From positions 3,022 through 67,021 of the forward strand of contig JAHBTG010000006.1 in NCBI GenBank assembly GCA_019638695.1: a stretch of 64,000 nt of DNA, read 5' to 3'. Made by a program: the position numbers and the translations under genes. Below are positions 1 to 64,000 of the stretch, one piece after another. Below the pieces are notes generated by a model. The model made no database searches and had not been told where the DNA came from. It saw nothing but the letters and a program-made list of their open reading frames with translations. Position 1 is the first letter of the stretch, and each line of letters begins with the position of its first letter. Origin of the DNA: Bacteroidota bacterium. Its GTDB lineage: Bacteria; Bacteroidota; Bacteroidia; J057; JAJTIE01.

Positions 1-102
1 TCTGGATCATCAGGAGCCGGGAAAAAGAAGGCTATGTGGTGACCTTAAAAAGCCAGAGCGATAACCCCGATATGTTCCTGCGCATCCGCCGCATAGGGGG
101 GC

Positions 103-1071
103 ATGAAGACTGATTCTCCCGCGTCCAGCCTCCTTGGCCACTGCCTGCCGGAACTGCTTCCGGCTACCCGCCTGACGCCGCTGGAACTGGCGGGACACCG
201 CATATGGCTCAAGCGGGAAGATGACCCCTGGCTGGGAGGGAACAAACTGCGCAAGGCATCCAGCCTGATCCCTTACCTGCAGCAGCAGGGAGTCCCCGTT
301 GTCGCGCTTATCGGGGGGGCTTATAGCAATCATGTGCTGGCGCTGGCGCAGCTGCTTCTGCAATATGGCCTGACCGTGCATGCCTTCCTGCGCGGAGAGC
401 CCGGGCTGGCACCAGTGGGTAACCGGCATTTCTTGCGCATACTGTTGCCCGAAACACAATGTCACTGGGTGCCTCGTTCGCGGTGGGCTGAGGTGCACAC
501 GCTGGCCACTGCCTGGGCGCAGGAAGTGGGGGCTGCGTTGGTGCCGGAGGGCGGTTTTCATGCGGCCGCTGTGCCTGGCGCCGCTACGCTGGCGCTGGAT
601 ATTGCCCGTAATGAAGCCGCTATGACGCAGGCGTTTGCGCACCTGTGGCTGGATGCCGGTACGGGCCTGACCGCTGCCGCCACCCTGCTGACAGATGCCC
701 TGCGTTGTCCGCATCGCCATTATCATGTGGTGTTGCTGGCAGAGGATGCCCATGCCTTCCGGCAGAAACTCCTGCAGGTGCAGGACTGGCTGCAGCGCTA
801 CCTGGGCCGCCCTGTGCCTGTGCCTGCTTCCCTGCATCTGCATCTCCCGGTATGGGACACCCGGTTTGGCAAAGTGTCAGCCAAAGGCACACGATACCTT
901 CAGGACTTTGCCCGGCAGTATGGCATTCTGCTGGACCCGGTATATACTCTCAAATTACTGGCTACCGCAGAGCAATGGATCGCCACCCAGGCAGACCCTG
1001 GCCAGGTACTGGTGGTACATAGCGGAGGGCAGCCGGCACTCTCGGGCTTCAAGTTTCCCGCTACGGGTTAA
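103..1071 (+). CDS. PLP-dependent ACC deaminase / D-cysteine desulfhydrase family protein
   Basis: KREDD...GGNKLRK PLP-lysine motif, GGAYSNH, GTGLT, LDPVYT and HSGG motifs. Confidence 0.85.
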   Translation: MKTDSPASSLLGHCLPELLPATRLTPLELAGHRIWLKREDDPWLGGNKLRKASSLIPYLQQQGVPVVALIGGAYSNHVLALAQLLLQYGLTVHAFLRGEPGLAPVGNRHFLRILLPETQCHWVPRSRWAEVHTLATAWAQEVGAALVPEGGFHAAAVPGAATLALDIARNEAAMTQAFAHLWLDAGTGLTAAATLLTDALRCPHRHYHVVLLAEDAHAFRQKLLQVQDWLQRYLGRPVPVPASLHLHLPVWDTRFGKVSAKGTRYLQDFARQYGILLDPVYTLKLLATAEQWIATQADPGQVLVVHSGGQPALSGFKFPATG

Positions 1072-1781
1072 TCCTCTTCCTTCAGCAAGGCGTGGGCTAC
1101 CGCCACGCAGATATCCATGGCCTGGACCACATAATCCGGCTTCTGCAGGCGCCCGTGGAAATAAGCATAGCTGTTGCCGTTGTCCAGTTGCAGGGTAATG
1201 GTGTCACCTTCTGTCCGTACATCGGTGAAGAACCAGTGTTTCAGGTAATGATGCAGCTCATGCGACGCTATGAGGTTGAGTGCTGCGGCGGGATGCTCTG
1301 TATAGATGGCTACATGGGGGTTCAGCGCCTTGGCATCTACACTGGCCTTAGGTAAACCGGGTTGCAGGCGCTGCCGCATTTCGGGGAGCACTGTGCCGCT
1401 GGGCAGCCAGGACATGTCATCCCAGATCGCCAGCGGAGGAAAGGTTCTGCCCGGGGCCTTGAGCACCACCTTAAGCTTGGGATTGAAGGTTTTCCAGTCA
1501 TACTGGGTTTTGTCTACCCGGGTGCCTTCGCTGTGCTCTGTGCGGGTGGTGCCCACCCACATGCGGCCGGTAACATCTATGGCAAAGTCCTTGTATTTGC
1601 CCGAAACCCCGTCATCGTTAGGCTTGGGGAAGGTGTGGGTCTTCATTCCCAGTTTTTCCAGGAAGTCTTCCAGCTGGGTATGGTCCACCTTCTTTTTGCG
1701 GAATATGGCCAGTACCATGATCAGAATGCCAGTAATGACGAGGCCGCCCAGTACATAGAGCGTTATGTTTCCTTCCATCAT
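1068..1781 (-). CDS. Hypothetical single-pass membrane protein
   Basis: N-terminal hydrophobic helix followed by RKKK; 237 aa with normal composition. Confidence 0.65.
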   Translation of the reverse strand: MMEGNITLYVLGGLVITGILIMVLAIFRKKKVDHTQLEDFLEKLGMKTHTFPKPNDDGVSGKYKDFAIDVTGRMWVGTTRTEHSEGTRVDKTQYDWKTFNPKLKVVLKAPGRTFPPLAIWDDMSWLPSGTVLPEMRQRLQPGLPKASVDAKALNPHVAIYTEHPAAALNLIASHELHHYLKHWFFTDVRTEGDTITLQLDNGNSYAYFHGRLQKPDYVVQAMDICVAVAHALLKEED

Positions 1782-1849
1782 AAGTATAGGTATTAGTCGT
1801 TTAGTGGTGCAAAGATAGATGCTGGGTTGTATTGTTCGTGTGCCTTGTT

Positions 1850-2431
1850 CTAATGTGGAGCGGGGAGCGGCACCAGGGATTGGGCATAATAATGCGTATA
1901 GAACGGCATATGCCGTGCTTGTACCAGGTGGCGCAAGGTATGGACTTCCATGGCTGCAAACAACATTTCCAGGCTGGAAATGCGGCTAAGGTCTTTGTCG
2001 GCATCATCCGGGAGCACATCTATGGCATATACCTGTGCGGCATGCAGGTCCTGGGCCAGCAGTTGCTGCCCGGTGTGGGGGGCTGTGTCCGTATCTACAA
2101 ATTGCAGTCTGTAGCGGCTGTAAAGCAGGTCCTCCTCTCGTCGTTGCAGTTGCCAGTCGCTGTGGTGATTGCAGACGGGGCACTTGAGTTGCCCGGCCAG
2201 CAGCAGGCAGGTATCCGATTGTACATCGTAGTCGCCGGCAGACAGCAGCGCAGCCAGTTGATGTGCAAGCTGCTCGTTTAGTGCCAGGGTTTTATCTCCC
2301 AGGTATAACAAGGATAGTCCCTGTGCCTGGTGTACGAAGAGCGATACCGGCTGAGGGCAGGCCAGCACATTGGTATCACAGGCCGGACAGGCCAGCATGT
2401 CTGGCCCGGGACTGGCATAGTTAGGATTCAT
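1850..2431 (-). CDS. Hypothetical protein with two CxxC motifs (possible zinc ribbon)
   Basis: CPAC and CPVC motifs; start set at ATG 2431, just downstream of a TATCTTTG promoter element. Confidence 0.6.
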   Translation of the reverse strand: MNPNYASPGPDMLACPACDTNVLACPQPVSLFVHQAQGLSLLYLGDKTLALNEQLAHQLAALLSAGDYDVQSDTCLLLAGQLKCPVCNHHSDWQLQRREEDLLYSRYRLQFVDTDTAPHTGQQLLAQDLHAAQVYAIDVLPDDADKDLSRISSLEMLFAAMEVHTLRHLVQARHMPFYTHYYAQSLVPLPAPH

Positions 2432-2436
2432 GCGGG

Positions 2437-2444
2437 CAAAGATA
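2437..2444 (-). promoter_or_regulatory. Bacteroidota -7 promoter element (TATCTTTG)
   Basis: Exact TAnnTTTG on the minus strand, 5 nt upstream of ATG 2431. Confidence 0.5.
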
Positions 2445-2479
2445 TTGCACCTTGGCTCCGGTTTTTGCACATTTGTACA

Positions 2480-2941
2480 ATGCACAACTGGTTTCTACAC
2501 TTGTTCGAATGGACTGCCTGGGCCAATGCCTGCATGGGAGAAGCCATTTCACCTGTTTATTCGGCAGATACCTATGTCCAGCGGCAGTTTAGCCACATTA
2601 TCCATGCCCAGGAGCGATGGTTGCTGCGGTTGCGCCAGGAAGAACTTACCCGGCAAGACCTGTTTGAACCGCTTCCCCTGGAGGAAGCCCTGCAGCGTGA
2701 CCAGTCTTTTGCCCAGGCAATTACAGCGCTGCTCACCCTCCACCAGGAGGATACCGGCTGGCTCCGGACGCCCGTGCCTCATACCACCAACCAGGGCCAG
2801 CAATACATATTGCCCGTTCAGGGCGTGCTGACCCAGCTCCTGCACCACGGCACCCATCACAGGGCGCAGCTGGCGGCAAGATTAACTTCGCTGGGGTATG
2901 CCTCTCCTCCTATTGATTATATCTTCTATGCACGCCAATAG
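2480..2941 (+). CDS. DinB family protein
   Basis: W..WAN, HIIHAQERW and HHGTHHRAQL motifs; start at MHNWFLHL. Confidence 0.85.
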   Translation: MHNWFLHLFEWTAWANACMGEAISPVYSADTYVQRQFSHIIHAQERWLLRLRQEELTRQDLFEPLPLEEALQRDQSFAQAITALLTLHQEDTGWLRTPVPHTTNQGQQYILPVQGVLTQLLHHGTHHRAQLAARLTSLGYASPPIDYIFYARQ

Positions 2942-4028
2942 GGTTGCCTGCCGCCTGGTATGTCTTGTCCTTTGCGGCATGCTGGCTACTTCCCTGGGTG
3001 CACAGGGAATATGGGTGAAACAGCGTGGTAAATGGGGGTTGATAGATGCGCATGGCGAGTGGCTGCGTTTTTGTGAGTTTACAGAAGCGCTTCCTTTCCA
3101 GGAAGGATTTGCACTGGTCTCCAATGGCCAGCGCGAAGGATACCTGAACCGCAAGGGTGAACTGGCTATCTCCTTTACCTACCGCAGCGCCACACCTTTT
3201 AGCGAAGGGCTGGCCGCGGTGCAAACCGAGACCGGCTGGGGGTATATCGATACTGCCGGGGTGGTGGTCATTCCCCCGGCTTTTACCGCTGCCGAAAGTT
3301 TCTCCCAGGGGCTGGCCGCCGTGGAGACTGCCGCAGGCTGGGAGTATATAGACAGAACCGGGCAGGTGCGCATTGCAGGGCCTTTCCTCGAAGCGCTCCC
3401 TTTTCGTATGGGGCTGGCGCCTGTGATGGCAGAGGCCGGCTGGGGATATATTGATGTATCGGGGCGCTGGGTCATTCCCCCCACTTTTGAGATGGCACTG
3501 CCGGCTTTGCACGGATGGCTGCAGGTGCGGGAAAACCGCCGGTGGGGATTGCTGGATGCTGCCGGGCGCCGTGTGACGGCATCCGTCTATTATGACCTGC
3601 TGCTTTCTGAGGAAGGGCGTTTATGGGGCGAGACGGACAGTGGCTACGTGTGCCTGGATCCGCAAGGGCGCCCGGCCTTTGAGGGTCATTTTGCTGACGC
3701 AGGCCGGTACGCCGGGGGATTGGCCCCGGTGCGCACGGATAGCGGGTGGGTATACCTGGATAGCTGGGGCCGGGTGCGTATTACCCCCGGCTGCAGCCAT
3801 GCCTTTCCTTTTGGTAAGCCGCTGGCACAGGTGAATTGCAGTGGTAAGATCGGGTTTGTAGATGCACAGGGTAGCTGGGTCATTAGTCCCCAGTACACAC
3901 ATGCTACCCATTTTGTAGAGGGTTTGGCAGGGGTCGCACGCGAAGGAAAGTGGGCGCTTGTCAATGCACAGGGGCATTTGATCACCGGGTTTGATTTTGA
4001 GGCTGTGCGATTGGATGTACAACCCTAG
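2928..4028 (+). CDS. WG-repeat (KWG-type) secreted protein
   Basis: Signal peptide; many F.EGLAAV....GWGYID..G..VI repeats. Confidence 0.9.
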   Translation: MHANRVACRLVCLVLCGMLATSLGAQGIWVKQRGKWGLIDAHGEWLRFCEFTEALPFQEGFALVSNGQREGYLNRKGELAISFTYRSATPFSEGLAAVQTETGWGYIDTAGVVVIPPAFTAAESFSQGLAAVETAAGWEYIDRTGQVRIAGPFLEALPFRMGLAPVMAEAGWGYIDVSGRWVIPPTFEMALPALHGWLQVRENRRWGLLDAAGRRVTASVYYDLLLSEEGRLWGETDSGYVCLDPQGRPAFEGHFADAGRYAGGLAPVRTDSGWVYLDSWGRVRITPGCSHAFPFGKPLAQVNCSGKIGFVDAQGSWVISPQYTHATHFVEGLAGVAREGKWALVNAQGHLITGFDFEAVRLDVQP

Positions 4029-4081
4029 CCGGTGTGTTTCCGTATCCGGGCATAGTCGGTTCGGCCCTGTAATATGCGCCC

Positions 4082-5008
4082 ATGAAAGAAAAGGCAGAGG
4101 TAACCAAGATACATGAATACCTGGGACATACCCAGAGTGTATATGCCCTGGCGCCCGCTCATCTGCCCGGGCATTTTCTCAGCGCAGGGGGAGACGGTAT
4201 CGTAGCACAGTGGGCGCTTGACCGTCCGGATGTGGCTGTTGGCCTGCTCCGGGCGCCGCTGCCACTTTACAGCCTGGAGTGCCTGCCTGCCGGGCACCTG
4301 GTACTGGCCGGTCAGAATGACGGGGGATTGCATGCCCTGGACCTGGCCACGGGCAGTTTGCGCAAGAGCATACGGGTGCACCAGCGCCCCATATTCGGCC
4401 TTCAGGTGCTGCCGGGAGATGCTTATTTCCTGGCATGCAGTGAAGACGGGCAACTCTCTGTGTGGGATTGTGCTACCATAAGCTGCCAGACCACCGCACA
4501 GATCTCACAGGCCAGCCTGCGGACAGTCGTTATGCACCCCAGGGGTAAGGAATTTGCCATTGCCGGGAGTGATGGTTATGTCCGCGTGTATGCTCTGGAT
4601 GGTTTTCGGCAGCTATATAGCTGGCAGGCGCATGCCAACACCGTGTTTACCCTGTGCTATAGTCCCGATGGCGAACTGCTGTTATCCGGCAGCCGGGATG
4701 CCCATCTCAAAAGCTGGGATGCCCGGCATGGCTATAGCCTGGTGCAGGATGTGCCTGCACACCTCTTTGCCGTTAATGACATGACGTTTTCTCCCGATGG
4801 AGTTCACCTGGCCACAGCCAGTATGGACAAGACCATCAAGCTATGGGACCCCTATACGCTAACGCTCATCAAAGTGATCGACCGGCCGCGCAATGGCTGC
4901 CATCTCACGGGTGTCAACCGTTTGCTGTGGTTGCCGGGTGGGGAACTGCTTTCCTGTTCGGATGACCGCACCATTATGCAGTGGCAGGTGCGTTTTTACA
5001 AAGCCTGA
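4082..5008 (+). CDS. WD40-repeat beta-propeller protein
   Basis: Repeated GH/AH...SPDG..L.S.S.D..IK.WD motifs. Confidence 0.9.
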   Translation: MKEKAEVTKIHEYLGHTQSVYALAPAHLPGHFLSAGGDGIVAQWALDRPDVAVGLLRAPLPLYSLECLPAGHLVLAGQNDGGLHALDLATGSLRKSIRVHQRPIFGLQVLPGDAYFLACSEDGQLSVWDCATISCQTTAQISQASLRTVVMHPRGKEFAIAGSDGYVRVYALDGFRQLYSWQAHANTVFTLCYSPDGELLLSGSRDAHLKSWDARHGYSLVQDVPAHLFAVNDMTFSPDGVHLATASMDKTIKLWDPYTLTLIKVIDRPRNGCHLTGVNRLLWLPGGELLSCSDDRTIMQWQVRFYKA

Positions 5009-6243
5009 GCAAGAGGATCATTGCTCCATAATGCGGTTGCCGCAGATGTGCCCGCGATCCACCCGGTAGTCCAGGCTGCCTGGAAGTTAAACCCGCCGGT
5101 AATGCCGTCAATGTCCAGCACCTCGCCGGCCAGGTGCAGGCCGGCTAACGGGCTTTCCATGGTCTGGGGGTCTATGCAGGCCAGGTCCACGCCTCCGGCC
5201 GTGACAAACTCTTCCTTATAGGTCGTGCGTCCGCTGGCAGACAGATCCTGGCGCAGGAGCAGTTCCAGCAGCCGGTTACGGGGTTTGGCAGGCAGCTCTG
5301 CCCATACGGTTCCGGGAGGGATGGTTGCCAGTGTGCACAGCCGTTCCCACAGGCGGCGGGGCAGGGGATCGATAGGGCTGTTGTGCACCAGTTTGCGGGG
5401 GTGCAGGTTGCGCTGCTGCTCCAGGTATTGCATCAGGCTATCGTCCTTGTGTGCAGCCAGCCAGCAGATGCGCACCTGGTACTGGTAGTTGCGGGCATGC
5501 AGATGACGGGCTTCCCAGGCGCTCAGGCGTAGCACTGCCGGTCCGCTGACGCCCCAGTGGGTGATCAGCAAAGGGCCGGTGGCTTCCGTGCGGGTGCCGG
5601 CTATACGCACCCTCGCTGGTGCACTGAGCCCTTCCAGTCCTGCCAGGGGAGACTGGGGTATATTGAAGCTGAACAGGGAAGGCACCGGCGATACGATGGG
5701 CAGGCCCAGGTCTGCCAGCCACTGAAGCCCCTTTTGGCCAGGAGAACCGCCTGTGCAAACGATCACCCGCCGTGCTGCCAGCGCCTGACCTGAACCTGCC
5801 AGCACCTCCCAGCCCGTAGGCGCCGGAGAGAGCCTGTTTACTTTGGTTTGCGGCAGATAGTGTACACCGGCCCGGCGTGCGGCGGCCTGCAGGCAATCCA
5901 CTATGGTTTGGGAGGTATTCGTATGCGGGAACATGCGGCCGTCCGCTTCGGCGACCAGCCGCACTCCTTCGGCGGCAAACCAGTCTGCCGTCTGGGGTTG
6001 CCCCCAGCGGGAAAATGCCTTACGCAGAAACCGCTCTCCCCTGGGGTAATGCTTGCTGAATGCTACTGGATCTGCCAGGTGATGCGTGACATTACAGCGG
6101 CCGCCGCCGGAGATGCGCACTTTTTCCAGGGGTTTGCCCTGCTCTGCCAGGTACACCTGCAAAGCCGGTGCCTGTCGTTTGGCGGCAATGGCGGCAAAGT
6201 AGCCCGCGGCTCCCCCGCCTATGACCAGGATATCACATTCCAT
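4996..6243 (-). CDS. HI0933/BaiN-like NAD(P)/FAD-dependent oxidoreductase
   Basis: GGGAAG, KVRISGGGRCNVT, VTAGGV and GEVLDIDGITGGFNFQAAW motifs. Confidence 0.92.
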   Translation of the reverse strand: MECDILVIGGGAAGYFAAIAAKRQAPALQVYLAEQGKPLEKVRISGGGRCNVTHHLADPVAFSKHYPRGERFLRKAFSRWGQPQTADWFAAEGVRLVAEADGRMFPHTNTSQTIVDCLQAAARRAGVHYLPQTKVNRLSPAPTGWEVLAGSGQALAARRVIVCTGGSPGQKGLQWLADLGLPIVSPVPSLFSFNIPQSPLAGLEGLSAPARVRIAGTRTEATGPLLITHWGVSGPAVLRLSAWEARHLHARNYQYQVRICWLAAHKDDSLMQYLEQQRNLHPRKLVHNSPIDPLPRRLWERLCTLATIPPGTVWAELPAKPRNRLLELLLRQDLSASGRTTYKEEFVTAGGVDLACIDPQTMESPLAGLHLAGEVLDIDGITGGFNFQAAWTTGWIAGTSAATALWSNDPLAQAL

Positions 6244-6393
6244 CCCTTAAAGTTAGGGTGTGGTGGCCGAATGAGATAGGAGCTGGTATGAAGCGCTTTA
6301 GGGATTGTTTTTGAAAGGAGTCGTTTGGGCAATCGAAATGCCCTCTGCTTTCATTTTTCGCCCTTTGCGGGTTTACTAGTATCTTGCGACATT

Positions 6394-7830
6394 ATGGAAA
6401 CCATGCAGTTACATGTATCGACCGAAGTGGCGCGTCTGCGCCGCGTGATGATTCACAGTCCCAATAGCGGCCTGGGCAAGATAGTGCCCAGCAAAGCCCA
6501 GGAGTGGCTTTTTGAAGACATTGTGCACGTGCCCAGCATGCTGGCCAATGAGTATGACTATTTTGTGAAGCTCCTGCTCTATTTCCTGGATACCGAACGG
6601 GTAAAAGGCAGGCTGGCCCATATTGATGACCCTGCTCAGGAGCGTAACTTCTACAAACCGGGCAAAGCCGGTTTTCATGCTTCGGACAAGGTGGTGGAGC
6701 TCCAGCGCCTGCTGGCAGAGGTGCTCGCCCAGCGCGATGTGCGCCTGCAGCTGACCGCAGCCATTTGTGCCGTGGAGGGCATCTCTAATAAGATGAAAGA
6801 TAACCTCATGGCCCTCAATGATATAGAGCTGGCGGCTACTTTCATTACTGGTTCCTTGCCGGACAAGACCATGATCTTTCATCCGCTGGCCAACCTGATC
6901 TTTACCCGCGACATTGGTATTGTCATTAACGACCACTTGCTGCTGAATAAGCCGGCCAAGCTGGCCCGTACCCGCGAGGCATTGCTGGCCAAGTATATCT
7001 TCTTTAACCATCCCTATTTTGCCGCCAGCCGCCAGAATATCATAGAACTTTATGAAGATGAGCATTTCTTCCTGCTGAGCGATGCCGAGCGCGAGCAAAA
7101 GATCGTCACCCTCGAAGGCGGTGATGTGATGATGGTTGCCCCCAATCACCTGCTGATCGGGGTGAGCGAACGCACCAGTCCCTATGCTGTGAACCAGGTC
7201 ATTGCCCGGTTGTTTGACCGCAATGTGGTGGAAAAAGTCAGCGTCATCCGCATTCCCCCCAAGCGGGAGTTTATGCATATAGATACCGTGTTTACCCAGG
7301 TGGCAAGAGATACCTGGGTGCTTTTCGGGGGATTGGGCAGGGATGCCGATACCGAGGAGCAGTACCTGATCCGTACCATGCTGGACGAACCGCTGGAAGA
7401 GCCGCTGGCTATCCATCAGTTCACCAAAGGCCGTCGGGAGCCTAAAGAATTCCCCTACCTGGAAGACCTGCTGGAAGATGTCAGCCGCAAAGATCTGGGA
7501 GTAACCGGCGAAGTGAAGTTGATCTATAGCGGAGATGGTGAGTATCCGTATGACGAACGGGAACAGTGGACGGATAGCTGCAACCTGCTGGTAGTACAGG
7601 AAGGGGTGGCCATTGCCTATGACCGCAACGACCGCACGATGGATGCCTTCCGCAAGGCAGGCTACGAAACGGTGCGTGCTGCCGATCTGCTGGAAGCGTT
7701 TGAATTGGGTAAACGGAATCCCCAGGATATGACCAAGACCATTATCTTGCTACCCAGTGCCGAGCTCAGCCGTGCCCGTGGCGGCAGCCACTGTATGAGC
7801 ATGCCGCTGCTGAGAGACCGCCTGGTATAG
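6394..7830 (+). CDS. Arginine deiminase family protein
   Basis: FTRD, LEGGDV, MHIDTVF and ELSRARGGSHCMSMPL (catalytic Cys) motifs. Confidence 0.88.
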   Translation: METMQLHVSTEVARLRRVMIHSPNSGLGKIVPSKAQEWLFEDIVHVPSMLANEYDYFVKLLLYFLDTERVKGRLAHIDDPAQERNFYKPGKAGFHASDKVVELQRLLAEVLAQRDVRLQLTAAICAVEGISNKMKDNLMALNDIELAATFITGSLPDKTMIFHPLANLIFTRDIGIVINDHLLLNKPAKLARTREALLAKYIFFNHPYFAASRQNIIELYEDEHFFLLSDAEREQKIVTLEGGDVMMVAPNHLLIGVSERTSPYAVNQVIARLFDRNVVEKVSVIRIPPKREFMHIDTVFTQVARDTWVLFGGLGRDADTEEQYLIRTMLDEPLEEPLAIHQFTKGRREPKEFPYLEDLLEDVSRKDLGVTGEVKLIYSGDGEYPYDEREQWTDSCNLLVVQEGVAIAYDRNDRTMDAFRKAGYETVRAADLLEAFELGKRNPQDMTKTIILLPSAELSRARGGSHCMSMPLLRDRLV

Positions 7831-7836
7831 ATTACA

Positions 7837-8763
7837 ATGGGTATGAAGACTTCTCAAACCACCGATACCGTGCTGATGGTGCGGCCGGCGCACTTCCAGT
7901 TCAATGCGCAGACCGCGCAGAACAATGCCTTTCAGACGGAAGTGGCAGATGTGCAGGGCCTGGCCGTTACGGAATTTGACCAGATGGCCCAGAAGCTGCG
8001 CGATGCCGGTATTCACGTAATCGTCATGGCAGATTCTCCCAGTCCGGTGAAGCCCGATGCCATTTTCCCCAATAACTGGCTGACCACTCACCCGGATGGT
8101 ACCGTGGTGCTGTATCCTATGTATGCTCCCAATCGCCGGCTGGAGGTGCGCACGGATGTGCTGGAATACCTGGAGGGTACCCTGGGGTACGAGATTCGTC
8201 AGCTACTGGATCTCACGGGAGAGGCGGACCGCAACCGGTTCCTGGAAGGTACCGGCAGCTTAGTGCTGGACCGGGTACATAAGGTGGCCTATGCCTGCCT
8301 CTCACCCCGCACAGACAAGTCCCTGCTGGAGGAATGGGCCCGGCGCCTGGACTATGCCCTTTGTGTATTTCATGCCAGAGATAAGCACGGACAGGATATT
8401 TACCACACCAATGTCATGATGAGCGTAGGCCATACGTTTGCCGTGGTATGCCTGGAATCTGTGCCCGATGCTGCAGAGCGCAGTAACCTGGTGCGAAGCC
8501 TGCAAAGCACAGGGCATGAGATCGTGGAGATTACGTTGGAGCAGGTCTATGATATGGCTGGCAATATGCTGCTGTTGCACAATACCCGGGGTGTTCCCAA
8601 GCTGGTGCTCAGCCGCCGCGCATATGATGTGCTCACGCCCGCGCAAACGGCACAGCTGCTCAATCACTGCGAGCTGCTCCCCGTAGACATTACCCATATC
8701 GAGATTGCAGGCGGAGGCAGTGCGCGTTGTATGCTGGCAGAGGTATTCCTGCCGCGGCAGTAA
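7837..8763 (+). CDS. ctlX: Citrulline utilization hydrolase CtlX (amidinotransferase superfamily)
   Basis: MVRPAHF, PDAIFPNNW, YPMYAPNRRLE, LEGTGSLVLDR, YHTNVMM and GGGSARCMLAE motifs; adjacent to ADI. Confidence 0.85.
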   Translation: MGMKTSQTTDTVLMVRPAHFQFNAQTAQNNAFQTEVADVQGLAVTEFDQMAQKLRDAGIHVIVMADSPSPVKPDAIFPNNWLTTHPDGTVVLYPMYAPNRRLEVRTDVLEYLEGTLGYEIRQLLDLTGEADRNRFLEGTGSLVLDRVHKVAYACLSPRTDKSLLEEWARRLDYALCVFHARDKHGQDIYHTNVMMSVGHTFAVVCLESVPDAAERSNLVRSLQSTGHEIVEITLEQVYDMAGNMLLLHNTRGVPKLVLSRRAYDVLTPAQTAQLLNHCELLPVDITHIEIAGGGSARCMLAEVFLPRQ

Positions 8764-8765
8764 GA

Positions 8766-9431
8766 ATGGAACAGTTGGTGTTTAATTCCCTGGACGGTTT
8801 GCCTGTTACAGCGGATCATTATCCTGCTGCGACTGCCCGGGGACTTATCCTGCTTTGCCACAGGTCTCATTTTAACCGGGGCGAATACCGGGAAATTGCG
8901 CCCAGGCTCAATGTATTGGGATATGCCGCACTGGCTATAGACCAAAGATCCGGCATGAATGTGCTGGGAGTGGTCAATGAAACCTCTACCCTGGCCAAGC
9001 AACAGCAACTCCCCACGGGTTACCTGGATGCCCGGCAGGATATGGAAGCTGCCCTTGTTTATGCTTGCCGGCTGCACCATAATAAGCCGGTAATCCTCAT
9101 GGGAAGTTCCTATTCGGCTGCTTTGGCGCTCATGCTTGGGGCCACCCATCCACAGGTAAAGGCAGTGATCGCATTCAGCCCGGGAGAATACCTGAGGAAG
9201 ACATCGGTTGCGGGGGCAGTTGCCGGCCTGAAGAAACCTGTTTTTGTCACTTCTGCCCGGCAGGAGATTCCGGATACGGAGCGTTTGGTCGCCGGAGTGG
9301 ATCCTGTATGCCTCACACACTTCAAACCCGAGGTGGAAGGCGCACATGGTGCCCGGGCACTCTGGAGAAAAATAAAAGGCTCAGAATCCTATTGGCTGGC
9401 TTTGGAGCAGTTCCTGGATTCGCTGGACTGA
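8766..9431 (+). CDS. Alpha/beta hydrolase (dienelactone hydrolase-like)
   Basis: DQRSG, GSSYSA nucleophile elbow, FSPGEY and HG motifs. Confidence 0.8.
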   Translation: MEQLVFNSLDGLPVTADHYPAATARGLILLCHRSHFNRGEYREIAPRLNVLGYAALAIDQRSGMNVLGVVNETSTLAKQQQLPTGYLDARQDMEAALVYACRLHHNKPVILMGSSYSAALALMLGATHPQVKAVIAFSPGEYLRKTSVAGAVAGLKKPVFVTSARQEIPDTERLVAGVDPVCLTHFKPEVEGAHGARALWRKIKGSESYWLALEQFLDSLD

Positions 9432-9438
9432 AGTATCA

Positions 9439-10017
9439 TTACTCCGGGAGCGCCCGCTGTGCCTGTGTGACGTGACGCAGGTTATGGGCAATGAGGAATC
9501 CCAGGATATCTCCGTACTTGAAGGTAAGCCAGCTGCCCAGCGTGGTGCCCATGCGGTGTTTGTTCAGGTTCACCTGCCGGGCCTGGCGCAGGATCTCCAG
9601 TAACCGCTCCTGCTGGCGGATGAATTCTGCCAGCGTGCCCGACTGATCGCTTGGGGTGCGGATAGGGTCATACTTTCTCATGGCCCGCATGCCTTTCCGG
9701 CGTTTGCCATTGACCGATTGGGGAGGCGTGGGCATCATACTTCGGATAGAATATCCGCCCAGCCAGCCATGGTGCAGCTCGGTTGCGGGTGAGCTTCCTT
9801 TTGCAAGCGCCTGCTGTGTGCGGGATTCCAGGCGGGGCAGGTAAAAGCGGCCGTAGCGGTTCAGGTGCTCCAGGCAGTCCAGCACGCTCCAGCGGTCTGG
9901 TGCCGGGCGTTGCTTCAAAGCTTCCGGCGGTGCCTGGCAAAAAGTAGTGTGGGCTGTAGAGAGCAGCTGTTCCGTGATGCGGACTTGTTCATCTATAAAG
10001 GCTTGGGCATTGGGCAT
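9439..10017 (-). CDS. DinB family protein
   Basis: WSVLDCLEHL and HNLRHVTQA motifs. Confidence 0.85.
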   Translation of the reverse strand: MPNAQAFIDEQVRITEQLLSTAHTTFCQAPPEALKQRPAPDRWSVLDCLEHLNRYGRFYLPRLESRTQQALAKGSSPATELHHGWLGGYSIRSMMPTPPQSVNGKRRKGMRAMRKYDPIRTPSDQSGTLAEFIRQQERLLEILRQARQVNLNKHRMGTTLGSWLTFKYGDILGFLIAHNLRHVTQAQRALPE

Positions 10018-10148
10018 GATCTTGGTGCTTTTGGTAGGACAAACATACCGCCGCGGATACCCTGATGCCCTTGATTTAAATCAAGAACGCTGGATTCCCT
10101 ACTGCTATCTGTGTTGCATCCCTCCTGTATGCGTCCTAACTTCACCGC

Positions 10149-11135
10149 ATGAGCTATGGTTATCCTTATGTGCGGGGCAGACGGCTGAGAGCCACTGCCG
10201 CCCTGCGCCAGATGGTGCAGGAAACGCACCTGCACCCTGCCCAGCTGATCGCGCCGCTTTTTGTGATAGAGGGACAGGGGGCAATAGAGCCTATTGCTGA
10301 CATGCCGGGTTATCACCGCTATACACTAGACAGGGTGGGAGAGGAGGTGCGCAGCCTGTGGGTACTGGGTATCCGTTCTGTGCTGCTGTTTGCCAAAGTG
10401 CCCGACCATAAGAAGGATAATACCGGTACCGAGGCCCTTAACCCGGACGGCCTACTGTCCCGTGCGGTGCAGGCTGTGAAAGCGGCTGTGCCGGAAATGT
10501 GTGTGATGACCGATGTGGCGCTTGATCCCTATTCCAGCTATGGGCATGACGGCATTGTGCAGGACGGGCAGATCGTGAATGACGAAACCTGTGCAATATT
10601 GGCCCAGATGAGCGTGGTGCACGCCCGGGCAGGTGCAGACCTCGTAGCCCCGTCGGATATGATGGATGGGCGCATAGCCGCCATCCGGGAGGCCTTGGAG
10701 GGCGAGGGCCATGCCCATACGGGGATACTGGCTTATAGTGCCAAATATGCCAGCGGATTCTACGGCCCCTTCCGTAGTGCGCTGGACTCAGCGCCCGGTT
10801 TTGGCGATAAAAAGACTTACCAGATGGACCCTGCCAACCGGCAGGAGGCTGTGCGGGAAGCCCTGCAGGATGAAGCCGAAGGTGCGGATATTGTGATGGT
10901 GAAACCCGGTATGCCTTACCTGGATATTGTGCGGGATGTGGCAGATGCCGTGCAGGTACCTGTGGCTGTTTACCAGGTATCGGGGGAATACAGTATGCTG
11001 CAACTGGCTGTAAAGCACGGGCTGATGACGGAGGAGACCGCTATTATGGAACCCTTACTGGCCTTTCGCCGCGCCGGAGCCCAACTGGTAGCTACTTATT
11101 ATGCGGCAGAAGCTGCCCGCTTGTTGAATGCCTGA
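10149..11135 (+). CDS. hemB: Porphobilinogen synthase (ALA dehydratase), Asp-rich non-Zn type
   Basis: DVALDPYSSYGHDG, APSDMMDGR, YGPFR, MVKPG and YQVSGEY motifs. Confidence 0.97.
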   Translation: MSYGYPYVRGRRLRATAALRQMVQETHLHPAQLIAPLFVIEGQGAIEPIADMPGYHRYTLDRVGEEVRSLWVLGIRSVLLFAKVPDHKKDNTGTEALNPDGLLSRAVQAVKAAVPEMCVMTDVALDPYSSYGHDGIVQDGQIVNDETCAILAQMSVVHARAGADLVAPSDMMDGRIAAIREALEGEGHAHTGILAYSAKYASGFYGPFRSALDSAPGFGDKKTYQMDPANRQEAVREALQDEAEGADIVMVKPGMPYLDIVRDVADAVQVPVAVYQVSGEYSMLQLAVKHGLMTEETAIMEPLLAFRRAGAQLVATYYAAEAARLLNA

Positions 11136-11168
11136 TAGAGTATACGAAACCCATAAAGTCTGATAGAT

Positions 11169-11948
11169 ATGGAATATCAATACCTCCTTGTAGACCCGGA
11201 AACGCAACCGCATGTGGCGGTGGTGCGCCTCAACCGTCCCAAAGAGCTCAATGCCCTGAACCGAAGGGTGATGGAAGAGTTGGTGCACGCTATGCAGGTG
11301 CTGGAAAGGGATGGCACTACCCGCTGCATTGTCCTCACAGGCAATGAACGCGCCTTTGCCGCCGGGGCAGACATCAAGGAAATGGCCGGCATGGGCACTG
11401 TGGATATGCTGACTATAGACCAGTTTGCCCGCTGGGATGCACTTAAGCGTATCAAAATACCCATCATTGCTGCGGTAAGCGGCTTTGCCCTAGGAGGAGG
11501 CTGCGAGCTGAGCATGCTGTGCGACATGATCGTAGCCAGTGAAACGGCCCAGTTTGGCCAGCCCGAGATCAAGATAGGCGTCATTCCCGGTGCCGGCGGC
11601 ACCCAGCGCCTTACCCGTGCCATAGGCAAGGCACGGGCTATGGAACTGGTGCTTACCGGGAAGTTCATTACAGCACAGGAAGCCTTTGCCGCTGGTTTGG
11701 TTACGCGCATAGCCCCCCCGGAGCTTTTCCTGCAGGAGGCTCTGAAACTGGCCGATGAGGTGGCCCAGATGAGTCCACTGGCCGTGCGCCTGGCTAAAGA
11801 GGCGGTTCTGCAGGCTTTTGAGCAGCCGCTGGAAGCAGGCCTGCACTTTGAGCGTAAGAACTTCTATATGCTCTTTGCCAGCGAAGACCAGAAGGAAGGT
11901 ATGAATGCCTTTGTGGAAAAGCGCCCCCCGGAATGGCAGGGCAGATAA
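11169..11948 (+). CDS. Enoyl-CoA hydratase (crotonase family, PaaF-like)
   Basis: FAAGADIKEM, GFALGGGCEL and FGQPEIKIGVIPGAGGTQRL motifs. Confidence 0.93.
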   Translation: MEYQYLLVDPETQPHVAVVRLNRPKELNALNRRVMEELVHAMQVLERDGTTRCIVLTGNERAFAAGADIKEMAGMGTVDMLTIDQFARWDALKRIKIPIIAAVSGFALGGGCELSMLCDMIVASETAQFGQPEIKIGVIPGAGGTQRLTRAIGKARAMELVLTGKFITAQEAFAAGLVTRIAPPELFLQEALKLADEVAQMSPLAVRLAKEAVLQAFEQPLEAGLHFERKNFYMLFASEDQKEGMNAFVEKRPPEWQGR

Positions 11949-11987
11949 CCGCCCATTTCTCCGTACCGCTTATCTGGTATAAATAAT

Positions 11988-12017
11988 ATAAAAGGCCACC
12001 TTTAGGTGGCCTTTTAT
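11988..12017. terminator. Bidirectional intrinsic terminator
   Basis: ATAAAAGGCCACC-TTTA-GGTGGCCTTTTAT perfect inverted repeat between convergent genes. Confidence 0.9.
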
Positions 12018-12047
12018 CGTTCCTGGAGGAAGTGCAGCTCTTTATTG

Positions 12048-14684
12048 CTAGAGCTTCATGATTCGTTTATTCACCTGCTTCACAGTGCCATTGGACATGG
12101 GTATGGCCAGGCGCACGTAGTACATGCCTTTTGCCAGGTGTGTGATATCCACCGAATGTTTGCTGAAGCCGGGCTCTGCGGAGACTTTCTGCTGGGCGAT
12201 TAGTTGCCCGGTAGTACTGTAGATCTGGTAAGTGACGGACAGGTCTTTTTCTGCCTTGCTCCGCAGTCCTATATGGAAGTTACCCGTAGTGGGATTGGGG
12301 AATACCCGCGCTTCCACCATTTCTTCAGGAGAGGCTGTGGGATCCAGGTCTCCCAGGTATACGGCTTCCACATTGCTGTAGGTCATGGCGCCATCGTTGT
12401 CTACCATTCTCAGGCGGTAGTAGCTCAGCCCGCGATAGGGTTCCCAGTCCATCAGGTCATAATCGCGAGATGCCTGGCTGTTGCCTGCGGCGGGTACAGT
12501 ACCCACGTGCTCATAAGCGAACCCGTCCCAGCTACGCTCTACGTCAAAGTATGAGGCATTGATTTCCTTGCGGGTGGTCCATTGGGTAAAGACCCACTCA
12601 TTACCCACAGTAGAGGCACGGAAGAGCATCAGTTCTATAGGAAACAGCACATCTGTGTGGCACTCCTGTTGCAGGGCATTGTGGGCAAAGCCATCTTCAA
12701 ATCCTCCGCGGTTGAACTTGAGGTCGTCAATAGGCTGGCATGTCAGGAGCGTTAGCTGGTGCATGGTATATCCGTCACCAGGGCCACCCAGCGCCAGCGC
12801 ATAGTCCTGGGGAGGTTCACAGGTTGTGTAGGTGCGTGTATGGAATCCAAAACCGTCTCCCGATCCGCCGCGGGCGAGAATATCATCAGGGGAATCGCAA
12901 ACCGTGTAGACGCGTGCATGGAATCCAAAACCATCTCCTGATCCGCCGCGGGCGAGTGTTTCGTCCATAGGGGAATCACAGACCGTGTAGACGCGTGTGT
13001 GCATTCCGTATCCGTCTCCCGATCCGCCGGTATACAGTGCGTTATCGGGCTCAATCACACAGGTAGTCAGCTGGAGCGGGCGATAAGCGAAGCCATCTCC
13101 AGTGCCGCCGGCAAAGAGTGAATAGTCATCCAGCGGACAGTTGGTTTGCACCAGGAGATGCGTGCCAAAGCCGTCGTCCGAGCTGCCCCGGTAGATGGTA
13201 AGGCCCGTAAGATCTGTGCCGCAGCGGTCACCCAGGTCGGTGGTTTCATACCCATATCCGTCTCCTGAGCCGCCAAAGTATACGTAGACGGGGTTATCCG
13301 TATTGGGTTCGCATACTTGTATCATCAATACGTCTGAAGCGCTGCCGTCACTGTTGCCGCCGGTATAGGCCACATTGATATTATCTATGATACACTGTGT
13401 GGGTAACAAGGTATCCAGTGCAAATCCCTGACCTGTACCGCCTGTGAAGAGGGAGTTGTCAATGGGGTCTGTGCATACCGTGTGTATCAGGGTGTCCATC
13501 CTAAATCCTTGGCCCGGGCCACCGGTAAAGAGTGCGGTATCCTCCGGCAGGCAGTTCTGGATTATGAGCGCATGCAGGCTAAAGCCACTGTTGTTGCCAC
13601 CGGCGAAGAGGGTGGTGTCATCGGGCAATGTGCAAGGATTTGGGCGCAGTTCATGCCATGCGGTGCCATCTTCTTGCCCGCCGGCAAAGAGGGTGGTATC
13701 ATCGGGCAATGTGCAAGGATTGGCCGCAAGCAGGTCCTGTACGTAGCCCGAGCCTTCTCCACCCAGGTATATAATGATATCCGGATTTTCCGGGGTAGGA
13801 CAGGCATTGTATATGCGCAGGTGACTGGCATAGCCGTCTCCGCGCTCTCCTGTAAACATAGGAGAATCGAAAAGCGGGCAATGGGTTGTATGCAGTTCTA
13901 TGTGGACGTTGCCACTGCCGGCACCCCCCATGTAAGGGTGAAGTACGGGGTTCAGCAGGGGGTCGCAGTTCAATAGTTCCACACTGGTGCCATGTCCGGT
14001 TCCACCTCTGAAGGCCACATCTATCTGTGGGGTACAGTTTGTTTTGATAAGATTATGACTCGTGCTGCCACTGCCGGTTCCTCCTGTGGTTACCACATCG
14101 GTAATGGCATCACAGTAGGTGGTCATGTATATGCCCAGCATTGTTCCGTGCCCTGCGCCGCCAAAGGCTGGTGCCGCATCTACAAAGTCATTACAGAAAG
14201 TTACCATGTATTCACCGAATGCAGTACCGTCTTCTGCACCGCCTTTGGCAGGTGCTTCGTCTCCCAGGGGAGCGCATTCGGCTATTGTCAATATAGCCAG
14301 GCTATTGCCATTGCCCTCCCCGCCCCTGGCTGGGGCTTCATCCTGCAGGGGAGCGCAGTAGCTGTTGGTGAGTTCGCCCTGTGCAGTGCCTTGTCCGTCG
14401 CCGCCGGTAGCCAGAGGAGCCGTGGGATCGGTATTGCAAATAGGCGTTTGGATGCTTTCGCTCATTTGATCACCGGAACCGTTGCCTCCCCAGTACAGGG
14501 TATTGTCATCAAAGGCGCAGGTGTTGGTTGCCACCTCCGCCAGGGCCGCGCCGTGGCCGTCTCCTCCCCTGTAGGGCTCATCCTGCGCCTGCAAGGCACT
14601 TGCCATGCCCAGCCATAGCATGCCAAACAGCAGGCCGGTAACAGCGGGCAATAACAAACGTTGAAGGATACTGGGGCGATACAT
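12048..14684 (-). CDS. T9SS type A sorting domain protein with 24 Gly-rich single-Cys repeats
   Basis: Signal peptide (..LQA|QDE); repeat array; FPIELMLF Ig-like domain; CTD VFPNPT...YSTTGQLI...LAKGMYYVRL...KRIMKL. Confidence 0.9.
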   Translation of the reverse strand: MYRPSILQRLLLPAVTGLLFGMLWLGMASALQAQDEPYRGGDGHGAALAEVATNTCAFDDNTLYWGGNGSGDQMSESIQTPICNTDPTAPLATGGDGQGTAQGELTNSYCAPLQDEAPARGGEGNGNSLAILTIAECAPLGDEAPAKGGAEDGTAFGEYMVTFCNDFVDAAPAFGGAGHGTMLGIYMTTYCDAITDVVTTGGTGSGSTSHNLIKTNCTPQIDVAFRGGTGHGTSVELLNCDPLLNPVLHPYMGGAGSGNVHIELHTTHCPLFDSPMFTGERGDGYASHLRIYNACPTPENPDIIIYLGGEGSGYVQDLLAANPCTLPDDTTLFAGGQEDGTAWHELRPNPCTLPDDTTLFAGGNNSGFSLHALIIQNCLPEDTALFTGGPGQGFRMDTLIHTVCTDPIDNSLFTGGTGQGFALDTLLPTQCIIDNINVAYTGGNSDGSASDVLMIQVCEPNTDNPVYVYFGGSGDGYGYETTDLGDRCGTDLTGLTIYRGSSDDGFGTHLLVQTNCPLDDYSLFAGGTGDGFAYRPLQLTTCVIEPDNALYTGGSGDGYGMHTRVYTVCDSPMDETLARGGSGDGFGFHARVYTVCDSPDDILARGGSGDGFGFHTRTYTTCEPPQDYALALGGPGDGYTMHQLTLLTCQPIDDLKFNRGGFEDGFAHNALQQECHTDVLFPIELMLFRASTVGNEWVFTQWTTRKEINASYFDVERSWDGFAYEHVGTVPAAGNSQASRDYDLMDWEPYRGLSYYRLRMVDNDGAMTYSNVEAVYLGDLDPTASPEEMVEARVFPNPTTGNFHIGLRSKAEKDLSVTYQIYSTTGQLIAQQKVSAEPGFSKHSVDITHLAKGMYYVRLAIPMSNGTVKQVNKRIMKL
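12648..14573 (-). repeat. 24 tandem ~26-29 aa repeats, consensus (F/Y/A)xGGxGxG-x~10-C-x~7
   Basis: Counted in the translation; near-identical DNA pairs at 13600-13640/13681-13721 and 12840-12878/12918-12956. Confidence 0.9.
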
Positions 14685-14796
14685 GGGTAAAAACGGGTGC
14701 CGGGATGATGAGTTGTAGGTGGCTTGAAGAGAGGGGCGTATCTTTTATAGTATTGAAAAGAACCTGCTGGCCAAGCATAACAGGCCCGTTTTAACT

Positions 14797-14858
14797 GCTC
14801 TTTAGCGGCAGCTGAACCTCCAAGGGGATGCCCACGGAGATTCAGCTTGCCAAAGAGC
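14797..14858 (-). promoter_or_regulatory. Long intergenic mRNA stem-loop without a U-tract (stabiliser or processing element)
   Basis: Minus strand GCTCTTT-GGCA-a-GCTGAATCTCC...GGAGGTTCAGC-TGCC-gct-AAAGAGC; one G-U pair forms only in mRNA orientation. Confidence 0.65.
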
Positions 14859-14908
14859 TTATAGCGCCTTAAGAGAGGGTCTCTGTTGAGATGAAAAACA
14901 ACCTTTCA

Positions 14909-16366
14909 CTAGGGAGTCTGCGTGCGTACTCCCCGGAGGCCATAAGACGCATTGCGCGTATTGCGGGCTATGTTAGCCGATGCATTTGTGCGGTCTGAGA
15001 TGCGGGCCTGGGCTATAGGAAGGTTATGTGCACCTCCTCTTTGGCCCCAGGTGAAGTTGGCTACGGGCCAGTCATTATTATCTACATGGCTTCCTGCAGC
15101 ATCCAGTACGCCATTGCCATGAGATCCTTCAAAGATTACGGTAGGAACGTTTGCACTGGCGGGAGCCGCTACTGCCAGTTCTGAGGTGTTTCCGGACATT
15201 TCCATTACCCCATAGTAGGTGGCACCTGCCGTAGTGCGATTCGTAGACGCCGTGGCAGGGGCTCCATTTCTCCAGAGGGGAGCTGATGACGAAGTAGTAC
15301 CTGCCGGGCCCACAACGGTTGCAATGCTTTCAGTAGCGGTGTTTGGGTTGGTGAGGCCGCCGGGGTTCGTAAATGTGGTATTCCCCCAGGCGTATTCCAG
15401 TGCTACGCGGGCCAGGGTGCCCCTGCAGGCTTTTTCATATTCCAGCTCGCTCATGGGGCGCAGGCCGCTCCAGTCCATAAAGGCCAGGTGGTCATCCCAG
15501 CTGATAGCTGTAATGGGCACCCATTGGCCATCGTTTGGTTCATTAAAGCTGTTGTTGTTATTCAGATCGCAGGCAAATACCGCGGGCGTAGTGTTGTTTA
15601 CCCCTTGTTGCATGATTTCGATACGTACTCTCACGGCGGCTGCGGGAGTTTGGAGGATCACTGTACCCACCGGGTCGTTGGGGTTAACGGGGGCTACGCG
15701 GGTTACCTGCTGGTCATAGGTCAGAGTATTGAGGTAGTTGGCATACATTTCTGCGCTTACCTCGTACTTCATGATGTAGAATCCGCTCCAGCCTGCCGGG
15801 TAATTGGTAGGTATCATAGTGGAGCCTCCATAGAGTACACCTGCATTGATCTGTCCATCACTTGTAATAGTCTGTTCAGTAAATGTGCTGGGGGCACCGG
15901 TGCTGCCGATCTGGAAATCTCCCTGGGGTACATACACCATTTCGATGCCGAATACCCGGAAGTTCCAGTTGCCATTGCCGGCAGTATTGGGGGTTTGCAG
16001 GTTAATAGTAGTTGCCGGTATATCGCCGGAGCCATTGGCTACGCGGCGAACAAATACACCTATGTTATCAGATACGGTTTGCACACCCAGCAAGGCAGGG
16101 GCACTGGTAGAGTGGCCGGCGGCAGAGAGGTTCAGGTGGTTCCATTCCAGGGCGGGGCAGTTTTGATACTTGATGAAGATCCACACGGCGTCCCAGTTGG
16201 CCGGTCCTGCGCTGATGCGCCAGGAGTTTTGCCAGCTCAGGGTGAAGCTCAGGACATCTGTGGCATCATTGAACGAAGTGCCTGTGATCACTACGTTATT
16301 GGCGCGCACCACGCCGGGCATCACAAATGCCAGCGCCAGCGCCAGGGTTGCATACAGCTTTCTCAT
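14909..16366 (-). CDS. Secreted FGE-sulfatase/SUMF1-fold (C-type lectin-like) protein with N-terminal beta domain
   Basis: Signal peptide (..VRA|NN); SWQNSWR..NWDAVWIFIKY; EMVYVPQG.F, FYIMKYEVS, LRPMSELEYEKACRG, YGVMEMSGN and RGG...GLRGVR motifs. Confidence 0.85.
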   Translation of the reverse strand: MRKLYATLALALAFVMPGVVRANNVVITGTSFNDATDVLSFTLSWQNSWRISAGPANWDAVWIFIKYQNCPALEWNHLNLSAAGHSTSAPALLGVQTVSDNIGVFVRRVANGSGDIPATTINLQTPNTAGNGNWNFRVFGIEMVYVPQGDFQIGSTGAPSTFTEQTITSDGQINAGVLYGGSTMIPTNYPAGWSGFYIMKYEVSAEMYANYLNTLTYDQQVTRVAPVNPNDPVGTVILQTPAAAVRVRIEIMQQGVNNTTPAVFACDLNNNNSFNEPNDGQWVPITAISWDDHLAFMDWSGLRPMSELEYEKACRGTLARVALEYAWGNTTFTNPGGLTNPNTATESIATVVGPAGTTSSSAPLWRNGAPATASTNRTTAGATYYGVMEMSGNTSELAVAAPASANVPTVIFEGSHGNGVLDAAGSHVDNNDWPVANFTWGQRGGAHNLPIAQARISDRTNASANIARNTRNASYGLRGVRTQTP

Positions 16367-16402
16367 AGACAAAAACATTTTTAATAGACGAATGAACTCT
16401 AG

Positions 16403-16410
16403 CAAATCTA
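16403..16410 (-). promoter_or_regulatory. -7 promoter element (TAGATTTG) for the FGE-like/repeat-protein operon
   Basis: TAnnTTTG about 36 nt upstream of ATG 16366 in an AT-rich intergenic region; no clear -33 element. Confidence 0.55.
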
Positions 16411-16619
16411 ATCTGCTGAAAACAGAAAGCCTACTACATTATCTAATAAAAATATAATAGAAAGATTTTCAATAAATATGGATTGCCTGGCAATATATTA
16501 TTAATGGAATGGTTGTTGATTTGTTAATTAAGCATAAGTGCCGGGTTTTTTGACACGCTTAAAAAACAATTGCCTGCCAGGCATCAATATCTTTCCCTCA
16601 AAACATTTCTTAATGCCAC

Positions 16620-18365
16620 CTACAGTCCCATAATGCGCTGGGGAAGATTCCAGCGCAGGCTCAGCATGGCCCAGGCTGTGCGCCGTACCTGGTCTCCTTC
16701 CGTTTGTTCTGTGCGGAAACTGATATCGCCTTCCACAAAGGCGTTGAGCCGCATGATTTGGTAACTCATGCGTCCGTGCAGGCTCATGACCCGGTATGCC
16801 TGGCCCTGGAGTACTACATTGCCAAAATCTTGTAGGTGTGTGACATTGCTGCGCAGGATATTGCCGCCATAGTTGAGACCGCTCAGGTCCAGTCCCTTTT
16901 GGGCTGCCTGCACCATGCCTGTCATAAAAATGCGGGGCAGGGGCTGGTAGCGCAGGATAGCCGTGAACTCCCGGAAATTGGCGCCCAGGGGGTGGGCAAG
17001 GGGCTGATTGTAATGGGCGTAGTTGCCGCTGATATTATAGTGGCTGTAGGTATAGGGCCGGGCGGTATTGGCTTCCACCTGCAGATCCAGTGTCTCTATA
17101 CCCAGCACGTCAATGTATTTGAACCCTGCCTGCAAGCCGTATTTATTGCCCCACCAGCCGCTGCCGTTCTTGCGCTGGCCAAAGTTGTAGTCATCCAGGT
17201 TGACCTGGCCATACAACTGGAGGCGTTTCCACAGATTCACCTTGGTGGTGAGGCCCATGGCATAGTTGTCCGGACTGCCCAGGGACTGTTCTACGGCACG
17301 ATAGAAGATAAGCGGGTTCAGGTATTGCAGCTCGAAACCGCGGTAGCCGTTGGGGAGCAGGGGTGCATAGATCACATTCTCAAAAAAGCCTATGCTCACC
17401 TCTTTTACCGGGCGGAAGGCAATGTGATGAAATACCCCGTACTTACGGGGCTGGGCGCCTATGACATCGGGTTTGTTGGGGATCAGGTCCGTCATCTGCG
17501 TAAAGTGGCTCTGATATTCCAGTTTCCATACCCGCACATTCATGTTGAGCAGGTAATAATCGGTGGCATAGTTGCTGAGCAGCATGCTTTGATAACCATC
17601 GCCCCAGAAGGCCCGGTCTCTGCCCAGCTTGAACCGCAACTGGGGAATAGGGCTATAGGTAAGATAGCCCCGTGCGCTCAGGTAATCATGTCCGTTGGTC
17701 CGGAAGGTCTTGAAGAAGGCCTCTCCCGGGATGGCTGCAGTGGCTGCTATCTGGCTGCGGACGTATTGTGGAAAGATGGCCTGGTTGTCTGTGAACTCTG
17801 TATAGAACCCTACTTTGCCAAATACACTACCTCGCAAACTGGCTCCCCTGGTGTTGCGGAATAGCAGCTGCGTAGGATCCTGGGGGCGTAGTTCGGAACG
17901 CTCCTGCCCGGCGCCCAGGTGCAGCACAGGGTTGGCATATACTTTGAATGCCTCCCTGCGGCCTTTGATCGCCCTGCGAAAGCCATGCTCGTCTTTATAG
18001 ACACTGTCTTTTTTGGCCGGGCGGTAGTAACCATAAAAGTCTCTGCCATTGGTCCAGAATGTGCCCCATATTCCATGCCCGGCCTGCGCCTGGCAATAAG
18101 CATCGTCCATGAGCACACGGCTGCGGTGCAGCCATGTGCGCGCCCGGCGGCCCATACCCGTAGTGTCCGTGCGGGCTAGCCATTCGGCTACCTGCTCCCG
18201 GCCATAGGGCTTCAGGGTGGTGGGCAGTGCCATGCCCACACGCCCCTGGATATCCAGCCGGTCTACCAGGTGGTATACCTCGTCGTTGAGCAGGACGTCC
18301 CCATCCTGGCCATATGCCGTCAGAGACCCTAATAGTCCCAGCACAATACTGATTACTTTTTTCAT
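16620..18365 (-). CDS. Outer membrane protein, Wzi/RemB-like family
   Basis: Signal peptide; RFKLGRD..FWGDGYQSMLLS, YLNPLIFYR and RPYTYSH...NYAHYNQPLAHPLGANFRE motifs. Confidence 0.7.
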   Translation of the reverse strand: MKKVISIVLGLLGSLTAYGQDGDVLLNDEVYHLVDRLDIQGRVGMALPTTLKPYGREQVAEWLARTDTTGMGRRARTWLHRSRVLMDDAYCQAQAGHGIWGTFWTNGRDFYGYYRPAKKDSVYKDEHGFRRAIKGRREAFKVYANPVLHLGAGQERSELRPQDPTQLLFRNTRGASLRGSVFGKVGFYTEFTDNQAIFPQYVRSQIAATAAIPGEAFFKTFRTNGHDYLSARGYLTYSPIPQLRFKLGRDRAFWGDGYQSMLLSNYATDYYLLNMNVRVWKLEYQSHFTQMTDLIPNKPDVIGAQPRKYGVFHHIAFRPVKEVSIGFFENVIYAPLLPNGYRGFELQYLNPLIFYRAVEQSLGSPDNYAMGLTTKVNLWKRLQLYGQVNLDDYNFGQRKNGSGWWGNKYGLQAGFKYIDVLGIETLDLQVEANTARPYTYSHYNISGNYAHYNQPLAHPLGANFREFTAILRYQPLPRIFMTGMVQAAQKGLDLSGLNYGGNILRSNVTHLQDFGNVVLQGQAYRVMSLHGRMSYQIMRLNAFVEGDISFRTEQTEGDQVRRTAWAMLSLRWNLPQRIMGL

Positions 18366-18435
18366 GCTTATCGAAAAGGAAGGCCACTTGCCTACCGATT
18401 CGCTAAATTAGCATTAGATACTTAACTAGGCTAAC

Positions 18436-18843
18436 ATGACAACTTTAACAAAACTAGGCTATGAGTTGCCTGGCTTTTCGTCAGGACTGAGTCTCCAGGA
18501 ACTGGAACGGGAAATTCAGCAGCATACCCTGAGCGCTTACTGTATTACCAGTGCAGCGGGCGATTTCTTGGCCATGAATCATGCCTATGCAGCGTTCTAT
18601 GGTTTTTTGCGGAGCGAGATGCTGGGCCGCCATGCGACCATTCTGCTGTCTCCGGACCAGCATGAGCGTTTTCACCAGGCACAGGCTGCATTTGTGGCAA
18701 ACGGGGAGAATGCCCCACAGAATATGGCATGGGAAGTAAAGACCAAGGAAGGCCGGATGCGGAAAATAACCGTGCTCTCTGTCCGGGTGGTGCTGGCAGG
18801 TGATGAGGTCTGTGTAGTGACATTGGTAGAGCCGGAGTTTTAG
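18436..18843 (+). CDS. Stand-alone PAS domain protein
   Basis: N.AYAAFYGFLRSEMLGRH and KTKEG PAS/PAC motifs; no output domain. Confidence 0.75.
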   Translation: MTTLTKLGYELPGFSSGLSLQELEREIQQHTLSAYCITSAAGDFLAMNHAYAAFYGFLRSEMLGRHATILLSPDQHERFHQAQAAFVANGENAPQNMAWEVKTKEGRMRKITVLSVRVVLAGDEVCVVTLVEPEF

Positions 18844-18884
18844 CCTCAGAGCTTTAGATATTTCTGCCGGCTGCTTTGCCCGGC

Positions 18885-19493
18885 CTACCAGGGCTGCCGG
18901 TCGTCCAGTCCGGTTCTTTGACCGCTGATGGATTTGCGGGCCTGGTGGAAGTACTGCACCGGCTGCTGGCGCATTTGTTTCAGGTAAAACTGTATAGTCG
19001 CTTCATCCTGCGGCTCATAAGTCATCCGCTGCCCTGAAGCTTCGTTGGGTATGCGGCTGTTCCGGGGTGGCGGCGGTGGCTGATCCTCCGGGTTGGGTGG
19101 CGGCGGAGTTTGTGGCGGCGGCTGTTGCATACGCTGCATTAGCAGTTCATAGTTATAGCGGGCTACCTCATTATCCGGGTTGAGGCTCAGAGCCCTGCGC
19201 AGGTGCGCATACGCCTGTTGTTCCAGCCGGCGCGTTTCCTCAGGGTTTGATTGTGCCGATACCTGGCGTAATAGCATGTAGGCCAGGTTGTTATGCCCCA
19301 CGGCCCGCTGCTCAGGCGGCAGGCCGGGTAGTAGCGCCTGGAGGCGCTGTGCTGCTGCAGACAGGCTGTCCTGTGCCAGCAGGTCCAGTGCCTGGTTGAA
19401 GGACCGGTAGGCCGGGGGAGTCCCCTGGCCATCTTGCGGCCTCCATCCTGCCAGCACTCCCAAGGCGATCAGGAGCAGGGGCCAGCGACTCAT
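18885..19493 (-). CDS. TPR protein, BatC-like
   Basis: HNNLAY, ALSLNPDNEVARYNYEL and Pro/Gln-rich tail; ATGA overlap with the VWA gene. Confidence 0.75.
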   Translation of the reverse strand: MSRWPLLLIALGVLAGWRPQDGQGTPPAYRSFNQALDLLAQDSLSAAAQRLQALLPGLPPEQRAVGHNNLAYMLLRQVSAQSNPEETRRLEQQAYAHLRRALSLNPDNEVARYNYELLMQRMQQPPPQTPPPPNPEDQPPPPPRNSRIPNEASGQRMTYEPQDEATIQFYLKQMRQQPVQYFHQARKSISGQRTGLDDRQPW

Positions 19494-20464
19494 TTGCGTG
19501 TGGGTTTGAGCCATAAGGTAGCCAGCAGGCTAAGCGCTGCCACAGTTAAAGGTAAGGGAAAAAGCGGCTTCTCTACCCCTCCTTCTGCAACGGAGGGGGC
19601 CTGGGGAGGTGTGTCGCGCACCGCTTGCAACACACGGGCTATCCATTCGGGGGTAGGTTGGGAGGATAGCCGGAAGGAAGAGCTGCCTAGTTCCCGGGCC
19701 AGGCTGTCCATGCGTTGCGGCGCCGGGCGGCTGAGTGCCGGGGCTCCTGTCAACGGGTTGCGCATGCCAGGTACAAGCCCGCCGCTTTCGCTGCCCACGG
19801 TAACTGGGATTACCGGCACGGCCATATCCCGCAATAGTTTGAGTTTGCTGGCATAGGGCGGCTCCACCGTTTCTCCGTCCGTAAAAAGCAGGACTACCCG
19901 TCCCCCGGCCTGCCAGGGGCGGCTGGTATCGCTTTCTGCCAGGAAATGGCCGGTCACCTGCTGTAATGCCTGGCGGAGGTGGGTGCGGCCGCTGGAAAAC
20001 TGGTCGCTGCGGATATCATTAAGGTGTAGCTTTAATGCCGCATGGTCATCTGAGAGGGGCACGTAGGTATAGGCAAAGTCGGCAAATCCTATACAACCCA
20101 TACGGTGCCCTTTCAGGCTGTCTGCCAGTCGCATGGCTACCTGGCGTGCCAGTTCCAGCCGGGTTTGCGGCCCTGTATCCCGCACATCCATACTGGCGCT
20201 CGCATCCAGTACGAAGTAGATCTGCAACTGGGTGGGTTTGTCCGTAGGCGGCACCGTAGTATAGGGCCCTGCACAGGCTACCAGTATGCCTGCCAGCGCT
20301 ATGAGCTTCAACGCCCACCGTCCCCAGGCCATTGCGGGCACCTGCTTACCTAGTGCATGTGAGCTGCTTAGCCGCCGGGCCAGGCGCGGGCCTTCTGCCC
20401 ACAGCCACGCGGTCAGAGGCACAACCAGTAAGCACCATAACCACTGAGGCGAATACCATTCCAT
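19490..20464 (-). CDS. VWA domain protein, BatB-like
   Basis: N-terminal TM helices, MIDAS DASAS, PLSDD, FTDGE and C-terminal TM. Confidence 0.85.
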   Translation of the reverse strand: MEWYSPQWLWCLLVVPLTAWLWAEGPRLARRLSSSHALGKQVPAMAWGRWALKLIALAGILVACAGPYTTVPPTDKPTQLQIYFVLDASASMDVRDTGPQTRLELARQVAMRLADSLKGHRMGCIGFADFAYTYVPLSDDHAALKLHLNDIRSDQFSSGRTHLRQALQQVTGHFLAESDTSRPWQAGGRVVLLFTDGETVEPPYASKLKLLRDMAVPVIPVTVGSESGGLVPGMRNPLTGAPALSRPAPQRMDSLARELGSSSFRLSSQPTPEWIARVLQAVRDTPPQAPSVAEGGVEKPLFPLPLTVAALSLLATLWLKPTRK

Positions 20465-20542
20465 AGCAAGTAAAATTGCGGGCTTTTACCCAATCCCTGC
20501 ACTGCTGTGGAAAAGATGGGCTATCCACAGCTAGGTACGGCC

Positions 20543-21739
20543 TTAGTCTGCCAATCGTCGCACGGTGCGGTGTATGGCCCGCACCCCGCTCAGGCTGAAT
20601 GCTAGGGTAAAGAGCAGGCCCCACAGGAACATGGCCCAGTGGGGATAGGCCGGCACTTCCAGGGCGTTCTCGGTAAATAACTGGTACATGAGCAGCTTTA
20701 CAAGCACTACCAGGGCAAAGGCTATCAACTGGATGCCCAGGAACAGGCGCAGAAAATAGCGGTTGAAGAACCGGCTGATAGTGGTATAGTCATGCCCCAG
20801 TTGGATCAATAACCGGATGGCCTCGCTGGCACGGGAGATGAGCAACTGGAAGGTGAGCACAAATACCAGCACGGACAGTATTACAATGAAAACGCCTACC
20901 ACGCCTACCACCAGCAGGACTACCTGCAGCAGGGCCATTTGCTTCCCGCCTTTCAGTTTGTCTTTGCTGGTTTCATAACCTTTGGCTTCCAGGAAGGCGG
21001 CAAACCTGGGGTTGCTCGGGTTATCTACTTCCAGTAACAGGCGGCTGGGGCGTTTCCCTTCCTGCTCTCTGCCATACTCCTTGTTGGCCCAGTTGATGAA
21101 GCTGATGGGCGCCATAATGGTATTGATGCGGTCGCTGTAATCGATCACCCTGGCTTTGTAGTACACGCGGTGGCCTTCCCGGTCTGTAATCTCCAGGGTA
21201 AGCGGGATACGTGTGACGGTGCCTTTGGTGATCTGGGGCAGGCCCTTGGAGGGGGCAAAGGCAAAGTTGTAGAGCGAGAGGTAATAGCTGGGTATGATAA
21301 TGGGGATCTCCTTCTGACCGGGTTCCCAGTTCCACCTGTTATTCTGCACGTCTATCATATCATCCGGCAGACCTTCCAGGAACATATCGGTTTGCAGCTT
21401 GGGCAGGTTGGCAGACAGCTCACCCGTGAGCCACATGCTGAACTGTGTAGGTGTGAAAACCCCCACCTTGCGGATAAACTTCTGGGCGCGTATCTCGGCA
21501 ATTTCTTCGTCTGAGAAACTGCTGCTGCTTACCGATAAGGTGTTGAGCATGCTCACCTGTTTGTTGACCTCCAGGAAGCTGGGGGAAATGACGTCATCCG
21601 CTTTTACCGTAAACAGGTAGGTGATGTCAAAATACAGCTGAATAGCCGTGAGTAATAACAGCGTGCCCAGTAGCGAACCGGTGGCGGCTATGAACAGCCG
21701 GGCACGGCTCTTTTGCTGTAACAGTACTTTGCTGAGCAT
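20543..21739 (-). CDS. ABC transporter permease (FtsX/MacB-like topology)
   Basis: One TM, a large periplasmic domain and three TMs; adjacent to an ABC ATPase. Confidence 0.8.
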   Translation of the reverse strand: MLSKVLLQQKSRARLFIAATGSLLGTLLLLTAIQLYFDITYLFTVKADDVISPSFLEVNKQVSMLNTLSVSSSSFSDEEIAEIRAQKFIRKVGVFTPTQFSMWLTGELSANLPKLQTDMFLEGLPDDMIDVQNNRWNWEPGQKEIPIIIPSYYLSLYNFAFAPSKGLPQITKGTVTRIPLTLEITDREGHRVYYKARVIDYSDRINTIMAPISFINWANKEYGREQEGKRPSRLLLEVDNPSNPRFAAFLEAKGYETSKDKLKGGKQMALLQVVLLVVGVVGVFIVILSVLVFVLTFQLLISRASEAIRLLIQLGHDYTTISRFFNRYFLRLFLGIQLIAFALVVLVKLLMYQLFTENALEVPAYPHWAMFLWGLLFTLAFSLSGVRAIHRTVRRLAD

Positions 21740-21748
21740 GGCGGTGGG

Positions 21749-22387
21749 CTACAAAGTGAGTCGGGTATCGTAGGGGAGCGGGTAGCTTTCCCCTAACGTG
21801 GTGAGGATAAGTCCGGCCTGCTGGTGCTTGCACTCTTCTTGCAGCAATGCACAGCACAGTTCGATATTGCCCCGGTCCAGGTGGCTGAAAGGCTCATCCA
21901 GCATAAGTAATGTAAACGGCTGACACAGTGCGCGAATGATGGCAAAACGCTGCTGCTGCCCGTAGCTCATAATGCCGCAGGGCTTATCCAGCAAGAAAGC
22001 CACCCCCAGCCGCTCGGTGAGTTCCCGCATCTCGGCTTCCGTTTTGTGTCCGGTAAGCTGGTTCTTGACCTGCAGGTTTTCCCAGCCGGTGAGGTGCGGA
22101 AATAACCGGAGATCCTGAAATACGATGGATACTTTCGTCCGGCGCAGCTCGGCTTTTTCTGCAGGGCTGTAGTGCCGGATGTCCTTGCCGTTTACCTGAC
22201 AGATTCCCTTGAAATCTTTGCGAATCCCGTAGATGATTTGCAGAAAAGTGCTCTTGCCTTTGCCGCTGGCAGACATGACCTCCACCAGGTGGCCGGAGGG
22301 TACGGCCAGTTCCGTAGCCCATATCTGCGACTGCGGATTGTAAATGCCCTCCAGTGGCTGAGGCACCACCTGGTTAAAAGTGACCAT
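21749..22387 (-). CDS. ABC transporter ATP-binding protein
   Basis: SASGKGKST, VFQDLRLF, MSYGQQQR and LMLDEPFSHLD motifs. Confidence 0.9.
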   Translation of the reverse strand: MVTFNQVVPQPLEGIYNPQSQIWATELAVPSGHLVEVMSASGKGKSTFLQIIYGIRKDFKGICQVNGKDIRHYSPAEKAELRRTKVSIVFQDLRLFPHLTGWENLQVKNQLTGHKTEAEMRELTERLGVAFLLDKPCGIMSYGQQQRFAIIRALCQPFTLLMLDEPFSHLDRGNIELCCALLQEECKHQQAGLILTTLGESYPLPYDTRLTL

Positions 22388-22413
22388 TGGGAGAAGTAGG
22401 TGGGGAGAAACCG

Positions 22414-24090
22414 TTAGTTCAATGCTTCTGCAGGCTCCATTTCTTCCCGGGCGACATCGTCCTGCTTTTCGGCTGCTTTGCGGGGCAGGTCCACCAGCTT
22501 CAGGAGGCTCACCAGGCTGTTGACCTTGGTGTCGGCCAGGCGTACGCTGAGGCGCACGAAATTGCCGTTATTGTCCAGGGATATGCTACGCAGGCCCACT
22601 TCGCTGAGTACCAGGCCAAAAGTATAGTCTTCCTTCGCCTTGGCAGGCATGGCCTTGCTATGGAAGTCCAGGTAGCCCGCCAGCGGACCTTCGGCCAGCT
22701 TGGCAACCTCGCCGGGTACCTGGCGGTTGCTAGGCAGTTTGCCTTTTGAGGCTTGCTCTATGATGCTTTTGCTGTTGCTGGCCAGGAGATAGCCGCTGAT
22801 ATAGGTGTAAAATATCTCGTTCACATCACTGCCGCCGGCATTGATCTTATACAGGCTGCCTTCTTTGGCCACAGGCATCCTGGCCTGTTCCAGCACTTTT
22901 TCCAGCAACTTCTGGGCCTCTTTGCTGTCCTTGATGCCCACCGCCAGGACTACCTCTGGTTTGGTACGCAGGTCGGAGAGCGACTTGTCTTTATTGGCCA
23001 CGAGGTCTCCTTCTAAGGTCATATCTGTGATAGCTACAAAGAACTGACCGGTAAAGTTGTCTGCAATCTTATCCAGGCTCAAACCGGAAGCAGTGAGCCC
23101 CATTTCTGCCAGCGCCATGCCTTGCCCCATTTCTGCGCTCTTTTTAGAAGCTTCGCGCACATTGGCCAGCAGGTTCTTCATGTTTATACTGAAGCCGAAG
23201 AAGCCCAGCATGCGGTCGCCGGGGATATAGGTCAGCAGATCCTTGCCGATCTCTTTGCCGGCCATCGATTTGAATGCGCCGCGCAGGCCCTTGCTCCATT
23301 TGATCTCGGCGTTATAGATCATTTCGCCGTTGTTGAACTCCACGTAGGTGTGGAGGTAGTTATTGCTCAGGTCTTCGCGGCTGAGCCCCAGGTCTTTGAG
23401 CTGCTTTTCGGGGATCTGTTTGGCCCCGTTGCCCACGGTGGTCCACATGCCCAGGTCTTTCACTTCTTTGGAGAAGTCTACAAAGTCTTCATTGCCGCCC
23501 AGTCCTTCGTCCTTGTCATATTTGAGATAGCTGTTTGCCTTTTCCACAAGACCCTTTCTGGCATCCATATCTTCTGCTACCAGCAACAGGCCCACGCTGT
23601 TATTCCACATCAGTACCACCTCATCTTTCAGGATATACTGGTTGTCGTCTTTTTTCTGAATGGCACTGCCCATGCCCAGCTTGTCTTTCACAAGCCCGGA
23701 GAATTTGCTTTCATCTCCCAGGATGAAATTGATACCTATATACTCCTGGTCGGCATTGACGTCGGTGACAAAGACATAGATCTGTTTTTCGGGGTCTATG
23801 CCCGTCATTTCGGGCTTTTTCAGGATCTCGTTGGCCAGCGACAGCATTTTCTTGCCCTGCTCACTCTCGCTCATATCCCGGGTCATTCTCTGATAAGCCT
23901 CCAGTTTGGCAATCTCATTGAAACTGACTTTCTGAAAGATGCTCTTGGGGTTCACCACAATGACCATTTGAGCATCTGCCGGGATGGATACCGCCTGTTT
24001 GGGTTTGCTGCTGCATGCTGCCAGATAGGTTGCTGCACACAAGAGCAACAGGGCCTGCTGCAAATACCGGGGAAAAGACATGCGTTTCAT
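22414..24090 (-). CDS. DUF4836-like lipoprotein
   Basis: Lipobox LAAC; IPADA..V and P...GID...IYVF motifs; upstream of the ABC genes. Confidence 0.7.
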   Translation of the reverse strand: MKRMSFPRYLQQALLLLCAATYLAACSSKPKQAVSIPADAQMVIVVNPKSIFQKVSFNEIAKLEAYQRMTRDMSESEQGKKMLSLANEILKKPEMTGIDPEKQIYVFVTDVNADQEYIGINFILGDESKFSGLVKDKLGMGSAIQKKDDNQYILKDEVVLMWNNSVGLLLVAEDMDARKGLVEKANSYLKYDKDEGLGGNEDFVDFSKEVKDLGMWTTVGNGAKQIPEKQLKDLGLSREDLSNNYLHTYVEFNNGEMIYNAEIKWSKGLRGAFKSMAGKEIGKDLLTYIPGDRMLGFFGFSINMKNLLANVREASKKSAEMGQGMALAEMGLTASGLSLDKIADNFTGQFFVAITDMTLEGDLVANKDKSLSDLRTKPEVVLAVGIKDSKEAQKLLEKVLEQARMPVAKEGSLYKINAGGSDVNEIFYTYISGYLLASNSKSIIEQASKGKLPSNRQVPGEVAKLAEGPLAGYLDFHSKAMPAKAKEDYTFGLVLSEVGLRSISLDNNGNFVRLSVRLADTKVNSLVSLLKLVDLPRKAAEKQDDVAREEMEPAEALN

Positions 24091-24166
24091 GATGAGGTAG
24101 GTGAAAATAGGGTACAGGTAGTAGAAGAAAATCGCAGCGTATACGGCTGTGTTTTGACAAACGTTA

Positions 24167-24196
24167 CAAAGTTAAGATAAAAGCGAGTACTGCAAA
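24167..24196 (-). promoter_or_regulatory. Bacteroidota housekeeping promoter
   Basis: TTTG (24196-24193), 18 nt spacer, TAACTTTG (24174-24167). Confidence 0.55.
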
Positions 24197-24203
24197 TGCC
24201 GGA

Positions 24204-25928
24204 TTATGCGGGTTTGGAGGGCTTTAGGGCGCCTGGTATGTGCGTGAGGTGCTGCAAAGGCTGGATGACGTGAGTGGCATAGTAGCGGTAGAGCGCAGTG
24301 AGCTTGCGCACAGCTGTTGCATAATCCGGCTGCTTGTCTGCCAAAGCTATTCCCATGCGCATGAAGGTCTGGGCACCGCCGCTTTCGCCAAACAGGTGAT
24401 GACATCGGAGGGCAGTCAGCAGCTGCATCCAGCTGTGGCGCGCAGTCATGCCGGGTGGCTGGGTGCCGCCATCCAGGTTTACATAAAGGCCCATAGTCTG
24501 TTTGCCGGTGGCCAGTACCTCTTTGGGCATGCGGCTGGCGTCTTTGGGCAGGCCTCGGCGCAGGGTGCGCATCAGTCCGGTTGCATTCCCTATCCACAGG
24601 TATCCGCGGGCATACGTCATATATAGCTTGGGTAATTGCGTGGGCGCCGCGGCAGTGGGCAGCGCCCGCAGCAATAGGAGGCCGCCGCCGGCGTCCGCCA
24701 GCTCAATATCTCCCCTGCGAAGCACCCGGCTGACAAGGCTGAAGGCTGCGGTGCTATCCTGCACGCCCACACCCAGGATACCCCGTAGGTTGAGCTGTGC
24801 AAACGGATGATCCGGTTGCGCAGGCAGAGACGTTGTATTTGCCGCCGGCAACAGGTCTCCTGCGAAGTCCTGTACCACAAATACCATTTGCCCCGTGAAG
24901 ATGTCCATAAGCTTGGCGGGGGGCATGCCCAGGGCTTCTTCTATGCCGGCTATCTGCCTGGACATAGCGCCTAGTGCGGGTATGCGCGACAAGGGTTTCC
25001 GGATATTGGCTACCAGGTGAGGGATGTCCAGTCCATACCCCATGAACATCCATACACTGTCTGCCGGGAGGTTATAGAGTACCTCCTGACCCAGTGCCGG
25101 GCCTTCCATTGGCATAAAGTAGTTGCGTATCCCCTCGCTCCATACCATGTTGATTTCGTAGGCCAGGTGGTTGCCTTGCTGCTTCAGGCTGCTTATCATA
25201 TAATTGTCGTCCAGGTCCTTTTTTTCCAGGCCCACAAGATTCAGCATGGGTTCAGGTATCCGTTGGGTAAAAGGGCGGTAGTTGCCAAACAGGCCGATGC
25301 CTGTGTCGCCGGGTATTTTGGCCAGCCATTCCTGGAAAGCAGGTATTTCTGCTAATGTGGGCCTTTGCTGCTGATGGCAGGGCATGGATCGTGCGATGGT
25401 CTCCAGGAGTTCTTGTGTGCGGCTTTCTTTGGGCTGCCGGGGCAATATCACCAGGGCATGATCATCCCATATCATGGCCACACCGGGCAGGAGCAGCCTG
25501 CTGCCACAATCCTTGGTGGAAAATTCCCCGGAAGGGAACGCTTTGTGCAGTGCGGCTTCCAGCGCCTTTCTGTCCCGGATGCTGAGGTGAGCCAGGGGTA
25601 CCGGGGCAGGTTGAAGGATATCCTGTACCAGGTTGGCAAACAGCACGGGCTTATCTGTAGCTATGGTGCCGCGGTGCAGCCAGTCCGTGCGCATGGTTTG
25701 TGCAAACCGTACACATTGAGCCGAATCTGCCTGGAGGAGCGCCACCAGTGTGGCCCAGTCCAGCTGCCGGGAGCTGGTGTCTTGCAGCGGGGTGAGGCCG
25801 GGATCCACTGCCATAACCACCACTACAGATTCCTGTGGCAGGGCCAGGTGCAGTTCTTTTTTGCTGCCGCAGGCGGTTGTGAGGGTCAGGCAAATGGCCA
25901 GGTTCAGGAACGTACGGAGGCGTTGCAT
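24204..25928 (-). CDS. DUF4836-like lipoprotein, divergent paralog of 22414-24090
   Basis: Lipobox TTAC; shares DL..NY, W S.G.R, L.AN.R, FTGQ and VGV.DS motifs with its neighbour. Confidence 0.65.
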   Translation of the reverse strand: MQRLRTFLNLAICLTLTTACGSKKELHLALPQESVVVVMAVDPGLTPLQDTSSRQLDWATLVALLQADSAQCVRFAQTMRTDWLHRGTIATDKPVLFANLVQDILQPAPVPLAHLSIRDRKALEAALHKAFPSGEFSTKDCGSRLLLPGVAMIWDDHALVILPRQPKESRTQELLETIARSMPCHQQQRPTLAEIPAFQEWLAKIPGDTGIGLFGNYRPFTQRIPEPMLNLVGLEKKDLDDNYMISSLKQQGNHLAYEINMVWSEGIRNYFMPMEGPALGQEVLYNLPADSVWMFMGYGLDIPHLVANIRKPLSRIPALGAMSRQIAGIEEALGMPPAKLMDIFTGQMVFVVQDFAGDLLPAANTTSLPAQPDHPFAQLNLRGILGVGVQDSTAAFSLVSRVLRRGDIELADAGGGLLLLRALPTAAAPTQLPKLYMTYARGYLWIGNATGLMRTLRRGLPKDASRMPKEVLATGKQTMGLYVNLDGGTQPPGMTARHSWMQLLTALRCHHLFGESGGAQTFMRMGIALADKQPDYATAVRKLTALYRYYATHVIQPLQHLTHIPGALKPSKPA

Positions 25929-25984
25929 GGGTGGAGTGATTGAGGATACGGAGCGCTGAAGTGCACTTACAAAAAAGCAGAAAC

Positions 25985-26016
25985 TTTGGTTAACCATGGG
26001 CAGATAAGTACCTTTG
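25985..26016 (+). promoter_or_regulatory. Promoter of the atp operon
   Basis: TTTG-N20-TACCTTTG, canonical Bacteroidota consensus. Confidence 0.75.
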
Positions 26017-26033
26017 CGCCCGATTTCGTTCCT

Positions 26034-26441
26034 ATGATTGCCCGAAGGTTCTATGTGTGGTTAGTAATGCTGCTGCTGGCAGCTGTGGGTATACATGTCC
26101 TGCTCAGCCAGGTACTGCGGAATTACCCTATCGACAGCCTGGTGTGGCGCATGAATCTCCTGAGCCTGTCCTTTATTGCTCTGAAATCTGCCGGGGCCTA
26201 CTGGCTTGTGCAGCGCAACCTGTCACTCAGTGCCTGGAAGTTTGTCAACATAGTGTCCGGTGTGATGCTGCTTAAACTGCTGCTGAGCATCGGGTGGGTA
26301 CTAATTATGGTCTTTGGCGCGGATGTGCCGCCCTTTGCCTTTGCCCTGCCCTACTTTGGTGCATATATTTTATTCACCTCCTTTGAAATCATCGCACTCC
26401 TAAATAACTTGCGCCCCGATTCACAAAAACCGAGCGTTTAG
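26034..26441 (+). CDS. AtpI-like 4-TM membrane protein
   Basis: Four hydrophobic helices with a KLLL motif, directly upstream of atpB. Confidence 0.7.
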   Translation: MIARRFYVWLVMLLLAAVGIHVLLSQVLRNYPIDSLVWRMNLLSLSFIALKSAGAYWLVQRNLSLSAWKFVNIVSGVMLLKLLLSIGWVLIMVFGADVPPFAFALPYFGAYILFTSFEIIALLNNLRPDSQKPSV

Positions 26442-26451
26442 CCGTTTTTTC

Positions 26452-27696
26452 ATGGTATCTTATCGTAGCTTCCGCCTCCGCATAGCAGTTCTGGGACTGC
26501 TCCTGGTCTCCATTCTTTCTCCGGCATGGGCCGGCGGCGGTGGCGACGGCAAAAAGTTTGATGTGAGCGGTACGCTCTTCCATCACGTGCTGGAGACCCA
26601 TAACTGGCATATCGTAGATATTCCCAAAGGCGGCAGCGAATATATCCATGTGGAGATTCCGCTTCCCTGGATCTTGTATAACAGCAAGGAGGGATTCCAG
26701 TTCTTTTGTCTTGATGGCGCCCATGCTGAACAGGATGCCCTGGGGAAAGGTTATGTACTGTCCCATGAGAAGCTCTATCCCGTTAAAAAGGGTGTTCAGG
26801 TATTGGAGAACGGCTATCCCAGGCCCGAGTTCCAGGAGCATCTGACGGTAACTGCAGAGGGCAAATGGATCCCCAAAAAAGGTGACCACCACATAGTGGC
26901 AGACCATAGCGGCAATCTCTACGAGGTGGACCATAGTGTATCCTTATGGGATTTCAGCCTCAGCAAAACGCCTTTGCAAATGCTGATCGTGGGATTGATC
27001 ATGCTGTTTCTTTTCCTCAAAATGGCTGCTTACTACAAGCGCAATCCCGGCCAGGCGCCCAAGGGCATCGCTTCTTTCCTGGAGCCTATCATACAGTTTG
27101 TAGAAAGCGATATTGCCAAGCCCAACATGCATGGCAAGCATGCCCGCTACATGCCCTATCTGCTCACCCTGTTTTTCTTCATCTGGTTTGCCAATATCCT
27201 TGGCCTCACTCCCCTGAACAGCAACATTGCGGGTAATATTGCCATTACGGTAGCCCTGGCCACCCTCACTTTGCTGATCACCCTGTTCAGTGGTACGCGG
27301 GACTATTACCAGCATATCTTCTGGTTCCCCGGGGTGCCGCTGCCGGTGAAGTTCATCCTGCTGCCAGTAGAACTCGTGGGTGTTTTCACCAAACCCTTCT
27401 CGCTCACCATTCGTCTGTTTGCCAATATCGCTGCAGGTCACTTTATGGTGATGGCCCTCATCAGCCTTATCTTTATTGTGGGCAAAGCCGGTGAAAGCGT
27501 TGCCGGAGCCGTGGCCATTACACCCCTCTCGTTGTTGTTCTCTCTCTTTATCATGACCATGGAGGTGCTGGTGGCTGCCATCCAGGCATACGTATTTACT
27601 CTGCTCACCTGCGTATTCATCGGGCAGGCGATGGAGACCCACCACCATGACCATGACCATGACCATGGTCATGACCACAAACACGCTCACGCTTAA
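26452..27696 (+). CDS. atpB: ATP synthase F0 subunit a
   Basis: KPFSLTIRLFANIAAGH and EVLVAAIQAYVF motifs; long N-terminal extension; His-rich tail. Confidence 0.96.
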   Translation: MVSYRSFRLRIAVLGLLLVSILSPAWAGGGGDGKKFDVSGTLFHHVLETHNWHIVDIPKGGSEYIHVEIPLPWILYNSKEGFQFFCLDGAHAEQDALGKGYVLSHEKLYPVKKGVQVLENGYPRPEFQEHLTVTAEGKWIPKKGDHHIVADHSGNLYEVDHSVSLWDFSLSKTPLQMLIVGLIMLFLFLKMAAYYKRNPGQAPKGIASFLEPIIQFVESDIAKPNMHGKHARYMPYLLTLFFFIWFANILGLTPLNSNIAGNIAITVALATLTLLITLFSGTRDYYQHIFWFPGVPLPVKFILLPVELVGVFTKPFSLTIRLFANIAAGHFMVMALISLIFIVGKAGESVAGAVAITPLSLLFSLFIMTMEVLVAAIQAYVFTLLTCVFIGQAMETHHHDHDHDHGHDHKHAHA

Positions 27697-27711
27697 TCCG
27701 TCATCATTTAA

Positions 27712-27954
<243 letters not shown>

Positions 27955-27967
27955 TCCGAGAAACCAG

Positions 27968-28016
27968 AAAATCCGGGGTATCTGCACGGTTGGTGCAGAG
28001 ATCCCCCGGAATTTTT
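27968..28016 (+). promoter_or_regulatory. Stem-loop after atpE (partial terminator or mRNA stabiliser)
   Basis: TCCGGGG/CCCCGGA and TCTGCAC/GTGCAGA stems followed by ATTTTT. Confidence 0.65.
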
Positions 28017-28082
28017 ATGCGTACTTTTATCTTCTGTCTCATCTCCCCCACACTATAGCCCACCTCTTTACATACCCATCGT

Positions 28083-28577
28083 ATGGAAATCATACTCCCC
28101 AATTTTGGTCTTTTCTTCTGGACACTGGTGGTGTTTCTCACCCTGTTCTTCCTCCTGAAGAAATTTGCCTGGAAACCCATTCTCAAGGCGATCAAAGACC
28201 GTGAAACCAGCATTGAAGAAAAGCTGAATGCTGCCCAGGCTGCAGAAGCCAAGATGCAGCAACTCACTGCAGATAACGAAAAGCTGCTGCAGGAGGCGCG
28301 TGCCGAGCGCGAAGTAATCCTGCGCGAAGCCAATAATGCCAAGGACCGCATTGTGGCCGAAGCCCGTGAGCAGGCCAAGCGCGAGGCCGATAAACTGGTC
28401 GCCGGCGCCCAGCAGCAGATTGCCCTGGCACAGAGCGCTGCCGCTGAAGAACTGCGTAAGCTCTCTGCTAACCTAGCACTGGAGATTGCAGAAAAAGTGC
28501 TGCGCCAGGAGTTTGCCGACAAGGCCCGCCAGCAACAGTATGTAGACTCTCTGCTCAAAGACGTTACCCTGAACTAA
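28083..28577 (+). CDS. atpF: ATP synthase F0 subunit b
   Basis: P.FGLFFW, KFAWKPIL and coiled coil; operon position. Confidence 0.96.
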   Translation: MEIILPNFGLFFWTLVVFLTLFFLLKKFAWKPILKAIKDRETSIEEKLNAAQAAEAKMQQLTADNEKLLQEARAEREVILREANNAKDRIVAEAREQAKREADKLVAGAQQQIALAQSAAAEELRKLSANLALEIAEKVLRQEFADKARQQQYVDSLLKDVTLN

Positions 28578-28578
28578 G

Positions 28579-29115
28579 ATGCTGCAGGACCGCATTGCCA
28601 AACGATACGCCAAAAGCCTCTTTGACCTGGCCCTGGAAAAGAATATCCTGGAGGAGGTGAAGAAGGACTTTGACATGCTTGACAACCTCTACCACCAGAG
28701 TGCAGATCTTCGTATGCTGCTCCGGAGCCCTATTATTGCCAGCAGCCATAAGTGGGCCATCCTCAGCAAGCTCCTCAAAGGCAAGGTGAGCGAGCCCGTA
28801 CTCCAGTTCATTGAGATCATCAACCGCAAAGGCCGCGAAGGACTGCTGGATAATCTGTGGCAGGAGTTTACCGCTCTCTATAACAGCTACAAGAATATCA
28901 CAGTGGTTAACCTGCGCACGGCTATGGAATTCTCTGCGCCTGCCCGCGAAGCCCTGACCCGTAAAATAGCAGATGCACTGAAGACCCATGTGGAGCTCAA
29001 GGAAACCGTAGAGCCGGAGCTGATCGGGGGCTTTGCCTTCCAGATAGACCAGCGTCTCTATGACGGCTCGGTGGCTGCAGCCCTGCAAAAAGTTAAACGC
29101 GAATTTTCTCTCTAA
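28579..29115 (+). CDS. atpH: ATP synthase F1 subunit delta
   Basis: IAKRYAKSL and ELIGGF...YDGSV motifs. Confidence 0.95.
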   Translation: MLQDRIAKRYAKSLFDLALEKNILEEVKKDFDMLDNLYHQSADLRMLLRSPIIASSHKWAILSKLLKGKVSEPVLQFIEIINRKGREGLLDNLWQEFTALYNSYKNITVVNLRTAMEFSAPAREALTRKIADALKTHVELKETVEPELIGGFAFQIDQRLYDGSVAAALQKVKREFSL

Positions 29116-29145
29116 TATCCCTCACACTGTACATATCCCTTTGTC

Positions 29146-30726
29146 ATGATAGAAGTTAGACCCGACGAAGTATCTGCCATCCTGCGGGAGCAGTTATCCG
29201 GCCTCAAGAGTGCAAAAGAGCTGGAAGAAGTTGGTACCGTCCTCCAGGTGGGCGATGGTATTGCACGTATCTATGGCCTCACCAGCGTGCAAGCCGGTGA
29301 GCTGATCGAGTTTGGTACCGGCCTCAAAGGTATGGTGCTGAACCTGGAAGAAGATAACGTGGGTGCCGTATTGTTTGGAGACTCCGAGGGTATCAAAGAA
29401 GGCGATACTGTGCGCCGCACCGGCAGAATTGCTTCCATCAATGTGGGCGAAGGGCTGCTGGGCCGTGTCATTAACCCGCTGGGAGAGCCTATCGATGGCA
29501 AAGGCCCCATCACCGGACAGTTGTATGAAAGCCCCCTGGAGCGCAAGGCGCCCGGGGTGATCTTCCGCCAGCCGGTAACCGAGCCCCTGCAAACCGGCCT
29601 TAAGGCGGTAGACGGTATGATTCCTATCGGCCGCGGACAGCGTGAGCTCATCATTGGCGACCGCTCGACGGGTAAGTCGGCCATTGCCATTGACACTATC
29701 ATCAACCAGCGTGCCGGCTGGGAGAGCGGTAAAGACCCCGTGTATTGTATCTATGTAGCTACCGGCCAGAAAGCGTCTACCATAGCCAATATCGTGAAGG
29801 TACTGGAGGATAACGGAGCGCTGGCTTATACCGTAATCGTAGCGGCTCCGGCATCCACCCCCACCCCGCTGCAGTTCTTTGCCCCGTTTGCTGGTGCTGC
29901 CATTGGCGAATACTTCCGCGACAGCGGCCGCCATGCGTTGGTGGTATACGATGACCTATCCAAGCAGGCCGTTGCTTATCGCGAGGTTTCCCTGCTGCTG
30001 CGCCGTCCTCCCGGACGTGAGGCATATCCCGGTGACGTGTTCTATCTCCACAGCCGCCTGCTGGAGCGTGCCGCCAAGATCATTGCCCGTGATGACGTGG
30101 CCAAGAATATGAACGACCTGCCCGAGTCTTTCAAGCCTATCGTAAAAGGGGGCGGTTCACTCACGGCGCTGCCTATCATTGAGACCCAGGCCGGTGACGT
30201 TTCCGCCTATATCCCGACGAACGTCATTTCTATTACCGACGGCCAGATATTCCTTGAGGGCGACCTCTTTAATGCTGGCGTACTCCCTGCTATCAACGTG
30301 GGTATTTCGGTGTCTCGCGTAGGCGGTTCCGCCCAGATCAAGTCCATGAAAAAAGTGGCAGGTACCCTTAAAGTGAGCCTCCAGCAGTATCGCGAGCTGG
30401 AAGCTTTTGCCAAGTTCGGTTCAGACCTGGATCCTGCCACGCAGTCCGAGATTGACAAGGGCCGCCGTAACGTGGAGTTCCTCAAGCAAAACCAGTATAG
30501 CCCGCTGGCAGTGGAGCATCAGGTGGCTGTCCTTTACGTGGGTACCAACAACCTGGCGCGTACTGTGCCTGTAGATAAGATCAAAGAGTTTGAGAAGAGC
30601 TATATCCAGCTGCTGCAGAGCAGCCACCGGGATGTGCTTGACCAGCTCAAGGCCGGTAAACTGGACGATACCATTGAGGCTACCCTGCGCAAAGCCGCTC
30701 AGGAAACAGCTGCCAACTTCGCCTAA
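29146..30726 (+). CDS. atpA: ATP synthase F1 subunit alpha
   Basis: [17 protein letters not shown] and [23 protein letters not shown] motifs. Confidence 0.99.
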
Positions 30727-30735
30727 TCCCTTGCC

Positions 30736-31626
30736 ATGCCCAGCTTAAAGGAAATACGCGCCCGTATCAAGAGTGTACAAACTACGCAACAGACTACCCG
30801 TGCCATGAAAATGGTGGCGGCCAGTAAGTTGCGCCGGGCGCAAGACAACATGATCCAGTTCCGGCCCTATGCCGCTAAACTGCGTACCCTGCTGGATAAC
30901 CTTGCTGCTTCGGCAGAGGGCCAGCTGAGCAGTCCGTATGCGGAGCCGCGTAGTGCAGATGGCACGGTGTTGCTGGTGCTCGTGACTTCTAACCGGGGCT
31001 TGTGCGGTGCCTTTAATGCCAATGTGCTCAAGCGCTTTATGCTGGATGTACTGGGCAAGTATGCAGAGAAGCGTGCTGCCGGTAAGCTCAAGGTATTGTG
31101 TGTGGGCAAGCGGGGGTATGATTTTGTGCAACGCCGGGGGTTACAGACAGTGGGCGAGAACCATGATGTGTTTGCCGGCATCTCTTTTGACAAGGTGAAT
31201 GCCGTAGCTTCTGAGGTTATGGATGGGTTTACGGAAGGCCATTGGGATGAAGTAGTGCTCTACTACAACTCCTTCAAGAATGTGGCCACCACCATACCCG
31301 TTGCTGAGAAGATGCTGCCGGTAGTAGTGGAACCCCACGCTGAAGAACCCGTAGCGCAGGCGGTAGATTACATCTTTGAGCCTGCCAAGGAAGAGATGCT
31401 GGTGGCATTAATTCCCGATATACTGCGCAGCCAGTTCTATCGTGTTTGCCTGGAGAGCAATGCGGCAGAGCAAGGCGCCCGGATGATTGCGATGGATAAT
31501 GCTACCGAGAATGCCCAGGAGCTGATAGATAAGCTCAAGCTTATCTTCAACAAGGCCCGTCAGGCGTCCATCACCAAGGAGATCCTCGAGATTGTATCTG
31601 GTGCAGAAGCCCTCAGTGGCAAATAA
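30736..31626 (+). CDS. atpG: ATP synthase F1 subunit gamma
   Basis: AMKMVAASK, RGLCGAFN and RQASITKEILEIVSGA motifs. Confidence 0.98.
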   Translation: MPSLKEIRARIKSVQTTQQTTRAMKMVAASKLRRAQDNMIQFRPYAAKLRTLLDNLAASAEGQLSSPYAEPRSADGTVLLVLVTSNRGLCGAFNANVLKRFMLDVLGKYAEKRAAGKLKVLCVGKRGYDFVQRRGLQTVGENHDVFAGISFDKVNAVASEVMDGFTEGHWDEVVLYYNSFKNVATTIPVAEKMLPVVVEPHAEEPVAQAVDYIFEPAKEEMLVALIPDILRSQFYRVCLESNAAEQGARMIAMDNATENAQELIDKLKLIFNKARQASITKEILEIVSGAEALSGK

Positions 31627-31636
31627 GTCATCTTGT

Positions 31637-32077
31637 ATGCAAGTTCAAAGCCCATACGTCCGCCCGTTCGTATGGGCTTTTCTTTTGCTGCTAAGCCTGC
31701 TGTGGAGCTGTGCAGACCCGGGCGCCACTGAGCAGGCTGCTTCCCCTAAAGCCAGCCAGCAGGTGCCTCGGGACCAGGATGCTTCTGAAGAGGAAAAACC
31801 TGCTGCCAGGCCTGTGGCCACTGCACAGGAGCATACCCGGAACCTGGTCTCTGCCTTTCAGGGAAATTATGCACAAATAGAGAATGCGCTCAAGACGGTG
31901 GCCCTGCCTTCCCTGGTGCTGGATGACATTGAAGGGTATGACCTGGCCAACCCCAGGCTTCTGGACTGTGCGCATGATTGTTGCACCGTAGAGTTTGAAT
32001 CCGGCATTACGAAGCGTGTATACCGGTTTTGCTGGCAGGACGGTAAACTGGCCCAGGTGATCTGGCAAAAGCGATAA
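31637..32077 (+). CDS. Hypothetical lipoprotein
   Basis: Hydrophobic signal with lipobox LWSC. Confidence 0.6.
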   Translation: MQVQSPYVRPFVWAFLLLLSLLWSCADPGATEQAASPKASQQVPRDQDASEEEKPAARPVATAQEHTRNLVSAFQGNYAQIENALKTVALPSLVLDDIEGYDLANPRLLDCAHDCCTVEFESGITKRVYRFCWQDGKLAQVIWQKR

Positions 32078-32104
32078 AGGAAGGGGAGGGATGCCGGAGA
32101 AGCC

Positions 32105-32515
32105 CTATCCGGGCATACGGCTCTCATCCATGAACAGCACATTCCAGCGATGGCCTTCCAGGTCCGTAAACCCGCAGGCATACATCCAGCCCATAATCTC
32201 TGTAGGTGCTCCAAAGACAACCCCGCCGCCTTCGGCAGCTATACGCGCCAGGTTATCCACTTCTTCACGGCTTTCTGCATCTATGGAGATCAGCACCTCC
32301 GTGCCTGCCCGGGTATCGGCTGCCGCCTGCCCGGCCACTTGCTGGAATGCCTCTTCTGTGAATAACATCACTATCGTGCCCGGGTTGCCCACCCGCATGC
32401 TTGCAGATTGAGGGCTCTCCCGCCGGGAATCAAATGTAAAGCCCAGTTTTGTATAGAAATCCTTGGCTGCGGCCAGGTCCTTTACCGGCAGGTTTAACCA
32501 GAGTTGCTTGGTCAT
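32105..32515 (-). CDS. VOC/glyoxalase family protein
   Basis: NLPVKDL..AKDFY..LGF and WMY...F.DLEGHRW motifs. Confidence 0.9.
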   Translation of the reverse strand: MTKQLWLNLPVKDLAAAKDFYTKLGFTFDSRRESPQSASMRVGNPGTIVMLFTEEAFQQVAGQAAADTRAGTEVLISIDAESREEVDNLARIAAEGGGVVFGAPTEIMGWMYACGFTDLEGHRWNVLFMDESRMPG

Positions 32516-32565
32516 GGCTTGAGAGTTACAGTGGGTATTCTTGAAAGTAAAGTAAATCTACACAC

Positions 32566-33756
32566 CTATGCGGTGCTGCTGTCTTGGCAGCTCAGGGTTT
32601 TCAGGGTTTCTCCGGTTTCGGTGCCGGGCCCAGGGGATGCCTGCTTACCCATAAGCGCTCTTACAAAGCGGTTTTGCGGGTAGAAGGTGCTGGCCAGGAC
32701 CCGCAGGGTCGTGTATGTCGGTATGGCGATGATCATACCGATGATGCCCCCTACCTGTCCGCCGATCAGGATGACCACAAAGATCTCCAGGGGGTGTGCC
32801 TTGATGCTGGCGCCAAAAAGAAAAGGCTGCAGCAAGAATCCGTCTATCATTTGCACGGTAAGGAATATGGCGGCAATGAGTGCCAGCATGGGCAATAACT
32901 CCGAATAAAAGGGCTGATCCATGTGTGTGGTCAGGTAAAAGAGCATACCCACACCTGAGCCTATCAGAGGCCCCAGGTAGGGTACCAGGTTCAGCAGGCC
33001 GCCGAACAGCCCGATGACCAATGCATTTTGGTAGCCAATGATCCAGAGGCCAAGCGCCAGTAGCCCGCTCACGCACAGTACCTGGCAAAGAAGCCCCAGG
33101 ATATAACGCCTTAACAGCCGCTTGACATCTTCAATGGCATTGGCCATTTTATCATTCTGGTTGTCCGGCACTATGGTAATGAATATCTGGTGCAGGGTGC
33201 CGGGTTGTTTCAGGAAAAAGAAGCTCATAAAGAGCACCGCAAAGATGCCCATGATAAATCCCCCCACATTAGTGGCAAAGCCTGAGAGGCTGGTGAGCAA
33301 ACCGCTGCGCATCATGTGGCTGGCAGTTTGTTCCAGGTTGGCTTTGGCCTCTGTGATGATCTGCGTACTGTTCATTCCCAGCCTACTTAGGCGCTGTTCC
33401 AGGGCGTTCAGCGGCTCTTGCAAGGATACGGCCAGTGACCCGGGATCCAGGGATAACAGGGCTTCTGTCTGGGTAATGAGTAGTGGTGCCAGCGCCCACA
33501 GCACCAGCGCAAAGGCAGCAACCAGGCTCAGCAGGGTAAGCAGAGCGGCCACACTGCCCGGTAAACCTACACGGCGGGTGATGCGCAGTTGATAATATGC
33601 CCGGTACAGGGGGCGGCCTATCAAGGTGACCAGGGCCGCTATCAGAAAGTAAAATACGATATTCCGCAGGTAATAGAGTGCCACGGCTATGCCGGCCAGG
33701 AGTGCTAGCTGTAAAAGTGGCTTCAGCCAGGAATTGTGTGTTTTGTTTAGCAGCAT
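32566..33756 (-). CDS. AI-2E family transporter
   Basis: Multi-TM; NLVPYLGP, QP and HPLEIF...GG..GG..GM motifs. Confidence 0.9.
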   Translation of the reverse strand: MLLNKTHNSWLKPLLQLALLAGIAVALYYLRNIVFYFLIAALVTLIGRPLYRAYYQLRITRRVGLPGSVAALLTLLSLVAAFALVLWALAPLLITQTEALLSLDPGSLAVSLQEPLNALEQRLSRLGMNSTQIITEAKANLEQTASHMMRSGLLTSLSGFATNVGGFIMGIFAVLFMSFFFLKQPGTLHQIFITIVPDNQNDKMANAIEDVKRLLRRYILGLLCQVLCVSGLLALGLWIIGYQNALVIGLFGGLLNLVPYLGPLIGSGVGMLFYLTTHMDQPFYSELLPMLALIAAIFLTVQMIDGFLLQPFLFGASIKAHPLEIFVVILIGGQVGGIIGMIIAIPTYTTLRVLASTFYPQNRFVRALMGKQASPGPGTETGETLKTLSCQDSSTA

Positions 33757-33772
33757 AGATGCCAATTTAGGC

Positions 33773-33808
33773 AAAAAATAAGGGAGCTATAAAAGCCCCC
33801 TTATTTTT
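33773..33808 (-). terminator. Intrinsic terminator after the YccA-like gene
   Basis: AAAAATAAGGG.GCT-loop-AGC.CCCTTATTTTT inverted repeat. Confidence 0.8.
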
Positions 33809-33829
33809 GAAGAGATGATAACCGTGTCC

Positions 33830-34606
33830 TTAGTCGCGGCTGCTACCCATGAAGCGGAGCAGGAACAGGAACAGGTTGATAAAGTTCATGTAGAGTGTGA
33901 GTGCGCCCAGCAGGCCGGCCTTCTTGCCTTCTTCGGTATTATGCTCTACCAAACCACTGGTTTGCACAATGCTCTGCATGTTGAAGGGAATCATGGCAGT
34001 GAAGATGAGCACACCGGCAGCGCCATAGATGAAGCCCAGCGTTTCACTCTTCATGAAGAGGTTCACCAGGCCCACGATCACCAGGCCGATGATAGCCATT
34101 GTGAAATAGCTGCTGTATTTGGTAAGGTCTATCTTGGTAGTGAGCCCGATAATGGCCATTACGCCGAACATGCCTGCCGTAGTAAAGAAGGTCAGCGCAA
34201 TGCTACCCCCCGTGTACACCACGAATATGCTGCTCAGGGACAAGCCCATCACCGCTGCAAATAGCCCGAACACGACGGAAGCCGCCATGAAGCTCAGCCG
34301 GTTGATGCCGAAGCTGAGGACGAGGATGAAGACAAAGGGCGCAAACATGATCACCCAGCGCAAGGGCGTGGTAAACATGGTCTTAAGCAACCCGTCTGGC
34401 ATGTAGGTGCTGTTGGATGCCCTGAAGACTTCCAGGTCTGCCAGCAGGTTTTGCCCCACCCCATAGGCTACCAGGCCGGTAATACCCAGTCCTATAGCCA
34501 TGATGGCCAGGACTTGCTTCAAAAATGCGTTTACCGCGGGTACAGAAAGGCTGCTGCCGTCTGCCGCGGTAGTATTCCAGGAGGAATTTCCGTAGTAATT
34601 ATTCAT
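33830..34606 (-). CDS. Bax inhibitor-1/YccA family membrane protein
   Basis: About 7 TMs; GLTTKIDLT and GALTLYMNFINLFLFLLR motifs. Confidence 0.92.
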   Translation of the reverse strand: MNNYYGNSSWNTTAADGSSLSVPAVNAFLKQVLAIMAIGLGITGLVAYGVGQNLLADLEVFRASNSTYMPDGLLKTMFTTPLRWVIMFAPFVFILVLSFGINRLSFMAASVVFGLFAAVMGLSLSSIFVVYTGGSIALTFFTTAGMFGVMAIIGLTTKIDLTKYSSYFTMAIIGLVIVGLVNLFMKSETLGFIYGAAGVLIFTAMIPFNMQSIVQTSGLVEHNTEEGKKAGLLGALTLYMNFINLFLFLLRFMGSSRD

Positions 34607-34754
34607 GACTCAATTCAGGTAATTAGAATTCTGCTGCTATATTACGGGTAAAGTGTGCCAGTTGTTTCAGGTCTTTATTAATTTTTGGCACAGGCTTTGC
34701 CTTGCATTTAGTCAGAAAGTTTAAATTTATCCTTAATCCTCTAAAAACACTTCT

Positions 34755-35774
34755 ATGAAAAGCTTGTTTACTTTCTTGCTCTGTTGGGGGCTTTGCAGCT
34801 CTGCCCTGTGGGCGCAGCCTTCTGCGCTTATCCTGTCCTCGGATGATGGAGAACCTTTGCATTTGTTTGTAGATGGTGCGCAGATCAATGAATTGCCTGC
34901 TACCCAGATCTTCTCCGGGCCCTTAGATCCCGGTTCTCACCGCCTGCGCGTGGTGGTTTACCAGGGTGCAGATGCCATTGAGGTTAAGAAAGCCGGTTAT
35001 ATGGAGCCCGGTATGGTCTACTATGCCACTGTCATGCGCAACAAAAAAGGCGAGTATATCATGCGCGATTATAATATGGTTACCTGGGACGGCCGCAATC
35101 CGCTGGATACCGGTCAGCCTGCCCCCGTAAACCCGGTGACGACCAACCCCAATACCACCACCTACACCGAAACGGTAAATCCGGGTGTTACGGAAACGCG
35201 TACCAACACTACCCATACGACTAATGTGAACACCGGTTTCTCCAATACCAACGTGCGTGAGGATGGTGACCGGGTCAATATGGACGTGAATATGATGGGT
35301 ATCCGGGTGAATGTGGATGTCAATGCCAATGAGAACGGTATGAACATGAACTACCGGGACAACATGGGTACTACCTCCAATACCCATACTACCGGCACGA
35401 CTACGTCTACTACTACCACCACCACTACTACCGGTACGCCTGCACCTCACCACGGTACCCCGCATCGCGCAGGTTGTCCTGCTCCCATGAGCAGCGATGC
35501 CCTTTCTGCTGCATTGGGTAGCATTCGCAGCAAAAGCTTTGAAGATACCCGCCTGTCTGTGGCCAAGCAGGTGCTGAACAGCAACTGCCTGTTCAGCCAG
35601 GACATTGCCGCTATTTGCAAGCTGTTTGACTTTGAAGCCACCCGCCTGGACTTTGCAAAATATGCCTATGGTCGTACTTTTGATCCCGAGAACTACTTCG
35701 TGGTCAATGATGTCTTTGACTTCGAGAGTTCGATAACCGATCTCACCAATTACATTGCAACCCAACGCCGATAG
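34755..35774 (+). CDS. Secreted DUF4476-domain protein with Thr/Asn-rich linker
   Basis: Signal peptide; C-terminal SFEDTRL..AKQ...NC...F.FE..RLDFAKYAY..D.ENY. Confidence 0.8.
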   Translation: MKSLFTFLLCWGLCSSALWAQPSALILSSDDGEPLHLFVDGAQINELPATQIFSGPLDPGSHRLRVVVYQGADAIEVKKAGYMEPGMVYYATVMRNKKGEYIMRDYNMVTWDGRNPLDTGQPAPVNPVTTNPNTTTYTETVNPGVTETRTNTTHTTNVNTGFSNTNVREDGDRVNMDVNMMGIRVNVDVNANENGMNMNYRDNMGTTSNTHTTGTTTSTTTTTTTTGTPAPHHGTPHRAGCPAPMSSDALSAALGSIRSKSFEDTRLSVAKQVLNSNCLFSQDIAAICKLFDFEATRLDFAKYAYGRTFDPENYFVVNDVFDFESSITDLTNYIATQRR

Positions 35775-36444
35775 TCCCGTCCCCCTGCTGCACGCCAGCG
35801 GCTTGTGCAAACGCTATGGCCAGCTGGAAGTGCTCAAGGGCATAGACTTTCGGCTGATGCAAGGGCAGGCTACTGCCCTGGTAGGTGCCAGCGGCGCCGG
35901 TAAAAGCACTTTGCTGCAGTTGCTGGGTACCCTGGACTATCCGGATGCCGGGGAAGTATACTTCAAACACGAGCGGCTCGATACCCAGAATCCTAAAGCC
36001 CAGGCGCGGTTTCGCAACCGTCACCTGGGCTTTGTGTTTCAGTTTCACCATCTGTTGCCGGAGTTTACCGCGCTGGAGAATGCTGCGATGCCCGCTTATA
36101 TTGCCGGAGTACCGCGCAAGGAAGCCGAACAGCGTGCCGCCGAATGGCTGGCTTGGCTGGGCCTGGCAGAACGCCTGCATCATAAACCCGGCGAGCTCAG
36201 TGGCGGAGAACAGCAGCGCACGGCAGTAGCCCGCGCCCTCATCAATCAGCCGGATCTCCTGCTGGCAGATGAACCTACCGGTAACCTGGATTCTGAGAAT
36301 GGAGAACGGTTATTCCGGCTTTTTCTGCAACTGGCAGAGGAAAAGGGCGTTACCCTGCTGATCGCTACCCATAACCCGGATTTTGCCCGGCGGTGCCACC
36401 GCCAGCTCTATATCCGCGACGGCCTGTTGAGCGAACAGCTATGA
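35755..36444 (+). CDS. ABC ATP-binding protein, LolD-like
   Basis: GASGAGKST, GFVFQFHHLLPEF, LSGGEQQR, ADEPTGNLD and ATHN motifs; TTG start uncertain. Confidence 0.88.
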   Translation: MQPNADSPVPLLHASGLCKRYGQLEVLKGIDFRLMQGQATALVGASGAGKSTLLQLLGTLDYPDAGEVYFKHERLDTQNPKAQARFRNRHLGFVFQFHHLLPEFTALENAAMPAYIAGVPRKEAEQRAAEWLAWLGLAERLHHKPGELSGGEQQRTAVARALINQPDLLLADEPTGNLDSENGERLFRLFLQLAEEKGVTLLIATHNPDFARRCHRQLYIRDGLLSEQL

Positions 36445-38147
36445 CCGCTCTGCATCCGCTGCTGCAACGTTATTGGGGTTATGCAGATTTCCGTCCCCTG
36501 CAACAGGAAATCATAGAGAGCGTGCTCGCCGGGCATGATACCCTGGCGCTGTTGCCCACCGGAGGGGGGAAATCGCTCACCTATCAGGTGGCAGGGCTGG
36601 CGCTGGGTGGCATTACCCTGGTCATATCACCTCTCATTGCATTGATGGAAGACCAGGTAAAGGGCCTGGAGGCCCGGGGTATCCCTGCGGTGGCCTTGCA
36701 CAGCCTGCTGTCGGCCCAGGAGCAAACCTATCGCCTGAACGAGTGCCTGCGGGGCCGCTACCGTTTCCTATACCTGAGTCCCGAACGGCTGGGCACCGCT
36801 TTGGTTCAACATGCCCTGGGTAAGTTGCCGGTGCGCTTGCTGGCTGTGGATGAAGCGCATTGTATCAGCCAGTGGGGGTATGATTTTCGTCCGGCTTACC
36901 GGCAGATCATTGCTGTGCGGCCGCAGCTCAGGTGCCCTGTACTGGCGCTCACGGCCAGTGCCACGCCGGATGTGCAGGATGATATCTGCAGGCAACTCAG
37001 TATGCCCGCCGCCCGCCGCTGGCAGCAGTCTTTTGCACGCCCCAACCTTGCCTACCGGGTAGTGCCCAGTGCAGATAAATGGCAAGTCCTGCAGGCAGTG
37101 CTGAAGGCCTACTCCGGCAGCGCCATTATCTACGTGCGCAGCCGCAAGCTTACAGAGCAGATATCCCAGGGTTTGGTGCAGCAGGGGATTCCGGCAGCCC
37201 CCTATCATGCCGGGCTGGGAGGTGAAAAACGCATGGCTACCCAGGAAGGATGGATGCAGGGGCAGCCTCGGGTGGTGGTGGCTACCAATGCATTTGGCAT
37301 GGGTATAGACAAGCCCGATGTGCGCGTGGTGATACACTGGCAGCTGCCGCCCGACCTGGAGAGCTATTACCAGGAAAGCGGCCGTGCCGGGCGGGATGGG
37401 TTTTCTGCACAGGCGATTGCCCTGCTGGGTAACCAGGACCTGGCCCAGCTGGCGCAGCAGCACCGTCAGCAGTACCCGGATATGGAACAGCTTGCGCAGG
37501 TATATGAGGCGTTGTGCGCCCAATTTCGGGTAGACACACAGACTACGCCGCCGCATCCCTTCCCCTTTGCCTGGGAGCCGGTGGCAGAGCGCGCCGGCTT
37601 GTCTCCATATGTGTGTATGGCTGCTGTGCGTCAGCTGGAAGTGGCAGGTTTTGTGCAGGTAGAGGACCTGCCGGAGGCTGCGCCTCTCCTTCGGTTCTTG
37701 CAGGAACCGCACCGGCTGGCCGCCTGGAAGCTGCACTATCCCCAGTTTCAGCCCCTTATAGACGGATTGCTGCGCACGGTGGGCGGCCTGGCCTTTGAAG
37801 AACCCGTGCCGTTGGATGTGCCTACGCTTTGTCGGCTGGTGGAACAGCCCCGTGGGGCTGTGGAAGTGCTGCTGGTGCGCCTGGATAAGCTGGGTGTGCT
37901 GAGCTACCGGGCAGCTGCCGGCGGGCTGCGTATCCGCTTTTGCAAGCCGCATATTCCGCTGGACAAATACCAGCTGGATTGGGAGGCTTACCAGCAGCGT
38001 GCCGCCCGTGCCCAGGCCCGGCTGGAGGCTTTACTGGCCTATGCCGGATCTGCTGAAACCTGCCGCATGCGCAGCCTGTGCAGTTATTTTGGGGAAAACC
38101 TGACCGCAGATTGCGGTCGTTGTGATGTTTGTGCAGAACAAGGTTGA
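36441..38147 (+). CDS. recQ: RecQ family ATP-dependent DNA helicase
   Basis: PTGGGKS, DEAHCISQWGYDFRP, ATNAFGMGIDKPDVR, QESGRAGRDG and CR...CGRCDVC motifs. Confidence 0.93.
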   Translation: MTALHPLLQRYWGYADFRPLQQEIIESVLAGHDTLALLPTGGGKSLTYQVAGLALGGITLVISPLIALMEDQVKGLEARGIPAVALHSLLSAQEQTYRLNECLRGRYRFLYLSPERLGTALVQHALGKLPVRLLAVDEAHCISQWGYDFRPAYRQIIAVRPQLRCPVLALTASATPDVQDDICRQLSMPAARRWQQSFARPNLAYRVVPSADKWQVLQAVLKAYSGSAIIYVRSRKLTEQISQGLVQQGIPAAPYHAGLGGEKRMATQEGWMQGQPRVVVATNAFGMGIDKPDVRVVIHWQLPPDLESYYQESGRAGRDGFSAQAIALLGNQDLAQLAQQHRQQYPDMEQLAQVYEALCAQFRVDTQTTPPHPFPFAWEPVAERAGLSPYVCMAAVRQLEVAGFVQVEDLPEAAPLLRFLQEPHRLAAWKLHYPQFQPLIDGLLRTVGGLAFEEPVPLDVPTLCRLVEQPRGAVEVLLVRLDKLGVLSYRAAAGGLRIRFCKPHIPLDKYQLDWEAYQQRAARAQARLEALLAYAGSAETCRMRSLCSYFGENLTADCGRCDVCAEQG

Positions 38148-38154
38148 TTGCACG

Positions 38155-39826
<1,672 letters not shown>

Positions 39827-39854
39827 TGCCCGGATTCCCCTATTTGCTATACCC

Positions 39855-41285
39855 ATGGATTTCATAGATAGTAGTAAGTTTATAAGTACTATTGACATCT
39901 TTGGGATAATTATATCTACAATAGTCGTTGTTTTTGTCTTCTATTCTATAGGAAAAGCCCGCTACAAAAAAGACCCCGACTGGCGTTTTTTTATGCCCGG
40001 ATTATTGATCCGTATCCTGGGGGGGATTGCCGTAGGCCTGGTATATAATTACTATTATGGAGGGGGAGATACGCTCAACTTCTTCAGGGGTGCCCGTCAT
40101 ATCGCAGTCATCTCTACTACAGACCTGGACGCCGGCTGGCATTATCTTACACTGAATCCTGAGGAGCAAACGCTGGAACGTATCAACAATGACCAGGTGC
40201 TCCTGAACTATGGAGTACTGGATTATTACCGGGATCCGCAAAACTACATGATGGTAGTGTTCCTGACACCTTTTGCCCTGTTAGGATTGTTTAGTTACTT
40301 GGGGACATCGGTATATGTTTCTGCCATGTGCTTCCTTGGGGCCTGGGCCATGTACCGGGCCGTTGCCAGTTTTTACCCCGATCTTCGGAAGCAACTGGCT
40401 TATATCATCTTGTTTTTGCCTACCCTTGTCTTTTGGGGTGGGGGCATTTTCAAGGATAGTCTTGCGCTCTCTGTTGTGGGCATTCTTTTTTATGCCGCGG
40501 TAAAGCTGTTGCGCTCCAACTTCAGGAACTATACGATGCTGGTGATCTCTGTGCCTTTGATTTATTTCGTAGGGGTAGTCAAGGAATACGTCTTATATAG
40601 TTTCGTGCCCCTATTGGTGTTTTACCTGGTATTGTCTGTAAAAGAAAAAGTGCAGAACCGGTCCTTGCGCCTGGCGATTACCCCGTTTCTTTTTGTGGTA
40701 TCGCTTGTCGGGGGGTATTTTGTATTGAGTAAGCTCAGTGGGCAAAGTGATAAATATAGCCTGGATGTGGTGGCAGACCGCGCCCAGATTACCCACGATG
40801 ACCTGGTGCGTGATTATTATTACGTCAAAGCAGAAGGCAGCGTATACGATATAGGTGCTTTTGATGCCGAAAACCCTTTATCCCTTATTACCAAGATTCC
40901 CCTGGCCCTTTCGGTTACTTTCATAAGACCCTTCTTCTGGGAGATTAATAATAATCCTTTCATGATATTATCTGCCCTGGAAAGCTTGTTCATCACCTGT
41001 GTCATTATCTATATCTTCACCAGGGTAGGGGTTGTCCGCACCATTTATCTCATCTCCAGTCGCCCTCTCCTGATCTTCTTCTTTGTATTTTCTCTCACTT
41101 TCGGGTTCATGGTGGGCCTCACATCGGGCAACTATGGCAACCTGGCCCGGTATAAAATACCCTGCGTGCCTTTTTTCCTGTGCGGCCTATATATTTTGCT
41201 GGAAGAAGTAAAGATTGCCCGCAAGAAACTGGATGATGAGCGAATGGCCCGCAAAATCGCCCGTTTGCGGGTTATAGAAACCTGA
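39855..41285 (+). CDS. Polytopic membrane protein, GT-C/Wzy-like glycan-related family
   Basis: About 11-12 TMs; GGGDT, FLPTLVFWGGGIFKD, RPFFWE and NYGNLARYK motifs; AT-richer than neighbours. Confidence 0.6.
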   Translation: MDFIDSSKFISTIDIFGIIISTIVVVFVFYSIGKARYKKDPDWRFFMPGLLIRILGGIAVGLVYNYYYGGGDTLNFFRGARHIAVISTTDLDAGWHYLTLNPEEQTLERINNDQVLLNYGVLDYYRDPQNYMMVVFLTPFALLGLFSYLGTSVYVSAMCFLGAWAMYRAVASFYPDLRKQLAYIILFLPTLVFWGGGIFKDSLALSVVGILFYAAVKLLRSNFRNYTMLVISVPLIYFVGVVKEYVLYSFVPLLVFYLVLSVKEKVQNRSLRLAITPFLFVVSLVGGYFVLSKLSGQSDKYSLDVVADRAQITHDDLVRDYYYVKAEGSVYDIGAFDAENPLSLITKIPLALSVTFIRPFFWEINNNPFMILSALESLFITCVIIYIFTRVGVVRTIYLISSRPLLIFFFVFSLTFGFMVGLTSGNYGNLARYKIPCVPFFLCGLYILLEEVKIARKKLDDERMARKIARLRVIET

Positions 41286-41289
41286 TGCC

Positions 41290-41904
41290 ATGCATACCGA
41301 CCTCATAAGCGCCATACAATACCTGCATAGCAAGGGATGGGCCCCGGCTACCAGCTCCAACTACAGTATGCGGGATGCCCGGTCCCCCGGGCACCTGTGG
41401 ATCAGCCGCAGCGGAGTGGACAAGCGTCATTTTAGGGAGGCAGATCTGGTCTGCACCGATGCACAAGGAGTTCCGTTGGCAGATCCTACTATACGCACCT
41501 CCGCCGAGACCGCTTTGCACACGCTTATATATGCCGTATATCCGCAGGTACAGTGTGTGCTGCATACCCACACCGTGGCGAATACCGTAGCCGGGCTGAA
41601 ATATCCCGGAGGCATTAGCTTTCAGGGGCTGGAAATGCAGAAGGCCATTGAAGGGAACTCTACCCATGAGGAGCCTCTGAATTTGCCTGTATATGCCAAT
41701 ACCCAGGATATAGCTGCGCTGGCCAGAGAAATAAAGCCTTACCTGGAACAAAATGCCGGGTGTTATGGCTTCCTGATAGCAGGCCATGGCCTCTATGCCT
41801 GGGGAGACAGCGTAGCGCAAGCCGCCCGGCATATAGAAGCGTGGGAGTTTTTACTGGAAACCCGATTATTACTTGAGATACATGGCATCCGTACACATTC
41901 CTGA
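41290..41904 (+). CDS. mtnB: Methylthioribulose-1-phosphate dehydratase
   Basis: GWAPATSSNYS, SGVDK, SAETALH, HTH and GHGLYAWG motifs. Confidence 0.93.
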   Translation: MHTDLISAIQYLHSKGWAPATSSNYSMRDARSPGHLWISRSGVDKRHFREADLVCTDAQGVPLADPTIRTSAETALHTLIYAVYPQVQCVLHTHTVANTVAGLKYPGGISFQGLEMQKAIEGNSTHEEPLNLPVYANTQDIAALAREIKPYLEQNAGCYGFLIAGHGLYAWGDSVAQAARHIEAWEFLLETRLLLEIHGIRTHS

Positions 41905-42406
41905 TGAAAACCGTGTCATAACCGGATTTGCAGAGATCAAGGCGTTCCTGCAAACCATAAATGTGTGGCATGACCGCTGGGAGGCCAATGCGCCCTTGGC
42001 CCCTGAATCTACCCAGGAAGAGATCCTGGATGCGTATGCACATGTGCTTCGCCCCTATATGGCCAGCCATCATTACCAGGTGGCAGATGTGATCAACGTA
42101 CATGGAGAGACCCCCAACCTGCAAGCCTTGCGGGATAAGTTCCTGGCCGAGCATACGCATACAGAAGATGAGGTTCGTTTTTTTGTGGACGGACAAGGCT
42201 ACTTCTGGTTCAACCCCGGAGGGGGCAGACCCGTGTGTTATGTACACTGCGTGGCGGGGGACCTGCTCTCTGTGCCGGCCAATACGCCGCACTGGTTTGA
42301 CCTGGGAGAACCCGCCTTTGTGAAGGCCATCCGCATTTTCATTGACCCCAGCGGATGGGTGCCCCACTATACGGAATCTGGCATAGACCAACAATACCGC
42401 AGCTAG
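41882..42406 (+). CDS. mtnD: Acireductone dioxygenase
   Basis: KFLAEHTHTEDEVRFFVDG and GDLLSVPANTPHWF motifs. Confidence 0.94.
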   Translation: MASVHIPDENRVITGFAEIKAFLQTINVWHDRWEANAPLAPESTQEEILDAYAHVLRPYMASHHYQVADVINVHGETPNLQALRDKFLAEHTHTEDEVRFFVDGQGYFWFNPGGGRPVCYVHCVAGDLLSVPANTPHWFDLGEPAFVKAIRIFIDPSGWVPHYTESGIDQQYRS

Positions 42407-43117
42407 ATGCCTCATTATCCCAAGCCTGATATTCTGCTTACGGATATCGAAGGCACCACTACGGACGCGCAGTTTGTGCACCAGGTGCTGTTCCCCTATG
42501 CCCATGATGCCCTGGAGGCTTATGTGCGGCAGCATGCGACAGATCCCGTGGTGCTGGCCATACTCCATGATGCGGCATGTGCTATAGAAAATGAAACGGG
42601 TACCCGCCCGGATGTGGCAACTACTGTGGCTGCTTTTCAGCAATGGATCCAAGAAGACCGTAAGCAGACAGCGCTGAAAGCGCTTCAGGGGCTTATCTGG
42701 GCGGATGGCTATGCCCGCGGAGATTTTACCAGCCACCTGTATGCCGATGTACTGCCGGCTTTGCAGCGCTGGCAGGCACAGGGCATTGCCCTGGGGGTGT
42801 ATAGCAGCGGGTCCATCCATGCTCAGCAACAGCTGTTTGCCCATACGGTGCATGGAGATCTCACCCCCATGTTCCGTTATTATTTCGATACCACGAGCGG
42901 ACCTAAAAGAGAGGAACAGAGTTACCGCAATATCCTGGCTGCCCTGGGCTATGGTCATGCTCCGGACAAAGTATGCTTTCTGAGCGATATTGAGGCTGAG
43001 CTGGATGCCGCCGCCGCTGCCGGACTGCAGACCATCCAACTGGTGCGTCCGGGTACTTTGCCCGGCTCCTCTCACAGCCGGGCAACTACTTTTGACGAAA
43101 TTATCTTCCAGTCATGA
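42407..43117 (+). CDS. mtnC: Enolase-phosphatase E1 (acireductone synthase)
   Basis: DIEGTT, DRK.TALKALQG, YSSGS and FLSD..ELDAA motifs. Confidence 0.95.
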   Translation: MPHYPKPDILLTDIEGTTTDAQFVHQVLFPYAHDALEAYVRQHATDPVVLAILHDAACAIENETGTRPDVATTVAAFQQWIQEDRKQTALKALQGLIWADGYARGDFTSHLYADVLPALQRWQAQGIALGVYSSGSIHAQQQLFAHTVHGDLTPMFRYYFDTTSGPKREEQSYRNILAALGYGHAPDKVCFLSDIEAELDAAAAAGLQTIQLVRPGTLPGSSHSRATTFDEIIFQS

Positions 43118-43725
43118 AAATAATCTGTGTGGGGCGCAACTATGCCCAGCATGCCCGGGAAATGAATGCGCCATTGCCCCAGGAGCCCGTATTGTTCATC
43201 AAACCGGATAATGCTCTGTTGCGCGAGAACACTGATTTTTACATTCCCGACTGGACACAGGAGGTGCATTATGAGTGCGAGGTGTTTTATCGCATCGGCC
43301 GCAAAGGCAAGTATATAGACCCCAAATATGCACTCGGCTATGTGGATGGCATTGGTCTGGGTATAGACTTTACGGCCAGGGATGTGCAGCAACGCTGCAA
43401 GGAGCAGGGATTACCCTGGGAGATTGCCAAAGGCTTTGACCATAGCGCCGCTGTGAGCACCATCCTGCCGCTTTCCGAGTTGGCCGATCCTTTTAAGGTG
43501 CAGTTTGAACTATACCTCAACGGCGAGCTGCGGCAACGTGCGCATACCCAGGAGATGATCTTCCCGCTCGAGTCTGTAATGGCATATAGCTCGCGCTATT
43601 TCTCTTTCAAGGCCGGGGACTACCTTTTTACCGGTACGCCTGCTGGCGTGGGCCCGGTAAAAGCCGGGGATCACCTGCAGGGTTACCTGGAAGGCAGGTT
43701 GATGCTGGATTTTCATATACGGTAA
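43114..43725 (+). CDS. Fumarylacetoacetate hydrolase family protein
   Basis: KIICVGRNY, DFTARD, PWEIAKGFD and FTGTPAGVG motifs. Confidence 0.92.
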   Translation: MKIICVGRNYAQHAREMNAPLPQEPVLFIKPDNALLRENTDFYIPDWTQEVHYECEVFYRIGRKGKYIDPKYALGYVDGIGLGIDFTARDVQQRCKEQGLPWEIAKGFDHSAAVSTILPLSELADPFKVQFELYLNGELRQRAHTQEMIFPLESVMAYSSRYFSFKAGDYLFTGTPAGVGPVKAGDHLQGYLEGRLMLDFHIR

Positions 43726-43726
43726 G

Positions 43727-43749
43727 GCGGCCGGTACACTTCCGGCCGT
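43727..43749. terminator. GC-rich hairpin between convergent genes
   Basis: CGGCCGG/CCGGCCG stem; no clear U-tract. Confidence 0.4.
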
Positions 43750-45926
43750 TAGTGGTCCCATGTCAGCCGGATGCCGGCAAAGAAGCGCCGGCCTTGCAAT
43801 GGTCCATAGACATAGGCTGTGTCAAACGCATCTCCAAATGGGGCTTCTGGGGCTACCAGCGGATCAGACTGTGTCCAGTTGAGCAGGTTTTTGACCCCAC
43901 CGAAGACCTGGAGGTATTTGTTTATGGGCTGGCGGCATTGCAGGTGCTGCTGGCTGTAGACCGGGGAAGAGGTGGCACGCGTATAGGGTTCGGGGTAGTG
44001 GGGCAGTGCCATGGGACCAAAGAGCTTGCCGGTATAGTCCAGTTGCGTTTTCCACCTGGGGTGCTGGTAGCTAAGCGTCCAGTTAGTGGTGTAGGACGGT
44101 GCAAAGGGAATGGACGTTCGGGCGCTTCCTGTATTCTGCCAGGTGTCCAGCCACGTGGCACCCAGGTTTACCCGCCAGCCGTTGCCAAACGCCAGGTTGG
44201 CAGAGACCGCCAGCCCCTGCGTCACGCTTTGCATATCTAGGTTGGTGTAGCGAATAAACCGGTCATCACTGTAATCCGGCAGGATACGGTTGGTATAGTA
44301 AGTATGGAATGCCTCCAGATTCCAGCTGAGGACGCGTTTCCCTAATTGGGTGTAGGTGCTGAAACTGGCTGTGCCGCTCCAGGAGCGTTCAGGGTTTAGT
44401 GGTCCTTCTATGACCAGGGTGCGGCTGCCGGAGAGCGCCGCATGGTCTTCTGTAAACAGGTTTACTACCCGGAAGCCGCTACCCCCGTTAAGTCGGATGC
44501 TGGAGTATTCATTCAGGTCCCACTTGAGGTTGAGCCGGGGGGCAGGGATGAGGCCGTGGTCGCGGTGATGGTCTACGCGCAGTCCTCCCTGCAAGGTCCA
44601 CCGGGGGAATAGCCGCCACATATCTTCCAGGAATATCCCGGGGATGGGCCTGCTGTCCGGGGCTGCTGCGGTGGCCGGGGTATTGTCCCGGTAATATTGG
44701 TAACGGAAGGTAGCACCTGCAGAAAGATCATGCCGGTGCAGGCGCCGGGTATGCACCAGGTTGGTGAAACTGGTATACTGGCGGGCCAGGTAGGCGGTGT
44801 GGCCATACCAGCTTCGTTGGTCATGGCCACTCAGGCTGCCTTCCAGCCGCCAGTTGCGGTGCAGGGTATATTGTCCCAGCAGCTCTGCCCGGCGCGTCAG
44901 GATGAACTCGCCATACATAACATCGCTGCCGGCATATTCCCTGCGCCAGCTGAGCGTGCCCCCGCTGCGGTCTTCGGCATACACTCGTCCGGCTAATTGA
45001 AAGGGCAGGCCGCTGCGCCGTGCAAACTGCCATTTGTTAAAGACCGAAAGACGCCTGGCCAGTACCACATCCATGAAATTGTCGTGGTTGGCGTCCAGGC
45101 GCGTGCCCATATGATAGCCCGATACGCCCAGCAGCATCCGCTGCCTGCCTACCGGGGTCGTCAGGGTTGCATCCAGCTGGGTCTCTCCATGGGTATTGCC
45201 CCAGGACTCCAACATCCAGTGGGCATGGTCATGCGGTTGCCGGGTGATGACATTGAGCACGCCTCCTATGCTTTCGGTGCCATATAAGGTGCTGGCGGGA
45301 CCTTTGATCACTTCCACGCGGTCGATCAGCGCCGGGGGTAAGCCTGATAACCCATAAATACTGGCCAGGCTGCCCATGAGCGGCATGCCATCTATCAGCA
45401 CCAGCGTAGCGGCGCCGCCCAGTCCATTGATCTGAAGCTCATTGGTGCCGCACACCCCGCAGGCTACCCGCTCTGTGAGGCCGTTGGTGGCCAGCAGGGC
45501 GTCCGTCAGCGTAGCAGAGATATTGCTTTCCAGCTGCAGGGCATTGATGCGTGTGATCAGCACGGGTGACTGTGCCAGGCTGATGGGCGCGGCAAAGGCC
45601 GTAACCGTGATAGGGTCTTTCAGCTCTGTATGAATGGGGGTAAGCAAGTGCTCCAGTTCCCCGGTCACCGGCAGGGAAATCATCAGCGTATCACTGCGGT
45701 AGGTGGATAGCTGCACGATCCAGCGCTGCGGCTCTGGACCGGCCGGCAGGCAGAAACGACCCTCTGCATCGGTCAGTATACCCTGATTGCTGCCCAGCAG
45801 CCGGAAGCTGGCGCCGGAAAGGGGTTCGCGGGTGTCGGCATCCCGCAGGACGCCACAAGTGTTTTGTGCCGGCAGAGTTGTATAGATGCCCAACCCCAGC
45901 AATATATTTAGCCCCCACACTTTCAT
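43749..45926 (-). CDS. TonB-dependent receptor (probable Mn/Fe/metal uptake)
   Basis: Signal peptide, CarboxypepD-like N-domain, plug with CGVC and IDRVEVIKGPASTLYG, C-terminal barrel. Confidence 0.9.
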   Translation of the reverse strand: MKVWGLNILLGLGIYTTLPAQNTCGVLRDADTREPLSGASFRLLGSNQGILTDAEGRFCLPAGPEPQRWIVQLSTYRSDTLMISLPVTGELEHLLTPIHTELKDPITVTAFAAPISLAQSPVLITRINALQLESNISATLTDALLATNGLTERVACGVCGTNELQINGLGGAATLVLIDGMPLMGSLASIYGLSGLPPALIDRVEVIKGPASTLYGTESIGGVLNVITRQPHDHAHWMLESWGNTHGETQLDATLTTPVGRQRMLLGVSGYHMGTRLDANHDNFMDVVLARRLSVFNKWQFARRSGLPFQLAGRVYAEDRSGGTLSWRREYAGSDVMYGEFILTRRAELLGQYTLHRNWRLEGSLSGHDQRSWYGHTAYLARQYTSFTNLVHTRRLHRHDLSAGATFRYQYYRDNTPATAAAPDSRPIPGIFLEDMWRLFPRWTLQGGLRVDHHRDHGLIPAPRLNLKWDLNEYSSIRLNGGSGFRVVNLFTEDHAALSGSRTLVIEGPLNPERSWSGTASFSTYTQLGKRVLSWNLEAFHTYYTNRILPDYSDDRFIRYTNLDMQSVTQGLAVSANLAFGNGWRVNLGATWLDTWQNTGSARTSIPFAPSYTTNWTLSYQHPRWKTQLDYTGKLFGPMALPHYPEPYTRATSSPVYSQQHLQCRQPINKYLQVFGGVKNLLNWTQSDPLVAPEAPFGDAFDTAYVYGPLQGRRFFAGIRLTWDH

Positions 45927-45927
45927 T

Positions 45928-45964
45928 TTTGCCTGGTCAAATAAAAAATTTAGACAAAGCTAAA
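45928..45964. promoter_or_regulatory. Tandem DtxR/MntR-like operator palindromes
   Basis: TTTAG-N6-CTAAA (45949-45964) and TTTG-N6-CAAA (45928-45941) immediately upstream of the TBDR start. Confidence 0.6.
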
Positions 45965-46090
45965 AAATAATCTGATATCCCCAAAAACCCTTGTCTTTTC
46001 TTCCGGGCCTCCTGTCGAAAAAACTACCCGGTGATTTGTTTTCGCTTATACTTTGCGTTGATAAATCGTTCCGCCCGCAATCCGTTCCTC

Positions 46091-46264
46091 ATGTCTGCTC
46101 CCCTGGAAGAAGCGTCCGGCGCGCCGGACAGCGATCGTAAGACCCGCAAAATGCGTGCACAGCCCCTGGCACAAGGCGTTTGTGAGAATAGTCTGGATAC
46201 CCTGCTGGTAACGTTTGACCTGTATAGTAAGAAGCCTTCTAAAAAACGCAAGCACCAGCCTTGA
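46091..46264 (+). CDS. Putative small basic protein (57 aa)
   Basis: ATG after a promoter-like TATACTTTG; stop overlaps the next start (TTGA). Confidence 0.35.
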   Translation: MSAPLEEASGAPDSDRKTRKMRAQPLAQGVCENSLDTLLVTFDLYSKKPSKKRKHQP

Positions 46265-46791
46265 CCTCCACCTATACTTTACCGCACCAGACCTGTACAC
46301 TGTCTGCCGGTGTGCTGAAGATTGCCTATAAGCAAACCACAGCGTATATCCCTTTGCCGGATATCCGGGAAGTTCGCCTGGTGATGTCTCCTGCAGAAGC
46401 CGGTGAACTCTATAACTGCTATGTAAAGACGGCTGAGAAGACCTTTCGTGTGGGGATGAGTACCGTCTATGTGGGACATGCACCTGCCCATAACCAGCAG
46501 TACCGGGCATTTGTCCGGGATCTGCATGCGGCTTTGCAGGCAGCAGGTCATCCGGTTGCCTACCGGCAGGGGATGAATTACCTGAAGGTTATCTTACAGG
46601 TACTCGCCGTGGTTGCTGTGGTGGCCAGCCTGGTGGTTTTTGTGGCGACACCTGCGCACAAGTTGCTAAAGAACCCTTTTCCCGGCATAGCCCTTTTTTT
46701 CACAGGCATAAGCTGCTGGTTATGGGGCGGGCGTTTCCATGTACGAACTTACGACCCGGGTAATATCCCTGCACCGTTACTGCCCGTCTAA
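46261..46791 (+). CDS. Hypothetical membrane protein (soluble N-domain plus 2 TM)
   Basis: Two C-terminal hydrophobic helices and a YDP..IP..LLP end. Confidence 0.65.
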   Translation: MTSTYTLPHQTCTLSAGVLKIAYKQTTAYIPLPDIREVRLVMSPAEAGELYNCYVKTAEKTFRVGMSTVYVGHAPAHNQQYRAFVRDLHAALQAAGHPVAYRQGMNYLKVILQVLAVVAVVASLVVFVATPAHKLLKNPFPGIALFFTGISCWLWGGRFHVRTYDPGNIPAPLLPV

Positions 46792-47414
46792 CGCTTGACT
46801 ATCCAGAACTGGTGTATCTGGAATTTGAACTGGAAGAGCTCAAACTGCTGCGCAGGATAGCATTCCGGTGCTGAGAGGAACAGCAGGTCGTGGTCCGGTG
46901 AGATTTTGATAAAGAAGCTGGCATCCGGCGCCTCTCCCATGCAGGAGTTTTGCGTAGAAAGTGCCGCCTTCTGGGCCCGCAGTTCCTCTTCCGTGGGGAA
47001 ATGCCGGAAGATCGTGCCGCTTACATCCCAAAATTCTACTCCACCGCCTCCGGGCTTGCTGCCCGGGAGTATGATATACTGCTGTTGCTCGCAGGGGCCT
47101 TCAGCCGTTTTGCAGCGGTTTTGCAGCAGTACCAGGATTTCGTACCCGTCTGAGTCCCGGAAATATTTGACCTCAAAGAAGGCCTGAGCATACCCCTCCT
47201 GGTTGCCCGGCAGGGCGCCTTTCAGGTAACTGGGTTTTTGCTCGGTGAGCAGGTCCAGTCGGTCCTGTTTGGCCAGCGGTTCTGTTTCTTCTGTGGTCCA
47301 GAACAGATATCCGGCATCCATCGCCTGGAAGTAGTTCAGCAAGTTGCGGTTAGCTTGCGCGGGCAGCAGGACGGGGGTGGCCAGCAGGATATACAGAAGA
47401 AATGTGCGTTTCAT
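46788..47414 (-). CDS. Hypothetical secreted protein
   Basis: Signal peptide MKRTFLLYILL...AQ; TACTTTTG promoter element at 47453-47446. Confidence 0.65.
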   Translation of the reverse strand: MKRTFLLYILLATPVLLPAQANRNLLNYFQAMDAGYLFWTTEETEPLAKQDRLDLLTEQKPSYLKGALPGNQEGYAQAFFEVKYFRDSDGYEILVLLQNRCKTAEGPCEQQQYIILPGSKPGGGGVEFWDVSGTIFRHFPTEEELRAQKAALSTQNSCMGEAPDASFFIKISPDHDLLFLSAPECYPAQQFELFQFKFQIHQFWIVKR

Positions 47415-47507
47415 AGGAGAACAGGTTTTAGTTGTGTAAGTGTTGCAAAAGTAGTGCCGAAATGCCAACGTGCTTCTATTTGCGCTTCTTTTGTAATTTG
47501 AGCCCTT

Positions 47508-47915
47508 ATGAAAACACCCTTATCCTTGCCCGTTTCCCGTTTGTTTTTGGGGATTGGTGTTCTTTTGAGCAGCCTGCTGTTTTGTGCCAGCCGCTGCCAC
47601 CAGGCGAAGCCGGATAACAACCTGTGGGGTGCCTGGCGCCATGCCTATGAAGAAACCCGGGCAGACGGCGCCCGCAGTTACCGCCCGAGACAACATGAAC
47701 TGCCTCCCAGCCGGGGACGGCACTGGTTTGAGATTCGGCAGGATGGCACTTTCATTGACCATCCCATTGCTCCGGCAGACGGTTCTTTGGACGAACCCGG
47801 TACCTGGAAGGCCGTGAGCCCCACAGAACTTGCCGTTACCCTGAAGACGGGCCGCACCTTTCGCATCAGGATCCATGAACTGACGCCTGAGCAGCTGTGG
47901 CTCACGTTTGAGTAG
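47508..47915 (+). CDS. Hypothetical exported protein, lipocalin-like fold
   Basis: Signal peptide; LWGAW.HAYEE, LPPSRGR and GTW motifs. Confidence 0.65.
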   Translation: MKTPLSLPVSRLFLGIGVLLSSLLFCASRCHQAKPDNNLWGAWRHAYEETRADGARSYRPRQHELPPSRGRHWFEIRQDGTFIDHPIAPADGSLDEPGTWKAVSPTELAVTLKTGRTFRIRIHELTPEQLWLTFE

Positions 47916-47936
47916 CGGGCGAGTTGGTGTTCAGGA

Positions 47937-50225
47937 TTAGAATGTATACCCAATGGAGGTATTGGCTTGCCAGTAATGTGAAACGGGCCGGTTATTTGGG
48001 GTAAGCTGGTTATAGGCCAGCGTGGCCTGGCAGATCAAGGTTTTCAGCAGGGTTGTCCCCAATGTCAGGGTTGGGCTGAGCCGGGTGCCCAGGAACTGGT
48101 CATGCGCTACCAGTCCGCCCGCTTCTATAAGAAGCTTATGAATATGTTTGCTGGCCAGGCTGGCTTGTATGGCATAGAGGCGTTGTGGGGGTAATACAAA
48201 ATCCTGCGGAGTAAGATTGTGTTGAGCCCGGGTATTCCTTTCCCATATCAGGTTCCCACTGGTGGTAAATAGCAGCTTGTTCCGCTGGATCCTATAAATG
48301 ACCGTGGCGGTGTACATGGAGATGGTGGGAAAGCTCGGGCTTTCAGGGTTGTTAAAGGTTTGCTGGGCTGTGCGGAGCTGCCGCCCGGCCTGTAATGTGA
48401 TGTGCTGTGGTGTCTTTTTCCCGTAGTTGTGCGAGAGCACCAGGTTGAAAAGGTGGAAGCTTCCGCTACTCAGGGTCGTATCTGTGGCGTCTTTACTGGC
48501 CCGTTGCAAGGCTGCCCGATAGTCTGCGGAGAGGACAGGCGCTTTGCGTGGCTGCCAGGTGAGCCCTGCACCGGCATAAGTGGTATACATACTATAGGGT
48601 TTCAGGCTTCTGAGGTTGGTCTTTTCCTGCTCCAGGTTTACCCGCGTTTCCAGGTGTATACGCTCATACCGCCGTTTGCCTTCCAGCTTGTAAGATTGCA
48701 GGTCGTTGCGCAAAAAGGGCACTCCAAATGAATGGTATCCCGGACCGATCGTACGGTGCCCGGCCGTTACCTGGTACTTCTCATCCGGCTTCCATACCAG
48801 CTCGAGCAGGATGGCATAGTCCTTGGCAAGGCTATCATTATGTCTATACAGCTCTGTCATCCAGGCACCTACTTCTTGGGCAGGCGGCAGGTAATGGTTG
48901 ACGTCCTGTACGGTCATACTTTTGTTGGCTTCTCCCTTTAGCATGAGTGTTTCTCCCCATATGGGATGTGCAAAGTCCACACCTACCAGGTAGTTACGTT
49001 GCGGGGTGTTTGAGGAAAACAGCGTATCCCTCGCCTGTCCTTTAGGCTCTGTTCCGTAGAGCATATTGACATGCAGGTGCCGGGCCTCCTGTGCGCCTAT
49101 TCCTGCAGAAGCGGCTACCAGTGTGCGCCGGTAGAGGGCTGGCAATCGTAACCCGAACAGGCTGTTCAGGCTGCTCAGGTTTATGGCCTGGCTGGCATTC
49201 TGGTCGTGGGCTGCTGATGCCTGGAAATGCCATTTGCCGGGCATCAGCTCTATATCAAAACCCAGGACAGATGCGCCGTTAAAAGACAGCGCTGAGTAAT
49301 AGGGGTAAGTGGTTCCCAACTGGAGCTTTTGTATAGTGCTTAGCTTGCGGTCTCGTGCCGTTAACAGGCCCATGGCTTCCAGCTGAGTACTGTGCCTTGA
49401 GAGATTGGGGTCCTGCTGCAACGCTTTAGCGTCCTCTAATTTTGCGCTCACCTGTGCCTTTTGATGCCGGAGACTGTCCGGAGGTAATTTTTGAAGTACA
49501 CTTAGTTTGCGGGCAGCGGGTACCTGGTTGGTGAGTTCATTGATCGCCAGAGTCTGTTGCAAAACCTTGTCCTCTAGCTTTTGCAAAGAGTCGCGCAAGG
49601 GAATGGTGGCATTCAGCTGGCCTGCTGTTTTGGCAGACCTGCTGAGCGAATCCAGGCGGTGGCGTAATCGCTCCTGCTGATGCGTATCTCGTAAGAACTC
49701 ATGATAAAGACTGTCCACATAAGGCCGCATCTCCGGTTGTACATTCTCCAGCCCTTTTCCTGATGTGAGGTCTTTTTGATAAGCGGTGAGTTCCGGTATT
49801 CCGGTAAATAGCTTTCGGACGGATTGCGGATTCTTTTTCTCTAAAATCTCCAGGTCCCGTAGTTCCAGCGAGTCTGCTGCTATACGTTTGTCCAGTTTTG
49901 CTCTCAGTTGTTTCTGGACCGCCTGGGCATCCACTCCTATATAGAACTGATTGATCGCCTGCCTATAAGGCCCTTGTTCTGAGGTAACCAGTCCCCCGGC
50001 CTGTAGCGGGATACCCAGCACCTCCAGTCTTAAGTCGGATCGCAGCCGCATATAGTCCGGAGGCTGTAACAGGTAATCATTACCGGGCAGTGTGCTGTGC
50101 TGCCTGTCCATTCCCAGCGTGCCGGATAGTTTAACCGGCCGGAGCGGTTGATCTCCCGGTATTTGCGATAAGCCTGCATGATAAAGGCAGCATAGTCCGC
50201 AAAGTATGGATAGAAGACGACACAA
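47937..50225 (-). CDS. Putative outer-membrane beta-barrel with large helical insertion
   Basis: Signal peptide; amphipathic strands; about 190 aa charged helical segment; GPGYHSFGVPFLRND; terminal SIGYTF beta-signal; TTG start. Confidence 0.7.
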   Translation of the reverse strand: MCRLLSILCGLCCLYHAGLSQIPGDQPLRPVKLSGTLGMDRQHSTLPGNDYLLQPPDYMRLRSDLRLEVLGIPLQAGGLVTSEQGPYRQAINQFYIGVDAQAVQKQLRAKLDKRIAADSLELRDLEILEKKNPQSVRKLFTGIPELTAYQKDLTSGKGLENVQPEMRPYVDSLYHEFLRDTHQQERLRHRLDSLSRSAKTAGQLNATIPLRDSLQKLEDKVLQQTLAINELTNQVPAARKLSVLQKLPPDSLRHQKAQVSAKLEDAKALQQDPNLSRHSTQLEAMGLLTARDRKLSTIQKLQLGTTYPYYSALSFNGASVLGFDIELMPGKWHFQASAAHDQNASQAINLSSLNSLFGLRLPALYRRTLVAASAGIGAQEARHLHVNMLYGTEPKGQARDTLFSSNTPQRNYLVGVDFAHPIWGETLMLKGEANKSMTVQDVNHYLPPAQEVGAWMTELYRHNDSLAKDYAILLELVWKPDEKYQVTAGHRTIGPGYHSFGVPFLRNDLQSYKLEGKRRYERIHLETRVNLEQEKTNLRSLKPYSMYTTYAGAGLTWQPRKAPVLSADYRAALQRASKDATDTTLSSGSFHLFNLVLSHNYGKKTPQHITLQAGRQLRTAQQTFNNPESPSFPTISMYTATVIYRIQRNKLLFTTSGNLIWERNTRAQHNLTPQDFVLPPQRLYAIQASLASKHIHKLLIEAGGLVAHDQFLGTRLSPTLTLGTTLLKTLICQATLAYNQLTPNNRPVSHYWQANTSIGYTF

Positions 50226-50578
50226 AGTAGTTGCAGGCAGCGAAGTAACAAAAGTCAGAAAAATTCTGAATCTAAACTAAATGGATAGGCAGCAGGTATT
50301 TTTCGTAATCAGGATATGTTTATCTCTGTAGGTATGGTTCCGTGATAGAAAATCAGAACTGCTCAAAGAAAACGTTTTAGGTTCCTGATGGTTTATCAAT
50401 ACCTGCAAACCGGGGCTGCAGTTAATACTTCTCTAAATATCAAAGGGTACTCTGATGTATCGCTAAAGTTCCTGTAACCTATCTATCAGTGTATTGGGGG
50501 CAAATGCATATTATAGACTTCATATCCGTCGCGGTGTTGGGTCCTGTTTTATTCGGTCGTCCTGTTTGATTAACTTCT

Positions 50579-50986
50579 TTATCGTTGTTTTAATAGTTCT
50601 TCGAGCAAACGCCTGATGGCGGTCAGTTCCTCAAGCACCTGCGACATATCGTCACGGGCAGCCTGCTGGGTATCGTTTTCCGCTTTGTTCTCCAAGTGCG
50701 GCGTCTTGTCCTCCGGCTTGTGGGTCTGGTAGGGTTTGGCGGGCTCTTCCACTCGTGCGGGCGTTATGTCATTTTGTTCTATTCCGTATAGCAACCAGTC
50801 GGGAGATATATCATATAGACTTTTAAGCTTATCCAGGATGTGCCGCGATATATCCCGTTTGCCGGTTTCTAAATAGGCATAATAGCCCTGGCTCAGGCCT
50901 AACACCTGCGCCATCTCCTGCTGTGTGAGATTCTGCTGTTTCCTGATAAACTTCAGCCTATCTCCTGCATTATGCCTATTTGACAT
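50579..50986 (-). CDS. XRE/Cro-CI family HTH transcriptional regulator
   Basis: RLKFIRKQQNLTQQEMAQVLGLSQGYYAYLETGKR...SPDWLLYG; alternative start at 51007. Confidence 0.92.
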   Translation of the reverse strand: MSNRHNAGDRLKFIRKQQNLTQQEMAQVLGLSQGYYAYLETGKRDISRHILDKLKSLYDISPDWLLYGIEQNDITPARVEEPAKPYQTHKPEDKTPHLENKAENDTQQAARDDMSQVLEELTAIRRLLEELLKQR

Positions 50987-51007
50987 TGAGTTGTCCACAA
51001 ATTGCAT

Positions 51008-51044
51008 ATTGATTTTGTTTTTAAATCAATGTGATATAAATTTG
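51008..51044 (+). promoter_or_regulatory. Operon promoter overlapped by a palindromic operator
   Basis: TTTG(51014-17)-N19-TAAATTTG(51037-44); ATTGATTT-N7-AAATCAAT at 51008-51030. Confidence 0.7.
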
Positions 51045-51315
51045 CCTTCGCTTAATAGAAGTAATCACTACAAAAGAAGATATAATAACGATGTATAGAC
51101 TGATAACCGGTAAAGTCGGTTGTCTGGAGCTTTGCGCGCGCACGTAACCGGCCTGGTCGTTAGATGGGTTAACTTATCGTTATCCTGTTGCGACTGTTCG
51201 GGATATATGGTTATAATGACCAGTATAATAAGCGGTCTTATGCTAATATTGCCCCCCTGAAATCTGGTAGAACCTATAAAATTTGTTGAAGTATCGTTAC
51301 ATTCTATCTGTGTAT

Positions 51316-51888
51316 ATGCCTAAAAGCCGGTTAATTCTGTACTGGGGAATATGGGTACTGTTTTCTGTACCGGGTGGCGGTGCCTGGGCACAGTCCCCGG
51401 CACTGGCTTCTGCTCAGTATCTTCTGGATCCTTATGCGGTAGCGCTTCGGATACCTTCCGGGGAGTCCTATACAGACACCATTGTTTCGCGGATTATAGT
51501 GAGTACCTGGGCAAAGCCCGGGAAAGCGGGCTACCTGCCGGCCTTCTTCAGGAGCGGTACATTTGCCGTGGCGAAGTCCGGAGTTCATGGAGTTGGGCTT
51601 TTTACCGATACCGCTACGGCCTTTGCCGTCGGGGATACGGTGTTGTGGGCTTTTGAAAAACGGCGCAGTACCGGATATTTCATGTATGACTACAGGGAAA
51701 AGCCTATCGCCACTTTTGTGAATAATAGTGATAACCCTAATACCGTAATGGTGAAAGTGCCTGGCGGGCTGGTCATGATCGCCACCCGGCCTATTGGGTT
51801 TATGGAAGAGCTTACCTGCTCCTACCAGGGTGTCCTGGATTTGTTCCCGGGGGATCAAACGCTGGCGCGGCAAATAAGGTACTGGTAA
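51316..51888 (+). CDS. Signal-peptide-bearing SET domain protein
   Basis: AWA|QS signal; KSGVHGVGLF, FVNNSDNPN and ATRPI..MEELTCSY SET motifs. Confidence 0.75.
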   Translation: MPKSRLILYWGIWVLFSVPGGGAWAQSPALASAQYLLDPYAVALRIPSGESYTDTIVSRIIVSTWAKPGKAGYLPAFFRSGTFAVAKSGVHGVGLFTDTATAFAVGDTVLWAFEKRRSTGYFMYDYREKPIATFVNNSDNPNTVMVKVPGGLVMIATRPIGFMEELTCSYQGVLDLFPGDQTLARQIRYW

Positions 51889-54800
51889 TGCGCAAGTGTT
51901 TTATAGATAGAATGCTATTGATTGGCTTGTTTACGGGTGGTTTATCTCCTTTGGCGCAGGCTTTTACACTAATGGATTGGCTGCTCCTTAATAATTGCAG
52001 GCCCCCCCAGTCGATATTGATTCCCGTGCCTGTGGACTCCGGGTACACAACCATTACCAGTATTCAGGTGCTGAACTTCGATTCCCAACTGGAGGTCTTT
52101 CGCTGGGATACGCTTGATGTAGGCACGGATATTACCTTGTTTTTGAATAATCCGGTGTCCATTGCTTTGGTGGATACCACGCTCACCTATTATGTCTATG
52201 AGTTGCCCGTTTCAGCAGTGGAGCGTCAATTGATTGTTCCGGGGCTTTATGTGGTGATTATTACCTATCCGGGGGGAATGACGCTGGTCCAACCCTTTCT
52301 GTATGATCCGGAGCCGCTGGCACTTGCGCTTGATTGCGAAGGAATAGAAGTGGCGCTGGAGCTTATTGAAGAGTCTTATGGGCTTGACTGGCATGGAGAG
52401 GACCCCGTCGTTCAGGAGGATATCTTTAAGATGATTAATTATACCCGTTCTTTGACGGATGCACCTGCTATTGCAGATTTTCGAACGGCAGTGCATAACT
52501 GCTCCCTTGAGATAGAGCAGACATTATTGCTGGGTTGTACCCCGGAACCCTGCTGGGAGGGCCCGGATCAATATTACAGCCAGGATTTCCTCTGCTGCGA
52601 AGAACCGGATCCTTGCCATGCTGGTGAAACTTTCGCTTTTGGGAATTGCCTGGATTTTGATGGCAATAATGATTATGTGATCATAGAAAACCCTGGGCCC
52701 GGCAATACCAATCCATTGTTTAATATGGATTCGGATGAATTTAGCCTTAGCTTCTGGGTAAAGGTGAATGATAAAACCAAGGGAGTGGTATTCAATAATC
52801 TTTTGCTCAATGACTTTCCTGCACAGAGAAACGGTTTGAGCGTATCATTCCTCCCTTCCCTGGGTTTGCGGTTTGTACTTTCCAGTGTAAACCCGAATAC
52901 GAATGCACGGGGAGAGAATATTGTATATGGTTCCTCTGCCGCATTTAGCAATGGTACCTGGCATCACGTCGTATTTACTAAACAGGGGAATTGCACCCAG
53001 GATTATTATGTGTTTGTAGATGGACAGGACCGCACGACCCGGTCGCTGCCGGGCCAGCTTTGTGATTACCCGGCTGGTGCAGCCCATTTTAGGAATGAAT
53101 TGCCTATTCTGCTTGGGCACTCCTATCATGCCAGCAACTCAGCCAATGCACTGAATGGCAGGCTGGATGAGTTCCAGGTCTATATCAAAGCGCTTACCCT
53201 GGCAGATGCTCAGGCACTGTATAACAGTGGTAGCGGGGCGTTTGCCAACGACACCCTATGTGATGGACTGATCGTTTACTGGCGTTTTGACGAGTCCCTG
53301 GCGGCACCTTCTGCCGGTGCCAGTGTCAGGATCGTTAAAGATGAGTTCAAGCGCAACAATGGGTATCTCAAGCGCTTTCATGATCGTTATTTCACCACCA
53401 GTTGCGACCCGGCACGGGTCCCGCATGCCGCTTCTGAAAATACCCCCTGCACCTGCAGTGAGCCGTTTGATTCCGGTTTTGCATTTGGCAATGCCTTGCG
53501 GCTTGATGGGATCAATGATTTTATAATGGTCCCTCCGGATGCGCTGGACTTTGACAGAGGTGATTTCTCAATTAGTTTGTGGATGCGGCCGGAGTCCGTG
53601 GCTGCAGACGCAGTACTCCTTCAAAAGATCCCAAGCTCCAATTTGCATGCCGGGATTAGTCTGCAGTTGATCCCGGCTTCCTCCGGCACAATTAGACTCG
53701 TATATACTGCCAAAGGAATCAGCCGCCATAATGATCTCCAGATACCGGGATTGCCCGGCGGTACCCATGTGTGGTACCATGTTGTGTTGTCTAAACACGG
53801 GGCTGATGGCACGGAATACCGCCTTTACCTGAATGGTGTGGATCTGAGCAGGGTTGCCGTCAATCAGCTGCCGTCCGCACTGGAGGATTTCCCGGATATT
53901 GACAATATATCAGGACCTACTCCCTTGATTATAGGGGCCTCCGGGTCCGGAACCGGTGCCTTCTTTAAAGGATGGGTGGATGAAGTGGCCGTTTATAACC
54001 GGGTGCTGAGAGATGAGGAAGTCCTGTGTATGTATAATGGCGGCAATGGAGGGGGCCTGCCTGCGGTAGGCCTCACTCAACACTGGGACTTTAATGAAGA
54101 AAACGCTGCCAGCCAGCCCGGGCAGGTAGTGGCAGAGAACACGGTGAATGCTTCCTATAACGGCGTATTGCGCCGGTTCTTTGAGCGTACCGTCAAAGTC
54201 CCTGAGTGTGATACGGCCTGGCTGCCTCATGGCCAAACATCTTTGCCGGAAGTATGTGCCTGTGAGGCTGAGCCGGATACTTCATTTGCATTTGGGAATG
54301 CCCTGCAGTTTGATGGCGTAAATGATTACGTTACCATCCCCAACCATGCAGCATACCAGTTCGGCACTGGAGATTTTACGATTAGCTATTGGATCAAACG
54401 ACCTAATATTACGCAAACCGGCGCTGTCGTACTGAGAAAAGTGGTTTCCTCTACTACAGGAGGAGTTAACTTTGGACTCATTCCCCGTACTTCCTCCGGG
54501 TTGGACCAGGGAATGGATATCCTTGTGCTGGGAGATACACTGGTACCGGGCAGCACTACAAGTAACCGCCGGGCGAGATTGGCGAGTAGTGTCCTCTCTC
54601 CAAATGCGTGGCATCATGTGGTGATGGTGAGATCGGCATTTGGCAGCGGAGACCACAGCAACCCTTATTATTACAAAGTATATGTAGATGGTGTCGAACG
54701 GGGCATTGTTACGGAGGACCTCTTTTTCCTGGGCTCCGGGGCTGGCAATGTCAATAACACAGCTCCTTTCATCCTGGGCGCATCCAATCCGCCCACCGCT

Positions 54801-55022
54801 TTTTTCTTCACCGGAACATTGGATGAACTGCAGCTGTATGACCGTGCACTCACGCAGGAAGAAGTCAAATGCATGTATAATTCAGGCAACGGTAGTGCTC
54901 CCTATTTCACAGGGCTTGTCGGTTATTGGGATATGAATGTACTGGATGGTGATAGCATAGAGGATGGATCTGCTACTGATAACCCTGGTACTGTTACCGG
55001 AGCTACACTTGTCACACATTAA
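51888..55022 (+). CDS. Secreted protein with three LamG/pentraxin-like (ConA) domains and Cys-rich linkers
   Basis: Three FAFGNxLxxDGxND(Y/F)...WHHVV...DE.xVY..AL...YN.G.G units starting at 52632, 53478 and 54285. Confidence 0.85.
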   Translation: MRKCFIDRMLLIGLFTGGLSPLAQAFTLMDWLLLNNCRPPQSILIPVPVDSGYTTITSIQVLNFDSQLEVFRWDTLDVGTDITLFLNNPVSIALVDTTLTYYVYELPVSAVERQLIVPGLYVVIITYPGGMTLVQPFLYDPEPLALALDCEGIEVALELIEESYGLDWHGEDPVVQEDIFKMINYTRSLTDAPAIADFRTAVHNCSLEIEQTLLLGCTPEPCWEGPDQYYSQDFLCCEEPDPCHAGETFAFGNCLDFDGNNDYVIIENPGPGNTNPLFNMDSDEFSLSFWVKVNDKTKGVVFNNLLLNDFPAQRNGLSVSFLPSLGLRFVLSSVNPNTNARGENIVYGSSAAFSNGTWHHVVFTKQGNCTQDYYVFVDGQDRTTRSLPGQLCDYPAGAAHFRNELPILLGHSYHASNSANALNGRLDEFQVYIKALTLADAQALYNSGSGAFANDTLCDGLIVYWRFDESLAAPSAGASVRIVKDEFKRNNGYLKRFHDRYFTTSCDPARVPHAASENTPCTCSEPFDSGFAFGNALRLDGINDFIMVPPDALDFDRGDFSISLWMRPESVAADAVLLQKIPSSNLHAGISLQLIPASSGTIRLVYTAKGISRHNDLQIPGLPGGTHVWYHVVLSKHGADGTEYRLYLNGVDLSRVAVNQLPSALEDFPDIDNISGPTPLIIGASGSGTGAFFKGWVDEVAVYNRVLRDEEVLCMYNGGNGGGLPAVGLTQHWDFNEENAASQPGQVVAENTVNASYNGVLRRFFERTVKVPECDTAWLPHGQTSLPEVCACEAEPDTSFAFGNALQFDGVNDYVTIPNHAAYQFGTGDFTISYWIKRPNITQTGAVVLRKVVSSTTGGVNFGLIPRTSSGLDQGMDILVLGDTLVPGSTTSNRRARLASSVLSPNAWHHVVMVRSAFGSGDHSNPYYYKVYVDGVERGIVTEDLFFLGSGAGNVNNTAPFILGASNPPTAFFFTGTLDELQLYDRALTQEEVKCMYNSGNGSAPYFTGLVGYWDMNVLDGDSIEDGSATDNPGTVTGATLVTH

Positions 55023-56770
55023 TGATGAATAAAAAGCTCCTTATATTACTGCTGACGGCTATGCCTGCTGTACTTTCTGCGCAGAGCCTGGTTGAATATG
55101 GTGTGACAACATTCCTGCTTTGTTCCCATACACTGCCGGAAAGATGGAGTTATGGGGCTTGCGATGTAGAAGTAACGGATGAGATCAAAACCACCATATG
55201 GGTGTCTCCTGTGGCGCATGACAGCATTCAATTATGGACCAAAGTATATGAACACACAGAAACGCTCTATACATTGGAAACCAGGGGAGCTGTGGTGGTG
55301 AGAGATACGTCTTTGTGTGCGTCTGAGGGAGAGTATGTGCATATAGAGCAGGTTCTCCCCAAGGAAGACCTGTCCATCGATCCTGAGGAATCACTATATA
55401 TAGTGGTTTGGGTTTCACGGGATACCGACCCTGAGTTTATTCAGCTTTCTCAGCCCTATTTGTCGGGCCGTATTCAGTTCTTTCAATATACCAGGAACTG
55501 TACTAAACAGGGCTGTCTGGCTTGCTCTTTGCTGACCCAGGCCGTAACCAATCTGGAAACCCAGTATGAGGTCAGCTGGGAAGAAGCAAGCCCGGCTACC
55601 CAGCACATATATGCGTCTCGCATCAATACTCAGTTCAATACAAACTTCCCGGTAGCGTATCTGTATGGGGCGTTGGATGCCGGGTATTGCACTGAACAGG
55701 ATACAACGGACGTAGGAGGGCTGACTTTTGACAGGACCGCAGCGCAATACATTCACTTTGGAGAGGCTCCTCAATACGAGATTGCCGCATCTGCTTTTAG
55801 CCTGGAAGCCTGGGTGAAACCAGAGCCCCTTCCCCTTGAAGGTATTGTCAAATACCCGCTCTTTACTGTAACCACAAACTGTAGTATATCTCAGTCCGTA
55901 GTGCTGGAGGAGCCTGTAACCGCTGAGGTGAGAACCGGCTGGAGTTTTGGCCTGCTTGTGCTGCACCCGGACTCCGGGGACCAGGACCCTGAGCAGTTGT
56001 TTTCCCTGGAACCTTCCCCGGAACCCCACTATTGGTTCTACTTGCTGGTAACGGACCCGGATCATATCCCGCCCTCCGGTTTCCCGGAGCTGAATGAGAT
56101 CTCCGGTACGCCGAACTCCGTGTTATTCCTTTCGGCTCCTTTTACCATTTCGGATTCGGCTAACTACCATTATGTCGCTTTTGTGAAGCCAACCGCTCAT
56201 ATAGACGACTGGTTTGTATTGCTGGATAACCAGAGATACCCTCTTTTGCCCGTTAGCCACCAAACACTGAGTATCGCTGCTATCGAAGAGGCCGTTTCGC
56301 GTAGCTGGGGCAGCAGCTGCTATCAGAATACATCTTTGGACTTTGGCCGGGAACGTCTTTCAGCGGCGCTGCCCGGAGATTATTTTGCGGGTAAGGCTCG
56401 GGAGCTAAGGGTCTATCAGCGGGCCTTGACTATGGAGGAGGCCGTTTGGAATAGGAACCGGAATCCGGGGCCGCCTGTGATGCCGGAATGCCTGGTGTTG
56501 CATGCGCCATTGGTAGCGCAAACGGGCAATGATGTCGCCGGTTCTTCTCCGGCCTATACGGCAACACTATATACGGTGGATGACATTTCGGTCTATGACC
56601 GGAATGTAGAGCTGGATCAAACGGTCTATGACGGATGGAGCGGGTTCTGGCAAAGCGCTGCTGTTGCAACCTCTCCCCGCACGGTATGTCCACCCGTTTC
56701 CTGCCCCGGTGATCCTGTGCCGGATGAAGAGATAGAAGTCCTGCTAAACAAATGTGCCACATGCGACTAA
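55022..56770 (+). CDS. Secreted Cys-rich protein with one divergent LamG-like domain
   Basis: Signal peptide; GLTFD, FSLEAWVKP, YHYVAFV and F.GK.RELRVYQRALT motifs. Confidence 0.75.
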   Translation: MMNKKLLILLLTAMPAVLSAQSLVEYGVTTFLLCSHTLPERWSYGACDVEVTDEIKTTIWVSPVAHDSIQLWTKVYEHTETLYTLETRGAVVVRDTSLCASEGEYVHIEQVLPKEDLSIDPEESLYIVVWVSRDTDPEFIQLSQPYLSGRIQFFQYTRNCTKQGCLACSLLTQAVTNLETQYEVSWEEASPATQHIYASRINTQFNTNFPVAYLYGALDAGYCTEQDTTDVGGLTFDRTAAQYIHFGEAPQYEIAASAFSLEAWVKPEPLPLEGIVKYPLFTVTTNCSISQSVVLEEPVTAEVRTGWSFGLLVLHPDSGDQDPEQLFSLEPSPEPHYWFYLLVTDPDHIPPSGFPELNEISGTPNSVLFLSAPFTISDSANYHYVAFVKPTAHIDDWFVLLDNQRYPLLPVSHQTLSIAAIEEAVSRSWGSSCYQNTSLDFGRERLSAALPGDYFAGKARELRVYQRALTMEEAVWNRNRNPGPPVMPECLVLHAPLVAQTGNDVAGSSPAYTATLYTVDDISVYDRNVELDQTVYDGWSGFWQSAAVATSPRTVCPPVSCPGDPVPDEEIEVLLNKCATCD

Positions 56771-57486
56771 TGCTTATCCTGTTGCTGCTGTGCCCGGGCA
56801 TAGGTGGCCGCGTCTATGCGCAGTTCCAGCCTGTGCTGCTATCCCCGGCAGATGATGCGGTTTTGTATTCCGGCAATCCCATTTTTGTGTGGTCTGCACC
56901 CGGTGCGGTACAATATGCCGTTACCCTTGTCGAGTGCCAGTTGCTCTATGGCAGCACGTATCAGACCCCTGCTATAGCGCTGTTGTCTAACCCCCCGGTT
57001 TACCAGAGTGTGGTGACTACCAGCACCCTGATCTATCCGATCTCTGCGCCCGCATTGCTGTCTGGCAAACGCTATGCCTGGCAGGTGCAGGCTTCTTACC
57101 CGGGAGAACCGGGCGAGGTGCTGGCTTCCGAACCTTTGGTATTTGAGCTGGCGGAGTCTCCTTCTTCTCCCGAAGAATCGGACACTCCGGAGAATGCATT
57201 CTATTATGCCTTGCCTCGAAGAAGCAATGGCTATATGGTGCCGTTGGACGAAGGGTATTTGCCCGTCTATTTTGAGAATTTCCAGAATGGACCGGTGGCC
57301 TTTTCTCTGAAGCGGCTCAGTGGCGCTCCGGTTTCCTATGACTTCGAGACGCTGGAGCAACAAGTGAAGTATGGTGAAAATCGCCTGAGGATAGATTTTT
57401 CTGCCCTGAACAGTGGCGGTTATTTGCTCACACTGACGGGCGAAAGAGAGCAGGTATGGAATCTTGAATTTTATAAAGGAGAATGA
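56761..57486 (+). CDS. Secreted FN3-like protein with C-terminal Ig/CTD-like domain
   Basis: Signal peptide; LLSPAD, PIFVW and YP..AP.L..GKRYAWQVQA motifs; C-terminal GENRL.ID...L..GGYLLTL; alternative start at 56770. Confidence 0.65.
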   Translation: MRLMLILLLLCPGIGGRVYAQFQPVLLSPADDAVLYSGNPIFVWSAPGAVQYAVTLVECQLLYGSTYQTPAIALLSNPPVYQSVVTTSTLIYPISAPALLSGKRYAWQVQASYPGEPGEVLASEPLVFELAESPSSPEESDTPENAFYYALPRRSNGYMVPLDEGYLPVYFENFQNGPVAFSLKRLSGAPVSYDFETLEQQVKYGENRLRIDFSALNSGGYLLTLTGEREQVWNLEFYKGE

Positions 57487-58079
57487 AAGGTTTGTGTATC
57501 CTGATAGTGTTTGCGCTCTGTGGCTGTGCGGGTAAACTGGACCGTGCGGAGCTTAAGCAGTGGGTGGAAGACCCTGCCCACGGCTGGGCGATGACCCAGG
57601 TCCAGGGTGCGTTGAAATATACCTGCCAATACAAGCCACTGGTCTATGTGGTCATGGATGCCAGAAAATGGAGCTGGGCTCACCTGACACAGGCTACACT
57701 GGATTCCGTATCCGCCCGGTATGAGGGAAATCTCTATTTCTCTTTCAGGGTGGATAACCTTGCCGGGAAGCAGGATCCGTTGCATTATGCCGCAAAAGAT
57801 AGCGTGGATTACCAGCGTAAGCTGGAATACCTGTTTGCAAACGTGCGCAGGGATTTTGCCCTGGTACAGGGAACCGATACGCTGCAACCCGTTGCCTGTG
57901 ATCTGGTGCCTTCTTATAACATGCGTCCGTACCAGGTCTTTCATCTCGTCTTTCGCAGGCCCCGGGACTTGTCCCGCACTTTCACTTTCTGTTATCGAGA
58001 CAAGATCTTTTCCCGTCGAGAGTTCCGGTTTGAATATATCCCCGCTCATATGCAACCTGTCCCTGAAGTATCCTTATGA
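57483..58079 (+). CDS. Hypothetical lipoprotein
   Basis: Lipobox LCGC; ATGA overlaps on both sides. Confidence 0.75.
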   Translation: MKGLCILIVFALCGCAGKLDRAELKQWVEDPAHGWAMTQVQGALKYTCQYKPLVYVVMDARKWSWAHLTQATLDSVSARYEGNLYFSFRVDNLAGKQDPLHYAAKDSVDYQRKLEYLFANVRRDFALVQGTDTLQPVACDLVPSYNMRPYQVFHLVFRRPRDLSRTFTFCYRDKIFSRREFRFEYIPAHMQPVPEVSL

Positions 58080-61000
58080 CTTTACGATATCCGCCATTTC
58101 TCTTTCGGGTAACGGCCGGCATATTGCTGGTCAGCCTGTTGTTACAGGTTGCTTTCCCCATAGCGGCTTATGCACTCACCGGGGGAAGTGCCGCTGGCAG
58201 TGTTCAGGGAGATGTGCCCTCCGGCACCACGGATATGGTAGATGTCTTTACCGGGGATTTCAGCTATCGCATTCCGTTGCTGGATGTGGATGGGTATCCA
58301 TTGGTCCTTTCTTACAATGCCGGCATAGGCACAGAGCAGGAAGCCGGCTGGGTGGGGCTGGGCTGGTCCTTAAGTCCCGGGGGGATTAACCGCATGGTGC
58401 GCGGTATGCCCGATGACTTTGCCGGAGACCCTGTGCACAGGGAGTTTAATGTGAGAGACCAGGTGGAGATAGGAGGCACTGCCAGAATAAAGGCAGAGCT
58501 GGCAGGAGAGGATCTTGCCAGGTTCCTGAAGAATATGCCTGAGAATCTTGACGTGCGTGCAGGGGCTACAGCTAGTTTAACCGTGAAGCACCGGACGAAC
58601 CTGGGTATAGACGTGTCCATTGCCGCAGGTATAGGGGCTCAGTTTCAGCCTACCCTCAATAGTTCTTCCAAGCTGATGTCTGCAGTGAACGTTTCCGGTC
58701 AGGCGTATATGGGATACGCTCTCAGCGCTCAGGATGGGATCTCCGCAAATACCAGTCTTTCGGGCAGCCTGGGTCTTTACAAACGCGTAGGTGCCGGGTT
58801 GGACCTGGGTGGGGAAGTGGGGTATAGCTCCAGAAGAGGACTTGCCCATATCGGGTTTCATGCCGCGGGTGTCGGAGGGTTAAATTTGAAAGCCTTGAAT
58901 CTTCGCGGCAAGAGAGGCATCTCCGGTATGATACCCTTAGCTACGCCAACTTATGTGCCCGATAATGAGTACCCTTTTAATACGATCATCGAAACCTATT
59001 CCGGTGATGCCGGTGGCGCTGTGATATTTTCGTACCTGGGTGGAGGGATTACGTACTTCCGCACGGTAAATACCCTGGCTACACATGAGATGGAACTCAG
59101 GGGCTATGGATATATGGCTTTGCAGCAGGGAAACCCGGCAGGCAGGTCCCTGCTGGATATTAACCGGGAGTACGATGCGCCCGTGATGGAGAAAACCCCC
59201 ATACTCCCTCTCGCTAATCTTACCTATGATGTCTATAGTGTGAGCGGACAAGGCGTTGGAGGGGTGTATCGCCCTTTTCGCAGCGATATCGGCACGCTGT
59301 ATGACCCCAGGATTGAAAATGGCTCTCGTTCCAGTGCTAGCGGCCTGGAACTGGGGTTTCCTGGCAGCACCGCTTCTTTCAAGGTGGGTGCTGATCTGGA
59401 GAATATCTGGGTAGATTCTCATACAGGCGCCTGGCTTGCCAATGATGGTAACCCGGCTGCCGGCAACTATCGCTTCTCTGCTCCTGCTGCGGAAGACCCT
59501 GCTTACGAACCTTTCTACTTTCGCCAGGTAGATGAAGCGGCCATTACTCTGCTGGATAACACCCCGCTGGCAAATGCCGGCGGAGAAGACCTGGTGGCCA
59601 TCCGGGTGGAACCGGGTTTAAGCGAGCCTTTTATGCAGAAAGCTGCCGGTGGGACGGTTACCTATACACAGCCTGATGCCGCCTTGCAGGGGCGCGAGCG
59701 GCGTACCCAGCCCATGACCTTCTTGCCCGCTTCCAAAGGTCATTATGCCTTGGATAAGGACCTGCATAACTATGACCTGAATACCTTCGCCTTCCAGGAT
59801 AATCTGCTGGCGCAAAGCAGCACAAATCCTTCCTTTCCCCGTGCGGATGATACTCTTCGTAAAGGCCATCATATTTCTGAGGTCACTGTTTTGAGAGCGG
59901 ACGGCGTGCGCTATGTGTATGGAATTCCCGTCTATGTAAGAAACCAGGTAGAGGCCACCTTCGATATCGATAGCTCTGCCAGCCAGGGTGCGCTTGTGGG
60001 GTATACGGAGACGGAGAACAGCACCGGTAACAGCGCAGGTGAGACCCATTTCTATGACAAGACCATCTTGCCGCCGCATGCCACCGGCTATCTGCTCACA
60101 GGCGTGGTCTCGCCGGATTACCAGGACCTGAAGGGCGATGGCATGACAGAGGACGACTTGGGTAACTACACCCGGTTTAACTATACCCGCACGACAGACG
60201 CCTATAAGTTCCGCGCTCCTTACAGTGATGCTGTTTTCAATCAGGGCCTGTATGCCAATAACAAAGACCAGAAAGCCAGTTTTATGTATGGCGAGAAGGA
60301 AGACTGGTATGTGCATAGTATTGAGAGCAAGAACTACATTGCCGTTTTCTACCTTTCCGAGAGACAGGACGCTATAGGCGCTTCCGCTGAAAATCAGTCC
60401 TCAGATGCTGCCGGCAGGTCCCAGGGTGCCAGGTCCTATCGTCTTGACAAGATCCGTTTATATGCCCGCAAGGATCTTAAGGAAAATGCAGGCAGTGCCG
60501 TGCCGCTCAAGACCGTACACTTTGAATATACCTATGAGCTCTGTCCCGGGACGCCGAACAGTGCGGCAGCGGGCGGCGGCAAGCTGACGCTTAAACGCCT
60601 GTTCTTTACCTATGATCTCTCCGAGAAAGCGGTAATGAATACCTATGAATTCCATTATGCCAATAACCCCGCCTATGGACACCTGGCACATGATGCCTGG
60701 GGATATTACAAAGCCGCCGATGCCAATCAGCAATACTTTGGGGCGCCCTTCTCTCTCAATAATGCAGAGTTTCCTTATGTGATCCAGGACAAGACCCTGG
60801 CAGACCAGTACTCATCCGCCTGGTGTCTGAATAAGATTGACCTGCCCACCGGGGGGAGCATAGAGATTACGTATGAGTCGGATGACTACGCCTATGTGCA
60901 GAATGAGCGTGCTTCCGTCATGCAGGTGCTGGAAGGCGTTAGCAAGGAGCCCAATGAAACTGGCGGCGGCAACGATATGCCCGCAAGCGCTTTTGGAGAT

Positions 61001-64000: not shown

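What the first reader, a model, noticed from the sequence alone, without database searches (positions are those of the whole stretch)
12048..16366. Candidate new surface-assembly system: T9SS scaffold with 24 single-Cys docking repeats plus a CTD-less FGE/C-lectin-fold subunit
Seen: a two-gene unit with its own promoter and terminator. Gene 1 is Sec-exported, has no T9SS CTD and has 3 Cys (an odd number). Gene 2 has 24 short repeats with one Cys each, then an Ig domain and a type A CTD. A long stem-loop separates the genes. Known: T9SS export needs a CTD, and intergenic stem-loops can set subunit ratios. Inference: each ~27-aa repeat is too small to be a domain and may bind one copy of gene 1, by strand addition and possibly a disulfide. 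That would give a scaffoldin-like multivalent lectin or adhesin complex whose subunit is exported or displayed by hitchhiking.
Basis: partly seen in the sequence, partly recalled or inferred. Interest (0 to 1): 0.87.

Follow-up and report, generated by a model that had tools for sequence, protein, structure and literature searches.

The report
Docking-repeat scaffold with FGE-fold partner protein
A secreted scaffold protein with 24 short repeats lies next to a gene for a non-catalytic FGE-fold protein; conserved gene order, one natural fusion, matched cysteines and a complex model suggest each repeat holds one copy of it, a surface-assembly scheme my paper searches did not find described.

Summary
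Gene 1 (14909-16366, minus strand) has a signal peptide, a beta-sandwich and an FGE-fold domain. It has 3 Cys and no CTD. Gene 2 (12048-14684, minus) has a signal peptide, 24 repeats of about 27 aa with one Cys each, an Ig/FnIII-like domain and a type A T9SS CTD.

- The pair is conserved across Bacteroidota. In 50 of 76 loci the gene after an FGE-like gene starts with the same GG motif, against 11 of 508 control ORFs. Motif number ranges from 1 to about 45.
- One genome fuses FGE-like protein, one motif and a CTD-like tail into one ORF.
- Cys70 of gene 1 is present in 31 of 31 homologues whose partner has one-Cys repeats and in 0 of 9 with Cys-less repeats. This rests on only about 3 independent changes.
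- A complex model scored 0.66 (best control 0.00). Exactly one repeat is bound, by beta-strand addition, and Cys70 lies in the interface.

The family lacks the FGE catalytic cysteines. Export by hitchhiking, 24:1 loading and the subunit's ligand remain inferred. No description was found in five paper searches. All evidence is computational.

The parts
16403..16410 (-). Promoter-like TAnnTTTG motif (TAGATTTG), 37 nt upstream of the gene 1 ATG, in an AT-rich 250-nt spacer
   Evidence: The motif is not enriched in the window (30 found, 27.7 expected), so this is a plausible site only. That it is the Bacteroidota -7 consensus is recalled.
14909..16366 (-). Gene 1 (P0001, 485 aa): secreted, CTD-less FGE-fold subunit
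   Evidence: AF2 model has mean pLDDT 84.5 and pTM 0.88.
16301..16366 (-). Gene 1 signal peptide (residues 1-22, ...VVRA|NN). It has no lipobox Cys.
   Evidence: A22-N23 is conserved across the family. The cleavage site is inferred.
15827..16300 (-). Gene 1 N-terminal beta-sandwich (residues 23-180): the predicted docking surface, with strands 25-33 and 134-146
   Evidence: pLDDT mostly 83-97; interface residues
16157..16159 (-). Codon of Cys70 (KYQNC), the Cys that co-varies with the partner's repeat Cys
14912..15814 (-). Gene 1 FGE/C-type-lectin-fold domain (residues 185-485). It lacks the FGE catalytic Cys pair.
   Evidence: Z 17-18 to FGE, EgtB, CalU17 and PorK alike
14797..14858 (-). Long intergenic stem-loop with no U-tract
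   Evidence: z -3.74; unique in the genome
12048..14684 (-). Gene 2 (P0002, 878 aa): T9SS type A cargo and scaffold
14586..14684 (-). Gene 2 signal peptide (residues 1-33, ...ALQA|Q). The mature N-terminus is Gln34, which is nearly invariant in the family.
   Evidence: helix 6-27. The cleavage site is inferred.
12660..14585 (-). 24 docking repeats (residues 34-675). Consensus: D-x-x-L-[YFA]-x-G-G-x-G-D-G-[FY]-x-x-[HD]-x-L-x-x-T-x-C.
   Evidence: No Pfam or NCBIfam family. 165 representative relatives. AF2 pLDDT is mostly below 50.
13392..13472 (-). Repeat 15 (residues 405-431), the unit that the complex model docks on gene 1
12315..12659 (-). Ig/FnIII-like beta-sandwich (residues 676-790)
   Evidence: This domain is shared by family members (consensus; Ig HMM hits).
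12051..12314 (-). Type A T9SS C-terminal sorting domain (residues 791-878)
   Evidence: The genome has GldK and PorU above their curated cut-offs.
11988..12017 (-). Terminator-like hairpin with perfect 14-nt arms, between convergent genes

Best explanation
The two genes encode a two-part surface-display module.

Gene 2 is a T9SS type A cargo whose N-terminal 640 residues are not a folded domain. They form a string of 24 docking units of about 27 aa. Each unit has a GG-x-G-D-G turn, then an 8-residue beta-strand, then one Cys.

Gene 1 is a Sec-exported, non-catalytic protein made of an N-terminal beta-sandwich and an FGE/C-type-lectin-fold domain.

In the periplasm, one gene 1 molecule binds one unit. 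The unit's strand adds to the edge formed by the subunit's first strand (residues 25-33) and strand 134-146. The GG turn packs against the FGE-fold domain. Cys70 of the subunit forms a disulfide with the unit's Cys.

The loaded scaffold is then exported and anchored through its CTD. The result is a multivalent display of up to 24 FGE-fold heads.

Relatives with a single unit plus a CTD-like tail would act as 1:1 export adaptors.

What the data show: the anatomy, the conserved pairing, the fusion, the Cys correlation and a complex model that passes its controls. What is inferred: the disulfide, full occupancy, co-export through the T9SS, and that the FGE-fold head is the ligand-binding part.
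For: (a) Conserved pairing.
- Downstream of 23 FGE-like loci in relatives and in the window's own genome, 12 have a small ORF with a signal peptide, one Q-x-P-Y-x-GG-x-GDG-Y-type motif and a CTD-like tail; where a start was assigned it lies between 3 nt before and 16 nt after the FGE-like stop.
- A further 3 have 6-7 Cys-less repeats plus Ig plus CTD. One (a second pair in this genome, contig C102) has variant Cys-type repeats plus CTD. One is a fusion.
- Among the best 80 of at least 595 loci found across the phylum, 50 of 76 downstream ORFs carry the motif within their first 80 aa, against 11 of 508 other ORFs.
- Starting from the repeat side, 3 of 3 loci have an FGE-like gene directly upstream.

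(b) Natural fusion. In L038, an FGE-like protein, one YIFHGGPGSGYH motif and a CTD-like tail form a single 621-aa ORF. Pfam finds FGE-sulfatase at E 1.3e-12.

(c) Cysteines.
- Repeat arrays have either exactly one Cys per unit or none, never a mix.
- Cys70 is present in 31 of 31 partners of Cys-type arrays, 0 of 9 partners of Cys-less arrays and 5 of 21 partners of single-motif proteins.
- In a wider cross-table, 59 of 67 pairs are concordant.
- The Cys count in the array is odd in 44 and even in 42 of 86 Cys-type proteins. Some have 7 Cys and no other Cys. Pairing inside the array therefore cannot be the general rule.

(d) Complex model.
- Score 0.66 against 0.00 for the best of 3 controls. 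In the tool's calibration this mark was reached by 58 of 80 solved complexes and 2 of 110 mismatched pairs; the counts hold only roughly because my own alignments were used.
- The runs agree in at least 75% of their contacts. Partner pLDDT is at least 39.
- The interface is one whole unit (408-431). On gene 1 it covers 24-32, 41-61, 68, 70-73, 112-114 and 133-144, plus patches of the FGE domain.

(e) AF2 gives no confident fold for the array itself: 527 of 878 residues are below pLDDT 50, and there is at most one strand per unit. The Ig-like domain and CTD are confident.

(f) Gene 1 is not an FGE enzyme. P0001 has no Cys after residue 314, and the family has no conserved Cys there.

(g) The genome has T9SS machinery: GldK at 447.5 bits and PorU at 1094.2 bits, both above their cut-offs.

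(h) Precedent. The FGE-fold proteins GldK and PorK form functional intermolecular disulfides with SprF and PorG (PMC12635249, passages read; PMC12365241, abstract only).
Against: - All evidence is computational.
- The complex model used my own alignments. The partner's pLDDT is 39-44. The output does not say whether Cys70 and Cys431 touch each other.
- On the family tree Cys70 changes only 3 times. In independent contrasts it moves the same way in 1-2 pairs, the opposite way in 0, and does not differ in the rest. The sign test is not significant.
- 8 of 67 pairs are discordant. Some of these are artefacts of start choice.
- The pairing is not exclusive. Of the 76 downstream ORFs, 17 lack the strict motif (about 6 of them show visible variants) and 9 are tandem FGE-like paralogues.
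- Other family members precede large Cys-rich or other cargo proteins without the motif (L039, L044, L046, L047; L129-L136).
- Only one fusion was seen. None of the 120 best of 2201 homologues carries PF18962. The CTD-like tails of the fusion and of the small partners score just under the curated cut-offs (21.7 and 21.8 bits against 23).
- Interface residues are not enriched in invariant columns: 14 of 73 invariant or near-invariant positions lie in the 68-residue interface, out of 462 residues (hand count).
- P0001's sandwich is confidently folded without the partner, so this is edge addition, not completion of a missing strand.
- My searches found no precedent for T9SS hitchhiking.
Confidence: 0.58

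Rival explanations
1. Gene 1 is a dedicated periplasmic chaperone or holdase for GG-repeat cargo. It binds each unstructured unit only transiently, perhaps through a mixed disulfide, keeps the array soluble or export-competent, and is released before or at the translocon. It is never displayed.
For: This uses the same pairing and complex-model evidence. The array has no confident fold of its own. Gene 1 has only a Sec signal and no CTD. My searches found no precedent for T9SS hitchhiking.
Against: The natural fusion places an FGE-like domain in front of a motif and a CTD-like tail in one chain, so at least that copy is itself likely to be a T9SS passenger. A Cys-Cys match kept through about 3 changes fits a stable link better than a transient one. 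Single-motif partners have almost nothing to chaperone: about 25 aa plus a CTD-like tail. The family is multi-copy, with variable inserts, which is more typical of binding heads than of a housekeeping chaperone.
Confidence: 0.2
2. Gene 1 is an enzyme of the FGE/EgtB/PvdO superfamily that modifies the repeats after translation, for example at the Cys or at the Gly-rich turn. The complex model would then show an enzyme-substrate encounter.
For: The fold is equidistant from several enzymes: CalU17 at Z 18.2, EgtB at 17.8 and FGE at 17.3. Many units have Pro one to three residues after the Cys, which loosely recalls the FGE substrate motif; that motif is recalled. Databases name the family 'SUMF1/EgtB/PvdO family nonheme iron enzyme'.
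Against: P0001 has no Cys after residue 314, and the family has no conserved Cys there, so the FGE Cu-binding pair is absent (the pair's position is recalled). Cys-less arrays and single motifs keep the same partner gene. The model's tightest contacts are on the N-terminal sandwich, not in the FGE-domain groove. PorK, a structural protein, scores the same (Z 17.6). An enzyme need not match its own Cys70 to the substrate's Cys.
Confidence: 0.1
3. The two proteins do not bind each other. They are simply co-regulated surface or periplasmic proteins, and the array folds by itself into a stalk or solenoid, with its Cys oxidised inside or between scaffold chains.
For: Neighbouring genes often do not bind. 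AF2's low confidence is not evidence of disorder. The window's array has an even Cys count of 24. Interface residues are not enriched in invariant positions (hand count).
Against: Odd Cys counts occur in 44 of 86 arrays, including proteins with 7 Cys and no others. Single-unit forms cannot make a solenoid. There is one natural fusion. The Cys70 correlation holds. The complex score is 0.66 against 0.00 for the controls.
Confidence: 0.1

Closest known systems
GldK/PorK (FGE-fold T9SS and gliding-track lipoproteins) disulfide-bonded to SprF and PorG
   Same: An FGE-fold, non-catalytic Bacteroidota envelope protein uses a single Cys to make a functional intermolecular disulfide with a partner (PMC12635249, passages read; PMC12365241, abstract). 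The structural match of P0001 to PorK is Z 17.0-17.6.
   Different: P0001 is not GldK: it scores 11 bits against the 350-bit cut-off, and the true GldK lies elsewhere in the genome. It has no lipoprotein Cys. The matched Cys lies in an extra N-terminal sandwich, not in the FGE domain. The partner is a secreted cargo with 1 to about 45 tandem sites, not an outer-membrane barrel protein.
Cellulosome scaffoldin (cohesin-dockerin)
   Same: One scaffold carries many tandem docking sites, each holding one subunit, and the scaffold supplies the surface anchor. This is what the system works like.
   Different: There is no homology and no cohesin or dockerin domain. Here the site on the scaffold is a 27-aa peptide unit rather than a roughly 150-aa domain, all units would bind the product of one adjacent gene, and a covalent lock is proposed. 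That cellulosomes are Gram-positive and Sec- or sortase-based is recalled.
Donor-strand complementation in chaperone-usher pili and Bacteroidota type V (FimA/Mfa) pili
   Same: A short strand from one chain joins a beta-sandwich of another. The type V pilus precedent is PMC4789730, seen in the search listing and abstract only.
   Different: P0001's sandwich is confidently complete on its own. The donor is a repeat in a scaffold, not the next pilin. There is no usher and no proteolytic priming.
Tat hitchhiker and peroxisomal piggyback export
   Same: A signal-less subunit is carried by a partner that bears the targeting signal (PMC9251779, passages read).
   Different: The machinery is different: the T9SS, across the outer membrane. 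That review lists the T9SS as transporting folded proteins but gives no piggyback case for it. Co-export here is inferred, not shown.
Formylglycine-generating enzyme (SUMF1)
   Same: The fold matches: Pfam PF03781; Foldseek E 2.5e-8; Z 16.7-17.3.
   Different: The catalytic Cys pair is absent. There is an extra N-terminal sandwich. The genomic partner is not a sulfatase.

Membership tests
Formylglycine-generating enzyme (catalytic FGE/SUMF1) | FGE-sulfatase fold | tested here: met
   PF03781 at E 1.1e-14. PDB profile hits to FGE at E 5e-10. Z 16.7-17.3, rmsd 3.1-4.1, 217-240 residues aligned.
Formylglycine-generating enzyme (catalytic FGE/SUMF1) | Two catalytic, Cu(I)-binding Cys in the C-terminal part of the domain (position recalled: Cys336 and Cys341 of human FGE) | tested here: not met
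   P0001 has Cys only at 70, 266 and 314. No conserved Cys column lies after position 314 in 25 or in 82 family members, apart from scattered ones.
PorK/GldK T9SS ring lipoprotein | TIGR03525 equivalog score of at least 350 bits | tested here: not met
   11 bits, E 0.19. The genome's real GldK, at G000:C76, scores 447.5 bits.
PorK/GldK T9SS ring lipoprotein | Lipoprotein signal peptide with a lipobox Cys | tested here: not met
   Residues 1-69 contain no Cys.
T9SS type A cargo (gene 2) | C-terminal type A sorting domain above the curated cut-offs | tested here: met
   TIGR04183 at 32.1 bits (cut-off 23). PF18962 at 43.3 bits (cut-off 27).
T9SS type A cargo (gene 2) | T9SS machinery present in the same genome | tested here: met
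   GldK at 447.5 bits and PorU sortase at 1094.2 bits, both above their cut-offs.
T9SS type A cargo (gene 2) | Secretion dependent on the T9SS, with the CTD cleaved by PorU | not testable with these tools
   This needs secretome or mutant data.
Cohesin-dockerin scaffoldin | Cohesin domains on the scaffold and a dockerin on the subunit | tested here: not met
   No such Pfam domains at E up to 1 in either protein.
Donor-strand complementation systems (pilus-type) | An acceptor Ig-like fold that lacks a strand, which the partner supplies | tested here: inconclusive
   The complex model shows the strand at 422-427 pairing with strands 26-32 and 135-140. But the sandwich is modelled at pLDDT 83-97 without the partner.
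RTX / beta-roll GGxGxD repeats | Nonapeptide period with a Ca-binding GGxGxD turn in every 9 residues | tested here: not met
   The period is 26-27 aa with one GG turn per unit. No RTX-type Pfam hit.

The most novel reading that the evidence does not exclude
Bacteroidota have a phylum-wide mechanism, not found described in my paper searches, by which CTD-less FGE-fold proteins are exported and displayed through the T9SS in trans. A short GG-turn, strand and Cys unit on a CTD-bearing adaptor (1 unit) or scaffold (up to about 45 units) captures one subunit each, by beta-strand addition locked with a disulfide. The loaded string then passes the translocon. This would be the first T9SS hitchhiking pathway and a peptide-repeat analogue of the cellulosome scaffold.
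Probability: 0.35. Interest if true: 0.9.

Novelty: categorically new. Interest (0 to 1): 0.82.

Why it matters
T9SS export is thought to need a CTD on every passenger. A trans-acting adaptor or scaffold would change how T9SS secretomes are predicted, because proteins annotated as formylglycine-generating enzymes could in fact be surface proteins. At least 2201 sequence clusters of this family exist, and genomes hold up to a dozen matching stretches.

It would give a function to an unannotated repeat family (165 representative clusters) that has no Pfam or NCBIfam model.

It would extend the recent finding that FGE-fold proteins use intermolecular disulfides in the Bacteroidota envelope.

A 27-aa unit that captures a 50-kDa protein covalently, in tunable copy number, would also be a compact tool for multivalent surface display.

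The hypothesis can be tested directly with two recombinant proteins and non-reducing gels.

Tried and rejected
Dead ends and negative results:
- Repeat array as a known repeat family: no Pfam or NCBIfam hit.
- RTX-like reading: rejected on period.
- Word-indexed homologue search with the array: only 4 hits. The HMMER scan of all representatives was needed to find the family.
- The genome search with the 641-aa array: matches in 3 of 78 genomes of the order. With a 155-aa array from P0012: 2 of 401 genomes of the phylum, the window's own genome included in both counts. The first call missed the known short arrays of L041-L043, so these low counts are not evidence of rarity.
- PDB sequence search for PorK or GldK with P0001 or its profile: not among the listed hits. 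PorK appeared only by fold.
- More fusions: none among longer FGE-like ORFs of family f10, and none with PF18962 among the best 120 homologues.
- Invariant residues enriched in the interface: no (14 of 73 against 68 of 462 residues; hand count).
- Stem-loop as a ratio-setter: in 4-5-repeat loci, mostly Flavobacterium and therefore related, the 60-85-nt spacers often fold well (z -2 to -7). Single-motif loci mostly overlap or abut. But L076 (about 20 repeats, 31-nt spacer), L069 and L080 have no such hairpin. This is suggestive only.
- AF2 on the whole scaffold gave no confident fold for the array. I treat that as no verdict on autonomous folding.
- Fold search of the P0002 model matched only the C-terminal sandwiches.
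- Expression: no RNA holder was listed.
- Protein Atlas: only generic FGE-family cluster names.
- Literature: five searches found no paper on this gene pair, on the repeat, or on T9SS hitchhiking or piggyback export. Passages were read in PMC9251779, PMC12635249, PMC6247017 and PMC9936825. Supplements were not opened. Secretome tables there could list FGE-like proteins among T9SS-dependent proteins and would bear on the export claim.

Rows dropped before counts:
- 4 of 80 loci had no downstream ORF.
- 72 of the 76 loci gave an FGE-like ORF by my rule, and 10 earlier pairs were added.
- 15 of 82 rows (9 followed by a paralogue, 6 without a motif) were left out of the cross-table.
- only proteins that start with M and have a chain of at least 3 motifs starting within the first 90 residues were counted. 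My chain detection undercounts irregular arrays; it finds 9 units in P0002.

Full report
**What is in the window**

Two genes lie on the minus strand between a Wzi-like outer-membrane gene (16620-18365; PF14052 at 29.9 bits, just under its 30.1-bit cut-off) and a convergent enoyl-CoA-hydratase-like gene.

Gene 1 (14909-16366, 485 aa from the ATG) has a hydrophobic N-terminus ending ...VVRA|NN. It then has a beta-sandwich of about 160 residues and an FGE-sulfatase domain (PF03781, E 1.1e-14). It has three Cys, at 70, 266 and 314, and no CTD.

Gene 2 (12048-14684, 878 aa) has a signal peptide ending ...ALQA|Q and then 24 units. The units are followed by a beta-sandwich and a type A T9SS sorting domain (TIGR04183 at 32.1 bits, cut-off 23; PF18962 at 43.3 bits, cut-off 27).

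The units are highly regular. All 24 carry G at motif positions 0 and 5. D is found at -6 in 16 units and L at +11 in 15. In 20 of 24 the Cys is exactly 16 residues after the first G.

The 224-nt spacer between the genes holds a long hairpin at 14797-14858 (z -3.74), which is unique in the genome. A perfect hairpin at 11988-12017 follows gene 2. A TAnnTTTG match lies 37 nt before the gene 1 ATG.

**Gene 1 is an FGE-fold protein but not an FGE enzyme**

Its model is confident (mean pLDDT 84.5, pTM 0.88). By fold, the C-terminal domain is equally close to enzymes and to structural proteins:
- CalU17 at Z 18.2, EgtB at 17.8 and FGE at 17.3
- PorK at Z 17.6 and Treponema TvpA at 17.3

Sequence profiles reach only FGE and EgtB. 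P0001 has no Cys after residue 314, and the family has no conserved Cys there. The Cu-binding pair that defines FGE is therefore missing; its position is recalled.

Gene 1 is not GldK. It scores 11 bits against a 350-bit cut-off, and the real GldK and the PorU sortase are elsewhere in this genome.

The family is large and multi-copy:
- at least 2201 sequence clusters at E up to 1e-20, named only generically
- a match in 32 of 41 related genomes
- seven ORFs in this genome, four of them in tandem

**The repeat is a family of its own**

No Pfam or NCBIfam model matches it. A full HMMER scan found 165 representative proteins at E up to 1e-3. Most are 300-460 aa and have a signal peptide, 5-8 units starting directly after an A-Q cleavage site, the same Ig-like domain and a CTD (consensus). 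A few have 17-45 units.

The arrays fall into two classes with no overlap. Either every interval between motifs has exactly one Cys, or none does.

In 86 Cys-type proteins the array's Cys count is odd in 44 and even in 42. Several have 7 Cys and no other Cys. A ladder of disulfides within the array therefore cannot be the general design.

AF2 with a 108-row alignment gives the array pLDDT mostly below 50, with at most one 8-residue strand per unit. The Ig-like domain and the CTD reach 85-97 and match FnIII/Ig pairs. I treat the low confidence as no verdict, not as proof of disorder.

**The two families travel together**

Around 23 FGE-like genes in relatives and in this genome, the next gene is:
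- in 12 loci, a small protein with a signal peptide, one Q-x-P-Y-x-GG-x-GDG-Y-type motif, about 25 aa and a CTD-like tail; where a start was assigned it lies between 3 nt before and 16 nt after the stop of the FGE-like gene
- in 3 loci, a protein with 6-7 Cys-less units plus Ig plus CTD
- in 1 locus (a second pair in this genome, contig C102), a 694-aa protein with variant Cys-type units plus CTD
- in 1 locus (L038), not separate at all: FGE-like protein, one motif and a CTD-like tail form one 621-aa ORF
- in 4 loci, a very large Cys-rich protein without the motif
- in 2 loci, nothing relevant; one of these ends at a contig edge

Of 76 downstream ORFs:
- 50 have the strict motif in the first 80 aa
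- 9 are tandem FGE-like paralogues
- 17 are other, and about 6 of those show visible variants of the motif
- the control rate is 11 of 508 other ORFs

Starting from the repeat side, the three extra loci that the repeat queries found all have an FGE-like gene directly upstream.

The pairing is not exclusive. More distant FGE-like genes precede other kinds of large secreted proteins.

**Cysteine match**

I aligned 82 FGE-like proteins with known partners. Cys at the position of P0001 Cys70 is present in:
- 31 of 31 whose partner has one-Cys units
- 0 of 9 whose partner has Cys-less units
- 5 of 21 whose partner has a single motif

Most of those five single-motif partners do have a Cys about 17-19 residues after the motif, or were tandem paralogues that my rule misclassified.

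With the partner state redefined as 'motif followed by a Cys', 59 of 67 pairs agree. Cys266 and Cys314 show no such split. Cys314 sits in the family's EKACRG motif.

A quick maximum-likelihood tree shows that Cys70 changes only 3 times. The partner's state follows it in each clade. The window's protein sits next to Cys-less relatives (L050, L051, L109) yet has both Cys70 and a Cys-type array. Independent contrasts are too few for significance: the two traits move the same way in 1-2 pairs and the opposite way in 0. This is a suggestive correlation, not a proven one.

**Complex model**

I gave the tool mature P0001 (residues 24-485, 25-row alignment) with three units of P0002 (352-431, 106 rows). 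The result:
- scores 0.66, 0.74 and 0.66 in three runs, against 0.00 for the best of three controls
- this mark was reached by 58 of 80 solved complexes and 2 of 110 mismatched pairs in the tool's calibration; these counts hold only roughly because my own alignments were used
- the runs agree in at least 75% of their contacts
- partner pLDDT is at least 39, and two of the three units stay unbound

The interface is exactly one unit, residues 408-431. Its strand at 422-427 makes the lowest-error contacts with P0001 residues 26-32 and 135-140. The interface also lists P0001 residues 41-61, 68, 70-73 and 112-114, and FGE-domain patches at 200-210, 281-282, 344-347 and 366-386.

Cys70 and the unit's Cys431 are both in the interface list. 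Whether they touch each other is not printed.

No similar solved complex is known to me. The main interface is not the FGE substrate groove, so a pass from memory seems unlikely.

**Reading**

Each unit is a docking site for one gene 1 molecule, joined by strand addition and, in Cys-type systems, a disulfide to Cys70. With an odd Cys count in gene 1, Cys70 would be the free one; this step is inferred.

The single-unit partners look like minimal adaptors: a docking peptide plus a CTD. Together with the fusion they suggest that the FGE-fold protein is a T9SS passenger carried in trans.

FGE-fold proteins making functional intermolecular disulfides in the Bacteroidota envelope have a recent precedent in GldK-SprF, GldK-PorG and PorK-PorG (PMC12635249, passages; PMC12365241, abstract).

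What the FGE/C-type-lectin-fold head binds is unknown. Multi-copy paralogues with variable inserts fit a ligand-binding role.

**Weak points and rivals**

Nothing here is experimental. Three rivals remain:
- a chaperone that binds the units only in the periplasm
- an enzyme acting on the units
- mere co-regulation with a self-folding stalk

I give these 0.2, 0.1 and 0.1.

The stem-loop as a device to make more subunit than scaffold has mixed support from other loci. No RNA data were available.

**Novelty**

Five full-text searches and the family libraries gave no description of the pair, the repeat or T9SS hitchhiking. Sources name gene 1's relatives as formylglycine-generating enzymes or nonheme iron enzymes, which the missing catalytic residues contradict.

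Noticed in passing
L041 2899-5793(-), L042 4421-7453(+), L139 6144-9002(+): In three loci of family f4, the FGE-like gene and the Cys-less GG-repeat gene are followed by a protein of about 950-1010 aa. In L041 and L042 it has TPR repeats and a CHAT (caspase-like) domain at E 2e-60 and a hydrophobic C-terminal tail. The L139 protein is similar in size and position but was not scanned. This may be a conserved three-gene cassette.
   Followed up: partly
L025 4937-11158 (also L026, L030, L036, L037): Orthologues of gene 1 with single-motif partners sit in a conserved five-gene block: a beta-propeller-like CTD protein, the FGE-like gene, the small motif-plus-CTD protein, a TonB-dependent receptor (Plug plus barrel) and a DUF5074 lipoprotein. 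This may link the module to an uptake system.
   Followed up: partly
G000:C102 7221-11138 (L045 2222-6139): The window's genome has a second pair. A 606-aa FGE-like protein with an extra C-terminal insert is followed 13 nt later by a 694-aa CTD protein whose units read F-x-GG-x-GGG...PC.
   Followed up: partly
G000:C120 269-12221 (L046); G000:C84 1-3990 (L047); L039; L044: Tandem arrays of 2-4 FGE-like paralogues precede very large Cys-rich proteins (756 to over 2300 aa, 21-65 Cys). In three of the four loci these begin A-Q-P-x-N-D-N-C-x-N-A and lack the GG motif; in L046 the start was not resolved. How, or whether, these pair is open.
   Followed up: no
window 16620-18365 (-): The upstream neighbour is a 581-aa protein with a borderline match to capsule-assembly protein Wzi (29.9 bits, cut-off 30.1). 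It has its own small terminator-like hairpin at 16571-16583 and is probably a separate unit.
   Followed up: no
L048-L075 intergenic spacers (60-85 nt): In 4-5-repeat loci, mostly Flavobacterium, the spacer between the FGE-like gene and the scaffold gene often folds better than shuffles (z -2 to -7). Single-motif loci mostly overlap or abut. L076, L069 and L080, with 7-20 repeats, have no such hairpin.
   Followed up: partly
L034 about 1615-2508(-), L037 about 4196-4825(+): Between the FGE-like gene and the small partner ORF these two loci carry repetitive DNA that reads as HTHSHT-like or TCDSAGVG-like repeats in frame. It could be an insertion or a repeat expansion in the spacer.
   Followed up: no
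Alignment of 82 FGE-like proteins, insertion after P0001 residue 356: A second Cys column is present in 24 of 31 proteins with Cys-type partners and 0 of 9 with Cys-less partners. It lies in an insertion that the window's protein lacks.
   Followed up: no
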